Assembly (NCBI RefSeq): GCF_054482525.1
Contig: NZ_CM137006.1
Reading direction: 5' to 3' (one strand)
Length of the DNA: 64,000 bases
Part shown: positions 1 through 64,000 of the stretch, piece after piece
How the letters are laid out: every line of letters begins with the position of its first letter
How positions within the stretch are numbered: the stretch's first letter is position 1
Program-made: the position numbers and the translations under genes
The notes under the pieces: generated by a model
Databases searched by the model: none
The model's input: the letters and a program-made list of their open reading frames with translations, nothing else
Told to the model about the DNA's origin: nothing

Positions 1-96
1 TTTCCCGTTCGTTAACAAACAAGTGCGCCATCTCATATCCGCTCCTTGCGGAGGCTTACGTCTGCATGTCAGTTACTCATTAAAGGAATATCAGAA

Positions 97-630
97 ATGA
101 ACAATTCACCCTTACTCAACCATTACCAGGCCTGGCTGGATGATTTTACCCGCGTCAGTCTGTTCCACGGTTTATGCCAGAAGCACATCTCGCAGTGGCA
201 CAGGCTGGCGATAACCGCCTGCCCGATGCCAGGCAGTAGCGTAACAGAAGTCGTCATTCCACAGTGTCTGCTGCCGGTTACCCGCACCAGTCGACTGGGA
301 TCATGTACTGTCGCCCCCGGTCTGACTAAACACATCGATTATGCCCTTCTGCCCGGTGTGCTGCTCAGCGAATGTTATCGACTGGGGAAAAGTCGGCTGG
401 CAGACCAGTTACAGATGTTATTCCGGCTTAATGTACAGTCCGGTATGCGCCAGGCGCTGATCCTGCTGTGCTGGTGTGAGCTGGCAACAGGTAAGGATAT
501 GGAGGAATGGTATGCGCTGCATCTGCCACTGCCTGACACGCTGACGCAATGGTTGGCAGTAAAACAGCGGGCATACCGGGGACTGAAGACGCTGACTGAC
601 GGTTACATTCGTGCCACCCAGCCGATGTGA
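97..630 (+). CDS. hypothetical protein (island cargo, no domain recognised)
   Basis: Long ORF in six-frame track (46..630); ATG at 97 preceded by aggaa is the likely start. No motif recognised by eye. Confidence 0.35.
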   Translation: MNNSPLLNHYQAWLDDFTRVSLFHGLCQKHISQWHRLAITACPMPGSSVTEVVIPQCLLPVTRTSRLGSCTVAPGLTKHIDYALLPGVLLSECYRLGKSRLADQLQMLFRLNVQSGMRQALILLCWCELATGKDMEEWYALHLPLPDTLTQWLAVKQRAYRGLKTLTDGYIRATQPM

Positions 631-640
631 GGGACGGATA

Positions 641-1024
641 ATGCTGATACCAAAATGCTATATTGCACAGCGTAAAACCGGTGAGATTTTCGCTGTCAGC
701 CAACTGAATTCAGGCGATGAAGAGTGGTTCTGCCATCACTGCCAGTGCCCGTTGATTTTCCATTCCCCCACCATAACGTCACCGCCCTGGTTCGAACACG
801 ACATACTTCAGGGACAACCAGAAGCACTGTTGCAATGCCCCTATCTGGCCCCCGTCAATGCAAAGCCTTCAGCGGTGGCTAAGCTACAGCGCCTTCTGGC
901 ACAACTCCCACCGGTCATCACGACCACACAATGGCAATGTACCATGTGCGGCCTGTCATATTGCGGCGAGAAGTGCTGCCCTCAATGTAGAAAAGGGATA
1001 TATAGTCGGGAGATACGAATTTAG
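641..1024 (+). CDS. hypothetical Cys-rich protein (several CxxC-type pairs, possible zinc-binding)
   Basis: ORF 611..1024; ATG at 641 after gagggacgg. Translation contains CHHCQC, CTMC, CGEKCCPQC clusters. Confidence 0.35.
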   Translation: MLIPKCYIAQRKTGEIFAVSQLNSGDEEWFCHHCQCPLIFHSPTITSPPWFEHDILQGQPEALLQCPYLAPVNAKPSAVAKLQRLLAQLPPVITTTQWQCTMCGLSYCGEKCCPQCRKGIYSREIRI

Positions 1025-1351
1025 TGATACGTACCAGGCAATCATGGGATTGATTGGTACACCAGAAAGTTATTATATGGGGGCATATAACTTCGGAGTA
1101 AAAATCAATCACTTTCTATCATCCGGCCCCTGGTGCTTGTGGATTCGTAATTCATAAACCATGACGGGTTGGTAATATTAATTAACCAACTGATATATAA
1201 ACAATATTATCTCATTGTCACGCTCATATACGGTTACTCATACACGACAGCCTTAATTGCTGGCATCACCCTTTAAATCCTTAATCCCTTTAACAGCCCA
1301 TTGCGGGTAAGGCTTTGCCCTGCCCGTAATTTATTACCCAAGGAAAATTAT

Positions 1352-1963
1352 ATGTTTGACAATATCTGTCTCGATAGACGGCATGCACCATTCAACACCA
1401 CTTACCTACAGCGTATTCTACGCGTTATAGATAACGCGACTGCAGAGCATGCACGGACGATGGCAGTTCGGGTAGACCTGCGTCTTCCTGACAATATGCT
1501 CATTAACCGACAGGGCCTGATATCTCGTTTCATTGAATCCCTTGATGCAAAGATTGCAGCGCGCTACAGAAGTAAGTTGAAGCAGGGTAAACGAACATAT
1601 CCATGCCACCTTCGCGATGCCTGGGTTCGGGAGGTGGGTGAGATTAATCAGAAATCGCATTACCACATGGTGTTGTTCGTGAATAACGATACATTCAATG
1701 GGCTGGGGAGTTACAAAGAAGATGGGACGGGCCTGGCGTCCTTGATACGAGAGGCCTGGCTGAGTGCTTTACAGCTTAGTCACCGCCCAGAGCACTGGAC
1801 GCTAGCCCACTATCCCGATAATCCACTTTATTTTCTGGATATTAATTCCGCTGGCTACAAAGAGTCTTATGACCAACTGACGTTTCGGTTAAGTTATTTT
1901 GCGAAGGAACGCACCAAAGATTACAACAGGGAGGAACGTTCATTCGGATGTAGCCAGGGCTGA
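1352..1963 (+). CDS. YagK/YfjJ-family protein (inovirus Gp2-like domain common in CP4-type islands)
   Basis: ORF 1301..1963; ATG at 1352 after aaggaaaa. Translation (MFDNICLDRRHAPFNTTYLQRIL...) resembles YagK/YfjJ proteins as I recall them. Confidence 0.55.
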   Translation: MFDNICLDRRHAPFNTTYLQRILRVIDNATAEHARTMAVRVDLRLPDNMLINRQGLISRFIESLDAKIAARYRSKLKQGKRTYPCHLRDAWVREVGEINQKSHYHMVLFVNNDTFNGLGSYKEDGTGLASLIREAWLSALQLSHRPEHWTLAHYPDNPLYFLDINSAGYKESYDQLTFRLSYFAKERTKDYNREERSFGCSQG

Positions 1964-2753
1964 ATTCGGTACATCGTTTTGCTGGTGGCACTATATTTGC
2001 GCCACAACGCCATAGTGTGTCAACCACACCGCTATTCCCCTCACAATACCGTTAAACCATTCAACCACATGGCGTCAGTCTGCCCATCAAGGGCGGCTTA
2101 CACCTGCTTGCAGAAGTCGGATTATATTTGACGCCAACGACGGTAATAGTCGTTTGACGAGCGCCAGAACGGTACAGAAAGATATATAGTATCGTAGGCA
2201 GGCTTGATACCCCTGTTATCGTGCAGTCTTGGCACTGCGCTTGGTTCGGATACCATTACTAGGGCAAAAAGCACTGTGTGGTCTGTGGTATCGGGAAATA
2301 TAGCACGGAAGAATCAAACTGGCTGATGAATGACACCAGAGCGCCTGCGTGAGGTCCACCGTATTTCCTCCAACCAACACAGAGAAAAAATCATAATGAG
2401 CTACCACCAGTTAATCATCACAAATACAAAGTCGGCGGACAGTGCACGCATTCACCACGTATTACAGCAACCCGGATGGTTTCGAAATACAATTGGCAGC
2501 GTTGAAAGAGGTTGCATTGCAAATGGTTTTTTCAGTGATGACTGCCTGCAGTGACCTGTTTAAATGATCACTGTCACGTTATCTGGATTGCGCAGTTGCT
2601 TGGGTTGCAGTATGTCTCATCTTAGACTGTGTTGATGTTATTGTTGAGATCAGCACTCCGGCAGATGGCCAAATTCAGTAAACCACTTCAAAAGGCACAT
2701 TTATGCAACCTCATCAGCGGTGACCCGTAAAAATTGCAAATTAAGGAGCAATA

Positions 2754-4853
2754 ATGAACCGAGAGCAAGCCCAACAACTGCTGCAGACTGCTTTGGCTAA
2801 CCCTGCTGCTGAATTTCGTGATGGTCAGTGGGAAGCCATTGATGCATTGGTTAATCGTCGTCAGAAACTACTGGTTGTACAGCGTACCGGCTGGGGTAAG
2901 AGCTCGGTTTATTTTATTAGTACTAAAATCTTCCGTGACCGCGAGATGGGGCCTACGATTATTGTATCGCCACTGCTTGCATTAATGCGTAACCAGATTG
3001 ATTCAGCGCAGCGTTTGGGAATAGTTGCCGAAACAATGAATTCGGCTAATAGGGAGGATTGGCAGGCTGTAACTCAACGAATTCTCAATAACCAAATAGA
3101 CTGTTTGCTCATTTCCCCAGAGCGGCTAGCAAATGATACCTTTATTGAGACGGTCCTTCAGCCCATTGCCGATCGAATCGCCCTAATGGTAATTGACGAA
3201 GCACACTGTATTTCAGATTGGGGTCATGATTTTCGTCCTGATTATCGCCGTATCGTAAATATCCTTCGTCAATTGCCCGCCAACACCCCAGTACTAGGTA
3301 CGACTGCAACTGCCAATAACCGAGTTGTTGACGATATCCAAGCCCAGCTTGGGGATATACAAATCCACCGAGGTCCTCTTACTCGCGAAAGCCTCGCTCT
3401 GCATACAATGTCTTTACCCGATCAGGCATCTCGTTTAGCTTGGCTCGCCCAAGTTATTCCGATGCTACATGGAACAGGCATTATTTACGCATTAACAGTT
3501 CGTGATGCCGAGCAGGTGGCAGAATGGTTGAGCATGCACGGTATAGTTGCCATGGCATACCACGGTAGCATCGAGGCTGAAGGTTTTGAGAACAGCAATG
3601 CTTACCGTCAGTACTTAGAAGAATTGTTACTTAACAACCAGCTTAAGGTTTTAGTAGCAACGACCGCGTTGGGTATGGGTTATGATAAACCTGATTTAAG
3701 TTTTGTAATCCATTACCAAGCTCCGAGTTCAATTGTTGCATACTACCAGCAGGTGGGTCGGGCTGGGCGCGGTATTGCTCATGCAACAGGTGTACTGATG
3801 TCGGGGATAGAAGATAACGACATCCATGATTTTTTCCGTGATTCTGCATTTCCATCGGAGGATCAAGTTAACGATATTCTTCGAGTGTTGGAAAATAATG
3901 ATGGTCTATCACTCCGCAACATCGAGGAAAAAACTAACCTACGCCACGGCCAGATTGAGAAAGTACTTAAGTTACTGAGTGTAGAAAATCCAGCCCCCAT
4001 CATTAAAAATGAAAATCGTTGGGTTAGGACCACAGTTCGCTATCAAATGGATCATGCCCGAATTGCTCATTTGACAGGACAACGTATTCAGGAATGGGAA
4101 GAGGTTCAAGCGTACCTTACCGACACTGGATGCAAAATGGCATTTCTACGTCGTTCTCTGGACGATCTCGACCCAACTCCATGTGGTAAATGCTCGTCCT
4201 GTATTGGTCAACCAATTATAAATCAAATCATTGACCCTGCTTTGGTACATCGTGCAGGGACTTTCCTAAAACATGCAGAAATGCCGATTACTCCAAAAGC
4301 TCAGGTAGCAGCTAATGCTTTTTTGCAATATGGCTTCAGCGGCAATTTGCCACAGCAGATTAGAGCACAAGAAGGTCGAGTGTTGTCTCGCTGGGGAGAT
4401 GCTGGTTGGGGACGGTTAGTAGCCGATAATAAACGTGCAGATCACTTTGATGATGAGCTAGTGGTTGCTATGGCCGAGATGATTCAGCAGCGTTGGCAAC
4501 CGAATCCAGCGCCACAATGGGTATGCTGTGTACCTTCACGCAATCATGTACAATTAGTCCCTGATTTCGCTCGCCGCTTGGCGGCATGTTTGAGGTTGCC
4601 TTTTTTCAATGCCATCAGCAAGGTTAGAGATAACCAACCTCAAAAGGGGCAACAAAACCGTTTCCATCAATGCCGCAATCTGGACGGTGCTTTTGAGATA
4701 AATCAACCTCTACCTAACACACCGGTTCTACTTGTAGATGACATTGTAGATTCAGGCTGGACGTTAACTGTCATCGCAGCACTCCTACAACGCGCAGGTA
4801 GTGGTAAAGTATACCCTGTTGCACTTGCTTCATCTTCGGTAAAAGACTCATGA
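2754..4853 (+). CDS. RecQ-family helicase fused to a C-terminal phosphoribosyltransferase-like (ComF-like) domain; ShosT-like candidate
   Basis: 699 aa ORF. N-terminal RecQ motifs (FRDGQWEAI, TGWGKSSVY Walker A, DEAHCISDWGHDFRPDY); C-terminus has a PRTase-type motif (VLLVDDIVDSGWT). RBS aaggag upstream. Confidence 0.75.
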   Translation: MNREQAQQLLQTALANPAAEFRDGQWEAIDALVNRRQKLLVVQRTGWGKSSVYFISTKIFRDREMGPTIIVSPLLALMRNQIDSAQRLGIVAETMNSANREDWQAVTQRILNNQIDCLLISPERLANDTFIETVLQPIADRIALMVIDEAHCISDWGHDFRPDYRRIVNILRQLPANTPVLGTTATANNRVVDDIQAQLGDIQIHRGPLTRESLALHTMSLPDQASRLAWLAQVIPMLHGTGIIYALTVRDAEQVAEWLSMHGIVAMAYHGSIEAEGFENSNAYRQYLEELLLNNQLKVLVATTALGMGYDKPDLSFVIHYQAPSSIVAYYQQVGRAGRGIAHATGVLMSGIEDNDIHDFFRDSAFPSEDQVNDILRVLENNDGLSLRNIEEKTNLRHGQIEKVLKLLSVENPAPIIKNENRWVRTTVRYQMDHARIAHLTGQRIQEWEEVQAYLTDTGCKMAFLRRSLDDLDPTPCGKCSSCIGQPIINQIIDPALVHRAGTFLKHAEMPITPKAQVAANAFLQYGFSGNLPQQIRAQEGRVLSRWGDAGWGRLVADNKRADHFDDELVVAMAEMIQQRWQPNPAPQWVCCVPSRNHVQLVPDFARRLAACLRLPFFNAISKVRDNQPQKGQQNRFHQCRNLDGAFEINQPLPNTPVLLVDDIVDSGWTLTVIAALLQRAGSGKVYPVALASSSVKDS

Positions 4854-6175
4854 ATGTATCTAACTTATTGTCAAAAACAGCCCAGGCGACCTTACTTCTG
4901 ACTAGTTATTTTTCTAAAGCAACTAGCGAAAACGCCAAACCACTTTCCAACGCCGAATGGGGACGTTTTGCGCTATGGTTGAAAGAAAAAGCAGTTACGC
5001 CAGCTGACTTGTTGGACTCTGATCCTCAAACCTTACTGAATGGCTGGTACGACTCCCGTATCAGTACGGATCGGATCATTGAGTTGATGAATCGAGGACA
5101 TAGCCTCGCTTTGGCTATGGAGAAATGGCAACGGGCAGGCTTGTGGGTAGTGACACGTTCTGATCCAGAATATCCATGGAGATTAAAACATCGGCTTAAA
5201 ACAGACTCTCCCCCTGTTTTATTTGGCTGTGGCAATAAAGCCTTATTAAATAGAGGGGGATTGGCTGTCATTGGTTCTCGAAATGCCAATGCATCAGACC
5301 TTACTTTTACTGATCACATCGGCGTTAAAGCTGCGGACGAAAATATAGCTGTTGTATCTGGTGCTGCACGTGGAGTAGACGAAACAGCCATGTTAGGTGC
5401 AATGAGGCAAGGTGGAGTTGTAATCGGGATTTTGGCAGATAGCCTGTTAAAAGCTGCGACTAGTGCCAAATGGCGCAAGGGGCTTATGAATGACCATGTT
5501 GTGCTAATATCCCCTTTTTACCCTGAGGCTGGTTTCTATGCGGGAAATGCCATGGCTCGCAATAAATATATCTATTGCTTGTCGGATAGTGCATTGGTTA
5601 TTCATTCTGGTCGAAAAGGTGGAACAATTAGTGGGGCAGAGGAAAATCTTAAGAAAGGATGGGTGCCACTATGGGTCAATCCAACAACCGATCTAGATTC
5701 AGCTAATGCTGACTTAGTGAGCAAAGGGGGACATTGGTTGCCAAGTGATAGTAATGGCCTATCCATCGAGAATTTGCTTAAAAATAATGACAGATCAAAA
5801 ATGCAGTTAAAAGCAGAGCCCCAAGATCTTTTTTCAGAATTGTCGCATCCAGAATTAATTATTGGATCTGCAGAGAAATCGTCAACTCAAGCTCTCGAAA
5901 AAGATTGGACTGCTACTATTAATGAAGAAACTCCCAACCTAATAACTACGGAAAAAAAATTAGAGGAAAAAGAGTTAGATGTAAATCCTATAGACTTTTA
6001 TCTGCTATTCAGGACAGAATTACAGCGATTGGCCGAACATCCAATTACAGTAGATAGGTTGACAGAAGTCACTGGGTTGAATAAATCGCAAGTGCTTGAT
6101 TGGTTGAAACGTGCTGAACAAGATGGTTTGGTAAAAAAACTAAACCGTCCTACAAGATATCAATTAAATGAGTAG
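4850..6175 (+). CDS. DprA/Smf-like Rossmann-fold protein; ShosA-like candidate
   Basis: 441 aa ORF whose ATG overlaps the upstream stop (ATGA). DprA-type motifs: LAVIGSRNAN, VVSGAARGVDETAMLGA, ARNKYIYCLSDSALVIHSG. Confidence 0.7.
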   Translation: MNVSNLLSKTAQATLLLTSYFSKATSENAKPLSNAEWGRFALWLKEKAVTPADLLDSDPQTLLNGWYDSRISTDRIIELMNRGHSLALAMEKWQRAGLWVVTRSDPEYPWRLKHRLKTDSPPVLFGCGNKALLNRGGLAVIGSRNANASDLTFTDHIGVKAADENIAVVSGAARGVDETAMLGAMRQGGVVIGILADSLLKAATSAKWRKGLMNDHVVLISPFYPEAGFYAGNAMARNKYIYCLSDSALVIHSGRKGGTISGAEENLKKGWVPLWVNPTTDLDSANADLVSKGGHWLPSDSNGLSIENLLKNNDRSKMQLKAEPQDLFSELSHPELIIGSAEKSSTQALEKDWTATINEETPNLITTEKKLEEKELDVNPIDFYLLFRTELQRLAEHPITVDRLTEVTGLNKSQVLDWLKRAEQDGLVKKLNRPTRYQLNE

Positions 6176-6271
6176 TAACAGGCTTTAATGAAGCAACTAT
6201 AACCGGTTTGGCCTTAATGATTTTTAGTTAAGCTTGGGCATATAAAAGTTTAGAATTGATATAATGGTATT

Positions 6272-6302
6272 CAATTACATTAGTGTTGAGCTAATGTAAT
6301 TG
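6272..6302. terminator. hairpin between convergent genes (12-bp stem caattacattag / ctaatgtaattg, 7-nt loop)
   Basis: Inverted repeat read directly in the gap between the DprA-like gene end (6175) and the RelA/SpoT-like gene end (6357). Confidence 0.45.
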
Positions 6303-6356
6303 ATCCTGATTTAAATATCATCTATCAGAATTGAACAATTTTACATAGTTTATACT

Positions 6357-7346
6357 TTATGTCTTTCTTTCAAGTGCAACTCCTAGATCCGCTGCCATTT
6401 TTTGGATTAGCCTCCAATCTAGCGGCCATTCTTTTTCTAAAGTAGATCTCCGTCTTTTGATTAACCAGTAAACGAAAATAACAACGCTTTGTTCAAAGAA
6501 ACTACTCCCTTCTTTGCCATCCTGAATTAGTAGTTCGAGCTCAGGAGTCTCTTCTATAAATTGATGTAATCTTTCTATCGTATCGGGTTTGATCACTTCT
6601 TTAAATGTATCTAGAATTAATAAAGTCGATTTTTGATTGTTTGGTTTATTCTTTGTTAAAGCTATGTAGATATTATCTAAAGTTCGCTGAATTCCTGCGT
6701 AACCATCAGATGCTGCGTTAATTGCTTTCGATACTGAACAGAAAAAATCATCCGTAGTTTCTATTAACGCCATGCTTTTTGCTACAGTTCTATGTATATC
6801 TGGTTCAACTATAGTTTTTGCTTTATATATGGCATCATGAGTTAACTCGGCATAGGCATGTTGTAATAAAGATCTAACCTGTATCTCACATGGAATGCCT
6901 TGTTCAATGATAACTCCATTATAATCAAAGGATTCTTTTGCAGTTACTATAAAATGTACGGATTGATACGTGAAAATTAATGGTGTATTTAATCTTTCTT
7001 CTTCGTAGTGTCTTGATGTCTTATAATGCCATTTATTACTACTTTTTATTATTTCACATATTTCATCTATATCTGAAGTAAGTAAAACGACAAACCTGAT
7101 GCCAACTTTATCTTCAATCTCTTGGTAGGGGTTTTTGTATGATTTTTCTTTTCGATGAAAAGCTTTATCGATTAGAGATGTCTTTTCTTTTATTCTCGGT
7201 GTCGCAGGTTGCTTGAGAAAGCTATTGAGGTCCCGCTCTTTATTTTCTGAGAGTTCTTTGCAAATATTTGAGACGACAAAATCTCCCCATGCTTTATACA
7301 TGGGTAGTTCTTTTTCCCAAAGTTGCGAAAACTCTAATTCATTCAT
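6357..7346 (-). CDS. RelA/SpoT-domain nucleotidyltransferase (alarmone-synthetase-like, stand-alone)
   Basis: 329 aa ORF. Synthetase-domain motifs GIRFVVLL, YQSVHFIV, EIQVRSLLQHAYAELTHD; no hydrolase or TGS/ACT region seen. Start ATG 8 nt after upstream stop. Confidence 0.65.
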   Translation of the reverse strand: MNELEFSQLWEKELPMYKAWGDFVVSNICKELSENKERDLNSFLKQPATPRIKEKTSLIDKAFHRKEKSYKNPYQEIEDKVGIRFVVLLTSDIDEICEIIKSSNKWHYKTSRHYEEERLNTPLIFTYQSVHFIVTAKESFDYNGVIIEQGIPCEIQVRSLLQHAYAELTHDAIYKAKTIVEPDIHRTVAKSMALIETTDDFFCSVSKAINAASDGYAGIQRTLDNIYIALTKNKPNNQKSTLLILDTFKEVIKPDTIERLHQFIEETPELELLIQDGKEGSSFFEQSVVIFVYWLIKRRRSTLEKEWPLDWRLIQKMAADLGVALERKT

Positions 7347-7354
7347 TAATTAGC

Positions 7355-8446
7355 TCATTCCTGAAGGGTTATCTTGTCCTTGATGAGGATTGTTGTCCAC
7401 TCAGCAGGTTTACCATCTTTATCGAGTTCACCTATAGTAGATTCAATTACAATATGGCTTTTAAAAACTTCCGCAGGGGCTGTGATTTTTATATTTTTAC
7501 TAAAGTTAAGCTTTCTTGTTTTTAATTTGCTTTCAATATGCTCGTTGTCTCTTGTGAAAGAGGTTTGTGGTATACCAGATTCATGAGCATACTCAAGATA
7601 AAGATCCTTAATACTATCATCAAAAAATCTTTCAGCATAATCTTTAGCTGAAATTACATCCGATTTTTCATGTTTAAGATATGTAACTAATGCATTTTTA
7701 AGCACATTTTTCTTTTCCTCGCTGACATCCAATTCATTAAGAAATTCACTCGTTTTTTCATAGAAATTCTTTGTTGTGCGGGCACTTGTTTCTGGGTAAC
7801 CGCAACCTAAAAAATTTTGATAAAAATATTGTGCTGCAGCTTTACCATCCGACTTACTGATTTGATAGTCAGAAATCATCACATCCCAAGATTTATTAAG
7901 ATCAGTATTATCAAGAGAATTGGTTGATTGGAAAAAACCGGCAGTTTTATAAAGTTTTGTGGATGGTGTAAGTAATATTTCTTCAACGAATTTTAATGAT
8001 ATTTGGCCCGTTTTATCGTCGATTACTTTTTCATATGCACTATAAATATCAGCCTTGATAATTCCAATGAATTTTCTTTTATTTACACCATAGTCGCCAG
8101 AAAAGATTACTACAATTCCGCCTGGAATTGCTCGTCTTGTCTGCGCATCTGCCAGTTTATTAGCTATTGTGTAAGTCTCATCAATATAATCCTCTCCCTC
8201 TTTATCAATTAAAGTTGTAGCAATATAAGGAACATAATCTTTTCCATGCTCCTTTATTTGCATTTTTACGGCTTTAGAACCATCACCTAAAGCGTCGATT
8301 ACTCGTGATTTAAAACCTTGCAAGGCATCAGCATCAAATTTTATAAATGAAGAACCTCTTGTTGGTTCTATTTTGTTTCCTTCTTCGTCGCGCTGATGAA
8401 TTTGGTGGATAATTATTTTGTTAATATTCATTTTGCTGATATTCAT
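7355..8446 (-). CDS. NdpA/YejK-like (NA37 family) nucleoid-associated protein homologue
   Basis: 363 aa ORF. N-terminus IIIHQIHQRDEEG resembles the E. coli YejK IALHQLIKRDEQ region as I recall it. AT-rich. 17-nt gap to upstream gene. Confidence 0.55.
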   Translation of the reverse strand: MNISKMNINKIIIHQIHQRDEEGNKIEPTRGSSFIKFDADALQGFKSRVIDALGDGSKAVKMQIKEHGKDYVPYIATTLIDKEGEDYIDETYTIANKLADAQTRRAIPGGIVVIFSGDYGVNKRKFIGIIKADIYSAYEKVIDDKTGQISLKFVEEILLTPSTKLYKTAGFFQSTNSLDNTDLNKSWDVMISDYQISKSDGKAAAQYFYQNFLGCGYPETSARTTKNFYEKTSEFLNELDVSEEKKNVLKNALVTYLKHEKSDVISAKDYAERFFDDSIKDLYLEYAHESGIPQTSFTRDNEHIESKLKTRKLNFSKNIKITAPAEVFKSHIVIESTIGELDKDGKPAEWTTILIKDKITLQE

Positions 8447-8463
8447 TTCTGTGTAGTTCCATC

Positions 8464-8931
8464 TTATTGATTATCTGATTTTATATTTTTGCTTTCAATA
8501 TATTCTTTGTGAATATTATTCCATTCTTGACTGTCTTTTTCCCAAATAGATTTATATTCATCAAAAAGACTATCAATATCTGACTGGGTTACATCTTCTT
8601 TGGATTTTAAGTAATTAACTTTGTTTCTAAGTTGATACATGGCTAGCAAAGTAGCTTTTTGCCTAAACCATAATTTTTGATAATCAAATCTTGCAGTCCA
8701 CCCACTAACTAGAGTAAGACAGGCACTCACAATAAGAGCAGAATTTTTCTGTATTTTTTCATATCCAGATAAATCGAAGGCTAATATCAGTGTAGTAATA
8801 GTGCTCAAAAATATAGTCATGAAAAAAAATATTTTTAATTTTTTTTTATTCCATTTCGCCTTGCACTTTATTATGTTGATACTTTTATGGATTTCATCCA
8901 GTAAAAACTGTTGAGAAGATGTTATAGACAA
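8464..8931 (-). CDS. small membrane protein with two predicted transmembrane helices (SLATT-like topology, unverified)
   Basis: 155 aa ORF; hydrophobic stretches IFFFMTIFLSTITTLILAF and SALIVSACLTLVSGWTA. First codon is TTG; an internal ATG (MTIFL...) is an alternative start. Confidence 0.45.
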   Translation of the reverse strand: MSITSSQQFLLDEIHKSINIIKCKAKWNKKKLKIFFFMTIFLSTITTLILAFDLSGYEKIQKNSALIVSACLTLVSGWTARFDYQKLWFRQKATLLAMYQLRNKVNYLKSKEDVTQSDIDSLFDEYKSIWEKDSQEWNNIHKEYIESKNIKSDNQ

Positions 8932-8971
8932 TTATCTCACCTGAAATATTTTCACATTGGTAATAAAACTA

Positions 8972-9011
8972 CTCGCACTAACTGGTATGAGCTCATACCA
9001 GTTAGTGCGAG
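8972..9011. promoter_or_regulatory. perfect 40-bp palindrome (ctcgcactaactggtatgag / ctcataccagttagtgcgag) between integrase 3' end and the AT-rich operon
   Basis: Read directly; the two 20-nt arms are exact reverse complements centred on gagctc. A U-rich tract follows on the minus strand, so it may terminate the integrase transcript. Confidence 0.5.
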
Positions 9012-9175
9012 CATGGCTACCGCATTTGATGTGCTCAACAGCTTTGTATTGAGATACTTTTAACAATGTTGTATTTAACTAGCTGATACTATTAATTATA
9101 AATGAGAATCAGAGCAAAAACGAGCGGTAGGTAAGATATAGACCGAAAGCATATAAAACCATAAATATCAAATCA

Positions 9176-10378
9176 TTACACTACCGCATGTAAGATTCTA
9201 CGTACAGAGTGTAGATCAATCAAATAGTCTGAATACCACTGCATCATCTCTCTTCGCCCCTCCAGATATTGCGCATGGTTGTACGTCCCACGAATCGCAT
9301 TCTTATCGACATGCGCAAGCTGGGTTTCAATCCATGCCGTGTTGAACCCTTCCTCGTGCAAAATCGTACTCATCGTGTGACGGAAACTATGCCCCGTTAC
9401 CTTCCCCGTATACCCAATCCGTTTGAATACCTGATTAATACTCGCTTCACTCATCGTTTTACGTGGATCATTGCGCCCTGGGAACACCAAAGGATATTGC
9501 CCGGACATTACTTTGAGCTGTTGTACGATTTCTAGCGCTTGGGTAGAGAGGGGTACAAGATGGGGCCGTTTCATCTTCATACGCTCTGCAGGTATTTCCC
9601 ACACCGCTTTCTCAAGATCAAACTCACTCCAGAAAGCACCTCGAAGCTCGCCAGTACGAACTCCCGTAAGGATAAGCAGACGAGCGGCAAGAACAACTAA
9701 CGGGCTTCCTGTATAACCTGCGAGAGCTTTAAAGAAGTCTGGTAACTCCTCTACTGACAGGAAGGGATAATGCTTCGATTCATGCCCTGACATCGCGCTG
9801 GTTAGGTCCGCTGCAGGATTGTATTCCGCGCGACCTGTAACGATGGCATAACGAAAGACTTCGCTGCAGCGCTGGCGAACCTTCTTGGCCTTCTCTGTCG
9901 CGCCACGGCTTTCGATTCGACGCAGCACATTAAGCAGAACCAGCGGTTTGATTTCATTCACTGGCAGTTGGCCGATATAGGGGAAAATATCTTTATTGAA
10001 GGCTTCGATAATATCGGAGGCATAGCCTTCTGACCACCGGCTCACCTTAGTACCGTGCCACTCAAGCGCCACAGACTGGAACGTGTTGTTGAGCTGCACA
10101 TCGCGAACCAGCTTTTCTTCTTTCTTTGCGAAAGACGGGTCGATACCCTCGGCCAGCTTTTTCTTGGCTTCATCACGCAGAGCCCTCGCTTGTGCAAGGG
10201 AAACAGCCGGATAGACCCCAAAAGCCATACGCTTCTCTTTTCCATTGAAGCGATATTTCATTCGCCAGTATCGAGAACCAGAGGGAACGACTTCAAGATA
10301 CAAGCCAGCACCATCTGCCAGCTTATAGGCTTTCTCTTTGGGTTTAGCAGCGTCTACCTGTCGCGCATTAAGCTTCAT
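9176..10378 (-). CDS. int: P4-type tyrosine integrase (site-specific recombinase)
   Basis: ORF 9176..10417; likely start is the ATG at 10378 (MKLNARQVDAAKPKEKAYKLADGAGLYLEV...) with GGAG 9 nt upstream. Sits directly beside the tRNA-Thr 3' end. Confidence 0.85.
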   Translation of the reverse strand: MKLNARQVDAAKPKEKAYKLADGAGLYLEVVPSGSRYWRMKYRFNGKEKRMAFGVYPAVSLAQARALRDEAKKKLAEGIDPSFAKKEEKLVRDVQLNNTFQSVALEWHGTKVSRWSEGYASDIIEAFNKDIFPYIGQLPVNEIKPLVLLNVLRRIESRGATEKAKKVRQRCSEVFRYAIVTGRAEYNPAADLTSAMSGHESKHYPFLSVEELPDFFKALAGYTGSPLVVLAARLLILTGVRTGELRGAFWSEFDLEKAVWEIPAERMKMKRPHLVPLSTQALEIVQQLKVMSGQYPLVFPGRNDPRKTMSEASINQVFKRIGYTGKVTGHSFRHTMSTILHEEGFNTAWIETQLAHVDKNAIRGTYNHAQYLEGRREMMQWYSDYLIDLHSVRRILHAVV

Positions 10379-10541
10379 TGGGGGCATCTCCCTGGACCGA
10401 ACACAGAATGCCCCCACTTATGCCCCCAACTGCGACTTGATTTCGGTTGAGTCCAGTTGATAACAGGAGATAAGATACGGGCCAGAAACCGCAGTATACG
10501 GGCTTTTAGTTGATTTCGGTAGACTTGGGAAGAGTTTGAAA

Positions 10542-10617
10542 TGGTGCCGATAATAGGAGTCGAACCTACGACCTTCGCATTACGAATGCGCTGCTCTACC
10601 AACTGAGCTATATCGGC
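10542..10617 (-). tRNA. thrW: tRNA-Thr (anticodon CGU), thrW-like
   Basis: Reverse complement reads GCCGATATAGCTCAGTTGGTAGAGCAGCGCATTCGTAATGCGAAGGTCGTAGGTTCGACTCCTATTATCGGCACCA, 76 nt with CCA end and anticodon loop TTCGTAA. Confidence 0.9.
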
Positions 10618-10731
10618 CCTGAAAGGACATGTTCACGAACGTGAATCACGGTGGACAAGGTTAAAACTAACCGGGCGATGCGTCAATGGCCTTGTGAATC
10701 AAATGGCTACTTTTGCATCACCCGATTTTAT

Positions 10732-11985
10732 TTACGCACGAATGGTGTAATCACCAATGCCGATCCACTTGTAAGTGGTCAGCGCTTCCAGCCCCATTGG
10801 GCCACGCGCGTGGAGTTTTTGTGTGCTTACCGCCACTTCCGCGCCCAGTCCAAACTGGCCGCCGTCGGTAAAACGCGTAGAGGCGTTAACGTAAACAGCG
10901 GATGAATCTACTTCATTAACAAAACGCTGGGCGTTGCGCATATCGCGGGTCAGGATCGAATCGGAGTGTTGTGTGCCGTGTTCACGAATATGAGCGATGG
11001 CATCGTCAAGATCGCTGACGATTTTGACGTTCAAATCTAATGACAGAAACTCATCGTCATACTCTTCAGCTTTAACAGCAACCACCTTCGCGGGACCTGC
11101 CTGCAATTGCGTCAGTGCGGTAGCATCGGCGTGTAACGTCACACCGCTTTCAGCCATCTGTTTGCTTAACACAGGCAGGAAGCTATCGGCGATGTTTTTA
11201 TTCACCAGCAACGTTTCTACCGTATTACATGTGCTCGGACGCTGAGTTTTCGCGTTGACGATTACTTTCAGGGCTTCAGCGATCTCTGCACTTTCATCAA
11301 CGTAAATATGGCATACGCCTATACCGCCTGTGATCACCGGGATTGTCGACTGTTCGCGGCACAGCTTATGCAGGCCAGCGCCTCCACGCGGGATCAGCAT
11401 GTCGATGTATTTATCCATACGCAGCATTTCACTGACCAGCGCGCGGTCAGGATTATCAATCGCCTGTACTGCACCTGCCGGTAAACCACAAGAGTTCAGG
11501 GCGTCCTGAATCACCGCCACCGTTGCAGCGTTAGTGCGGCAGGTTTCTTTGCCACCACGCAGGATCACCGCGTTACCCGTTTTCAGGCACAGCGAAGCGA
11601 CATCAACCGTCACGTTCGGGCGCGCTTCATAAATCACGCCAATCACCCCCAGCGGTACGCGACGACGCTCCAGACGCAGACCGCTGTCCAGCACACTACC
11701 ATCAATCACCTGCCCCACCGGATCGGCGAGATTACACACCTGGCGCACATCGTCGGCGATGCCTTTCAGCCGTGCGGGCGTCAGTGCCAGACGGTCAAGC
11801 ATCGCTTCGCTAAGGCCATTGGCACGCGCGTCAGCAACATCCTGGGCGTTAGCGTTGAGGATGATTTCGCTTTGAGCTTCCAGTTCATCGGCGATTTTTT
11901 CCAGCACACGATTTTTTTCGCGGCTGGAGAGTTGCGCTAATTTATACGAGGCTTGCTTCGCGGCAATGCCCATTTGTTCCAGCAT
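10732..11985 (-). CDS. proA: gamma-glutamyl phosphate reductase
   Basis: 417 aa translation matches E. coli ProA as recalled ([19 protein letters not shown]...). Confidence 0.95.
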
Positions 11986-11996
11986 CGGCCTGCTCC

Positions 11997-13100
11997 TTAA
12001 CGGGTAATCATGTCATCACGGTGAACGGCAACCGGGCCGTATTCATATCCCAGTATTGCATCAATTTCTTGCGAGTGGTGTCCGGCAATGCGGCGTAATG
12101 CATCGCTGTTGTAACGACTGACGCCGTGGGCGATATCGCGACCTTCGAGGTTGCAAATGCGGATGACTTCACCACGCGAGAAATTGCCAGTCACGCTTTT
12201 AATACCTTTCGGCAACAGGGAGCTGCCGCGTTCAAGAATGGCGGCGGTTGCCCCTTCATCTACCGTGATTTCACCCGCAGGTGGTGCACCGAAAATCCAG
12301 CGTTTACGGTTTTCAAGCGGAGTCGCCTGGGCATGAAACAGCGTACCGACGGAAATGCCTTCCATCACATCACCAATAACGCCCGGCTTGCTGCCCGCGG
12401 CAATAATGGTGTCGATACCCGCACGGCAAGCCACGTCCGCGGCCTGCAATTTGGTACTCATGCCGCCAGTTCCGAGGCCTGAAACGCTGTCACCGGCAAT
12501 CGCGCGCAGTGCGTCATCAATGCCGTAAACATCTTTAATCAGTTCTGCCTGCGGATTGCTGCGCGGGTCAGCGGTATACAAACCTTTTTGATCGGTCAGC
12601 AGCAACAGTTTATCGGCACCCGCCAGAATCGCCGCCAGCGCAGAAAGGTTATCGTTATCGCCGACCTTAATCTCTGCAGTAGCGACAGCATCGTTCTCAT
12701 TGATCACCGGAACGATATTGTTATCGAGCAACGCACGCAGGGTGTCGCGGGCGTTCAGGAAGCGTTCACGGTCTTCCATATCAGCACGGGTCAGCAGCAT
12801 TTGCCCGACGTGAATGCCATAAATAGAAAACAGCTGTTCCCACAGTTGAATCAGTCGACTCTGCCCTACCGCCGCCAGCAGTTGTTTCGAGGCGATAGTC
12901 GCTGGCAGTTCCGGGTAACCCAGGTGCTCACGTCCGGCGGCGATCGCGCCCGACGTCACAATAACAATCCGATGCCCGGCGGCATGTAACTGCGCGCACT
13001 GGCGAACAAGTTCAACGATATGGGCACGGTTCAGACGGCGCGATCCGCCTGTTAGCACACTGGTGCCGAGTTTTACCACCAGCGTCTGGCTGTCACTCAT
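11997..13100 (-). CDS. proB: glutamate 5-kinase
   Basis: 367 aa translation matches E. coli ProB ([19 protein letters not shown]...). Confidence 0.95.
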
Positions 13101-13387
13101 GATTCTCTGCCATTCAATTTTAGGAAAAATGATATCAAACGAACGTTTTAGCAGGACTGTCGTCGGTTGCCAACCATCTGCGAGTAAAGCATGGTGTTTT
13201 GTTGCGCGGGATCAGCAAGCGTAGCGGCAGTTGTTTACGCTTTTATTACAGATTTAATAAATTACCACATTTTAAGAATATTATTAATCTGTAATATATC
13301 TTTAACAATCTCAGGTTAAAAACTTTCCTGTTTTCAACGGGACTCTCCCGCTGAATATTCGCGCGTTAATTAAAATCAGGAATGAAA

Positions 13388-14443
13388 ATGAAAAAGAGCA
13401 CTCTGGCATTAGTGGTGATGGGCATTGTGGCATCTGCATCCGTACAGGCCGCAGAAATATATAACAAAGACGGTAATAAACTGGATGTCTATGGCAAAGT
13501 TAAAGCCATGCATTATATGAGTGATAACGACAGTAAAGATGGCGACCAGAGTTATATCCGTTTTGGTTTTAAAGGCGAAACACAAATTAACGATCAACTG
13601 ACGGGTTATGGTCGTTGGGAAGCGGAGTTTGCCGGTAATAAAGCGGAGAGTGATACTGCACAGCAAAAAACGCGTCTCGCTTTTGCCGGGTTGAAATATA
13701 AAGATTTGGGTTCTTTCGATTATGGTCGTAACCTGGGCGCGCTGTATGACGTGGAAGCCTGGACCGATATGTTCCCGGAATTTGGTGGCGACTCCTCGGC
13801 GCAGACCGACAACTTTATGACCAAACGCGCCAGCGGTCTGGCTACTTACCGTAACACTGACTTTTTCGGCGTTATCGATGGTCTGAACTTAACCCTGCAA
13901 TATCAAGGGAAAAACGAAAACCGCGACGTTAAAAAGCAAAACGGCGATGGCTTCGGCACGTCATTGACATATGACTTCGGCGGCAGCGATTTCGCCATCA
14001 GTGGGGCCTATACCAACTCCGATCGCACCAACGAGCAGAACCTGCAAAGCCGTGGCACAGGCAAGCGTGCAGAAGCATGGGCAACAGGTCTGAAATACGA
14101 TGCCAATAATATTTATCTGGCAACTTTTTATTCTGAAACGCGTAAAATGACGCCAATCTCTGGCGGCTTTGCCAATAAGACACAGAACTTTGAAGCGGTC
14201 GCCCAATACCAGTTTGACTTTGGTCTGCGTCCGTCGCTGGGTTATGTCTTATCGAAAGGGAAAGATATTGAGGGCATCGGTGATGAAGATCTGGTTAATT
14301 ATATCGACGTCGGTGCTACGTATTATTTCAACAAAAATATGTCGGCATTTGTTGATTATAAAATAAACCAACTGGATAGCGATAATAAGCTGAACATCAA
14401 TAATGATGATATTGTCGCGGTTGGCATGACCTATCAGTTTTAA
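13388..14443 (+). CDS. phoE: outer membrane phosphoporin PhoE
   Basis: ORF 13382..14443; second ATG gives [21 protein letters not shown] signal peptide; porin C-terminus ...VGMTYQF. Confidence 0.95.
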
Positions 14444-14451
14444 TGGATATT

Positions 14452-14472
14452 GCCGGATGTGATGCATCCGGC
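14452..14472. terminator. hairpin between convergent phoE and crl (gccggatg / catccggc stem)
   Basis: Inverted repeat read directly in the 38-bp gap between the two convergent genes. Confidence 0.45.
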
Positions 14473-14481
14473 ACATTTCAC

Positions 14482-14940
<459 letters not shown>

Positions 14941-16185
14941 TTAACACAAACGTTTTTCGATCCAGTCTGTGATTTCCTGAAGACCTTTGTCAAAATTCCG
15001 ATACACCGGGTTAAATGGGATCTCTAATAATTTACCGTCAGCAGATGATGAGGTGATTAAGCGTGAGTCCTCTTCCGGGCTGAACGGATCGTTCTTCCAG
15101 TAGCCTGATAACATTGGCGTTGGGCAGCGACGCCCCAGCAATCCTTGCACTTTTAATGAATAACGATTCAGCTCCACGCGTAACGCTTCGTCGGAAGCAT
15201 CATGCATCCCCAAACGACTCGCCAGAACGTCAAGATACATTTCCGGCACCTGTTGCTGGCACTTAAAATCACTCAACAGGGTATGAACTACCGGACCAAG
15301 ACAGGCAACCGCTTTCAGACGCGGCGATTCAAGGTATGCCAGACGCACGGCAACGTTAGCGCCGAAACGGAAACCAAAGGCCGCGACGCGAGTATGATCT
15401 ACCCACGGTACGTTAGGCAGCGCCTTTAAGACGTGCTGATGCAACAGGCTGGAGTCCTGGGTGAGCTTCCATTTTGAAGAAAAGCCCACCGACGGCATAT
15501 CAATAGTCAGCATCGCAATGCCGCGCGGCGCAAAATAACGTTCATACAGGCTGTAATAGTCCGTCTGCATCGCATCCAGACCACCACACATTAATACTGT
15601 CGGGAACGGGCCATCGCCTTTCGGCATATGCAAAAAGCCGGTGATGGGCGCACCGCCGGGTACGGTAAACTCCATCTGCCGCATCGTGCCCGGCAGACGT
15701 TGGGCGGCCTCTTCATAGGCACGGTTTGACAAAGCCTGCGCTTGCTCGGCCAGATCATCTCCTTTCAGATGAGGATAGGCGGCAATGTTGTACAACGTAG
15801 CCGCATGCAACCAGTGACGACCACTGAGTTGCGGATCTTCTTCCGCACAGGCTTTTTGTTGCCACACCATCGCCTGGGTGGCCCACTCATAAATCCAGTT
15901 GCCGCCGCGGTAGCCAATTACCGTATCGTATAAATCATCGTCGGTACGTTCGGCATCGCTCATCACAATACGCGCCTGGACGTCGAGGATTTCACGTGGG
16001 TCAATGCCGCGCCAGATCCACATCAGACGGTTAATCATGCGATACCAGTGAGGGATGGTTTTACCATCAAGGGCCGACTGCACAGGCGGTTGTGCGCCGT
16101 GATTAAAGCGGCGAACTAGCGTCGAGGTTTCAGGATGTTTAAAGCGGGGTTTGAACAGGGTTTCGCTCAGGTTTGCCTGTGTCAT
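14941..16185 (-). CDS. frsA: esterase FrsA (fermentation/respiration switch protein)
   Basis: 414 aa translation matches FrsA; alpha/beta hydrolase region present. Confidence 0.9.
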
Positions 16186-16276
16186 GGATGCAGCCTCCAG
16201 AATACTTACTGGAAACTATTGTAACCTGCCTGAAGTTAAAAAGAACAACGCCCGGCAGTGCCAGGCGTTGAAAAGA

Positions 16277-16735
16277 TTAGCGACCGGAGATTGGCGGGAC
16301 GAATACGACGCCCATATCCCACGGCTGTTCGATCCAGGTATCTTGCGGGATATCAACAACATAATCATCAACCAGCGGGCGACCGGCCGGTTTTGCGAAG
16401 ATGGTGACAAAGTGCGCTTTTGGATACATTTCACGAATCGCAACCGCAGTACCACCGGTATCCACCAGGTCATCAATAACGATGAAGCCTTCGCCATCGC
16501 CTTCTGCACGTTTCAGCACTTTAAGCTCGCGCTGGTTGTCGTGATCGTAGCTGGAAATACAAACGGTATCGACATGACGAATACCCAGTTCACGCGCCAG
16601 TAACGCACCCGGTACCAGACCGCCACGGCTTACGGCAATAATGCCTTTCCATTGTTCAGAAGGCATCAGTCGGCTTGCGAGTTTACGTGCATGGATCTGC
16701 AACATGTCCCAGGTGACGATGTATTTTTCGCTCAT
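16277..16735 (-). CDS. gpt: xanthine-guanine phosphoribosyltransferase
   Basis: 152 aa translation matches Gpt ([51 protein letters not shown]...). Confidence 0.95.
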
Positions 16736-16995
16736 GTGAAGTGTCCCAGCCTGTTTATCTACGGCTTAAAAAGTGTTCGAGGGGAAAATAGGTTGCGCGA
16801 GATTATAGAGATCTGGCGCACTAAAAACCAGTATTTCACATGAGTCCGCGTCTTTTTACGCACTGCCTCTCCCTGACGCGGGATAAAGTGGTATTCTCAA
16901 ACATATCTCGCAAGCCTGTCTTGTGTTGACAACATTTTCTGCTAACCCTGTGACCTGCAATACTGTTTTGCGGGTGATCGACAAGGAGACTTAAC

Positions 16996-18453
16996 GTGTC
17001 TGAACTGTCTCAATTATCTCCACAGCCGCTGTGGGATATTTTTGCCAAAATCTGTTCTATTCCTCACCCGTCCTATCATGAAGAGCAACTCGCTGAATAC
17101 ATTGTTGGTTGGGCAAAAGAGAAAGGTTTCCATGTCGAACGCGATCAGGTAGGTAATATCCTGATTCGTAAACCTGCTACCGCAGGTATGGAAAATCGTA
17201 AACCGGTCGTCTTGCAGGCCCACCTCGATATGGTGCCGCAGAAAAATAACGACACCGTGCATGACTTCACTAAAGATCCTATCCAGCCTTATATTGATGG
17301 TGAATGGGTTAAAGCGCGCGGCACCACGCTGGGTGCGGATAACGGCATTGGTATGGCGTCTGCGCTGGCGGTTCTGGCTGACGAAAACGTGGTTCACGGC
17401 CCGCTGGAAGTGCTGCTGACCATGACCGAAGAAGCCGGTATGGACGGTGCTTTTGGCTTACAGAGCAACTGGTTGCAGGCTGATATTCTGATTAACACCG
17501 ACTCCGAAGAGGAAGGTGAAATCTACATGGGTTGCGCGGGGGGTATCGACTTCACCTCCAACCTGCATTTAGATCGTGAAGCGGTTCCAGCTGGTTTTGA
17601 AACCTTCAAGTTAACCTTAAAAGGTCTAAAAGGCGGTCACTCCGGCGGTGAAATCCACGTTGGCCTGGGTAATGCCAACAAACTGCTGGTGCGCTTCCTG
17701 GCGGGTCATGCGGAAGAGCTGGACCTGCGCCTTATCGATTTCAACGGTGGCACACTGCGTAACGCCATCCCGCGTGAAGCCTTTGCGACGATTGCTGTCG
17801 CAGCTGATAAAGTCGACGCACTGAAATCTCTGGTGAATACCTATCAGGAGATCCTGAAAAACGAGCTGGCAGAGAAAGAGAAAAATCTGGCATTGCTGCT
17901 GGACTCTGTTGCGAACGATAAAGCTGCCCTGATTGCGAAATCTCGCGATACCTTTATTCGTCTGCTGAACGCTACCCCGAACGGTGTGATCCGCAACTCC
18001 GACGTGGCAAAAGGTGTGGTCGAAACCTCCCTGAACGTCGGTGTGGTGACCATGACTGACAATAACGTAGAAATTCACTGCCTGATCCGTTCTCTGATCG
18101 ACAGCGGTAAAGACTACGTGGTGAGCATGCTGGATTCGCTGGGTAAACTGGCTGGCGCGAAAACCGAAGCGAAAGGCGCGTATCCAGGCTGGCAGCCGGA
18201 CGCTAATTCTCCGGTGATGCACCTGGTGCGTGAAACCTATCAGCGTCTGTTCAACAAGACGCCGAACATCCAGATTATCCACGCGGGCCTGGAATGTGGT
18301 CTGTTTAAAAAACCGTATCCGGAAATGGACATGGTTTCTATCGGGCCAACCATCACCGGTCCGCACTCTCCGGATGAGCAGGTTCATATCGAAAGCGTTG
18401 GTCATTACTGGACACTGCTGACTGAACTGCTGAAAGAAATTCCGGCGAAGTAA
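16996..18453 (+). CDS. pepD: cytosol non-specific dipeptidase (aminoacyl-histidine dipeptidase) PepD
   Basis: 485 aa, GTG start; translation matches PepD (MSELSQLSPQPLWDIFAKICSIPHPSYHEEQLAEYIVGW...). Confidence 0.95.
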   Translation: MSELSQLSPQPLWDIFAKICSIPHPSYHEEQLAEYIVGWAKEKGFHVERDQVGNILIRKPATAGMENRKPVVLQAHLDMVPQKNNDTVHDFTKDPIQPYIDGEWVKARGTTLGADNGIGMASALAVLADENVVHGPLEVLLTMTEEAGMDGAFGLQSNWLQADILINTDSEEEGEIYMGCAGGIDFTSNLHLDREAVPAGFETFKLTLKGLKGGHSGGEIHVGLGNANKLLVRFLAGHAEELDLRLIDFNGGTLRNAIPREAFATIAVAADKVDALKSLVNTYQEILKNELAEKEKNLALLLDSVANDKAALIAKSRDTFIRLLNATPNGVIRNSDVAKGVVETSLNVGVVTMTDNNVEIHCLIRSLIDSGKDYVVSMLDSLGKLAGAKTEAKGAYPGWQPDANSPVMHLVRETYQRLFNKTPNIQIIHAGLECGLFKKPYPEMDMVSIGPTITGPHSPDEQVHIESVGHYWTLLTELLKEIPAK

Positions 18454-18465
18454 TTATTTGATTTG

Positions 18466-18500
18466 CTGCCGGATGGCGTTTAATCGCCTTCCGGCAGTTT
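18466..18500 (+). terminator. GC-rich imperfect hairpin followed by TTT downstream of pepD
   Basis: ctgccggatggcg ... cgccttccggcag inverted repeat (one mismatch) then tttcat, read directly. Confidence 0.45.
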
Positions 18501-18509
18501 CATCCTTCA

Positions 18510-18898
18510 TTATCCTTCGATAAAAGCCATCCCTGTAAATGTCCGTCGCGGGTTGCCACGTTCAATTTGATGATGGAACATTCGCCACTGCGATTTCAGC
18601 GCCGCGCTATTTTCCTGTTGCTGTTGTTCCAGCTTCCAGGCAATCAGCAATCGCGCCAGCCGCTTGTTAGCATGCCCAGAAACCAGTTTTTGCGCCCATG
18701 ATGAGGCCGATACGGACTCGGACAAATCCACTGAATAGTGCCGCACCAACTTTCGCTTAATGCCCATGCGTTATCGCCATCCAGAGAAATCAGCGCCGAA
18801 CGCAGCGTGTCAGAGTAGCGGCCCGTTTCTGTTTCCAGCACCGTTACCGCGACGTCTTGCCGGGTAAAAACGGCCTGCGGAGAAGAACGCTGCGCCAA
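18510..18898 (-). pseudogene. prfH: peptide chain release factor H homologue remnant, split across two frames
   Basis: Two overlapping minus-strand ORFs (18510..18767 and 18644..18898) carry release-factor-like segments in different frames. Boundaries approximate. Confidence 0.45.
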
Positions 18899-19076
18899 TC
18901 GGGTAGCCGCGTCCGGGGTGTAAATCTGGCATCCCTACTACGCGCTGCATGTTGGGTAAATTTGCCGTGGTGTGTAATTGTTGGATCGCTAAACTCTCGA
19001 TCCACAGGCCATCAGATGCGATGGTAAATACCGCATCGGATAAGGGACGAATAGATTTGCCCATGTACCATCCCAT
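18810..19076 (-). pseudogene. ykfJ: RtcB-like RNA ligase N-terminal fragment (ykfJ-like remnant)
   Basis: 88 aa ORF containing an RtcB-type [18 protein letters not shown] motif; far too short for a full RtcB. Boundaries approximate. Confidence 0.4.
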
Positions 19077-19308
19077 TTATACTCGTCATACTTCAAGTTG
19101 CATGTACTGCGACTCGAATTATTTAGAGTATATAAATATAAAAATCAGGAAATGGCAGACGAATCCAGGGCAAGAAAAAAGAATTAATCCTGGAAAGGTC
19201 TGCAAAGAGTCATTGATAAAGGATTTGTCATGATTTACCTCCTTGCAGTTTGTGGAATAAGAAAACGCGCACATACCAGGCGGGTGTTATTTTCATTGCA
19301 AGCTGAAT

Positions 19309-19761
19309 TTAATGTTGCGGTTTATATCGCATAGAAAAATTAGTAAACCACGCTCCCCTGCATTCAACGCGCTGCTGCTTAACTGTCTGAAAACCATAAC
19401 GTTCAAAAAAGGGTTTTGCGGTTATGCTTGCGTCCACCGTAAGTTCGGATTCAGACTTAATCAAAGGTTTTAACAAAGCGCTGGCAACCCCACGGCGGGT
19501 GTATTCAGGGTCAACAAATAACATATCGATATAGTGTTCAATGCGGGAAATAAAACCAACCGGTTGTGCATTAATGATCGCAACCCATACTTGTGATTTC
19601 GCGAGTTTCTCCTTCCAGCGAGATTCGTCAATCTGCGCCCAGGCGGCAATTTGTTGTGGTGAATAATGCTGACTGGCGGTCATCGTAACCGCTCTAAGGA
19701 AAATAGCGCATAGTTGCTGAAAATCGCCAGGCTGATAGTTTCTTATTTGTATGTTATTCAT
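19309..19761 (-). CDS. yafP: GNAT-family acetyltransferase YafP
   Basis: 150 aa translation matches YafP; last gene of the dinB-yafNOP operon. Confidence 0.9.
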   Translation of the reverse strand: MNNIQIRNYQPGDFQQLCAIFLRAVTMTASQHYSPQQIAAWAQIDESRWKEKLAKSQVWVAIINAQPVGFISRIEHYIDMLFVDPEYTRRGVASALLKPLIKSESELTVDASITAKPFFERYGFQTVKQQRVECRGAWFTNFSMRYKPQH

Positions 19762-19770
19762 AATATAAAT

Positions 19771-20169
19771 TCAAAAACGCATGCGAAACGCTTCTGCCAT
19801 TTTCCCAATTTTATGCATTTGGTTGTTATCTCGAGCCAGTTTATGAGGTTCAGGTTTCAGAATGGCAATGAGCAACCATGCTTGCTCATCAAACGCACCC
19901 TGACAATATACCAAATGCGCTTCGTCATTCGTTCTGCTGAATTGGCGCAACTGTGGCGGAAATGGATTATTCACATTTGCCAGATGAATATGAGCAACTC
20001 GCTCAAATTTGATTAATGGCCAGGTAAACGAGTCGTCGTAGAGTGCATCGCGACCAAATATATCTGGCAAAACACCGTCACGCTTATAGGAAATAAAATC
20101 CGCCGTTAACGCATCAAGTTCCTCTGCTGTAAGTTGCAGGCAAATAAGTTTTGTTTTGAATACCCGCAT
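19771..20169 (-). CDS. yafO: YafO toxin (ribosome-dependent mRNA interferase)
   Basis: 132 aa translation matches YafO; adjacent to yafN. Confidence 0.9.
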   Translation of the reverse strand: MRVFKTKLICLQLTAEELDALTADFISYKRDGVLPDIFGRDALYDDSFTWPLIKFERVAHIHLANVNNPFPPQLRQFSRTNDEAHLVYCQGAFDEQAWLLIAILKPEPHKLARDNNQMHKIGKMAEAFRMRF

Positions 20170-20171
20170 CC

Positions 20172-20465
20172 TTATTCCTTAAAGTCATTGAAATCATCAT
20201 CCGTCATATCATTAAGATATTGTTCAGCGCGGCGTGTAATTTCCTCTAATCTTGCGGCACTCGGACGGAAGCGCGCCTTAACCAGTTTTTTCTCCTCTTG
20301 TTCAGCAAGCATGTCCATTAACGCTTCGAATGCGCTGGCACTTAAGAGATATCCTGCGGGGCGATTATTAGAAAGAACCGCAACTGGTTGATCAATAAAG
20401 TATTTAGCTGGGTTTTTACGTAACTCAGTGATATTGACCGATTTTTCAGCGAGAATTCGATGCAT
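20172..20465 (-). CDS. yafN: YafN antitoxin
   Basis: 97 aa translation matches YafN (MHRILAEKSVNITELRKNPAKYF...). Confidence 0.9.
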   Translation of the reverse strand: MHRILAEKSVNITELRKNPAKYFIDQPVAVLSNNRPAGYLLSASAFEALMDMLAEQEEKKLVKARFRPSAARLEEITRRAEQYLNDMTDDDFNDFKE

Positions 20466-20516
20466 ACAGTGATCCCCTCATAATAATGCACATCAGAATA
20501 GACATAATAGTATACA

Positions 20517-21572
20517 TCATAATCCCAGCACCAGTTGTCTTTCCATTTGAGGGTCAAGCAACGTCACATGCAGCCCCACCAGTCGCACACCGCGCCCGCC
20601 GCGGCGTTCATCCCAGGTTTTACGCGCGGTGGCGATTAGATCAGCTTTATTCAGCCGCGGCCAGACGTGCTCCTGAGTGGTTTGCTGAAAATCATCAAAC
20701 TTTAATTTCACCCCCTGGCGAGCAATCAGTAAATCAGGTTTCACCTTTGCCAGACGGCGTTCAAGTTCCGGATACAGCCGCTCGATAATCGCTTCACATT
20801 CAGACCAGTGATGAATATCTTCCGCCATCGTGCGTTCCACGCCGACGGATTTTCGCAACCGTTCGCTGTTAACATCGCGTTCGTCAATCCCCTGACTACG
20901 CTCCCACAAAATGCGGCCAAATTTGCCAAAGCGTTTAAGCAGCATCACCAGATCACACTTTTGTACATCACCGCAGGTCCGCAGCCCCATCGCTTCCAGT
21001 TTTGCCGCCGAGACTTTGCCGACGCCGGGGATTTTTGCCAGTGGTAAGGTTTGTAAAAATGCCGGAACTTCTGCCGGCGTAATCACAAACTGGCCGTTGG
21101 GTTTATTCATGTCGGAGGCGATTTTGGCGAGAAACTTTACTGGTGCCACGCCCGCAGACGCCGTCAGTTGCAGCTCGCTGAAAATCGTCTGGCGGATTTC
21201 CTGGGCGATGAGGGTCGCAGAACCGTGGCAATGGACGCTATCAGTGACATCGAGATAGGCTTCATCCAGTGACAACGGTTCAATACGCGAGGTGTAGCGC
21301 GAGAAGATTTCACGGATATGATTTGAGGCTTCTTTGTAGGCGTCAAAGCGCCCCGGAAGCAAGGTGAGATGTGGGCATAATTTGAGCGCCATCCCTGTCG
21401 GCATAGCGCTACGTACGCCAAATTTACGCGCGGGATAATTGGCGGTGCTGATCACCCCCCGACGTTCGCGGCTGCCGCCAATAGCAATAGGGATATCGCG
21501 CAGGGCGGGATTGTCGCGCATCTCCACCGCTGCGAAAAAGCAGTCCATATCCACATGAATGATTTTACGCAT
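20517..21572 (-). CDS. dinB: DNA polymerase IV (translesion polymerase)
   Basis: 351 aa translation matches DinB ([33 protein letters not shown]...). Confidence 0.95.
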
Positions 21573-21588
21573 TGCTCACCTCTCAACA

Positions 21589-21604
21589 CTGGTAAAGTAT
21601 ACAG
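21589..21604 (-). promoter_or_regulatory. LexA (SOS) box upstream of dinB: CTGTATACTTTACCAG
   Basis: Reverse complement of 21589..21604 gives a CTG-N10-CAG motif matching the LexA consensus, about 17 bp upstream of the dinB start. Confidence 0.8.
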
Positions 21605-21642
21605 TGATTTCAGGGTTTGAGAAATGCGTAAAGATTCAGCAT

Positions 21643-22430
21643 CTAGCGCGTTCGCTGCGAATGCACCTGCTGCTTATCCAGCTTTTGCACCAGCGGCTGC
21701 ACCACTTTATCCCCATGCTGACCAAAGTATTGATACAGCGTATCGGACGCACTTTTGGTCAGCACCATAATCTCAATGCGTCGGTTGCCCGCGCTTTGCG
21801 GATTTTTCGCGTCCAGCAGCATCTGGTCCGCCATCGCGCTCACCTGCATCACTTTATCTTCCGGCATTCCGGCCTCTTCCAGCACCCGACGAGCCGAAAG
21901 CGCGCGATCGCCCGAAAGGTTCCAGTTGTTGTAGATATTGTTTTTGTAGGCCATCGCATCGGTATGCCCGGTAATAATAATTTTGTTATCGAGCGAGTCG
22001 AACACTGGCGCGAGCTCCACCAGCAAAGTTTTAAAGAACGGCATAATCTGTGCGCTGCCGCGTTCAAACATATTGCGGTTCTGGTCATCTTTAATCAGCA
22101 CGCGCAGTCCCTGGGGAACAATCTCCATCTCCAGATTCGCTTCCATATGTGCATCACGGGCAATGGTGTTGATACTGGTCGCCAGCTCGCCAAGCTCAGT
22201 GGCTGATTTCTTCTTCAGCAGCGCCGTTTTCTCATTGACGTCACGCGCTTTTTTCTCCGTCTCTTCCGGCACCGCCACGGTGGCAGGTTTTGGCGGATGA
22301 GACGGGCTGATTTTATTTAACGGCGACAACCCGCCGCCATTGAAAATCGACTGCCCGTGCAGCGCGGCGATAATGCTTTCACGCTCGGATTTACTGACGC
22401 TGTTGACAATCAACTTTATCGTCGTCACCA
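21643..22430 (-). pseudogene. lafU: lateral flagellar MotB-like motor protein, 5'-truncated remnant
   Basis: ORF 21643..22533 has an OmpA-like MotB C-terminal domain but no N-terminal TM segment; 5' end overlaps lfhA remnant. Boundary approximate. Confidence 0.6.
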
Positions 22431-24112
22431 AAGGGGCCGAGCGTATTTCCGAGGTTTCTGCCCGCTTTACCTTAGACGCGATGCCCGGTAAACAGATGGC
22501 GATTGACGCCGATCTTAACGCTGGGTTGATCAACCAGGCGCAGGCGCAAACCCGGCGTAAAGATGTTGCCAGCGAGGCCGATTTCTACGGCGCGATGGAC
22601 GGGGCATCGAAGTTTGTGCGCGGGGACGCCATCGCCGGGATGATGATTCTGGCGATCAACCTGATCGGCGGCGTCTGTATCGGCATCTTCAAATACAACC
22701 TGAGCGCCGACGCCGCCTTCCAGCAGTATGTGCTGATGACCATCGGCGACGGGCTGGTGGCGCAGATCCCGTCCCTGCTGCTCTCCACCGCGGCGGCAAT
22801 TATCGTCACCCGCGTCAGCGACAATGGCGATATCGCCCATGACGTGCGCCACCAGCTGCTGGCAAGCCCGTCGGTGCTCTACACCGCCACCGGGATCATG
22901 TTTGTGCTGGCGGTGGTGCCGGGGATGCCGCATCTGCCATTTTTGCTGTTCAGCGCCCTGCTGGGTTTTACCGGCTGGCGGATGAGCAAACGCCCGCAGG
23001 CGGCGGAGGCGGAGGAGAAAAGCCTCGAAACGCTGACCCGCACCATCACCGAAACCAGCGAGCAACAGGTCAGTTGGGAGACTATTCCGCTGATCGAACC
23101 CATCAGTTTAAGCCTCGGTTACAAACTGGTGGCGCTGGTCGATAAAGCGCAGGGTAACCCACTCACCCAGCGTATTCGCGGCGTGCGGCAAGTGATATCC
23201 GACGGCAACGGCGTGCTGCTGCCGGAGATCCGTATTCGGGAAAACTTCCGCCTCAAGCCCAACCAGTACGCCATATTCATCAACGGCATTAAGGCCGATG
23301 AAGCGGATATTCCGGCGGATAAACTGATGGCCCTGCCCTCCAGCGAAACCTACGGCGAGATTGACGGCGTGCTGGGGAACGACCCGGCGTACGGGATGCC
23401 GGTCACCTGGATTCAGCCTGCGCAGAAAGCGAAGGCGCTGAATATGGGGTATCAGGTGATCGACAGCGCCAGCGTGATTGCCACCCATGTGAACAAGATT
23501 GTCCGCAGCTATATTCCTGATTTGTTTAACTATGACGATATTACTCAGCTGCATAACCGTTTGTCGTCGATGGCACCGCGACTGGCGGAAGATTTGAGCG
23601 CGGCGCTCAATTACAGCCAGTTGCTGAAAGTGTACCGCGCGCTGCTGACCGAAGGCGTTTCCCTGCGCGATATCGTCACTATCGCCACCGTGCTGGTCGC
23701 CAGTAGCACAGTGACCAAAGATCATATCCTGCTGGCGGCCGATGTGCGCCTGGCATTGCGGCGCAGCATTACCCATCCGTTCGTTCGCAAGCAGGAGCTG
23801 GCGGTGTATACGCTGAATAATGAACTGGAAAATCTGCTGACCAACGTGGTGAATCAGGCGCAACAGGGCGGGAAAGTGATGCTCGACAGCGTGCCGGTCG
23901 ATCCGAATATGCTCAACCAGTTCCAGAGTACGATGCCGCAGGTAAAAGAGCAGATGAAAGCGGCGGGGAAAGACCCGGTGCTGCTGGTGCCGCCGCAGTT
24001 GCGTCCTTTGCTGGCGCGTTATGCAAGGTTGTTTGCGCCGGGGTTGCATGTGCTGTCGTATAACGAAGTGCCGGACGAGCTGGAGTTGAAGATTATGGGG
24101 GCGTTGAGTTGA
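22400..24112 (+). pseudogene. lfhA: lateral flagellar export protein FlhA homologue, 5'-truncated remnant
   Basis: ORF 22340..24112; FlhA-like sequence begins around INFIVVTKGAERISEVSARFTLDAMPGKQMAIDADLNAG, so roughly the first 130 aa are missing. Boundary approximate. Confidence 0.6.
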
Positions 24113-24142
24113 TGGGGGAGACTATATAAGGTCTCGGACTGT

Positions 24143-24230
24143 CCCCTCGCCCCTTTGGGGAGAGGGTTAGGGTGAGGGGAAAGTGCGCGCTGAGTCCCTC
24201 ACCCCGGCCCTCTCCCCAAAGGGGCGAGGG
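24143..24230. repeat. inverted pair of a ~35-bp GC-rich palindromic unit (REP/BoxC-like intergenic repeat)
   Basis: 24143..24178 is the reverse complement of 24196..24230 apart from 2-3 nt; a related unit recurs at 26879..26916. Confidence 0.6.
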
Positions 24231-24273
24231 AGAAAAACGTGTACGACTTTAACTTTTTCGCAGTATTGCCGTC

Positions 24274-25032
24274 CTACAAAATCGTCTCTTCCGTCAAAAT
24301 CCTGCGCGCGCCTAAAAAATGATCCTGCCAGAAAGGTTCAGCTAACCGACTTACCCGAATGGTTTCCCCCGTGCGCGGCGACTCGATAAACTGACCGTCT
24401 CCCAGATACACGCCCATATGATCGGCAATCTCGCGGCTGTGGATATGGAAAAACAGCAAATCTCCCCGGCGCAGGTCGTTGTTCGCCACAATCGTTGCCC
24501 GATGGTAGTGATACATCTCATTGGCCGTGCGCGGGAGCTTCGCCTCGAGGATCTTGTTGTAGGCATAAAAAACCAACCCGCTACAGTCGAAGCCTTGATC
24601 GGGCCGCGTGCCGCCCCAGACGTAAGGCTTGCCAAGCTGCTGCTCCAGGCGGTAAATCGCCACTTCGGTGATGTTGTGTAGATGGTCGCTGCTTAAGAAA
24701 TGGTTGTTCTCCGCCAGCGCCTGCCAGCGTCTGTCACTTGCCTTGAGCGGCGCAGGAAACCATTCTGGATGCTGTTTTATCTGTTCGCGGTTGTGCTGGC
24801 GCAGCGCCTTTCTGCTTTCGGCATTGCCTTCCACAATATAGCTGGCCTGTTTTTTCAGATGGGTTTGGTACTGTTTTAATAAACGCGCACGGTTTTGCAT
24901 CCGCTGGCGGGCGGCGTAGCTGAAAGAGATATGTGATGTGGTGGCGCTGGCGAGTAAAGGGAGCAAAACGCATAACGAAAACACGCCTGGATGCAGAAAT
25001 CTGCCGAGCAAGAACGAAGACATGAAGGACAT
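24274..25032 (-). CDS. yafL: NlpC/P60-family peptidase YafL
   Basis: 252 aa with signal peptide and NlpC/P60 motifs (KPYVWGGTRPDQGFDCSGLVFYAY ... ADHMGVYLGDGQFIES). Confidence 0.85.
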   Translation of the reverse strand: MSFMSSFLLGRFLHPGVFSLCVLLPLLASATTSHISFSYAARQRMQNRARLLKQYQTHLKKQASYIVEGNAESRKALRQHNREQIKQHPEWFPAPLKASDRRWQALAENNHFLSSDHLHNITEVAIYRLEQQLGKPYVWGGTRPDQGFDCSGLVFYAYNKILEAKLPRTANEMYHYHRATIVANNDLRRGDLLFFHIHSREIADHMGVYLGDGQFIESPRTGETIRVSRLAEPFWQDHFLGARRILTEETIL

Positions 25033-25323
25033 AAACCGGCTGAATGAAGGTGAGAATTTTAAAAGACCAGAGGAGTAAACGGGATTATTAATTGCTTATT
25101 TGCATATTACTATTGAGGTTTCATAATCTTAGGAAATAAATGATACATGCGCTTTTCGGACTATTGAAAACTGCCCCTGTGCTAAATTTGTAAACCCTGC
25201 GCCGACAGGCTTGCGTAAAACTCTTTTGGTGATAATGTGAGCCTTCCCAATCCAGACTATTCCGATTTGGGATCCATTTTGCCGTCCTGGCGTGTGTAAC
25301 CGTTTTATCAAGGAATAAGCAGT

Positions 25324-26064
25324 ATGCGTAAAATCGCATTAATTCTTGCGATGTTGTTGATCCCGTGCGTTTCGTTTGCCGGTTTGCTGGGCAGCAGTAG
25401 CTCAACCACGCCAGTGAGCAAAGAGTATAAGCAGCAGTTGATGGGATCCCCTGTCTACATCCAGATCTTCAAGGAAGAACGTACGCTCGATCTCTACGTC
25501 AAAATGGGCGAGCAATATCAACTGCTCGACAGCTATAAAATCTGTAAATATTCCGGCGGCTTAGGGCCAAAACAGCGTCAGGGCGATTTCAAAAGCCCGG
25601 AAGGGTTTTATAGCGTCCAGCGTAATCAGTTAAAACCAGACAGCCGTTACTACAAAGCAATTAATATTGGATTCCCCAATGCCTATGACCGTGCGCATGG
25701 TTATGAAGGGAAATACCTGATGATCCACGGCGATTGTGTTTCCATCGGCTGCTACGCGATGACCAATCAGGGTATTGATGAGATCTTCCAGTTCGTTACT
25801 GGTGCGCTGGTGTTTGGTCAGCCGAGCGTGCAAGTGAGTATTTACCCGTTCCGCATGACCGACGCCAATATGAAGCGCCATAAGTATTCCAACTTTAAGG
25901 ACTTCTGGGAGCAACTGAAACCGGGCTACGACTACTTTGAGCAAACCCGTAAGCCACCGACCGTTTCTGTGGTCAATGGCCGTTACGTGGTCAGCAAGCC
26001 GTTAAGCCACGAAGTTGTGCAACCACAGCTGGCATCAAACTACACGCTCCCCGAGGCAAAATAA
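25324..26064 (+). CDS. yafK: L,D-transpeptidase-family periplasmic protein YafK
   Basis: 246 aa, signal peptide [19 protein letters not shown]; YkuD-type active-site region [14 protein letters not shown]. Confidence 0.9.
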
Positions 26065-26802
26065 GCGCCATTCGCCTGGCATAATCTTTTGCCAGGTTTC
26101 ATTGCCCGTCAGCGGCTGTGTCGCAATCACCGTGACCACATCATTCGGTGTGGTCTGCGAGCTGAAGTCGATTTCCACATCCTGATCCAGCAACGTTGCC
26201 ACGCCAAACGGCGCGCGGCGGGTGATCCAGTGTAAATTAGTCGAGCAATACGCCATTACATAGCGCCCGTCCGAAAGCAGCATGTTGAAAACGCCCTTCT
26301 GCCGCAGTTCATCCGCCAGTGAGGCGATATATTTAAACACTGCCGCCATGTTGCCCGGTGTGCGCGGGTAACGCTGCGTTAATTTATGCAGGAGCCAGCA
26401 GAAGGCTTTTTCGCTGTCGGTTTCACCGACCGGGCGGAAGTTGCCGGTTTCCAGTGATTTATAGCCCGTCAGTTGTCCGTTATGGGCATAAGTCCAGTTA
26501 CGCCCCCATAACTCGCGGGTAAACGGGTGAGTATTTTCCAGCGCCACCTCGCCCCGATTCGCCTGGCGAATATGAGCCACCACCGAACAGGATTTTATCG
26601 GGTAGTCCTGGACAAGTTTGGCGATGGGGGAATTAAAGCTGGGTTGTGGATCTTTAAATGTGCGACAGCCTTTACCTTCGTAAAAGGTGATGCCCCAGCC
26701 ATCTTTATGTGGCCCGGTTCCACCACCACGCTGTACAAGCCCGGTGAAACTAAAGCAGATATCGGTAGGGACGTTGGCGCTCATCCCGAGCAATTCGCAC
26801 AT
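26035..26802 (-). CDS. yafJ: class II glutamine amidotransferase YafJ
   Basis: ORF 26035..26817; likely start MCELLGMS at 26802 (N-terminal Cys nucleophile after Met). Confidence 0.9.
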
Positions 26803-26878
26803 GGGTAACCTCCACAACAGCGGGAGCGCATGGCCCCCGGCGAAGATTGATTAAAAAGTAAAAAGGTGCAGGCTGTTA

Positions 26879-26916
26879 CCCTCACCCCGGCCCTCTCCCT
26901 GAAAGAGAGAGGGAGA
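26879..26916. repeat. third copy of the GC-rich palindromic unit (ccctcaccccggccctctccc...)
   Basis: Shares the ccctcaccccggccctctccc core with the units at 24143-24230. Confidence 0.5.
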
Positions 26917-26923
26917 AAAGACC

Positions 26924-27502
26924 TTACTTAACCATCTCTTTTTCAATTAACTGGATCAGGATATGGATAACTTTAATGTGGATCTCCTGAATGCGGTCGG
27001 CATAACCAAAGTGCGGTACGCGAATTTCGATATCCGCTGTGCCAGCCATTTTACCGCCGTCTTTACCGGTCAGGGTGATCACTTTCATCCCCTTCTCACG
27101 CGCCGCCGCGATCGCTTTGATCACGTTTGCAGAGTTACCGGAGGTGGAGATCCCCAGCAGTACATCGCCTTCGCGACCTACCGCTTCAACGTAACGGGAG
27201 AAAATATCATTGAAACCAAAATCGTTACCGACGCAGGAAATATGACTAACGTCAGAAATGGCAATCGCCGGGTAGCCCGGACGGTTTTCACGGTAGCGAC
27301 CGGTCAACTCTTCAGCAAAGTGCATAGCGTCGCAATGGGAGCCGCCGTTGCCGCAGGAAAGCACTTTGCCACCGGCTTTAAAGCTGTCTGCTAACAGGAC
27401 CGCCGCGCGCTGAATGGCGTGAATATTGGCGTCATCTTTTAAAAAGTTAGCCAGCGTTTCCGCCGCTTCGTTCAGTTCGTTACGAATAAGATCCTGGTAC
27501 AT
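26924..27502 (-). CDS. gmhA: phosphoheptose isomerase GmhA
   Basis: ORF 26924..27664; GmhA-like sequence starts at [21 protein letters not shown] (192 aa), SIS domain. Confidence 0.95.
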
Positions 27503-27741
27503 GAGGATATCCTTCAGCATAAATGTAATAGACAAAATGCAGTGTACCGGATACCGCCAAAAGCGAGAAGTACGGGCAGGTGCTATGACCAGGACTTTTT
27601 GACCTGAAGTGCGGATAAAAACAGCAACAATGTGAGCTTTGTTGTAATTATATTGTAAACACATTGCTAAATGTTTTTACATCCACTACAACCATATCAT
27701 CACAAGTGGTCAGACCTCCTACAAGTAAGGGGCTTTTCGTT

Positions 27742-30186
27742 ATGATGATTTTGAGTATTCTCGCTACGGTTGTCCTGCTCGGCGCGTTGTTCTATCACCG
27801 CGTGAGCTTATTTATCAGCAGTCTGATTTTGCTCGCCTGGACAGCCGCCCTCGGCGTTGCTGGTCTGTGGTCGGCGTGGGTACTGGTGCCTCTGGCCATT
27901 ATCCTCGTGCCATTTAACTTTGCGCCTATGCGTAAGTCGATGATTTCCGCGCCGGTATTTCGCGGTTTCCGTAAGGTAATGCCGCCGATGTCGCGCACTG
28001 AGAAAGAAGCAATCGACGCAGGCACCACATGGTGGGAAGGCGATTTGTTCCAGGGCAAGCCGGACTGGAAAAAGCTGCATAACTATCCGCAGCCGCGCCT
28101 GACCGCAGAAGAGCAAGCGTTTCTCGACGGCCCGGTAGAAGAAGCCTGCCGGATGGCGAATGATTTCCAGATTACTCATGAGCTGGCTGATTTGCCGCCG
28201 GAGTTGTGGGCGTACCTTAAAGAGCATCGTTTCTTCGCGATGATCATCAAAAAAGAGTACGGCGGGCTGGAGTTCTCGGCTTATGCCCAGTCTCGCGTGC
28301 TGCAAAAACTCTCCGGCGTGAGCGGGATCCTGGCGATTACCGTCGGCGTGCCAAACTCATTAGGCCCGGGTGAGCTACTGCAACATTACGGCACTGACGA
28401 GCAGAAAGATCACTATCTGCCGCGTCTGGCGCGTGGTCAGGAAATCCCTTGCTTTGCACTGACCAGCCCGGAAGCGGGTTCCGATGCGGGCGCGATTCCG
28501 GATACCGGGATTGTCTGCATGGGTGAATGGCAGGGCCAGCAGGTGCTGGGAATGCGTCTGACCTGGAACAAACGCTACATTACGCTGGCACCGATTGCGA
28601 CTGTGCTTGGCCTGGCATTTAAACTCTCCGACCCGGAAAAACTGCTGGGTGGCGCAGAAGATTTAGGTATTACCTGTGCGCTGATCCCGACTACCACGCC
28701 GGGCGTGGAAATTGGTCGTCGCCACTTCCCGCTGAACGTACCGTTCCAGAACGGACCGACGCGAGGTAAAGATGTGTTCGTGCCGATCGATTACATCATC
28801 GGCGGGCCGAAAATGGCCGGGCAAGGCTGGCGGATGCTGGTGGAGTGCCTCTCGGTAGGCCGCGGCATCACCCTGCCTTCCAACTCAACCGGCGGCGTGA
28901 AATCGGTAGCGCTGGCAACGGGTGCGTATGCGCACATTCGCCGTCAGTTCAAAATTTCTATTGGTAAGATGGAAGGGATTGAAGAGCCGCTGGCGCGTAT
29001 TGCCGGTAATGCCTATGTGATGGATGCTGCGGCCTCGCTGATTACCTACGGCATTATGCTCGGTGAAAAACCTGCCGTGCTGTCGGCTATCGTTAAGTAT
29101 CACTGTACCCACCGCGGGCAGCAGTCGATTATTGATGCGATGGATATCACTGGTGGCAAAGGCATTATGCTCGGGCAGAGCAACTTCCTGGCGCGTGCTT
29201 ATCAGGGCGCGCCGATTGCCATCACCGTTGAAGGGGCTAACATTCTGACCCGCAGCATGATGATCTTCGGACAAGGAGCGATTCGTTGCCATCCGTACGT
29301 GCTGGAAGAGATGGAAGCGGCGAAGAACAATGACGTCAACGCGTTCGATAAACTGCTGTTCAAACATATCGGTCACGTCGGTAGCAACAAAGTTCGCAGC
29401 TTCTGGCTGGGCCTGACGCGCGGTTTAACCAGCAGCACGCCAACCGGTGATGCCACTAAACGCTACTATCAACACCTGAACCGCCTGAGCGCCAACCTCG
29501 CCCTGCTTTCTGATGTCTCGATGGCTGTGCTGGGCGGCAGCCTGAAACGTCGCGAGCGTATCTCGGCACGTCTGGGGGATATTTTAAGCCAGCTTTACCT
29601 CGCCTCTGCCGTTCTGAAGCGTTATGACGACGAAGGCCGTAATGAAGCCGATCTGCCGCTGGTGCACTGGGGCGTACAGGATGCGCTGTATCAGGCAGAA
29701 CAGGCGATGGACGATTTACTGCAAAACTTCCCGAACCGCGTGGTTGCCGGGCTGCTGAATGTGGTGATCTTCCCGACCGGACGTCATTATCTGGCACCTT
29801 CTGACAAGCTGGATCATAAGGTGGCGAAGATTTTACAAGTGCCGAACGCCACCCGTTCACGTATTGGTCGCGGTCAGTACCTGACGCCGAGCGAGCATAA
29901 CCCGGTTGGTTTACTGGAAGAGGCGCTGGTGGATGTGATTGCCGCCGACCCAATTCATCAGCGGATCTGTAAAGAGCTGGGTAAAAACCTGCCGTTTACC
30001 CGTCTGGATGAACTGGCGCATAACGCGCTGGCGAAGGGGCTGATTGATAAAGATGAAGCCGCTATTCTTGTGAAAGCTGAAGAAAGCCGTCTGCGCAGTA
30101 TTAATGTTGATGACTTTGATCCGGAAGAGCTTGCGACGAAGCCGGTAAAGTTGCCGGAGAAAGTGCGAAAAGTTGAAGCCGCGTAA
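27742..30186 (+). CDS. fadE: acyl-CoA dehydrogenase FadE
   Basis: ORF 27664..30186; FadE-like sequence starts at [24 protein letters not shown] (814 aa). Confidence 0.95.
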
Positions 30187-30195
30187 TTGAATAAC

Positions 30196-30219
30196 GGAGC
30201 CGAAAGGCTCCGTTTCTTT
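30196..30219. terminator. rho-independent terminator after fadE (ggagccgaaaggctcc hairpin + gtttcttt)
   Basis: Hairpin and T-run read directly; lies between convergent fadE and ivy. Confidence 0.65.
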
Positions 30220-30228
30220 ATCCGCTAA

Positions 30229-30702
30229 TTATTTAAAATTAAAGCCATCCGGATGGTTTTCCAGGCTGCCGGTCAACGCCGCGAACAGCACCGTTTTACG
30301 ATCAATCGAAAGCGCATCGTTCACATTCAACCAGGTGAGTTTCTCTTGCGATGTTTTCTCATCAATGGTCGAGAACAGCCCCGTCATCTGATTAGATTTC
30401 TCGGACCACATCACAGCGATACGTTGCGAGCCACAGTCATGCGGTTTGCACGCGCTCATAACCTGATACGTCTCATCTCCCAACGTTACGGTTTGTGCGG
30501 GAGTATAAGTACCGCCTTTCATCACCCATGCAGGTAGCTTATGCCCTTGCACCATCTGATTAAACGCAGCTTTGGTGGTTTCGCCCTTTGCAAGGCTGCT
30601 AATGGTTAAATCATCCTGCGCCATTGCACTGGTGGCGATGACCAGTGCGGCGACTGTCGTTATTGCCTTAAACATCATTCCTCCCGAGCTTATCCTGCCC
30701 AT
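30229..30702 (-). CDS. ivy: inhibitor of vertebrate lysozyme Ivy
   Basis: 157 aa translation matches Ivy (…MMFKAITTVAALVIATSAMAQDDLT…CKPHDCG…). Confidence 0.9.
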   Translation of the reverse strand: MGRISSGGMMFKAITTVAALVIATSAMAQDDLTISSLAKGETTKAAFNQMVQGHKLPAWVMKGGTYTPAQTVTLGDETYQVMSACKPHDCGSQRIAVMWSEKSNQMTGLFSTIDEKTSQEKLTWLNVNDALSIDRKTVLFAALTGSLENHPDGFNFK

Positions 30703-30855
30703 GTTATTAACCTCCTAAAGCCTGGCGATAACACGATAATTTGCAAATCAGATATTTCCAATATCAGCATTTGTTATCAATTTATTCTGCGCTAAGGCAA
30801 CTGCCTGATAAGGTGTTAAAGTTATAAAACCCTTCGCATAAAGGAGTTGTACACC

Positions 30856-31626
30856 GTGCCTGGTTTGAAGATTACGCTTTTGCAGCAACCACTGGTGTGG
30901 ATGGATGGTCCTGCCAACCTGCGCCATTTTGATCGTCAACTGGAAGGTATTACCGGACGCGATGTGATCGTTCTACCGGAGATGTTTACCAGCGGCTTTG
31001 CCATGGAAGCGGCAGCTTCGTCGCTAGCACAAGATGACGTAGTGAACTGGATGACAGCCAAAGCGCAGCAGTGCAATGCGCTGATTGCAGGCAGTGTTGC
31101 ATTACAAACGGAGTCTGGTTCGGTTAACCGCTTTTTGCTGGTTGAGCCGGGCGGCACGGTACATTTTTATGATAAGCGTCATCTGTTCCGCATGGCAGAT
31201 GAGCATCTGCATTATAAAGCGGGCAATGAGCGAGTGATTGTGGAATGGCGCGGCTGGCGTATTTTACCGCTGGTGTGCTACGACTTACGTTTTCCGGTGT
31301 GGTCGCGCAATCTCAACGATTATGACCTCGCCATCTACGTTGCCAACTGGCCTGCCCCGCGCTCTCTGCACTGGCAGGCATTGCTGACGGCCCGTGCGAT
31401 TGAGAATCAGGCGTATGTGGCGGGATGTAATCGCGTCGGCAGCGATGGCAACGGCTGCCATTATCGCGGTGACAGCCGGGTGATTAATCCACAAGGTGAG
31501 ATTATCGCTACTGCCGACGCTCATCAGGCAACGCGCATTGATGCGGAACTGTCGATGATGGCGTTGCGGGAGTATAGAGAAAAGTTTCCGGCATGGCGGG
31601 ATGCGGATGAGTTTAGGTTGTGGTGA
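30856..31626 (+). CDS. yafV: C-N hydrolase (omega-amidase) YafV
   Basis: ORF 30847..31626; YafV-like sequence begins at the GTG at 30856 (PGLKITLLQQPLVWMDGPANL...). Confidence 0.9.
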   Translation: MPGLKITLLQQPLVWMDGPANLRHFDRQLEGITGRDVIVLPEMFTSGFAMEAAASSLAQDDVVNWMTAKAQQCNALIAGSVALQTESGSVNRFLLVEPGGTVHFYDKRHLFRMADEHLHYKAGNERVIVEWRGWRILPLVCYDLRFPVWSRNLNDYDLAIYVANWPAPRSLHWQALLTARAIENQAYVAGCNRVGSDGNGCHYRGDSRVINPQGEIIATADAHQATRIDAELSMMALREYREKFPAWRDADEFRLW

Positions 31627-31664
31627 GTGGGTGTTGTGTTTAGGGGCGGGGTAAGACTACGGGT

Positions 31665-31721
31665 CAGGGCAAGATTACGAAAGCCCGCTCCCCGCAAGGA
31701 CTGATGCCAGGTAGTTTCTGT
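31665..31721. repeat. ~57-bp direct repeat copy 1 (duplicate of the H-repeat element 3' end)
   Basis: cagggcaagattacgaaagcccgctccccgcaaggactgatgccaggtagtttctgt recurs with 2 mismatches at 31798..31855. Confidence 0.7.
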
Positions 31722-31797
31722 GAGTCTGTTTACCATTCTGTGTAAATGCCTTTCTCAGAAGTGACCGTCAAGGCGGTCACCGAATTCGATAATAAAG

Positions 31798-31855
31798 CCA
31801 GGGCAAGATTACGAAAGCCCGCTCCCTGCAAGGACTGACGCCAGGTAGTTTCTGT
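31798..31855. repeat. ~57-bp direct repeat copy 2, overlapping the 3' end of the H-repeat transposase gene
   Basis: Near-identical to 31665..31721; overlaps the stop codon region of the ORF at 31809..32945. Confidence 0.7.
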
Positions 31856-32945
31856 CCATGGCTGCTTTTCGCATCTTACGTCTTAACCCTGCCTTGAATA
31901 CATTATCATTCGTTAAAATATTAATAGCGATGTGCCGTATCCCTGAAAATAATTCTGCGGCGTTTCCTCTTCTTATTTTGCAGTCGTCTTCATTCATTAC
32001 CACGTCCAGACGCCAGTGCAGCTTATTCTCCACGTGCCAGTGATTTCGGATCGCTGTGGCGAACTTTTCTGCGGTTAAATCAGCAGAACTGATATAATAT
32101 CTGACCGTCATTTCTGGCTCTTTCTTTTGTTCTGCTATTATTGACCGAAAGGAGACTGCCACGCATAATTTCTTCAGTCCTTTCCATTCAAACGTGAAAT
32201 CAATAAGTTCATCAGGGACATCGCAAACAATATGAAGACGGATTTCTTCTCTGCCGTGACTCTTTTCACTTATTTCGTAACTGTCATGCTCTGGATTATT
32301 TAATTCTTTCAGCGGAAATTTTCCATCAAAGGCTTTATTTAGTCGTCCCTGATTTCCTTTTACAGCGAATAAATAATCACCGCCCTGTTTTTGCATCTTC
32401 TCTGCAATATCTTTCTGGCAACCCATCGCATCAGTTGTGATGATTTTTCCTTTAATATCCAGCATCTTAAGAAGTTCAGGGATAGCTGTGATCTCATTGG
32501 ATTTCTCATCCGTCCTGATCTGTCCGATAACCAGACTGTGCATTGTTGAGAACGCACTAATGACATGAATCGCTCCCTTGCGGCGACTCTTGTCATAAGA
32601 ATGCCGGAGTGTTTTTCCATCAATTGCGATGACGTCTTTATCATCTGAAGTATGGCAATCTCGCATCCAGTTAATAAAGCACTCGTGAAATTTTGCAGGA
32701 CTGATACAGGATACAACTCTGGCGATGGTATCGTGAACAGGAATACCATTTTCAAAATCACCGTATTGTTTTAAAAAATCGAGATGTGTTTCCCCAAAAT
32801 CCTCTATATCTTCCCAACCTTCCGCACCCGAAATAACGGCACAAATAGTCAACAGTAGAATATCCGATAATTTATTTTCCACTTTCCAGCCTTGTCTGTA
32901 ATCGGGGATAATAGAAATATGTTCCATCAATTTTTTAAGCTCCAT
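31809..32945 (-). CDS. H-repeat-associated protein (ISAs1-family transposase, YhhI/YdcC-like)
   Basis: 378 aa translation resembles E. coli H-repeat proteins that accompany Rhs elements ([32 protein letters not shown]...). Confidence 0.8.
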
Positions 32946-33225
32946 TTTGTTCTCCTTAATTATGTAAGGAGTATTTGATCATGTATAAGCAATAAAAAAC
33001 AGCTTTAGGTAATGAGGAATATCTCAATTTTTAAACATAAAATGCGAATTACTTAGTACAAAAAAGCAGCGTTACGTGATCTTTCCCTGGTCCCTGTCCC
33101 GGATTGTAGTACCGGTGCCAGTTGTAGTGCAGTTCGGATTCGTCGTCATACTGCTAGCCCGGATGGCGGAGCAGTTGCTCTAGTCACTCAGAATATTGTA
33201 ATAGTGATAGAGTGCAGTGCCGGTT

Positions 33226-33624
33226 TCAATATCCTAACGCTGGTCTTTTGCCTGTATTAACTGATTTAGCTGGTTTGCTACATATTAATGCCTTCAGATT
33301 TTCCCTTTCCTTGTCTGTGATACTGTCGCAAACCCTACTAGCCCATTCTACTTCACTCTTCTCCAGGCATTCTATTTTCTTATTGCTCATTGTTCTAATG
33401 TTTGGTGTTGCATCTCCATTTAATAACATCCATGTTTCATTTTTCTTCATAAAACATCTTCCATTATGTTCAAAGATATTAGGTGTGAATATATTATCAG
33501 AATCCCATGTTACGACTTGCTCGAGGGCTATATTATCTTGATAGTCCATGCCAGCATTATAATAATCACAAGATATAATTATCATGGAAATAATTATCAC
33601 TAATATATTCCCAAGCATTTCCAT
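33226..33624 (-). CDS. hypothetical small protein with N-terminal hydrophobic signal/lipobox-like segment; candidate Rhs immunity protein
   Basis: 132 aa AT-rich ORF immediately downstream of the Rhs gene; N-terminus ILVIIISMIIISC. Confidence 0.35.
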   Translation of the reverse strand: MEMLGNILVIIISMIIISCDYYNAGMDYQDNIALEQVVTWDSDNIFTPNIFEHNGRCFMKKNETWMLLNGDATPNIRTMSNKKIECLEKSEVEWASRVCDSITDKERENLKALICSKPAKSVNTGKRPALGY

Positions 33625-33873
33625 TTACTTTACCTCTTGAAATTCAAATGGGAATCCAGTGAAAGGACCTTTAGGCATAATATATCTTTGATATCCATAA
33701 AGCTCACCGAGCACTTGTAGGCTTATAGGCGCATTTGTATTCATAGAGGGGTTGTTAAACCCGCACGCCTCAAAAATCATGTTCGTTCGGCTAAAACAAT
33801 TATTTAAAACAGGAAGAGGCCCGAGGTTAATAGTTTTTAGTTTTTTATTAAGGTCTATTGCCTTATTCATCAT
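33625..33873 (-). CDS. hypothetical small protein downstream of Rhs (candidate immunity or orphan toxin-tip fragment)
   Basis: 82 aa AT-rich ORF in the same frame as the Rhs gene, beginning 11 codons after its stop. Confidence 0.3.
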   Translation of the reverse strand: MMNKAIDLNKKLKTINLGPLPVLNNCFSRTNMIFEACGFNNPSMNTNAPISLQVLGELYGYQRYIMPKGPFTGFPFEFQEVK

Positions 33874-33906
33874 ACATTGTTCTTCTTCATCTGTTGTATC
33901 TATTAT

Positions 33907-36900
33907 TCAAATCCAGGTATCTCTGCGGGGTTGCATCTTTTTAAAATAATCAGAGACAGAGGCTCCCATCTCATCCCCAGTTCCCGAACTCATTAATCCA
34001 TATCGATTTGCCGCCGCAGCATGCCCAAAAGGATTATCAGGAACGGGGCCGTTACCTATTATCATAGTACTAAGCCCTAATGGATCAACGTGTTGCACTG
34101 GATTCAGCGGATATTGGTACAGATTCCATCCCCCCTTCAGCCCAATCGGGTCCTGGATGATATACCGCCCCTGCAACGGATCGTAGTACCGGTGACGGTT
34201 ATAATACAGCCCCGACTCCTCATCGTGTTGCTGCCCTGGCAGACGGTACGGCTGGTGCAGGTGATGCGGGTTTTCCTCATTCAGCAGGTTGCCCCATTCA
34301 TCATACTCCCCGCTCCACGCCGTATTTCCGTCTTCGCTGATGAGCGCCAGCGGCAGGCCCCGGTGGTCGCAGTGGTAAAGATGAACTTTTCGCGCCGGTG
34401 TGTATTCCGGCTCCACCTGTTTTTCCAGTTGCTCCACCGTCAGCCCGCACTGCGCAAGCCACGCCCGGCTTTCACTGCTCACGCGGTCTGCCCGGATTTC
34501 CCCCTCCAGCCTGTCCAGCAGCCGCACCAGTTCAGCCGGGAACACCACGCCGTGTCCGTCCTCGCTCCCTTCCTGCTGGAGCTTCTCCGCCAGGCTCCGC
34601 CGCTGCGTTTTCTCCCGCTCGCCGTTGTCTGTTTCGATGCGGATGAGCGGTGTGAAGCTTCCCGGCTCGTATACCGTCTGGATACGTGTGCTGTCGGTCT
34701 GCACCGTCGTCAGGTGGTCGCCGTCCCAGCCGTACCACGTCACCTCCGGTTTACGCGACAGCGACATCCACCCCGTCAGGTCACGCTCCCGCCGCCATAC
34801 CCGTTTCGCCATTCGCCGTCCCAGCGGGTCGTAGAGGTAGCGGCTCTCGACCAGTGGCTCTCCATGCTGTATCCGCGTGTAGAACACCAGGCGGTGCTGG
34901 CTGTCGTAGTGGTGGGTCCGCTCGTCGTCCGTCCGTATCACACCCGCCGGGATGCGGTCCGTCTTCTCCGTCAGCCTGCCGTATTCATCGTGGCGGTAGA
35001 CATAGTGCGCATCCTCCGCGATGCGGTTATCCGGCCACACTGTGAGTGTACTGTCCGGGTGCAGCTCCGGGTCCGGCAGCCGGTTGCCCGCCGGGTCCGT
35101 GGCATACGGGATGCGGATGTCCAGGTCCGGTGCGAGGGTGCGCACGCTCTCCAGCCTGCCCGTGGCGCTGTAGCCGTATTCCCGCGTCTGTCGCGGGCCG
35201 CTGATGCGCACCAGGTCGCCGTTGTCATTCCACCCGTAGTCACGGTCATACACCAGGCTGTTCAGGTGCTGACTCTGTAACTGACCTGCGGGGGTGTATG
35301 TGCTGGTCAGTTCATATGCGGAATTACTGCCTGCCATGCTGCCGAAGCTGCGCACCGTCTCACGGTGCAGCCTGTCCCGCGTATACTCGACCAGCGGCGT
35401 CCCGCCCAGCTTCATTCCCGCCAGGTAACCGCTGCCATACGTCAGCCACTCCACCGGCGGCAGGCTGTCCGGCGTGACGCGGTTTGCCAGCCCCTGTTCG
35501 TTGTATGCCTGTTTCGTCTCATGCTGCCACAGCAGTTCCCCCGTCTCCGGGTTCTTCACCGTCTGGCGCTCACTGGTCAGACGGCCTTTATCGTCATAGC
35601 CGTAGTGGACCGCCACACGGTGGCCTTCACTGGTATGGCTGAGGGTGGTTAACCACCCGTGCTCATCCTACTGCCACTGCTCTGCCGGGTCGCCGTTCAC
35701 CGTCCGGTGCGTGATGCGGTCTGCTTCATCGTAGTACCACTGCGTGACCTGCCCCTCATCCTCGCTGCGGATGAGCTGCCCTGTGGCGCTGTACCGGTAA
35801 CGCTGTGTCCTGCCATCAAAGCCGCGCTGCTCCGTCAGGCGGTCCAGCACATCGTAGGTAAATTCACTCCGGCTGCCGTTCTCGTTGGTCAGCACGGTGA
35901 TGCGCCCGGCAGCGTCATACCCCATGCTGCGCGTCAGCCCGCCTTCCGTCACACTCACCGGACGCCCGCGTTTATCATATGCGATGGTGCTGCGTTTACC
36001 GTCCGGTGATATCGTTGCTGTCAGGTCGCCTGCGGCACTGTACTCATAACGGGTTTCACGCCCCTGCGCATCCTTCTGCCCTGTCAGCCTGCCGCGGCTG
36101 TCATAGAGACTATAAATACTGAGACCTTCCTCCCGGTGAACGGCGATTTGTTGACCGTACCGGTCATACTCATACCGCGTCATGTACCCCGAGCAGTCCG
36201 TGAAGGTCCGAAGCTGACCGTACCGGTTTCGCGTTATTCTCCGCGTTACCCCGATTCCGTCTTCCACCGCGCCGGGCAGGCTACTGCGGGGGGGAGTCAT
36301 AAAACCAGCGCGTAATGTTACCGTTGCGCGAGGTCTCTTCTGCCAGTCGGCCCTGACGGTCATATTTCCGGCTGCTGCGTAAACCATCCGGATATGTCAC
36401 TGAAGTCAGTTGCAACTGGCTGTTATAGCCATACCGCACCGTCCTGCCGTCCGGCAGTATCACTGAAGTCAGCTTTCCAGACGCCATATGCAGCCGGTAC
36501 ACCGTCCGCCGCCCCGCCGCATCCGTCTGCGCCTTCAGCCTCCCCGCCTCATCATACTCGCTGCGGGTGATGCTCCCGTCCGCATGCTCCTTCTTCACCA
36601 CCCGCTTCAGGCCACCTTCGCCTTCCGTGTACAGCACCTCCCGCCGGTTCAGGCTGTCCGTGATGGTCACACGGTCCTGCCCGTACTCAAAGCGGTAGTC
36701 AAGTCCCTCCGGGTTGACCTGCTCCGTCACCCGACCGGTATCATCATACCGGTAGCGGCTCTCCGGCCTCCCTGCATAATGGTGCGCCACCATCCGCCCG
36801 GCGTGCTCCGCATCATAAGTAAACCCGCGCACCTGCGTCCCGCTGCGGTCATACACCGCCCGCAGTTCTCCGCTGGCCGTGTACGTGTAGCGCGCCAGCG

Positions 36901-37855
36901 GCGCAGTCGGCTGTTCATCCGGGTATGCCGGGTCGTGTGTCAGCCACACCGCCTCCAGCCGGATACCGTTATCGGCACCGTATTCTGTACCGGCGGGCAG
37001 CGTGTCGGGGAAAGCTGAAGAAGAGGAAGCAGAACGGGGACCTGCAGGGGAAGATAAAGACGTGGCGCGCTGTTTACGGAAGGCTTCCGCCCGCTGCGCC
37101 TGCGTGGTCAGCGCCAGGTGAAAACGACGGCCCGCGCCGTCCGTCACCCTGGTGATTTCGCCAGCCAGTTCGCCTGCGGCCTCGCGGTGGAAAGCCAGTG
37201 AAAGCCCGAAACCGTCCACCACGCCCGTCAGCACCCGGTATGCAGGCGGCTCCGGCGGCAGCACTTCGTCCGCCTCCGGCACCCGCTCCGGCCAGCCGAG
37301 TATCCACCACGGCCCCTGAAGGCTGTTTGCCGCCAGGTACACATGCGGACTCAGGCGAACATCTTCCGGCAGCACCTGCCAGAGCGCGCTTAGCGGCTGC
37401 GAACTGTGCTGCTCCGCCACCCCGCCCCGCGCCAGCCAGAACGACTCACTGCGGCTGTAACTTATCTCGCCGGGAAACAGGGGTTCAAAGTGAATACTCC
37501 TGCCGCCACTGTCGTTGAGTATCAGGCCTTCATCGCGTATCTGTAAGCGGATATCGAAGGGGGCTTTCCAGCCGGGACCAAACACCCCCACCGGCGCGGG
37601 TGTCCTGGTTCGGTAGCTGCTGTAAGCGCGAGAAAGAATAAACGGCAGCGGGCCGGGCAGCGCAAGGTCCGTCTCGCCCGGCAGCACCTTCGCACCCAGT
37701 AGCGGGTTCACCGGGTTAGCATAGGTAATCCCTCCCGGACACACCGAGCAGGCCACTCCTGTCGGCGCACCTATCAGCCCCCCTGCTGAACCCTGCACAA
37801 TATCCAGTCCCTTGCGGGTCATGTCACCCTGCCGCGCCGCCGGTTTTCCGCTCAT
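33907..37855 (-). pseudogene. rhs: PAAR-Rhs family protein (T6SS effector type), disrupted by a +1 frameshift and an in-frame TAG
   Basis: Three consecutive ORFs (36281..37855, 35668..36387, 33907..35616) tile one Rhs protein: PAAR-like N-terminus, YD repeats, DPIGL core end. Frameshift at the G7 run 36288..36294; in-frame TAG at 35665..35667. Confidence 0.8.
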
Positions 37856-37931
37856 GGTTTATTCCTTTTCTTTTACCTTACATGTCCATACAAATAGTTA
37901 CCTATACTGTCTTTGAATATTGCCCTACCAT

Positions 37932-38381
37932 TTAAAGCCCACCTATTTCTTGCGACAGAAAAGGGATTTCTTTTTTAATCCAATCTATCATTTCATTTTT
38001 TTCAAAACATACGTTAATGCCATTCACACTTCCACATTCACCAAAACCATCAAAATAAATTTCACATTTATTATTTTTATTCGAAACAATGTCAACCCCC
38101 CATCTTATATCGTTATTCCCCTCCTTCCTGAAATACTTCATTTGCAATAAATCAATTATCTCACCAGCATAAAAATCGCTAACCCCATTCACCACCACTT
38201 TATGTTTGTATATTCTCTTGAGACCTTCCTTGCTAAGCGGGGTTAAGGTGGTAACATATGCTGGAAGATTAATTATTTCTATCGTTTTCACACTATCTAT
38301 TCCACACAATTCATTCACTCGCCCCATCCCCAATACCGAAGCAGAAAATAGAGACAATAAAACCATCAAATATTTCATCAT
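37932..38381 (-). CDS. putative secreted immunity protein for the upstream Rhs toxin
   Basis: 149 aa ORF 12 bp downstream of the Rhs C-terminal domain; signal peptide MMKYLMVLLSLFSASVLG; AT-rich. Confidence 0.45.
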   Translation of the reverse strand: MMKYLMVLLSLFSASVLGMGRVNELCGIDSVKTIEIINLPAYVTTLTPLSKEGLKRIYKHKVVVNGVSDFYAGEIIDLLQMKYFRKEGNNDIRWGVDIVSNKNNKCEIYFDGFGECGSVNGINVCFEKNEMIDWIKKEIPFLSQEIGGL

Positions 38382-38393
38382 AAAAAAATATCA

Positions 38394-41300
38394 CTATTCT
38401 GGCGTGCCATTTATTGTTGCCGTCTGCGTTGGTGTATTCACACGATAATACACTCCATTATATGCTGTTCTGGTACACTCACCTAAAGTTTTCGCCGCAT
38501 GCTGTTCAATTAAAGTGATAACTCTCGCCTCTTCTTTATTTTTATATTGTTCATCCGCACGTCTCACAAGCCCCATATAACCATCCTTATCAATAAGATA
38601 TAAGTGCGCATGAGCAAACTCATGCCCCAAACCTAATGCAGGTGATTGTGATTTCGATTTTAAATCAGTTGAACAAAATAAAGCCGCCTTACCATTCCAA
38701 TATATAGTCATTTTATCCGGGTCAAATCTAACGTCGGTTTCATCAATATACTCTATCTTTATGGTTTCTTCAGAGCTTGATAAAAAATCTATAGCTTCTT
38801 TCATTCGTGAATCTTGTTTTAAATACTCAACAGCCTGATTAAAATCACTTGGATCACCGTTAACATGGAATTTTAAACCCAAAGAATCTATAAACCGAAC
38901 AGGGTTTAATGGATATTTATACAGATTCCATTCACCTCTTAGCCCGATTGGATCCTGGGTGATATACCTTCCCTGTAGCGGGTCATAGTACCGGTTCCGG
39001 TTATAGTACAGTCCTGATTCCTCATCATGCTGCTGCCCCGGCAGACGGTATGGCTGGTGCAGGTGATGCGGGTTCTCCTCATTCAGCAGGTTGCCTCATT
39101 CATCATATTCCCCACGCCATTCCGTTGCTCCTTCGGTACTGATGAGCGCCAGCGGCAGCCCCCGGTGGTCACAGTGATAAAGATGAATTTTTCGCTCAGG
39201 TAAATAAACCGGCTCTATCTGTGCCGCCAGCCGCTCCACCGTCAGCCCGCACTGTGCCAGCCACTGGCGGCTTTCACTGCTCACGCGGTCTGCCCGGATT
39301 TCCCCCTCCAGCCTGTCCAGCATCCTCACAAGTTCTGCCGGGAACACCACACCGTGGCCGTCCTCGCTTCCTTCCTGCTGCAACTTCTCCGCCAGGCTCC
39401 GCCGCTGCGTTTTCTCCCGCTCGCCGTTGTCTGTTTCGATGCGGATGAGTGGTGTGAAGCTTCCCGGCTCGTATACCGTCTGGATCCGGCTCTGTTGTGT
39501 CTGTATCGTCGTCAGCCTGTCACCGTCCCAGCCGTACCACGTTACCTCCGGTTTACGCGACAGCGACATCCACCCCGTCAGGTCACGTACCCGCCGCCAC
39601 ACCCGTTTACCCGTCCGGCGGCCCAGCGGGTCGTAGAGGTAGCGGCTCTCCACCTGCGGCTCGCCATGCTGTATCCGCGTGTAGAACACCAGGCGGTGCT
39701 GGCTGTCGTAGTGGTGGGTCCGCTCGTCGTCCGTCCGTATCACACCCGCCGGGATGCGGTCCGTCTTCTCCGTCAGCCTGCCGTATTCATCGTGGCGGTA
39801 GACATAGTGCGCATCCTCCGCGATGCGGTTATCCGGCCACACTGTGAGTGTACTGTCCGGGTGCAGCTCCGGGTCCGGCAGCCGGTTGCCCGCCGGGTCC
39901 GTGGCATACGGGATGCGGATGTCCAGGTCCGGTGCGAGGGTGCGCACGCTCTCCAGCCTGCCCGTGGCGCTGTAGCCGTATTCCCGCGTCTGTCGCGGGC
40001 CGCTGATGCGCACCAGGTCGCCGTTGTCATTCCACCCGTAGTCACGGTCATACACCAGGCTGTTCAGGTGCTGACTCTGTAACTGACCTGCGGGGGTGTA
40101 TGTGCTGGTCAGTTCATATGCGGAATTACTGCCTGCCATGCTGCCGAAGCTGCGCACCGTCTCACGGTGCAGCCTGTCCCGCGTATACTCGACCAGCGGC
40201 GTCCCGCCCAGCTTCATTCCCGCCAGGTAACCGCTGCCATACGTCAGCCACTCCACCGGCGGCAGGCTGTCCGGCGTGACGCGGTTTGCCAGCCCCTGCT
40301 CGTTGTATGCGTGTTTCGTCTCATGCTGCCACAGCAGTTCCCCCGTCTCCGGGTTCTCCACCGTCTGGCGTTCGCCGGTCAGGCGGCCTTTATCGTCATA
40401 GCCATAGTGGACGGCAACACGGTGGCCTTCGCTCAGGTGGCTGATTTCTCTCAGCCAGCCGTGGCCATCATACTGCCACTGCTCTGCCGGTTCGCCGTTC
40501 ACCGTGCGGTGAGTGATACGGTCCGATTCATCGTAGTACCAGAGGATGACAAGCCCCTCATCTTCACTCTGCGTGAGTTTTCCGGTCAGGTCATAATGAT
40601 AACGTTGCGTCCGCCCGTCAAAGCCGCCCTGCTGTACCAGGCGGTCCAGCGCATCGTAGCTGAAGTCGCTGTGACTGCCGTTCTCGTTGGTCAGGCTGAT
40701 GACACGTCCTGCCGCGTCATACTCCATACTGCGCGTCAGCCCGCCCTGCGTGGTGCTGACCGCCTTTCCCCACGCATCGTACTGTGTCTCGCTCCGGTTG
40801 CCGTCCGGGGTGATAACGGCAGTCAGGTCGCCTGCGGCGTTGTATTCATACCGCGTTTCACGGCCCTGTGCGTCTTTCACCGAGGTTAACCGGCCACGGT
40901 TGTCATAGCGGCGGTAAAGGCTGATGCCTTCCTCGCGGTGGACCGCCGTCATCTGGCCGAAGCGGTCATACTCATAGCGGGTCTGGTAGCCCGAGCAGTC
41001 GGTGAACGCCAGCAACTGACCGTAGCGGCTCCAGGTCATCTGCCGGGTGCTGCCCGTCGCATCTGTTGTCGTGGCCGGTAATTCACTGTGCGGATTATCA
41101 TAAGCATACCGGATGACGTCCCCACTGCGCGATGTCTCCGATACCAGCCTGTCCCGCTCATCATACGCCCGGCGGCTCTCCAGCCCGTCCGGGTACACCA
41201 CCGCCGTCACCAGGTTCCCGTCGTTATAGTAAAATTTCGTCTCCCGCCCGTCCGGCGTGGTGATGTCCGTGATGTCGCCTGACACCACATTCAGACCGTA

Positions 41301-42641
41301 CTCTGTCCGCCGTCCCGCCGCGTCCGTCTGCGCCGTAAGCCGCCCCACCGGGTCATACCCGCTGCGCGTGACGCTGCCGTCCGCCAGTTCTTTTTTCACC
41401 ACCCGCTTCAGCCCGGCCCCGCCTTCTGTATGCAGCACCTCACGCCGGTTCAGGCTGTCCGTGACGGTGATGCGGTCCTGCTCATACTGGTAGCGGTAAC
41501 TCAGGCCTGCCGGGTTCAGCTGCTCCACCACCCGCCCCGCATCGTCGTAGCGGTAGCGCATCTCCGGCCTTCCCGCGTAACGGTGCGCCACCATCCGGCC
41601 CGGGTGCTGCGCGTCATACGTGAAAGCGCGCACCTGCGTATTGCTGCGGTCATATACCGCCAGCAGTTCACCGGCTTCCGTATACGTGTACCGCACCAGT
41701 GGCGCACCGGGCAGGCTCTCCGGGTATGCCGGGTCGTGCATCAGCCACACCGCCGAAAGACGGATGCCCCTGTCGGGGCCGTATTCGGTACCGGGCAGTG
41801 TGTCGGGGAACGCTGAGGCTGAGAGAGGGCGGGAACGGTCAGAAGAAGATAGCGAAGAGGTGCGGGCCTCTTCCGCACGCTGCGCCTGCGTGGTCAGCAC
41901 CAGACGGAACTCCCGCCCGGCACCGTCCGTCACGCCGGTGATTTCCCCGGCCAGGTCACCGGCGGCCTCACGCCGGTACGTCAGCGTCCGCCCGAAGCGG
42001 TCCGCCAGCCCGGTAAGCACCCGGTACGGCGGCAGCGGCGCTGGCAGTACGTCCTCAGCACCCGGCACCCGCTCTGACCACCCCAGTATCCACCACGGTC
42101 CCTGTGCGCTGTTGGTCGCCAGGTAAAGATGCGGGCTTAACCGGATATCCGGCGGCAGCGACGCCCACAGCCGTGCCAGCGTGTGGCCGTCCGGCTGCGC
42201 TGCCTTACCACCGCGAACCAGCCACATTGACTCGCTGCGGCTGTACACCGCCTCCCCCGGCAGCAGCGGCTCAAGGTGAATGCTCCGCCCGCCGTTGTCG
42301 TTGAGTATCAGTCCGTCATCACGTAGCTGTAAGCGGATATCAGAAGGCGCTTTCCAGCCGGGGCCAAAAATCCCCACCGGCGCAGGCGTCTTCGTCCGGT
42401 AGCTGCTGTAGGTGCGGGAGAGAATGAACGGCAGCGGGCCGGGCAGCGCAAGGTCCGTCTCGCCGGGCAGCACCTTCGCCCCCAGCAGCGGATTTACCGG
42501 GTTGCCCGAAGTCATCCCGCCCGGACACACCGAGCACGCCACGCCGGTGGGCGCGCCAATTCTTACACCTGCCGAACCCTGGACAATGGGACCGCCATAC
42601 TGAGTCATATCTCCCTGACGCGCCGCTGGTTTTCCGCTCAT
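38394..42641 (-). pseudogene. rhs: PAAR-Rhs family T6SS effector with HExxH (zinc-metallopeptidase-like) C-terminal domain; frame interrupted by in-frame TGA
   Basis: Main ORF 39096..42641 (1181 aa) ends at a TGA where the paralogue has TGG (Trp); the same frame continues through the DPIGL core end into a C-terminal domain containing [10 protein letters not shown]. Confidence 0.75.
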
Positions 42642-42707
42642 GATTCAATTCCTTCTTCTGTTTATTTTTAATGCTTGTTTGTTACTGAATACCGAACAGG
42701 TACGGGA

Positions 42708-44816
42708 TCAGTACTCTCTCATATCCGGCGTATCCTGCTTTTCATCAGGGGTCTTCGGTGGGGATTTCGAGGCTGCACAGTTCCAGTTAATCAACAGTGA
42801 GTCACCATTAACCTGCTCCTTACCCTGCAAATGAATTTTTGTGCCGTTGAGAAAAATTTGTCCGTCCTTAGTCAGCACCAGCCTTGCCTTACCACAGCAG
42901 AGTTCCAGATGCTCACCGCCGGAGTAAATCGCGGTCTGCCCGGTATCATCCTTTTTCGTTTTACCAACGGTGAAGGTAACGTTATTTCCGACTTTGACGT
43001 CATAACCCAGCCCGACCATCAACGATTTATGCAAACCGATCTGCGAGGACTGCATCAGGGCCACCGAGGTGTTCATAATGCCACCTACCGTCGTCTGATA
43101 CGCCACGCCCACAGTCAGCGCACGAACAAGTCCAATCGTTTCCACCTGAACAGAGCCCACTTTAATGATCTGGTTACTGCCCACCGTCTCTATCTGGTTA
43201 ACACCCACCGTCTGTATCTGATTGTTGGTAACCGCAATCATCTGATTGTTGCCAATGGTCTCAGCATGGTTGTTTATCACATCCGTGGTGCGGTTATTCA
43301 GCACCTCGGTGTTCATGTTCTTCTGCGCGTGGATGTAGACCTGTTCTTTCCCTGTCGCATCGTCAAACTTCAGTTCATTAAACCCGCTGCCCTTATAGGT
43401 TTTCGAACGAATGGTCATCTGCGTCTTTGTTCCCGGCAGGCTGCCGGGGGTGCGGTTTTCCTGGTGGTAGGTACGCCCCATAATAATCGGCTGGTCCGGA
43501 TCGCCGTTGAGGAAGTCCACAATGACTTCCTGACCCACACGCGGTATCGCCAGGTTGCCAAAGCCGGTGCCTGCCCACGCCTGTGCCACACGGATCCAGC
43601 ATGAACTGTCCTGGTTTGACGGGTTATAGCGGTCCCAGTTAAATTTCACCCGCACGCGGCCATGTTCATCACAGAAGATTTCTTCTCCTGCCGGTCCCGT
43701 CACGACGGCGCTCTGCGGGCCGTCCACCAGCGGTTTCAGCAACGGCTGTGGCCGCCATGTTCTGTCTGCCGGTATTACCGCAAAGTGGTTATTCAGCGTG
43801 GTACCTGAACCCCTGCGTCCCGGCACCGCCTGCGGCTGCTCGCCGTGCAGTTCACTTGCCACCACCTGCCATTCCCGGTTCAGGTTCGCCTGCGGATGCC
43901 CCGTCAGCGCAATTCGCCGTCCCGGCCATATCTCCGGCGAACGGCTTGTTCCGCGCGCCACTTCTGCGTTGTTTCGCCAGCCATCCATCTGCCAGCAGGC
44001 AAAGTTCTGCCCGTGGGCACCCTTGAAACGTCCGGGGTAGTCATACACTTCATACTGTGTGCGCTGGTAATCCTGGTGCTGGCCTTCCTGATCAAAACGC
44101 CCTGCCCAGCCGGGTCGTTTAAAGGTGTAGTCTTTGGTCACCACGGAAGATGGGCGGATTTGTGCGCTGTAGAGGAACTGGCTGATGCATAGGGTGCTCA
44201 CCTCGGTACGGGTGTTCGGATTCCAGGGGATCTCAAAGGACTCCGGCAGATAACGCACGGTGTCGCACAGGACCAGGCTCTGGTCGGTACTTTTTTGCGC
44301 GTGCTCCTCATAAAAGAAGATGCCTTCCTCCGCCGCCATCCGGCACAGGAAATCGTAATCGGTTTCGCCGTACTGGACACAAAACTCACGGGAAGGATGC
44401 GGCTCGCTGAACAGCGGACTCCACTCGGTCACCCCGTTTTCTTTCAGGATCGTCGCGAGTATGCTTTCGATGTCCTCATTCTGGAAGATACGGAAGTTCT
44501 GGCGCAGCCCTGTGCGCCACAGCGGTGGGCACACCTTCATGCTGTACAGCATCTGGTTTTTGTCGTTCTCCCCCAGTTCAAACCAGGTCACCACACCTTT
44601 CACCCGGCGCTGTACGTCATCGCCCTGCCATACCGTCAGGTAGGCCATTTTGTCCAGCACCTGCGCAAATTCAAGGGAGAGAAACTGCTGGCTGACCAGA
44701 GAGAGATCGAGGGAAAAGAGCGAAGAGAGTGACTGGTTCAGATGAAAGGAGACCACCGCAAACGCGTCCGGTGGCAGGCCGTCCACTTCCAGCGTGAAAC
44801 GTAATCCGGTTGACAT
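42708..44816 (-). CDS. vgrG: type VI secretion spike protein VgrG (TssI)
   Basis: 702 aa with VgrG-type gp27/gp5-like layout; immediately upstream of the Rhs gene. Confidence 0.9.
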   Translation of the reverse strand: MSTGLRFTLEVDGLPPDAFAVVSFHLNQSLSSLFSLDLSLVSQQFLSLEFAQVLDKMAYLTVWQGDDVQRRVKGVVTWFELGENDKNQMLYSMKVCPPLWRTGLRQNFRIFQNEDIESILATILKENGVTEWSPLFSEPHPSREFCVQYGETDYDFLCRMAAEEGIFFYEEHAQKSTDQSLVLCDTVRYLPESFEIPWNPNTRTEVSTLCISQFLYSAQIRPSSVVTKDYTFKRPGWAGRFDQEGQHQDYQRTQYEVYDYPGRFKGAHGQNFACWQMDGWRNNAEVARGTSRSPEIWPGRRIALTGHPQANLNREWQVVASELHGEQPQAVPGRRGSGTTLNNHFAVIPADRTWRPQPLLKPLVDGPQSAVVTGPAGEEIFCDEHGRVRVKFNWDRYNPSNQDSSCWIRVAQAWAGTGFGNLAIPRVGQEVIVDFLNGDPDQPIIMGRTYHQENRTPGSLPGTKTQMTIRSKTYKGSGFNELKFDDATGKEQVYIHAQKNMNTEVLNNRTTDVINNHAETIGNNQMIAVTNNQIQTVGVNQIETVGSNQIIKVGSVQVETIGLVRALTVGVAYQTTVGGIMNTSVALMQSSQIGLHKSLMVGLGYDVKVGNNVTFTVGKTKKDDTGQTAIYSGGEHLELCCGKARLVLTKDGQIFLNGTKIHLQGKEQVNGDSLLINWNCAASKSPPKTPDEKQDTPDMREY

Positions 44817-45025
44817 AGCAACCTCCGGGTTTAAGGAAAAACAGACAGTTCGCTGTTAAAGCGGCTGTAACAGTACAGTGTTACGCTTGCGTTCAGGCAC
44901 GCTACCGCCGAAGTTTCCGGCATCCGCCATCTCCCGTGAACGTAACCCCTTACTGACAACCTTTCTTTTTACGGCGTAATACAAAAACAGCATCCGGCCT
45001 AATAGCCGGATGCTGTTGGCTTAAC

Positions 45026-45544
45026 TTATGCTTCCAGCGGTGCGCGCCAGTCGTCGGCACCGGAGGTGCCAGACTTGACGTGTTCCCACTCTATTTTGCG
45101 GTAGGCCAGTGAAACTTCGAGCAACTGGGTGAACTCGCGTTTCGCCGGATCCTGGCAATGCGGCATATGCAGTTTCATATCGACAATCGTCGAATCGGTC
45201 AGGCGGGTGGTGAAATAATGCTCCTGTTTGCCTTCCACAGAGGTACGCCACCAGTGAAGTTCAGTGGTTGGCAGCATTTCGCCGGAGGCCAGTGCGTTGT
45301 ACATCAGCGGAACAGCTTTGTTCAGCGCCACGGTAAAAATGAACGGCTTGTGAGCACGCTGACCCGCAGGCTGGCCGGACTGAGGATCGGTCGGGACAGT
45401 AACGTTATGCAGGAATTCCTGCACCAGCATCTCGTCTTCGTGCCCCTGCACATAGATGTTGCCGACAGAATCAGCGGTAAATGCACCTGCAGTAATATTT
45501 CCCTGGGTCTGACCTGTGATGGAGATATAACACGGTGTTGGCAT
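45026..45544 (-). CDS. hcp: type VI secretion tube protein Hcp (TssD)
   Basis: 172 aa translation with typical Hcp sequence (MPTPCYISITGQTQGNITAGAFTADSVGNIYVQGHEDEMLVQEF...). Confidence 0.9.
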   Translation of the reverse strand: MPTPCYISITGQTQGNITAGAFTADSVGNIYVQGHEDEMLVQEFLHNVTVPTDPQSGQPAGQRAHKPFIFTVALNKAVPLMYNALASGEMLPTTELHWWRTSVEGKQEHYFTTRLTDSTIVDMKLHMPHCQDPAKREFTQLLEVSLAYRKIEWEHVKSGTSGADDWRAPLEA

Positions 45545-46240
45545 TTGTAAACTCCTTGTTAACGTGGTTAATTACTACTTACAATGACCTGCCGTTAATC
45601 CCAGACAGGCAGATGCAGCTCACTTCACGGAACCGCATCATTTTTCAGTATTTTTTACATACAAACCGAGCTAGAATTTACGGTTGTCGTAAAAACTATT
45701 TTTAAAATCATTAAATCTCTTATTCAGCAATAAGTTAATAATATATATCTGGATAACCATACCCAACTATTCAAAGTCCGTATTGCCTCCATAAAATGGC
45801 CAAAGCTGAATCATGAATAAATATTGTATTTATCCTTTCTGAATTATCATTTTGATAATTTTTGAGATATTCCTTAAAAATACCCACTTAATCAATCACA
45901 AAACAAATATATAAACAAGCAATCATCAGATTAGCTTATGTTTAATGAAATTATTGTATAATTCAATAAGTTACATAAAAGCTCTATATTTAAATTATTG
46001 CCATAATACACCTGACGCGAATTGCACAGGTTCACACAATCTATTTAACGCTTGCAGAATACCCCTCTTTACGATCGATAAAAAGTCCTTTTCTTATTTA
46101 TTTTGAAGCGTAGAATGCGGGGTGATGAAGGAGTGGTGATTTTATTTTCACCGCCATTATGGCGGCATTGCCGATATTTTTTTGCGGTACAAATATGCCG
46201 TGTTCATGGCCTGTACGAGATAACATGACGGATCACTTTT
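45545..46240. promoter_or_regulatory. AT-rich divergent hcp / tssB control region with a Fur-box-like motif near 45841-45860
   Basis: About 700 bp without convincing ORFs between divergent hcp and tssB; gaattatcattttgataatt resembles the Fur consensus. Confidence 0.35.
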
Positions 46241-46741
46241 ATGAGCAAAAAATTTGAAGGCAGCGTCGCGCCTCGCGAGCGTATAAATATATCCTATGTC
46301 CCGAAGACGGACGGCCAGACGGCTGAAGTAGAGCTTCCGCTTAACATGCTCGTTGTCGGCGATACCGGAAATACGCAGGAGACATCCCCACTGGATGAAC
46401 GTCAGGCAGTTTCCGTTAACAAGCACAATTTCGGTGCAGTAATGGCTGAAGCAGCCATTGGCCTCAATTTTACCGTCCCCGCCACGCTGAAGGGAAGCAC
46501 AACGGACGATGAACTGAATGTGGCGCTGAATATCAAGTCACTGGATGATTTTTCACCGGACAGCGTGGCCCGGCAGGTTCCGGAAGTGAATAAATTGCTG
46601 GAACTGCGTGAAGCACTGACTGCGCTGAAGGGGCCGATGGGCAACCTTCCGGCATTCCGTACCCAGCTCCAGGCATTGCTGGAAAATGAGGAGTCCCGCG
46701 AGCAGTTGCTTAAAGAAATCGGCCAGGTGAGTGGGAAATAA
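46241..46741 (+). CDS. tssB: T6SS contractile sheath small subunit TssB (VipA)
   Basis: 166 aa translation typical of TssB (MSKKFEGSVAPRERINISYVPKTDGQTAEVELPLNMLVVGD...). Confidence 0.9.
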   Translation: MSKKFEGSVAPRERINISYVPKTDGQTAEVELPLNMLVVGDTGNTQETSPLDERQAVSVNKHNFGAVMAEAAIGLNFTVPATLKGSTTDDELNVALNIKSLDDFSPDSVARQVPEVNKLLELREALTALKGPMGNLPAFRTQLQALLENEESREQLLKEIGQVSGK

Positions 46742-46775
46742 CCACCACTATTTCATTAAACAGGGTTATCCAGAC

Positions 46776-46982
46776 ATGGCGGCACACAAAAATATCTCCG
46801 GGAAACACCCCCTCTCTGACGAAGACATTTTGCAGGCGGTTTACCGGGTATGTTTCAGCCCGTCCGGTGAAATCAACCGGGATGGCGTGGATGCGCTGAT
46901 TACAACACTGGATCGCCGTATCAGTGATCTATTGGATGAGATTATCCATCTTTGTGAGTTTCAGCAGAGCGCGCCGTACTGA
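46776..46982 (+). CDS. hypothetical small protein between tssB and tssC (coding status uncertain)
   Basis: ORF 46731..46982 with an internal ATG at 46776; occupies an unusually long tssB-tssC spacer. No domain recognised. Confidence 0.25.
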   Translation: MAAHKNISGKHPLSDEDILQAVYRVCFSPSGEINRDGVDALITTLDRRISDLLDEIIHLCEFQQSAPY

Positions 46983-47050
46983 CGGCGCGTACTTCACTGA
47001 CGGCGAAAACCCGGTTTCAGAAACACAGCTAAAACAGAAGGATTTTCAGT

Positions 47051-48526
47051 ATGTCTTTACAGGAAGAGGAACTCGTTTCCAGTCATGCCGGGCAGACTGA
47101 TCAGGCGTCGTCGCTGCTTGATCAAATCATGGCACAGACCCGTATTCAGCCCGGTTCGGAAGGTTATGACGTTGCCCGCCAGGGTGTGACAGCCTTTATT
47201 GCCAGCATCCTGCAATCCACTGCATCTGCCGAACCGGTCAATAAACTGGCCGTGGACAGCATGATTGCAGATATAGATGAACGCATCAGCCGCCAGATGG
47301 ATGTCATCATCCATGCGCCTGCCTTTCAGCAGGTCGAGTCGTTCTGGCGCTCACTGAAAACCATGGTGGATCGCGTTGATTTCCGTGAAAACATCAAGGT
47401 CAACGTGCTTCATGTCACGAAGCAGGAACTTCTGGAAGACTTTGAATTTGCCCCAGAAATTATTCAGTCCGGATTTTATAAACACGTTTATTCGTCCGGA
47501 TTCGGACAGTTTGGTGGTGAACCCATCGCTGCCGTGCTGGGCGCTTATGAGTTCAAAAATACCGCTCCTGACATGAAACTGCTGCAATACGTCAGTGCCG
47601 TGGGCGCAATGGCGCACGCACCGTTCCTCTCCTCCGTTTCCCCGGAGTTTATGGGGCTGAACTCGTGGACCGAACTGCCTAATATCAAAGATCTTTATGC
47701 CATCTTTGAAGGTCCGGCCTACACCAAATGGCGCGCCCTGCGTGACTCGGAAGATTCGCGCTATTTAGGGCTTACGGCACCCCGCTTCCTGCTTCGCCAG
47801 CCTTATTCACCAACAGATAACCCTGTTAAGAACTTTAACTATCACGAAGATGTCAGCCGGAACCACGAAGATTATCTGTGGGGTAATACGGCCTGGATGC
47901 TGGCGTGCAATGTCGCAGACAGTTTTGCCAAATACCGCTGGTGTCCAAATATCATCGGTCCGCAAAGCGGCGGCGCAGTGAAAGATCTGCCGGTGCATCT
48001 GTTCGAAACGATGGGTCAGATTCAGGCCAAAATCCCAACCGAGGTGCTGGTCACCGATCGCCGCGAATTTGAACTGGCTGAAGAGGGTTTTATCACCCTT
48101 ACCATGCGTAAAGACTCTGATAATGCAGCCTTTTTCTCTGCAAACTCGGTACAAAAACCGAAGCACTTTCCGGGCAAAGACGCAGAAACCAACTATAAGT
48201 TGGGTACGCAGCTTCCTTATCTCTTCATCATCAATCGGTTAGCGCACTACATCAAGGTGTTGCAGCGTGAACAACTGGGGTCATGGAAAGAAAGGAGCGA
48301 CTTAGAGAGGGAGCTTAATACCTGGATCCGTCAGTATGTTGCCGACCAGGAAAACCCGCCTGCGGACGTGCGCAGCCGCAAGCCTCTGCGTGCTGCCAGA
48401 GTTGAGGTTATGGATGTGGAAGGCGAACCCGGCTGGTACCAGGTCGCGCTGAGCGTGCGGCCCCATTTTAAATTTATGGGGGCAAACTTTGAGCTATCCC
48501 TGGTTGGCCGGTTAGACAGGGAGTAA
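47051..48526 (+). CDS. tssC: T6SS contractile sheath large subunit TssC (VipB)
   Basis: 491 aa translation typical of TssC. Confidence 0.9.
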   Translation: MSLQEEELVSSHAGQTDQASSLLDQIMAQTRIQPGSEGYDVARQGVTAFIASILQSTASAEPVNKLAVDSMIADIDERISRQMDVIIHAPAFQQVESFWRSLKTMVDRVDFRENIKVNVLHVTKQELLEDFEFAPEIIQSGFYKHVYSSGFGQFGGEPIAAVLGAYEFKNTAPDMKLLQYVSAVGAMAHAPFLSSVSPEFMGLNSWTELPNIKDLYAIFEGPAYTKWRALRDSEDSRYLGLTAPRFLLRQPYSPTDNPVKNFNYHEDVSRNHEDYLWGNTAWMLACNVADSFAKYRWCPNIIGPQSGGAVKDLPVHLFETMGQIQAKIPTEVLVTDRREFELAEEGFITLTMRKDSDNAAFFSANSVQKPKHFPGKDAETNYKLGTQLPYLFIINRLAHYIKVLQREQLGSWKERSDLERELNTWIRQYVADQENPPADVRSRKPLRAARVEVMDVEGEPGWYQVALSVRPHFKFMGANFELSLVGRLDRE

Positions 48527-48532
48527 CACGCC

Positions 48533-48946
48533 ATGATACCGGATCGGGAAAGAACCACAGGTTCTCTTTTTGAGCGTATGGAAGCCTCACCGGCCAGAAA
48601 CTGGCAAGGAAGCAGTATTCATGCGCTCAGGCAGTCCATTCGCCAGAACCTGCGAAACATTCTTAATACCCGGTCCGGTAGTTGCCGGGGTGCGCCTGAA
48701 CTGGGCATTGATGAACCTGCAGGGGCTGAAAACTTCCGCGAATCAATGAGTCTGGCCATCGCGCAATGTATAGAACGCTATGAACCCCGGATCTCACACG
48801 CTGAAGTGCAGGCTGTGGTTTCATCCGCCGCCAGCCCGCTGGATATGACGTTTCATATTACAGCCAGGGTGACATTTAACGAAACGCATGAAGTGCTTGA
48901 ATTTGATATGGCACCGAATGGCAGCCAGCATTATCGGGTGGACTGA
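48533..48946 (+). CDS. tssE: T6SS baseplate protein TssE (gp25-like)
   Basis: 137 aa with gp25-like motif region (LRQSIRQNLRNILNTRSGSC). Confidence 0.85.
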   Translation: MIPDRERTTGSLFERMEASPARNWQGSSIHALRQSIRQNLRNILNTRSGSCRGAPELGIDEPAGAENFRESMSLAIAQCIERYEPRISHAEVQAVVSSAASPLDMTFHITARVTFNETHEVLEFDMAPNGSQHYRVD

Positions 48947-48949
48947 CAG

Positions 48950-50800
48950 ATGGAATTTGAAGAACGCTATTTCCGGGAAGAACTCGATTACCTGCGCCAG
49001 CTCAGCAAGCTGCTGGCAACGGAAAAACCCCATCTTGCCCGCTTCCTGGCCGAAAAAGATGCGGATCCGGATATTGAACGCCTGCTGGAAGGCGTGGCTT
49101 TTCTTACCGGCAATCTCCGCCAGAAAATTGAGGATGAATTCCCAGAACTGACGCACGGGCTTATTAAGATGCTCTGGCCTAATTACCTGCGTCCGGTTCC
49201 GGCAATGACCCTTATTGAATATACGCCGGATATGGATAAGTCTTCTGTGCCGGTGTTAATCCCCCGTAATGAGCAGTTTACAACCAAAGCCGGGGAAATC
49301 AGAGTCGATGAAGTGCTGCCCTCCGATGCTAAAAAGGAGGAGCCGCCTCCCTGTACCTTCACCCTCTGCCGGGATATCTGGCTGCTGCCCGTTCGCCTGG
49401 AGCAGATTGAAAACCGCAGTACGACCCGTAATGGTGTTATCAACATCACCTTTTCGGTCGCACCGGGAACGGACTTCCGCACGCTGGATCTGAACAAACT
49501 TCGCTTCTGGCTCGGCAATGACGACAACTATACCCGTGACCAGCTTTATTTATGGTTCTGTGAATACTTGCAGGGTGCCGACCTGACTGTGGGTGAACAG
49601 CATATTCGCCTGCCTGAGTTTATGCTGAAAGCTGTCGGTTTTGAGCCGCAGGATGCCATGCTGCCCTGGCCGAAAAACCTCCACAGCGGCTACCGGATCC
49701 TTCAGGAGTATTTCTGTTACCCGGATGCGTTTCTCTTTTTTGATCTTTGTGGTTGCCCGGCGTTGCCTGACGGATTGCAGGCTGAATCCTTTACCCTGCA
49801 ACTGCGTTTTTCGCGCCCATTGCCCGTGGACATCCGGCTGCGCCGCGATTCTCTGCGCCTGTATTGCGCACCTGCCATTAATTTATTTATCCACCATGCA
49901 GAAGCCATCACGCTGGACAACCGGCGGGCAGACTATCCGCTGGTTCCCAGCCGCCACTATCCGGAACATTACGATGTCTTTTCCGTTAACGGCGTGGTGA
50001 GCCAGGTGCAGGATATGTTCAGGAAAAAAGATCTGGGGCGTCCTGTTTCGACGCAGGCCGCGCGCCAGTGGCCTGCCTTTGAAAGTTTCAGCCATCAGAT
50101 GGAATACAGCCGGAAGCGGGAAGTGGTGTACTGGCATCACCGGACCAAAACATCCCTGTTCCATCGCGGCTTTGATCATACCCTTGCTTTTATACATGCT
50201 GATGGCAGTTATCCGTCAGACGAATCGCTGCTCAGTAATGAAGTGGTTTCGGTATCGCTGACCTGTACCAACCGTGAGCTTCCGTCACAAATTCGTTCCG
50301 GCGATATCACCGGCACAACCGGTAAAAATGCGGCTGTTGCTTCATTTCGCAACATTACCCGCCCGACGCAACCGCTCTGGCCGGTCATTGATGGCAGCCT
50401 GCACTGGTCCCTGCTCTCCGCCATGAACCTGAATTATCTGTCATTACTGGATACGGACGCGCTGAAGCAGGTCATCGCCAACTTTGATCGCCACGCAATC
50501 CATCATCCGCAGACGGCGCGGCTGTCACAACAAAAGCTGGATGCCATTGAGCGTCTGGAGACCCGCCCTGTCGATCGCCTGTTTACGGGCATTCCCGTCC
50601 GGGGGCTGGCCTCCACGCTGTATCTGCACCCGGAGCCGTTTGTCTGTGAAGGGGAAATGTATCTGCTTGGTACGGTGCTTTCGCATTTTCTGTCGCTGTA
50701 CGCCAGCGTTAACTCATTCCACATGCTGACCGTTGTGAACACAGAAAGCCAGGAGACATGGAAATGGACGGAAAGAACCGGGCAGCATCCTCTTATCTGA
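48950..50800 (+). CDS. tssF: T6SS baseplate protein TssF
   Basis: 616 aa translation typical of TssF. Confidence 0.85.
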   Translation: MEFEERYFREELDYLRQLSKLLATEKPHLARFLAEKDADPDIERLLEGVAFLTGNLRQKIEDEFPELTHGLIKMLWPNYLRPVPAMTLIEYTPDMDKSSVPVLIPRNEQFTTKAGEIRVDEVLPSDAKKEEPPPCTFTLCRDIWLLPVRLEQIENRSTTRNGVINITFSVAPGTDFRTLDLNKLRFWLGNDDNYTRDQLYLWFCEYLQGADLTVGEQHIRLPEFMLKAVGFEPQDAMLPWPKNLHSGYRILQEYFCYPDAFLFFDLCGCPALPDGLQAESFTLQLRFSRPLPVDIRLRRDSLRLYCAPAINLFIHHAEAITLDNRRADYPLVPSRHYPEHYDVFSVNGVVSQVQDMFRKKDLGRPVSTQAARQWPAFESFSHQMEYSRKREVVYWHHRTKTSLFHRGFDHTLAFIHADGSYPSDESLLSNEVVSVSLTCTNRELPSQIRSGDITGTTGKNAAVASFRNITRPTQPLWPVIDGSLHWSLLSAMNLNYLSLLDTDALKQVIANFDRHAIHHPQTARLSQQKLDAIERLETRPVDRLFTGIPVRGLASTLYLHPEPFVCEGEMYLLGTVLSHFLSLYASVNSFHMLTVVNTESQETWKWTERTGQHPLI

Positions 50801-51846
50801 GTCCGGGAAATCCCCCGGCAGATAAAGAGCAGAATGATCCGCTGGCACAGGTTTTTCATAACGCCTGCTCTTACAATTTTTTTGCCATGGCGGAGCTGTT
50901 GCACCGCCTGGCACAGGGTGAAAAGGGGACGCTGGAATTATCCCTGCGCGACGATCCGGCACAGGAAACCCTGCGTTTCAGCGCCGATGCCAGCCTTGCG
51001 TTTCCCCTGAGTGATATCAGTGCGCTGAAACGGGATACGTCAGGGTCATTCAGGATGACCACCACCTTTATGGGGTTACAGGGGAGCCAGTCGCCTCTCC
51101 CCGGTTATTACCTCGATCACCTGGCCTGGAAAGCGGTACATGAACAAAGTCCGGTAGGTGATTTTCTGGATATGTTCAGCCACCGCCTGACCCAGTTTGT
51201 CTGGCATATCTGGCGTAAGTACCGCTATCACATCAGTTTTCGTAACGGCGGTGTGGATGCGTTCTCGCAGCGCATGTACTCCCTTGTCGGGCTGGGCCAC
51301 CGCCACCTTCGCGATAAGCTGGCGATTAATCACAGCAAAATGCTGGCGTATTCCGGGATCCTGGCAAATCCGGGACGATCCCCGGAAATCATCTGCGGTC
51401 TGGTGTCCCACTGCTTTGATTTGTCAGACGTGATGCTGCAAAACTGGCAACGTCGCAAGGTGGATATTGAACCGGATCAGCAAAATAGCCTGGGGAGCTA
51501 TTCACTTAAAAATGGCGAAAAACTGGCAGGAAGATCGGTACTGGGCAACTTTGTTCTGGGTACACGGGTGCCCGATCTCAGCGGAAAATTCCAGCTCAGT
51601 ATTACCAGCCTGACCCGAAAACAGTTCCTCTCTTTTCTGCCGTCCGGCGAAAACTTCCTGCCACTGACGATGTTTGTGTCCTTCATCCTGCGCGATCAGC
51701 TTGCCTGGGACTTACATCTGGGGCTGGCGCCGGAGCAGGTGGGCGCAATGCGCCTGGGCGATAACAAAAGTGCGCTGCTGGGCTGGACCAGCTTCCTCGG
51801 CACACCGGAAGAACGACCCTCAGTCACCATCAGGGTACGGTCGTAA
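50764..51846 (+). CDS. tssG: T6SS baseplate protein TssG
   Basis: ORF 50758..51846 overlapping the tssF end; second ATG at 50764 has better RBS spacing. Contains YNFFAMAELLHRL. Confidence 0.8.
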   Translation: MDGKNRAASSYLSPGNPPADKEQNDPLAQVFHNACSYNFFAMAELLHRLAQGEKGTLELSLRDDPAQETLRFSADASLAFPLSDISALKRDTSGSFRMTTTFMGLQGSQSPLPGYYLDHLAWKAVHEQSPVGDFLDMFSHRLTQFVWHIWRKYRYHISFRNGGVDAFSQRMYSLVGLGHRHLRDKLAINHSKMLAYSGILANPGRSPEIICGLVSHCFDLSDVMLQNWQRRKVDIEPDQQNSLGSYSLKNGEKLAGRSVLGNFVLGTRVPDLSGKFQLSITSLTRKQFLSFLPSGENFLPLTMFVSFILRDQLAWDLHLGLAPEQVGAMRLGDNKSALLGWTSFLGTPEERPSVTIRVRS

Positions 51847-52210
51847 ATTATGATAATCACGGAGCAGAATATGCCGGAAGAGAAACTACAGACGCTTTCA
51901 TTGCAGGTCATTAACGGCAGTGAGCTGGAAAGCGGGCGGGCGGCGCGCTGTCTGTTCACACAGCAGGGAAATGTCGGCCATGGCCCCGAATGCCACTGGT
52001 CGGTACAGGATCGTCAGCAGAGCATTCCGGCTCAGGCTTTTACCGTTATCCTGCACGATGGCACATTTTGTCTGCGCCCGCAGACGGCACAACTGTGGCT
52101 GAACCAGGCAAAAGTCACAGCAACATCAGACCTGATACAGCTGCGCCAGGGCGATGAGATCCAGATAGGGCGTCTGATGGTGAGGGTTCATCTGAACCGG
52201 GGAGATATCC

Positions 52211-53549
52211 CATAAGCGCTAACTTAAGGGTTGAACCATCTGAAGAATGCGACGCCTCGGTGCCTCGTTAAGACGATGCCTCGCGTTCTTCAATTGCGTT
52301 TTGTAGGCTGTCAGGGATACTGTCCCACGAATGGCCACCTGTAAGCTCCAGATGACCATTTTTGTTATTCTCCACAACGAGTTAGTTCTTCTTTTCGGAT
52401 CCGGCACTTCTGGGGGGGAAATCCAGCGATGGCTGGATTATGTCGTCAATTAAAAATGCGGCGAGTAGATTAGCAAATATCCACGCTTTCGCGAGTTCAG
52501 GTTCCTTTGCACGCAAAGCATCCAGGTGCAGCAAACTTTTGAGCCGCTTAAAAGCCAGTTCAATTTGCCATCGCAGACGGTAACAATCAGCCACTTGCTC
52601 TGCTGAATATTCATCTTCCGGTAATGATGTTAGCAATAGCACATGGCCCGCTGCTTCCAGCGTTTCCGCCTGAACTACTCGTCCTTTTCGACGATTCTCG
52701 CTGAGCAGTCGGGTTTTACTGATTAATGCTTTTTCGGGAGGAAGTGATACGGCAATGAGACGTGCCGGAAAGGGAGCTCCGGCTTTTTTATTACCTGAAT
52801 TGCCTATCATTACAGTGGTTTCACCGTTCTTACCGCAATCCAGCCCGCGCAGAAAACCCATCATGTCAAAGCGCATTCCTTCTGCAGTTAACCAGCGCAA
52901 TCCTCGCCAGTGAACCCGGACGATATAATCAGCTTCTCCAAAAGCAAGTGAGCGGATACATTCGGGACGCGAACCGAATCCCCGGTCAGCAATGCGTATC
53001 TCGTCTGCCGTTTGCGCAAATCGGTCCAGCCGTTCAGCGTCTCTGCTGTCGGTTAGCTCAAAATCAGTGAACTGACAGGTATGAGGATCATATCCCATAT
53101 GTAGTCGCCATTCAGCGCTGCCGCCCCCGGGCGCACTGATTGCTGTTCCATCGACAAGACGCAATCTCTTTCCGCTTGTACAACCCGTAACTGCGGCGCG
53201 TACAGCAAGTGTTTGTGCGGCAAGTATGCCAAACCAGTCGGCGGCATTCCGCAGCCGCTTCAGGAGAGCCACGTCAGATAATGTTGCAACGTCATGGAGC
53301 TGAGCCCATGCAGTGACTTCACGTAATGACATCCCCCCGGGGCCGTAAGCCAGCCCCAGACGTAGCAGAGTTGCAGCATCACGAATTTCGCGGCGGCGGG
53401 TTAGAGCCCCGGCATTACGTGCCGAAGTATCCAGTTCTTCGGGCTTACCAATATGGGCCAGAATTGCTGACCAGTTATCGTGAGAGTAATTCATCGGCAC
53501 GTTAAATCATATCAGGCGTAATACCACAACCCTTAAGTTAGCGCTTATG
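52211..53549 (-). mobile_element. IS186 (IS4 family) insertion sequence
   Basis: ~23-bp terminal inverted repeats (cataagcgctaacttaagggttg at 52211-52233, exact reverse complement at 53527-53549), flanking 11-12 bp duplication ggagatatccc, target of form GGGG-N6-CCCC. Confidence 0.85.
52382..53494 (-). CDS. IS186 transposase (DDE, IS4 family)
   Basis: ORF 52382..53500; translation from the ATG at 53494 (MNYSHDNWSAILAHIGKPEELDTSARNAGALTRRRE...) matches IS186 transposase as recalled. Confidence 0.85.
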   Translation of the reverse strand: MNYSHDNWSAILAHIGKPEELDTSARNAGALTRRREIRDAATLLRLGLAYGPGGMSLREVTAWAQLHDVATLSDVALLKRLRNAADWFGILAAQTLAVRAAVTGCTSGKRLRLVDGTAISAPGGGSAEWRLHMGYDPHTCQFTDFELTDSRDAERLDRFAQTADEIRIADRGFGSRPECIRSLAFGEADYIVRVHWRGLRWLTAEGMRFDMMGFLRGLDCGKNGETTVMIGNSGNKKAGAPFPARLIAVSLPPEKALISKTRLLSENRRKGRVVQAETLEAAGHVLLLTSLPEDEYSAEQVADCYRLRWQIELAFKRLKSLLHLDALRAKEPELAKAWIFANLLAAFLIDDIIQPSLDFPPRSAGSEKKN

Positions 53550-54496
53550 GGAGATATCCCCCATTACGATGAGGAAATGGCCACTCCCGAAACCATCGTC
53601 ACCAATCGCGATATGCTCACGGATACCCTGCTGTCAACGGAGGGTGCGCCACACTATCCGGGAATGACTCACCGGCATCAGCTTGCAGACACCGTGGTAA
53701 ACGGTTTTTCTGCCGATCCACTCCAGGCACTTCAGTCCGAAAGCCTGATTACCACGGGCGATCCGCTTTCAGGCATTGCGGCTGTCCGGCCATCGGCACC
53801 GCTGTCCGATCCGGCAAGTAATGGGGGGATCAATACGCCGTTTATGAATCTGCCGCCCATTTATGCCAGCCCCGGCGATCGTAATGATGACGTCTCTGTG
53901 GCAGAAATGGCGCAACGCCACCTTGCGGTCACCCCCTTACTGCGCGGTCTCGGCGGTTCGCTTACCGTGAGCAATTCCGACGATGCGGATGATTTTCTGG
54001 AAGAGGCCGGACGCACGTTACAGGCCGCAATAAAAGGTCTGCTCGATTTGCAGCAACAGCGTAACAGCCTCTCAGACAAACATTTGCGCCCGCTGGAAGA
54101 TAACCCGCTGCGCCTGAACATGGATTACGCCACCGCGCTCGACGTGATGTTTGCCGAAGGTAAAAGTCCGGTACATCTGGCGGCTCCCGCCGCTGTCAGT
54201 GAAAGCCTGCGCAATGTCCGCCACCACGAAGAAGCTAACCGGGCAGCGATTGTGGAGTCGCTTCGTGTCCTGCTGGATGCTTTCTCACCACAAAATCTGC
54301 TGCGCCGCTTTGTGCAGTACCGCCGCAGCCATGAACTGCGCCAGCCGCTGGATGATGCCGGAGCATGGCAAATGTACAGCCATTATTACGAAGAACTGGC
54401 CTCCGATCGCCAGCAGGGGTTTGAGATGCTGTTTAACGAGGTCTACGCCCAGGTCTATGACCGGGTGCTTCGTGAAAAACAGCGGGAGCCGGAAGC

Positions 54497-55021
54497 ATGA
54501 ACAGGAAGGCGTTTCTGGCCTGCGTGCTGATGTGCGTCATATTAACCGGCTGCGAAACGGCGAAAAAAATCAGCGAGGTGATCAAAAACCCGGATATCCA
54601 GGTCGGGAGCCTGAAGGAGCAACCTTCGGAAATAACCGTCACCCTGCTGACCGAACCGGACACCAATACCAATGCGGAGGGTGAATCAGCCGCCGTGGAT
54701 GTGCAACTGGTGTACCTGACTGACGACTCAAAATTGCTGGCAGCCGACTATGACCAGATAGCCAGTACGCCGCTACCGGATGTGCTGGGTAAAAACTATA
54801 TCGACCACCAGGATTTCAACCTGTTGCCGGACACCATCAAAACCCTGCCGCCGGTAAAGCTGGATGAGAAAACGCAGTTTATTGGTGTCGTGGCCTATTT
54901 CTCCGATGACCAGGCCACTGAATGGAAACAAATCGAGACGGTGGAAGGAACCGGCCACCATTACCGCCTGCTGGTGCATGTACGTCAAAGCAGCATCGAA
55001 ATGAAAAAAGAGGATGAATAA
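54497..55021 (+). CDS. tssJ: T6SS outer-membrane lipoprotein TssJ
   Basis: 174 aa with lipoprotein signal (ILTGC lipobox). Confidence 0.8.
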   Translation: MNRKAFLACVLMCVILTGCETAKKISEVIKNPDIQVGSLKEQPSEITVTLLTEPDTNTNAEGESAAVDVQLVYLTDDSKLLAADYDQIASTPLPDVLGKNYIDHQDFNLLPDTIKTLPPVKLDEKTQFIGVVAYFSDDQATEWKQIETVEGTGHHYRLLVHVRQSSIEMKKEDE

Positions 55022-55023
55022 TT

Positions 55024-56355
55024 ATGGCAACCACCCGCAACAAGGTGATGTGGCAGGAAGGGATGCTGATGCGCCCACACCACTTCCAGCAACAGCAGCG
55101 TTACAACGACTACCTGGATAACCAGCGTTTCCGGGCCATGAATGATTTATCCTGGGGATTTACCGAACTCACCCTCAACAATGAACTGCTGGCGCAGGGT
55201 AAGATCATGATTGACAGCGCGTCAGGCACACTGCCCGACGGCACCGTCTTTTCTATCCCCGACCAGGACGCACTGCCCGATCCGCTGCACCCGCAACATT
55301 TTCCGGACGAAAGAAGCCGCAATATTTACCTCGCTCTGCCGGTCGCCAGTGATGTGAGAAATGAAATCAGCGACGGGCGGCGAATCGGGCGTTACCGGCT
55401 GAATTATGCCGATGTCCGGGATCTGCATTCAGAAGAAGGTGACGCGCGAACACTGACGCTGGGTCAACTGACGCCGCGCATTATGAGCGGTGCAGAAGAT
55501 ATGAGCGCCTATATTACGCTCCCGCTTTGCCGTATCAGCGATCGCCATGCCGACGGCTCCCTGACGCTGGATGACGATTTTATCCCCTCCTGCCAGAATA
55601 TTCAGGTCAGTAAGAAACTGCGTGTTTATCTCAAAGAGGTACAGGGGGCCATTGGCGGACGGGCAAGCGATCTGGCAAACCGCATTGGCTCTCCGGCGCA
55701 GAGCGGCATCGCGGATGTGGCGGAATTTATGATGTTGCAGTTACTTAACCGTAACCAGACCCGGTTTACCCATCGCGCTCGTCGATCCCAGCTCCACCCG
55801 GAAGATTTCTACCTTGATCTTGCCGGGTTGCTGGGTGAACTGATGACCTTTACCGAGCCGTCGCGCCTGCCCTGCCCGCTTGATGTGTATGATCATCATG
55901 ACCTGACCAAAACATTTAAAACGCTGTTACCGGAAGTCAAACGGGCGCTGCATACCGTACTGTCGCCAAGAGCCGTTAATCTGCCGCTGCATCTGCGTGA
56001 CGGTATCAGGCAGGCCGATATTCATGACACAGAACTGCTGCAATCTGCCACCTTTGTGCTGGCCGTGGCGGCAAACATGCCGGTCGATCAGATCCAGCGC
56101 CAGTTTATCCAGCAGTCGAAAATTTCCTCGCCGGAAAAAATCCGCAATATGGTCAGTGTGCAGATACCCGGCATTCCATTGCGTGCCCTGATGGTGGCTC
56201 CCCGCCAGCTTCCTTACCATTCCGGGTTCAGCTATTTCGAACTCGACAAAAGCGGCCAGGCCTGGGCTGAAATAGCTGCCGCCGGGGCCGTTGCACTGCA
56301 TGTCTCCGGCAGTTTTCCGGACCTGAATATGCAACTGTGGGCGATAAGAGGGTAA
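55024..56355 (+). CDS. tssK: T6SS baseplate protein TssK
   Basis: 443 aa; N-terminus VMWQEGMLMRPHHFQQQ typical of TssK. Confidence 0.85.
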   Translation: MATTRNKVMWQEGMLMRPHHFQQQQRYNDYLDNQRFRAMNDLSWGFTELTLNNELLAQGKIMIDSASGTLPDGTVFSIPDQDALPDPLHPQHFPDERSRNIYLALPVASDVRNEISDGRRIGRYRLNYADVRDLHSEEGDARTLTLGQLTPRIMSGAEDMSAYITLPLCRISDRHADGSLTLDDDFIPSCQNIQVSKKLRVYLKEVQGAIGGRASDLANRIGSPAQSGIADVAEFMMLQLLNRNQTRFTHRARRSQLHPEDFYLDLAGLLGELMTFTEPSRLPCPLDVYDHHDLTKTFKTLLPEVKRALHTVLSPRAVNLPLHLRDGIRQADIHDTELLQSATFVLAVAANMPVDQIQRQFIQQSKISSPEKIRNMVSVQIPGIPLRALMVAPRQLPYHSGFSYFELDKSGQAWAEIAAAGAVALHVSGSFPDLNMQLWAIRG

Positions 56356-56359
56356 GACG

Positions 56360-57121
56360 ATGGATGAGGAGTCACTGTCTCTGCCACCATTTATCGGACA
56401 CGACGAAAAAGGCCAGCGCGACTACCATCTCGCGCTTCGTGGCAACAGCCTGAATCCGATGATCGACGCAGCCACGCCGCTCCTCGGTATGGTGATGCGC
56501 CTTTCAACCATGAACAGCCAGACGATGCCGGAGCATCTTTTTGCTCAGGTGGTGACGGATGTTCAGGCCGTGGAGCAACTGCTTCAGGAGCAGGGCTACG
56601 AACCGGGCGTGATTATCTCGTTTCGCTACATCCTCTGCACGTTTATTGATGAAGCGGCGCTCGGTAACGGCTGGTCGAACAAGAACGAGTGGATCAAGCA
56701 GTCATTGCTGGTCCATTTCCACAACGAAGCCTGGGGTGGAGAGAAAGTTTTCATCCTGCTGGAGCGCCTGATCCGTGAACCCAAACGTTACCAGGATCTG
56801 CTGGAATTTCTCTGGCTCTGTTTTTCTCTGGGATTTCGCGGGCGCTACAAAGTGGCAGCACAGGATCAGGGGGAATTTGAGCAGATCTACCGCCGCCTGT
56901 ACCACGTCCTGCATAAACTACGCGGCGATGCCCCTTTCCCGCTGTTACACAAGGACAAAAAAACCCAGGGCGGGCGTTATCAGCTCATCAGTCGCCTGAC
57001 CATTAAACATATTTTTTGTGGTGGCGTTGTCGTGCTGGCGTTGTTTTACCTGTTCTATCTGTTGCGGCTGGACAGCCAGACGCAGGACATCCTGCACCAG
57101 CTAAACAAATTACTTCGATAA
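56360..57121 (+). CDS. tssL: T6SS membrane complex protein TssL (DotU/IcmH-like)
   Basis: 253 aa with C-terminal TM segment (VVVLALFYLFYLL). Confidence 0.8.
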   Translation: MDEESLSLPPFIGHDEKGQRDYHLALRGNSLNPMIDAATPLLGMVMRLSTMNSQTMPEHLFAQVVTDVQAVEQLLQEQGYEPGVIISFRYILCTFIDEAALGNGWSNKNEWIKQSLLVHFHNEAWGGEKVFILLERLIREPKRYQDLLEFLWLCFSLGFRGRYKVAAQDQGEFEQIYRRLYHVLHKLRGDAPFPLLHKDKKTQGGRYQLISRLTIKHIFCGGVVVLALFYLFYLLRLDSQTQDILHQLNKLLR

Positions 57122-57129
57122 GGACGTTT

Positions 57130-59913
57130 ATGATCCAGATTGATCTTCCCACGCTGGTAAAACGGCTTAACCTGTTCTCCCGCCAGGCGCTGGAGATGGC
57201 CGCCTCTGAATGTATGAGCCAGCAGGCAGCGGAAATTACCGTCAGCCATGTGCTTATTCAGATGCTCGCCATGCCACGCAGCGACCTGCGGGTTATTACC
57301 CGCCAGGGCGATATTGGCATGGAAGAGTTGCGCCAGGCGCTGACGGTGGAGAACTACACAACTGCCCGTTCTGCGGACAGCTACCCGGCATTTTCCCCGA
57401 TGCTGGTTGAGTGGCTGAAAGAGGGCTGGCTGCTGGCGTCGGCTGAGATGCAGCACAGCGAATTGCGTGGCGGCGTGTTGCTGCTGGCCCTGCTGCATTC
57501 GCCGCTGCGTTATATACCGCCTGCTGCCGCCCGGTTGTTGACCGGCATTAACCGTGACCGTCTGCAACAGGACTTTGTACAGTGGACACAGGAGTCGGCG
57601 GAATCAGTCGTGCCGGATGCAGACGGTAAAGTCGCAGGCACACTGACGGACGCTGCTGACACCCTGCTTGCCCGCTACGCCAAAAACATGACCGCAGACG
57701 CCCGTAACGGCAGGCTTGACCCGGTACTGTGCCGCGACCACGAAATCGACCTGATGATCGACATTCTCTGCCGCCGCCGCAAGAACAACCCGGTGGTGGT
57801 GGGCGAAGCAGGCGTGGGTAAAAGTGCCTTAATCGAAGGGCTGGCGCTGCGCATCGTGGCAGGCCAGGTGCCGGACAAACTGAAAAACACCGATATCATG
57901 ACCCTTGACCTGGGCGCATTGCAGGCCGGGGCGTCGGTGAAGGGCGAATTCGAAAAACGCTTCAAGGGGCTGATGGCGGAGGTCATTTCCTCTCCGGTGC
58001 CGGTCATTCTGTTTATTGACGAAGCACATACCCTGATTGGCGCGGGCAACCAGCAGGGCGGGCTGGATATCTCCAACCTGCTCAAACCGGCGCTGGCGCG
58101 CGGCGAACTGAAAACCATCGCCGCCACCACCTGGAGCGAATACAAAAAATACTTCGAGAAAGATGCCGCCCTGTCGCGCCGCTTCCAGCTGGTGAAGGTC
58201 AGCGAACCCAACGCCGCCGAAGCCACCATTATTCTGCGTGGTCTGTCGGCGGTCTATGAACAGTCTCACGGCGTGCTGATTGATGATGACGCCTTGCAGG
58301 CCGCAGCAACGCTGAGCGAACGTTATCTCTCCGGGCGTCAGTTGCCGGACAAAGCCATTGATGTGCTGGATACCGCCTGCGCCCGCGTCGCCATTAACCT
58401 TTCCTCGCCGCCGAAGCAAATCTCGGCGCTGACCACTCTGAGCCACCAGCAGGAGGCGGAAATTCGCCAGCTTGAGCGCGAGCTTCGCATCGGGCTGCGT
58501 ACCAACACCTCACGGATGACCGAGGTGCTGGTGCAGTACGATGAAACGCTGACGGCGCTGGATGAACTGGAAGCGGCCTGGCATCAGCAGCAGGCGCTGG
58601 TCCGGGAGATTATCGCGCTGCGCCAGCAGTTGCTGGGCGTGGCAGAAGACGATGCGGCGTCGTTGCCGGACGCAGATGCCGCGGAGGATACGCCGCCAGA
58701 GTCAGAGTCAGAGTCAGAGTCAGAGTCAGAACAGGATAATACCGGTGCCGTACCGGCTGATGAGGCCGACAGAGAACAGCCGGAAGAGACCGCTGAAACA
58801 GTTTCCCCGGTACAGCGGCTGGCCCAGCTCACTGCCGAACTGGACGCCCTGCATAACGACCGGTTGCTGGTCTCCCCGCACGTCGATAAAAAACAGATTG
58901 CGGCGGTGATTGCCGAATGGACCGGCGTGCCGCTCAACCGCCTGTCGCAGAATGAAATGTCGGTCATCACCGACCTGCCGAAATGGCTGGGCGACACCAT
59001 CAAAGGCCAAGACCTGGCGATTGCCAGCCTGCATAAGCATCTACTGACCGCACGCGCCGACCTGCGTCGTCCGGGACGCCCGCTCGGTGCGTTCCTGCTG
59101 GCTGGCCCCAGCGGTGTGGGTAAAACCGAAACCGTCCTGCAACTGGCAGAGCTGCTCTACGGCGGTCGCCAGTACCTGACCACCATCAATATGTCCGAGT
59201 TCCAGGAGAAACACACCGTCTCGCGGCTGATTGGCTCCCCTCCGGGCTATGTCGGCTATGGCGAAGGCGGCGTACTGACCGAAGCGATCCGCCAGAAACC
59301 CTACTCGGTGGTGCTGCTCGATGAAGTGGAAAAAGCGCACCCGGATGTCCTCAACCTGTTCTACCAGGCGTTCGACAAGGGCGAGATGGCAGACGGCGAA
59401 GGCCGCCTGATTGACTGTAAAAACATCGTTTTCTTCCTCACCTCCAACCTTGGTTATCAGGTGATTGTCGAACACGCCGATGACCCGGAAACCATGCAGG
59501 AAGCCCTCTATCCGGTGCTGGCGGACTTCTTTAAACCTGCCTTGCTGGCGCGCATGGAAGTGGTGCCTTACATGCCGCTGTCGAAAGAGACGCTCGCTAC
59601 CATTATTGCCGGGAAACTGGCCCGCCTGGATAACGTGCTGCGCAGCCGCTTTGGCGCGGACGTGATTATTGAGCCGGAAGTGACGGACGAAATCATGAGC
59701 CGTGTCACCCGCGCTGAAAACGGCGCAAGGATGCTCGAATCGGTCATCGATGGCGACATGCTACCGCCGCTCTCGCTGCTGCTGTTGCAGAAAATGGCGG
59801 CTAACACGGCGATTGCCCGGATTCGGTTGTCGGCGGTGGACGACGCATTTACGGCAGACGTGGAAGATGCTCAGAACGACGAGTCCGTCACAAAGGATGA
59901 AACGGTTTTATGA
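57130..59913 (+). CDS. clpV: T6SS AAA+ ATPase ClpV (TssH)
   Basis: ORF 57016..59913; ATG at 57130 gives a Clp/Hsp100-type protein with two Walker A motifs (GEAGVGKSAL, GPSGVGKTET). Confidence 0.9.
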   Translation: MIQIDLPTLVKRLNLFSRQALEMAASECMSQQAAEITVSHVLIQMLAMPRSDLRVITRQGDIGMEELRQALTVENYTTARSADSYPAFSPMLVEWLKEGWLLASAEMQHSELRGGVLLLALLHSPLRYIPPAAARLLTGINRDRLQQDFVQWTQESAESVVPDADGKVAGTLTDAADTLLARYAKNMTADARNGRLDPVLCRDHEIDLMIDILCRRRKNNPVVVGEAGVGKSALIEGLALRIVAGQVPDKLKNTDIMTLDLGALQAGASVKGEFEKRFKGLMAEVISSPVPVILFIDEAHTLIGAGNQQGGLDISNLLKPALARGELKTIAATTWSEYKKYFEKDAALSRRFQLVKVSEPNAAEATIILRGLSAVYEQSHGVLIDDDALQAAATLSERYLSGRQLPDKAIDVLDTACARVAINLSSPPKQISALTTLSHQQEAEIRQLERELRIGLRTNTSRMTEVLVQYDETLTALDELEAAWHQQQALVREIIALRQQLLGVAEDDAASLPDADAAEDTPPESESESESESEQDNTGAVPADEADREQPEETAETVSPVQRLAQLTAELDALHNDRLLVSPHVDKKQIAAVIAEWTGVPLNRLSQNEMSVITDLPKWLGDTIKGQDLAIASLHKHLLTARADLRRPGRPLGAFLLAGPSGVGKTETVLQLAELLYGGRQYLTTINMSEFQEKHTVSRLIGSPPGYVGYGEGGVLTEAIRQKPYSVVLLDEVEKAHPDVLNLFYQAFDKGEMADGEGRLIDCKNIVFFLTSNLGYQVIVEHADDPETMQEALYPVLADFFKPALLARMEVVPYMPLSKETLATIIAGKLARLDNVLRSRFGADVIIEPEVTDEIMSRVTRAENGARMLESVIDGDMLPPLSLLLLQKMAANTAIARIRLSAVDDAFTADVEDAQNDESVTKDETVL
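58699..58728 (+). repeat. in-frame hexanucleotide tandem repeat (gagtca)x5 encoding (Glu-Ser)5 inside clpV
   Basis: Five exact gagtca units read directly; translated as ESESESESES in the ClpV inter-domain region. Confidence 0.8.
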
Positions 59914-60653
59914 GCAGGTTGCGCGTTTTCCGGCAGACAGGATGGTTTATCGCGGGCCTGATGACGGGCTTACCCGCCACTGCCGCGCCCGCAGAAACAT
60001 CGTCAATGGCCGGTGTGGCGGTCGCCGTCGCCACCACGACCCCGCCGGATGCGACAGCCACGTTACAGGCCATGCAGTCCTGTCGGCGGGAGTCCGCGGC
60101 GCTGGAGCGGCTTGACTGCTATGACCGCCTGCTGGCACCGCTGTCCCCGTCAGGGTTTGACGGGGCGCTGGTCAAAGCCGGTTTTGTGGGCGAGGCCTGG
60201 ACCCGCGCCACAGAGCAGGAAAAACGCCGCGAGGGCAACACCACAGAACTGCTGGTGACGCAGGTGCCGGGGGAGCGCCCGACGGTGGTGATAACCACCC
60301 CGGCTATCGGCCATGTTCCGCCGCGCCCGGTGCTGATGTTCAGTTGCGTGGACAATATCACCCGGATGCAGGTGGCGCTGATGCCCCCTCTGGATGTCCA
60401 TGATATCGCCGTCACTCTGAATGCCGACAGCCGGGCATTGCGTAGCCACTGGTTTGTGCGCGAGAACGGCACCCTGCTGGAGTCCAGCCGGGGGCTGTCC
60501 GGGATTGATGAAATTAAGCAACTGTTCGGCGCAAAAACGCTGACAGTGGATACCGGCGCAGATAACGCCGCAGGAAAGCTGACCTTTAACATTGACGGGC
60601 TGGCAAGGGCGATTGCCCCCCTGCGCGATGCCTGCCACTGGGCGGGAGAATAA
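59910..60653 (+). CDS. T6SS-associated secreted protein (VasI-like by position; family unverified)
   Basis: 247 aa with N-terminal signal-like segment; start overlaps clpV stop; sits between clpV and tssA as VasI does in Vibrio-type clusters. Confidence 0.45.
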   Translation: MSRLRVFRQTGWFIAGLMTGLPATAAPAETSSMAGVAVAVATTTPPDATATLQAMQSCRRESAALERLDCYDRLLAPLSPSGFDGALVKAGFVGEAWTRATEQEKRREGNTTELLVTQVPGERPTVVITTPAIGHVPPRPVLMFSCVDNITRMQVALMPPLDVHDIAVTLNADSRALRSHWFVRENGTLLESSRGLSGIDEIKQLFGAKTLTVDTGADNAAGKLTFNIDGLARAIAPLRDACHWAGE

Positions 60654-60657
60654 AAAT

Positions 60658-62073
60658 ATGGCAATGGACTTACGCGATCCGAATGTCTGGATGTCGCACC
60701 TGATGGAAAATCTGCAGGAAGAGAAACTGGCATCGGCGCTGAAAGATGACACCCCGGACTGGGAATATATCGACGGCGAAATCGTCAAGCTGGGGTCACT
60801 GGCCCACAGCCAACTGGATATCCCGGAACTCCAGCGCCGGGGGCTGGTCCTTCTGGCTTCGGAGAGTAAGGATTTTCGTCTGCTGGCGCATCTGCTGAGA
60901 ACCCTGCAACACGCCGGTGATCCTCATCTCGCATTGCGCCTGCTGGCGCTGTATGTGGAGCATTACTGGGTGGTGGCCGCGCCGCAGAATATGGCGCATA
61001 AAAAACGCTTTGCCAGCCAGGTCATTAAACGCTTTGCAACAGGTATTGAAGGCTTTTCACAGAACGCAGCCACAGCGCAGCGCGATGCGCTATTAGGTGA
61101 ACTGGCGAAACTGGCGCAGTGCTGGCAGTCACATAACGCCCCGGAACTGGCACAGGCTACTGATGATCTTTTTGCCCTGTACCAGCGTGCGTTTAACCGT
61201 GCGGTACCGGCTCCTGTCCCCACTCTGGCGGCCTCCGGTAGTTCACCACAGACCACCACCACGTCTGAAAGCGGCGTGACGCAAACCAGTACTCCGGCTC
61301 CACAGATCGCCATCGACAGTCACGACGACAAAGCCTGGCGCGACACGCTGTTAAAAGTGGCGGCCATTTTATGTGAACGCCAACCGGACTCGCCGCAGGG
61401 CTATCGCCTGCGCCGCTATGCCCTGTGGCAATCCATCACCAGTACGCCCCAGGCAGAAAGCGATGGACGAACCCCACTGGCCGCGGTCTCCGCCGATATG
61501 GTTGCAGATTACCATGCTCAGCTCGGTAGTGCCGATATGGCGCTGTGGCAGCAGGTGGAAAAAAGCGTATTGCTGGCACCCTACTGGCTGGACGGTCACT
61601 GCATTTCTGCACAGACGGCGCACCGTCTTGGCTATACCGCCGCGGCCGATGCCATCCGCGATGAAGTCGTTTCCTTTCTTGGCCGTCTGCCCGCTCTTGC
61701 CGATCTTCTCTTTAACGACCGCACACCGTTTGTTTCAGAAAAAACTAAGCAGTGGCTTGCGTCTCAGGCTGGCAACCCGGCAGCTCCGGTCATACAGGCG
61801 AGTAATGAAGATATTCAAGCTGCGCGAGCGTGTTTTGATGAACATGGGCTGGAGGCCGCCTTACGGTATCTAAACACTTTGCCCGATGGTGACCCTCGCA
61901 ACCAGTTTCATCGCCAGTATTTTAGTGCGCAGCTTATGGAAGAGGCGGGACTGATACAGCTTGCACAGCAGCAGTACCGAATGCTGTTCAGGTTGGCTGG
62001 AGAAATGATGGTTATTGACTGGGAGCCGTCTTTACTTACGCAGCTCGAACAAAAATTCACGGCAGAATACTAA
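60658..62073 (+). CDS. tssA: T6SS protein TssA (ImpA-family, VasJ-like)
   Basis: ORF 60592..62073; ATG at 60658 (MAMDLRDPNVWMSHL...); position directly upstream of tssM. Confidence 0.65.
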   Translation: MAMDLRDPNVWMSHLMENLQEEKLASALKDDTPDWEYIDGEIVKLGSLAHSQLDIPELQRRGLVLLASESKDFRLLAHLLRTLQHAGDPHLALRLLALYVEHYWVVAAPQNMAHKKRFASQVIKRFATGIEGFSQNAATAQRDALLGELAKLAQCWQSHNAPELAQATDDLFALYQRAFNRAVPAPVPTLAASGSSPQTTTTSESGVTQTSTPAPQIAIDSHDDKAWRDTLLKVAAILCERQPDSPQGYRLRRYALWQSITSTPQAESDGRTPLAAVSADMVADYHAQLGSADMALWQQVEKSVLLAPYWLDGHCISAQTAHRLGYTAAADAIRDEVVSFLGRLPALADLLFNDRTPFVSEKTKQWLASQAGNPAAPVIQASNEDIQAARACFDEHGLEAALRYLNTLPDGDPRNQFHRQYFSAQLMEEAGLIQLAQQQYRMLFRLAGEMMVIDWEPSLLTQLEQKFTAEY

Positions 62074-62091
62074 GCGATAACAGGAGTTTGT

Positions 62092-64000
62092 GTGTTCAAA
62101 TTACCAACCCCGCAACTCTTCAGCGGACTCAAATCAGCCCTTCGGCCAGCCATGCCCAGGTTTAAAGTCTCCGCGTTCTGGCTGCTGATTCTGGCGTGGA
62201 TTTTTCTGCTGGTATGGATCTGGTGGAAAGGCCCGGCCTGGACACTGCATGAAGAGCAGTGGCTCAAGCCACTGGCGAACCGCTGGCTGGCCACGGCAGC
62301 GTGGGGTATTGTTGCCCTGATATGGCTTATTGTCAGGGTGATGAAGCGCCTGCAACAGCTTGAAAAACAGCAAAAACAACAGCGCGAGGAAGCCATTGAT
62401 CCGCTCAGTGTGGAACTGAACGCCCAGCAGCGTTACCTCGACCGCTGGCTGCTGCGCCTGCAACGCCATCTCGACAACCGCCGTTTCCTGTGGCAATTGC
62501 CGTGGTATATGGTCATCGGTCCGGCGGGCAGTGGCAAAACGACACTGCTGCGTGAGGGTTTTCCGTCAGACATTATTTATGCCCCGGAGGGCGCGCGCGG
62601 CGCAGAACAACGCCTGTACCTCACGCCCCATGTCGGTAAACAGGCTGTGATCTTTGATATCGATGGCACACTCTGTGCCCCCGCTGATGCGGATATCCTG
62701 CATCGCCGTCTGTGGGAACATGCCCTCGGCTGGCTGAAGGAAAAGCGCGCGCGCCAGCCGCTGAATGGGATTATTCTGACACTCGATTTACCCGATCTGC
62801 TGACCGCAGACAAACGCCGCCACGAGCATCTGTTACAGACGCTACGCAGCCGCTTGCAGGATATACGCCAGCATCTTCACTGCCAGTTACCGGTTTACGT
62901 GGTACTGACCCGGCTTGATTTATTGCAGGGTTTTGCCGCCCTGTTTCAGTCACTGAACAGACAGGATCGCGATGCGATTCTGGGCGTCACGTTCACCCGC
63001 CGTGCCCATGAAAATGATGACTGGCGAACAGAGTTGAATGCTTTCTGGCAGACATGGGTGGATCGAATGAATCTGGCGTTGCCGGATCTGATGGTCGGAC
63101 AGAGCCACGCCCGTGCGTCTTTATTTAGTTTTTCCCGCCAGATGCAGGGAAGCCGTGAACCGCTGGTATCACTGCTTGAGGGTCTGCTTGACGGCGAAAA
63201 TATGAACGTGATGCTGCGTGGCGTCTATCTCACCTCTTCGCTTCAGCGCGGACAGATGGATGATATTTTCACCCAGTCTGCCGCCCGCCAGTACCGGCTG
63301 GGCAATAACCCACTGGCGTCCTGGCCCCTGGTGGACACCGCGCCCTATTTCACCCGCAGCCTGTTCCCGCAGGCATTACTCGCAGAGCCTAATCTGGCAA
63401 CAGAGAGCCGCGCCTGGCTGATGCGTTCCCGTCGCCGCCTGACGGTTTTCTCTGCCACAGGCGGCGTGGCGGCACTGCTGCTCATTGCCGGCTGGCATCA
63501 CTATTACAACGGTAACTATCAGTCCGGCATCACCGTGCTTAAGCAGGCAAAAGCCTTTATGGATGTACCGCCTCCGCAGGGGGAAGATGACTATGGCAAC
63601 CTGCAACTGCCGCTGCTGAACCCGGTACGCGATGCCACTCTGGCCTACGGTGACTGGGGCGACCGCAGCCGCCTTGCGGAGATGGGATTATATCAGGGGC
63701 GACGCATCGGGCCTTATGTGGAACGGACCTACATGCAACTGCTGGAGCAACGCTATCTTCCGTCGCTGTTTAACGGGCTGGTCAAAGAGATGAACGCCGC
63801 GCCACCGGAGAGTGAGGAAAAACTCGCCGTGCTGCGCGTGATGCGAATGCTGGAGGATAAGAGCGGACGTAACAATGAGGTGGTGAAGCAGTATATGGCA
63901 AAACGCTGGAGCGAAAAGTTCCACGGCCAGCGCGATATCCAGGCGCAACTGATGTCCCATCTTGACTACGCGCTGGCTCACACAGACTGGCATGCAGAGC
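62092..64000 (+). CDS. tssM: T6SS membrane complex protein TssM (IcmF-like), 3'-partial at window end
   Basis: Not in the ORF track (no stop in window). GTG at 62092 after caggag; my translation gives N-terminal TM helices and Walker A VIGPAGSGKTTLL. Confidence 0.8.
   Translation, partial: MFKLPTPQLFSGLKSALRPAMPRFKVSAFWLLILAWIFLLVWIWWKGPAWTLHEEQWLKPLANRWLATAAWGIVALIWLIVRVMKRLQQLEKQQKQQREEAIDPLSVELNAQQRYLDRWLLRLQRHLDNRRFLWQLPWYMVIGPAGSGKTTLLREGFPSDIIYAPEGARGAEQRLYLTPHVGKQAVIFDIDGTLCAPADADILHRRLWEHALGWLKEKRARQPLNGIILTLDLPDLLTADKRRHEHLLQTLRSRLQDIRQHLHCQLPVYVVLTRLDLLQGFAALFQSLNRQDRDAILGVTFTRRAHENDDWRTELNAFWQTWVDRMNLALPDLMVGQSHARASLFSFSRQMQGSREPLVSLLEGLLDGENMNVMLRGVYLTSSLQRGQMDDIFTQSAARQYRLGNNPLASWPLVDTAPYFTRSLFPQALLAEPNLATESRAWLMRSRRRLTVFSATGGVAALLLIAGWHHYYNGNYQSGITVLKQAKAFMDVPPPQGEDDYGNLQLPLLNPVRDATLAYGDWGDRSRLAEMGLYQGRRIGPYVERTYMQLLEQRYLPSLFNGLVKEMNAAPPESEEKLAVLRVMRMLEDKSGRNNEVVKQYMAKRWSEKFHGQRDIQAQLMSHLDYALAHTDWHAE

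Follow-up and report, generated by a model that had tools for sequence, protein, structure and literature searches.

The array of five GAGTCA units at positions 58699-58728 is most plausibly part of a coding hexanucleotide VNTR in tssH/clpV, a gene of the E. coli T6SS island by tRNA-Asp, which gains and loses units by slippage in a length-tolerant loop of the protein and whose variation is largely neutral. We assign this reading a probability of about 0.88. Its variability is not a new idea, as it has already been exploited as a PCR strain-typing marker. Our analysis places this marker in a predicted disordered loop of ClpV, gives a range of 0-33 units across complete genomes and uncovers a side-effect of long alleles on genome annotation.

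The Repeat Array and Its Host Gene

The perfect array, which represents the variable core of the VNTR, is located on the plus strand of the window, the 64,000-nucleotide stretch of DNA analysed here. The surrounding ORF (57130-59913, plus strand) encodes 927 aa, and the array is aligned with its codons because 58699 - 57130 = 1569 = 3 × 523. It is translated as ESESESESES, corresponding to residues 524-533 of TssH/ClpV in the context ...DTPP(ES)5EQDNTG.... The first-pass annotation, which had described five exact tandem units encoding (ES)5 in ClpV, was accurate on this point. Tandem Repeats Finder reported 58697-58730 with a period of 6, 5.7 copies, 100% matches and a score of 68. Including the degenerate end units, the whole repeat tract covers 58696-58731 (plus strand) and consists, when read in the TCAGAG register, of four perfect units (58702-58725) preceded by an imperfect CCAGAG (58696-58701) and followed by TCAGAA (58726-58731).

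A chance origin of the array is excluded. The observed period-6 tract is 34 nt long compared to a mean longest tract of 13.8 nt and a maximum of 18 nt in 200 shuffles of the window, and the analytic expectation for a tract of this length is approximately 1e-12 per window. Scanning the window for perfect repeats of period 1-12 that comprise three or more units and span no less than 12 nt yielded one other repeat, a 12-nt tract of period 4 (51932-51943). Two minus-strand ORFs over the repeat (58584-59003 and 58726-59040) were taken as spurious because they lie wholly within a gene with a strong TssH score. An Rfam scan of 57000-60000 gave no credible match, the single hit being a chance match to a human lncRNA model (E = 0.43). 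Inspection of the unit showed that its six 4-mers share no member with their reverse complements, and no basis was seen for hairpin-driven instability.

The host gene was identified as tssH/clpV, encoding the type VI secretion AAA+ ATPase, by TIGR03345, Pfam and PGAP. The ORF scored 1122 bits against the equivalog model TIGR03345 (VI_ClpV1), the cut-off of which is 885, and contains the Pfam domains AAA, AAA_lid_9 (residues 363-453), AAA_2 (650-811) and ClpB_D2-small. The PGAP-annotated gene of E. coli PCN033 is 99.99% identical to the tssH gene of the window with the same coordinates, and the two show 100% identity in the region surrounding the repeat. Comparison with the PCN033 RefSeq record demonstrated 99.97-99.99% identity, so that the window represents a close relative with a distinct sequence. 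In PCN033, the T6SS cluster around tssH is complete and comprises hcp, vgrG, tssB, tssC, tssE, tssF, tssG, tagH, tssJ, tssK, tssL (icmH), vasI, tssA and tssM, and adjoins tRNA-Asp, dnaQ and rnhA. The tssG gene of PCN033 is split by IS200C, a copy that the window does not carry, and tagH is split by IS421 in the window. A functional T6SS has been reported for PCN033 (PMC4882540, PMC6730261).

Copy Number Variation among E. coli Genomes

Among 5,426 complete genomes of E. coli, 2,736 (approximately half) contain the locus. To determine the unit number, the exact primer-to-primer stretch of a published typing assay (58406-58913, 508 bp; see below) was used as an in-silico amplicon query, and a systematic sample spread over the matches was evaluated. 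It provided 53 full-length amplicons of 481-676 bp, 50 of which had a length of 478 + 6n. One unit and two units were the most frequent alleles with 14 genomes each, followed by five units (four genomes) and three and four units (three genomes each); alleles with 6, 7, 9, 10, 12, 13, 14, 15, 20, 24, 27 and 33 units were represented by one genome each. A hand calculation based on the class counts gave a Nei's diversity of approximately 0.84. Two of the three remaining amplicons were 481 bp long, and in the one whose sequence was checked (L013), GAGGCA replaces the unit and a 3-bp deletion is present elsewhere in the amplicon. The third amplicon (579 bp, L005) carries a 1-bp deletion within the array. 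Overall, the copy number extends from approximately 0 to 33 units across E. coli, with 3-7 units among O157:H7 genomes.

Variation was also evident on a single haplotype. In the best-ranked 60 of the 2,736 locus-positive genomes, the flanks are 100% identical to the window and ten length classes between 11 and 24 units occur: 11 and 12 units in 15 genomes each, 13 and 14 units in nine genomes each, 15, 16 and 18 units in three genomes each, and in addition 19, 23 and 24 units. On these common flanks, the window carries five units. The first-pass annotation had suggested a possible strain-variable site that changes by whole units and had proposed to compare the repeat number across clpV alleles. 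Both the 0-33 range, with 50 of the 53 sampled amplicons in whole-unit steps, and the 11-24 units found on identical flanks support this suggestion; the repeat number is clearly not invariant.

The regular spacing of the amplicons argues against the copy number differences being assembly or sequencing errors around a fixed true number, since two of the three exceptions are accounted for by a 3-bp deletion elsewhere and the third by the loss of 1 bp within the array. Such an artefact is very unlikely, even though long-read assemblies do produce indel errors, the 1-bp deletion in L005 would fit them, and many fragmentary ClpV ORFs from metagenome or draft data stop near the repeat. Related strains, for example same-study pairs, agree in length, the array with at most 198 bp is easily spanned by single reads, and independent PCR fragment-sizing studies find multi-allelic variation at the MLVA locus.

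Structure of the Alleles

Alleles with 0, 1, 2, 4, 5, 7, 9, 17, 20, 32 and 33 units were checked at the sequence level, and the differences fall within the array. The 0-unit allele reads GAGGCA and encodes the peptide PEAEQ. An O157:H7 allele (L009) has four units in the TCAGAG register and three in the GAGTCA register, resulting in the peptide TQSESESESEQ, compared to TQP(ES)7EQ in allele L008. L009 does not contain the CCAGAG unit, and the end units therefore join in slippage. The codons are uniformly GAG TCA in all units and point variants are rare: the 9-unit allele contains one GAGTTA (Ser to Leu), and the 32- and 33-unit alleles contain one synonymous GAATCA each.

The prediction that slippage of a 6-bp unit alters the length without breaking the frame held for the unit variants examined, all of which are in frame. 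This bears on the idea that the T6SS is switched ON and OFF by frameshifts in the repeat, as in classical phase variation, which in Haemophilus, Neisseria and Campylobacter is driven by coding simple repeats. One frameshifted allele was indeed detected (L005, strain 2014C-3050), which is annotated as a pseudogene; its frameshift, however, results from the 1-bp deletion inside the array, which may be a sequencing error, and not from a change in unit number, and all other alleles examined are intact. Because a 6-bp unit that is codon-aligned inside an ORF keeps the frame, unit slippage cannot bring about ON/OFF switching, and we regard this explanation as highly improbable. In another genome (L015, Z1323CEC0019), IS1203 is inserted within the array. 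The tract thus coincides now and then with gene inactivation, by an insertion element in one genome and by a 1-bp deletion in another.

The locus resembles the contingency loci of the genera named above in that a hypermutable simple repeat is present in a coding sequence related to virulence or competition. In those loci, however, units not divisible by three, or repeats in promoter spacers, switch expression, whereas the 6-bp unit of the window changes the protein length alone.

Slippage as the Probable Source of Variation

Slipped-strand mispairing at replication would add or remove whole GAGTCA units. E. coli MutS-dependent mismatch repair handles loops of 1-4 nt well, and the 6-nt loops formed by slippage would exceed this size; because of their larger size, slippage events would be expected to build up more rapidly in longer pure arrays. 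With a unit of two codons, the frame would be kept and only Glu-Ser dipeptides would be gained or lost, the length change falling in an acidic loop, predicted to be disordered, within the middle domain of ClpV, where it is probably largely neutral for ClpV function.

In agreement with a dependence on array length, alleles with 0-2 units look static and those with at least three units are diverse. The 1- and 2-unit length classes are uniform across many genomes, and every E. albertii allele among the matches listed encodes 919 aa, that is, one unit. This threshold behaviour together with the identical codons in each unit therefore argues for replication slippage rather than for selection on the peptide.

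A similar situation is known from MLVA of E. coli O157:H7 (PulseNet type), which relies on the intragenic hexanucleotide VNTRs O157-3, -9, -17, -19, -25 and -37. The repeat in tssH shares with these loci the 6-bp unit in or near ORFs, the in-frame slippage, the use as an epidemiological marker, and the variation inside one clone, here the 3-7 units among O157:H7 genomes.

Location of the Repeat in the ClpV Middle Domain

An AlphaFold2 model calculated from 118 representatives of the ClpV family (mean pLDDT 91, pTM 0.79) predicts helices at residues 429-454, 460-501 and 560-575, which fall between AAA_lid_9 and AAA_2, and a coil at 512-559 with pLDDT below 50 at 518-551. Between the second and the third of these helices, the middle domain contains an acidic loop of low complexity (residues ~502-559; 58633-58806, plus strand), which is predicted to be disordered and has (ES)5 in its centre. 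ClpV aligns to T. thermophilus ClpB (1qvr) and E. coli ClpB with a single interruption, residues 502-563 of the query. These remain unaligned inside the coiled-coil middle domain, between positions 470 and 497 of T. thermophilus ClpB, and the loop has no counterpart in ClpB. The assignment of the repeat to an inter-domain region by the first-pass annotation was thus roughly correct; more precisely, the ClpB alignment and the AlphaFold2 model put the loop inside the middle domain, a domain that is in turn inserted into AAA-1.

Across the family, the equivalent place appears to tolerate considerable length changes, as the loop-bearing stretch corresponding to residues 495-585 comprises 26-96 residues in the 118 representatives (median 44; 91 in the window) and has no conserved motif. 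Salmonella and Klebsiella orthologues carry an unrelated acidic low-complexity sequence there, hypervariable in both length and sequence. This cross-family comparison is based on a representative library, the top 120 matches of the full-length protein search being from Escherichia alone; a search with a 222-aa segment yielded mostly fragments among its matches. Taken from these models and alignments, the repeat site is better described as a predicted disordered, length-tolerant loop within a ClpB-type coiled-coil middle domain.

ClpV shares with ClpB/Hsp104 the M domain, a coiled-coil insertion in the AAA-1 small subdomain, and the repeat is located inside this insertion. In ClpB, the motif-2 region is structured and part of DnaK-dependent regulation, and the middle domain of ClpB/Hsp104 in general is a regulatory element. 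Unlike T. thermophilus ClpB, which is structured at residues ~471-496 (motif-2 region), ClpV has an acidic loop of ~55 residues predicted to be disordered.

The location in a potentially regulatory domain raises the question of an adaptive role, in which a longer or shorter acidic (ES)n loop modulates the ATPase, sheath recycling or a partner interaction, the repeat being a graded and reversible T6SS contingency locus under selection. Intact genes can maintain very long, nearly pure arrays, the largest with 33 units (66 residues), and the enterobacterial orthologues retain an acidic insert at this place despite their differing sequence, both of which would agree with such a role. Nevertheless, the family-wide variation of the stretch in length and the missing motif speak against it, and the same codons in each unit point to recent mutation rather than to selection on the peptide. 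Moreover, the length distribution on the single haplotype is broad and unimodal-to-tailed, as predicted by microsatellite drift, and our literature search found no paper tying the repeat to a function. With tagH split in the window and tssG in PCN033, selection on fine-tuning is also not obvious. We therefore consider adaptive tuning unlikely.

In its most explicit form, the disordered acidic loop, placed at the tip of the middle domain, would quantitatively tune ClpV activity or partner interaction and thereby T6SS firing or recycling, acting as a hypermutable, graded and reversible rheostat. If true, the repeat would set the level of interbacterial aggression in lineages of E. coli; we judge this quite unlikely. 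Slippage in a length-tolerant loop is the preferred explanation, and variation of the repeat is probably near-neutral for ClpV, in keeping with its role in PCR-based strain typing. The repeat thus appears as an ordinary, neutral-looking coding microsatellite, which would gain greater weight only if the loop length affects ClpV function.

Identity with a Published MLVA Marker

GECM-10, a generic E. coli MLVA, was reportedly established by Lobersli, Haugum and Lindstedt in 2012 with two added loci, CVN016 and CVN017. The window contains exact matches to a primer pair of this 10-locus generic scheme, CGCCGCCGAAGCAAATCTC at 58406-58424 (plus strand) and GCAATCACCGCCGCAATCTGTT at 58892-58913 (minus strand), printed as CVN017 in the primer tables (PMC8143711, PMC8261245). 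The amplicon of the window (58406-58913) is 508 bp, that is, 478 + 5 × 6. The scheme has been used in several studies (PMC3877011, PMC5217547, PMC3519732, PMC8143711, PMC8261245).

With respect to the name of the locus, the published data point both ways: offsets of 478 for CVN016 and 202 for CVN017 are given, though the primer table of the same paper labels the pair matching the window as CVN017 (PMC8143711). The 'zero-repeat' product of CVN016 is stated to be 475 bp (PMC3877011), similar in size to the amplicons of 481-484 bp from divergent alleles, in which the primer sites contain 2 + 1 mismatches. CVN016 is described as highly polymorphic with many null alleles, with 1-15 repeats (PMC3519732) or 10-20 or more (PMC3407997); in the MLVA papers overall it reaches 20-41 repeats with frequent null alleles, and CVN017 is absent or nearly monomorphic. 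For the other primer pair of the two, the reverse primer corresponds to the 5' end of a tRNA-Ser, and the forward primer was not found in the 900 bp around the tRNA-Ser copy by ghrA, the single copy inspected. Because the 478 offset, the null product of 475 bp and the marked polymorphism fit CVN016, the window repeat, one of the two loci added in GECM-10, is most likely CVN016.

The GECM-10 locus and the window repeat are the identical locus, with a 6-bp unit, exact primers and multiple alleles of up to tens of repeats, and the null alleles of the scheme match the lack of the locus in approximately half of the E. coli genomes. A search for literature on a VNTR in clpV or the T6SS of E. coli returned no relevant paper. 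Likewise, no statement placing the marker in tssH or in the ClpV loop was found in the literature covered, which did not extend to Lobersli et al. 2012 itself.

Naming of Long Alleles in Genome Annotation

Among the genomes sampled, the product name 'AAA family ATPase' replaces TssH for every allele of 16 or more units and for most alleles of 14-15 units. Against TIGR03345, alleles with 17 and 32 units obtained approximately 1120 bits in total, with the match split in two stretches. It is due to this splitting that long alleles (about 14-17 or more units) are misnamed, and T6SS surveys can consequently undercount intact clusters.

Product names and length of the tssH array

In the NCBI annotation, the product name of tssH/clpV was found to follow allele length, as short alleles, with few GAGTCA units, carry the name 'tssH' and long alleles, such as L002 and L003, are named 'AAA family ATPase'. 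On the haplotype of the PCN033 type the name switches to 'AAA family ATPase' at 14 units or more, and two alleles on other haplotypes with 14 and 15 units are still named tssH. Analysis by hmmscan demonstrated that in the long alleles the match to the VI_ClpV1 profile TIGR03345 is broken into two stretches; nevertheless, the whole protein still scores approximately 1120 bits against a cut-off of 885 bits. Intact tssH genes with long alleles may thus escape T6SS surveys that are based on product names.

The array was also the site of two gene disruptions. In strain Z1323CEC0019 (L015, NZ_CP148401.1), tssH is split by IS1203 (IS3 family) within the GAGTCA array, and in strain 2014C-3050 (L005, NZ_CP027472.1) the gene is frameshifted by a 1-bp deletion within the array, GAGTCAGGTCAGAG, which may be genuine or a sequencing error.

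A CRISPR spacer matching tssH

A segment of 32 nt in tssH (58543-58574), located approximately 125 nt upstream of the repeat, was identical in 32 of 32 nt to a spacer of a type I-E CRISPR array in E. coli MS 21-1 (NZ_CP146670.1, about 1137566-1137599). Because of this identity, the T6SS island of other E. coli is matched by a spacer of one E. coli. In searches with the tssH segment, the spacer was the sole match in MS 21-1. The protospacer-adjacent motif would read GCC in the window, which differs from AAG, the canonical motif of type I-E systems.

Insertion sequences in the T6SS cluster

In the window, the T6SS-associated FHA-domain gene tagH is interrupted by IS421 (IS4 family, encoding a 372-aa transposase; about 52212-53548, minus strand), leaving fragments at 51850-52215 and 53547-54500 and a target duplication of approximately 12 bp. 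The identical insertion was present in only 7 of 5,426 complete E. coli genomes, including strains that differ in their clpV allele.

Outside IS differences, the window is 99.97-99.99% identical to the PCN033 record (L001, NZ_CP006632.1). IS200C is absent from tssG in the window, whereas according to the RefSeq annotation it splits this gene in PCN033, where one vgrG is additionally labelled frameshifted. The window therefore represents a different assembly from the PCN033 record. These annotated tssG and vgrG defects contrast with the reported functionality of the PCN033 T6SS (PMC4882540, PMC6730261).
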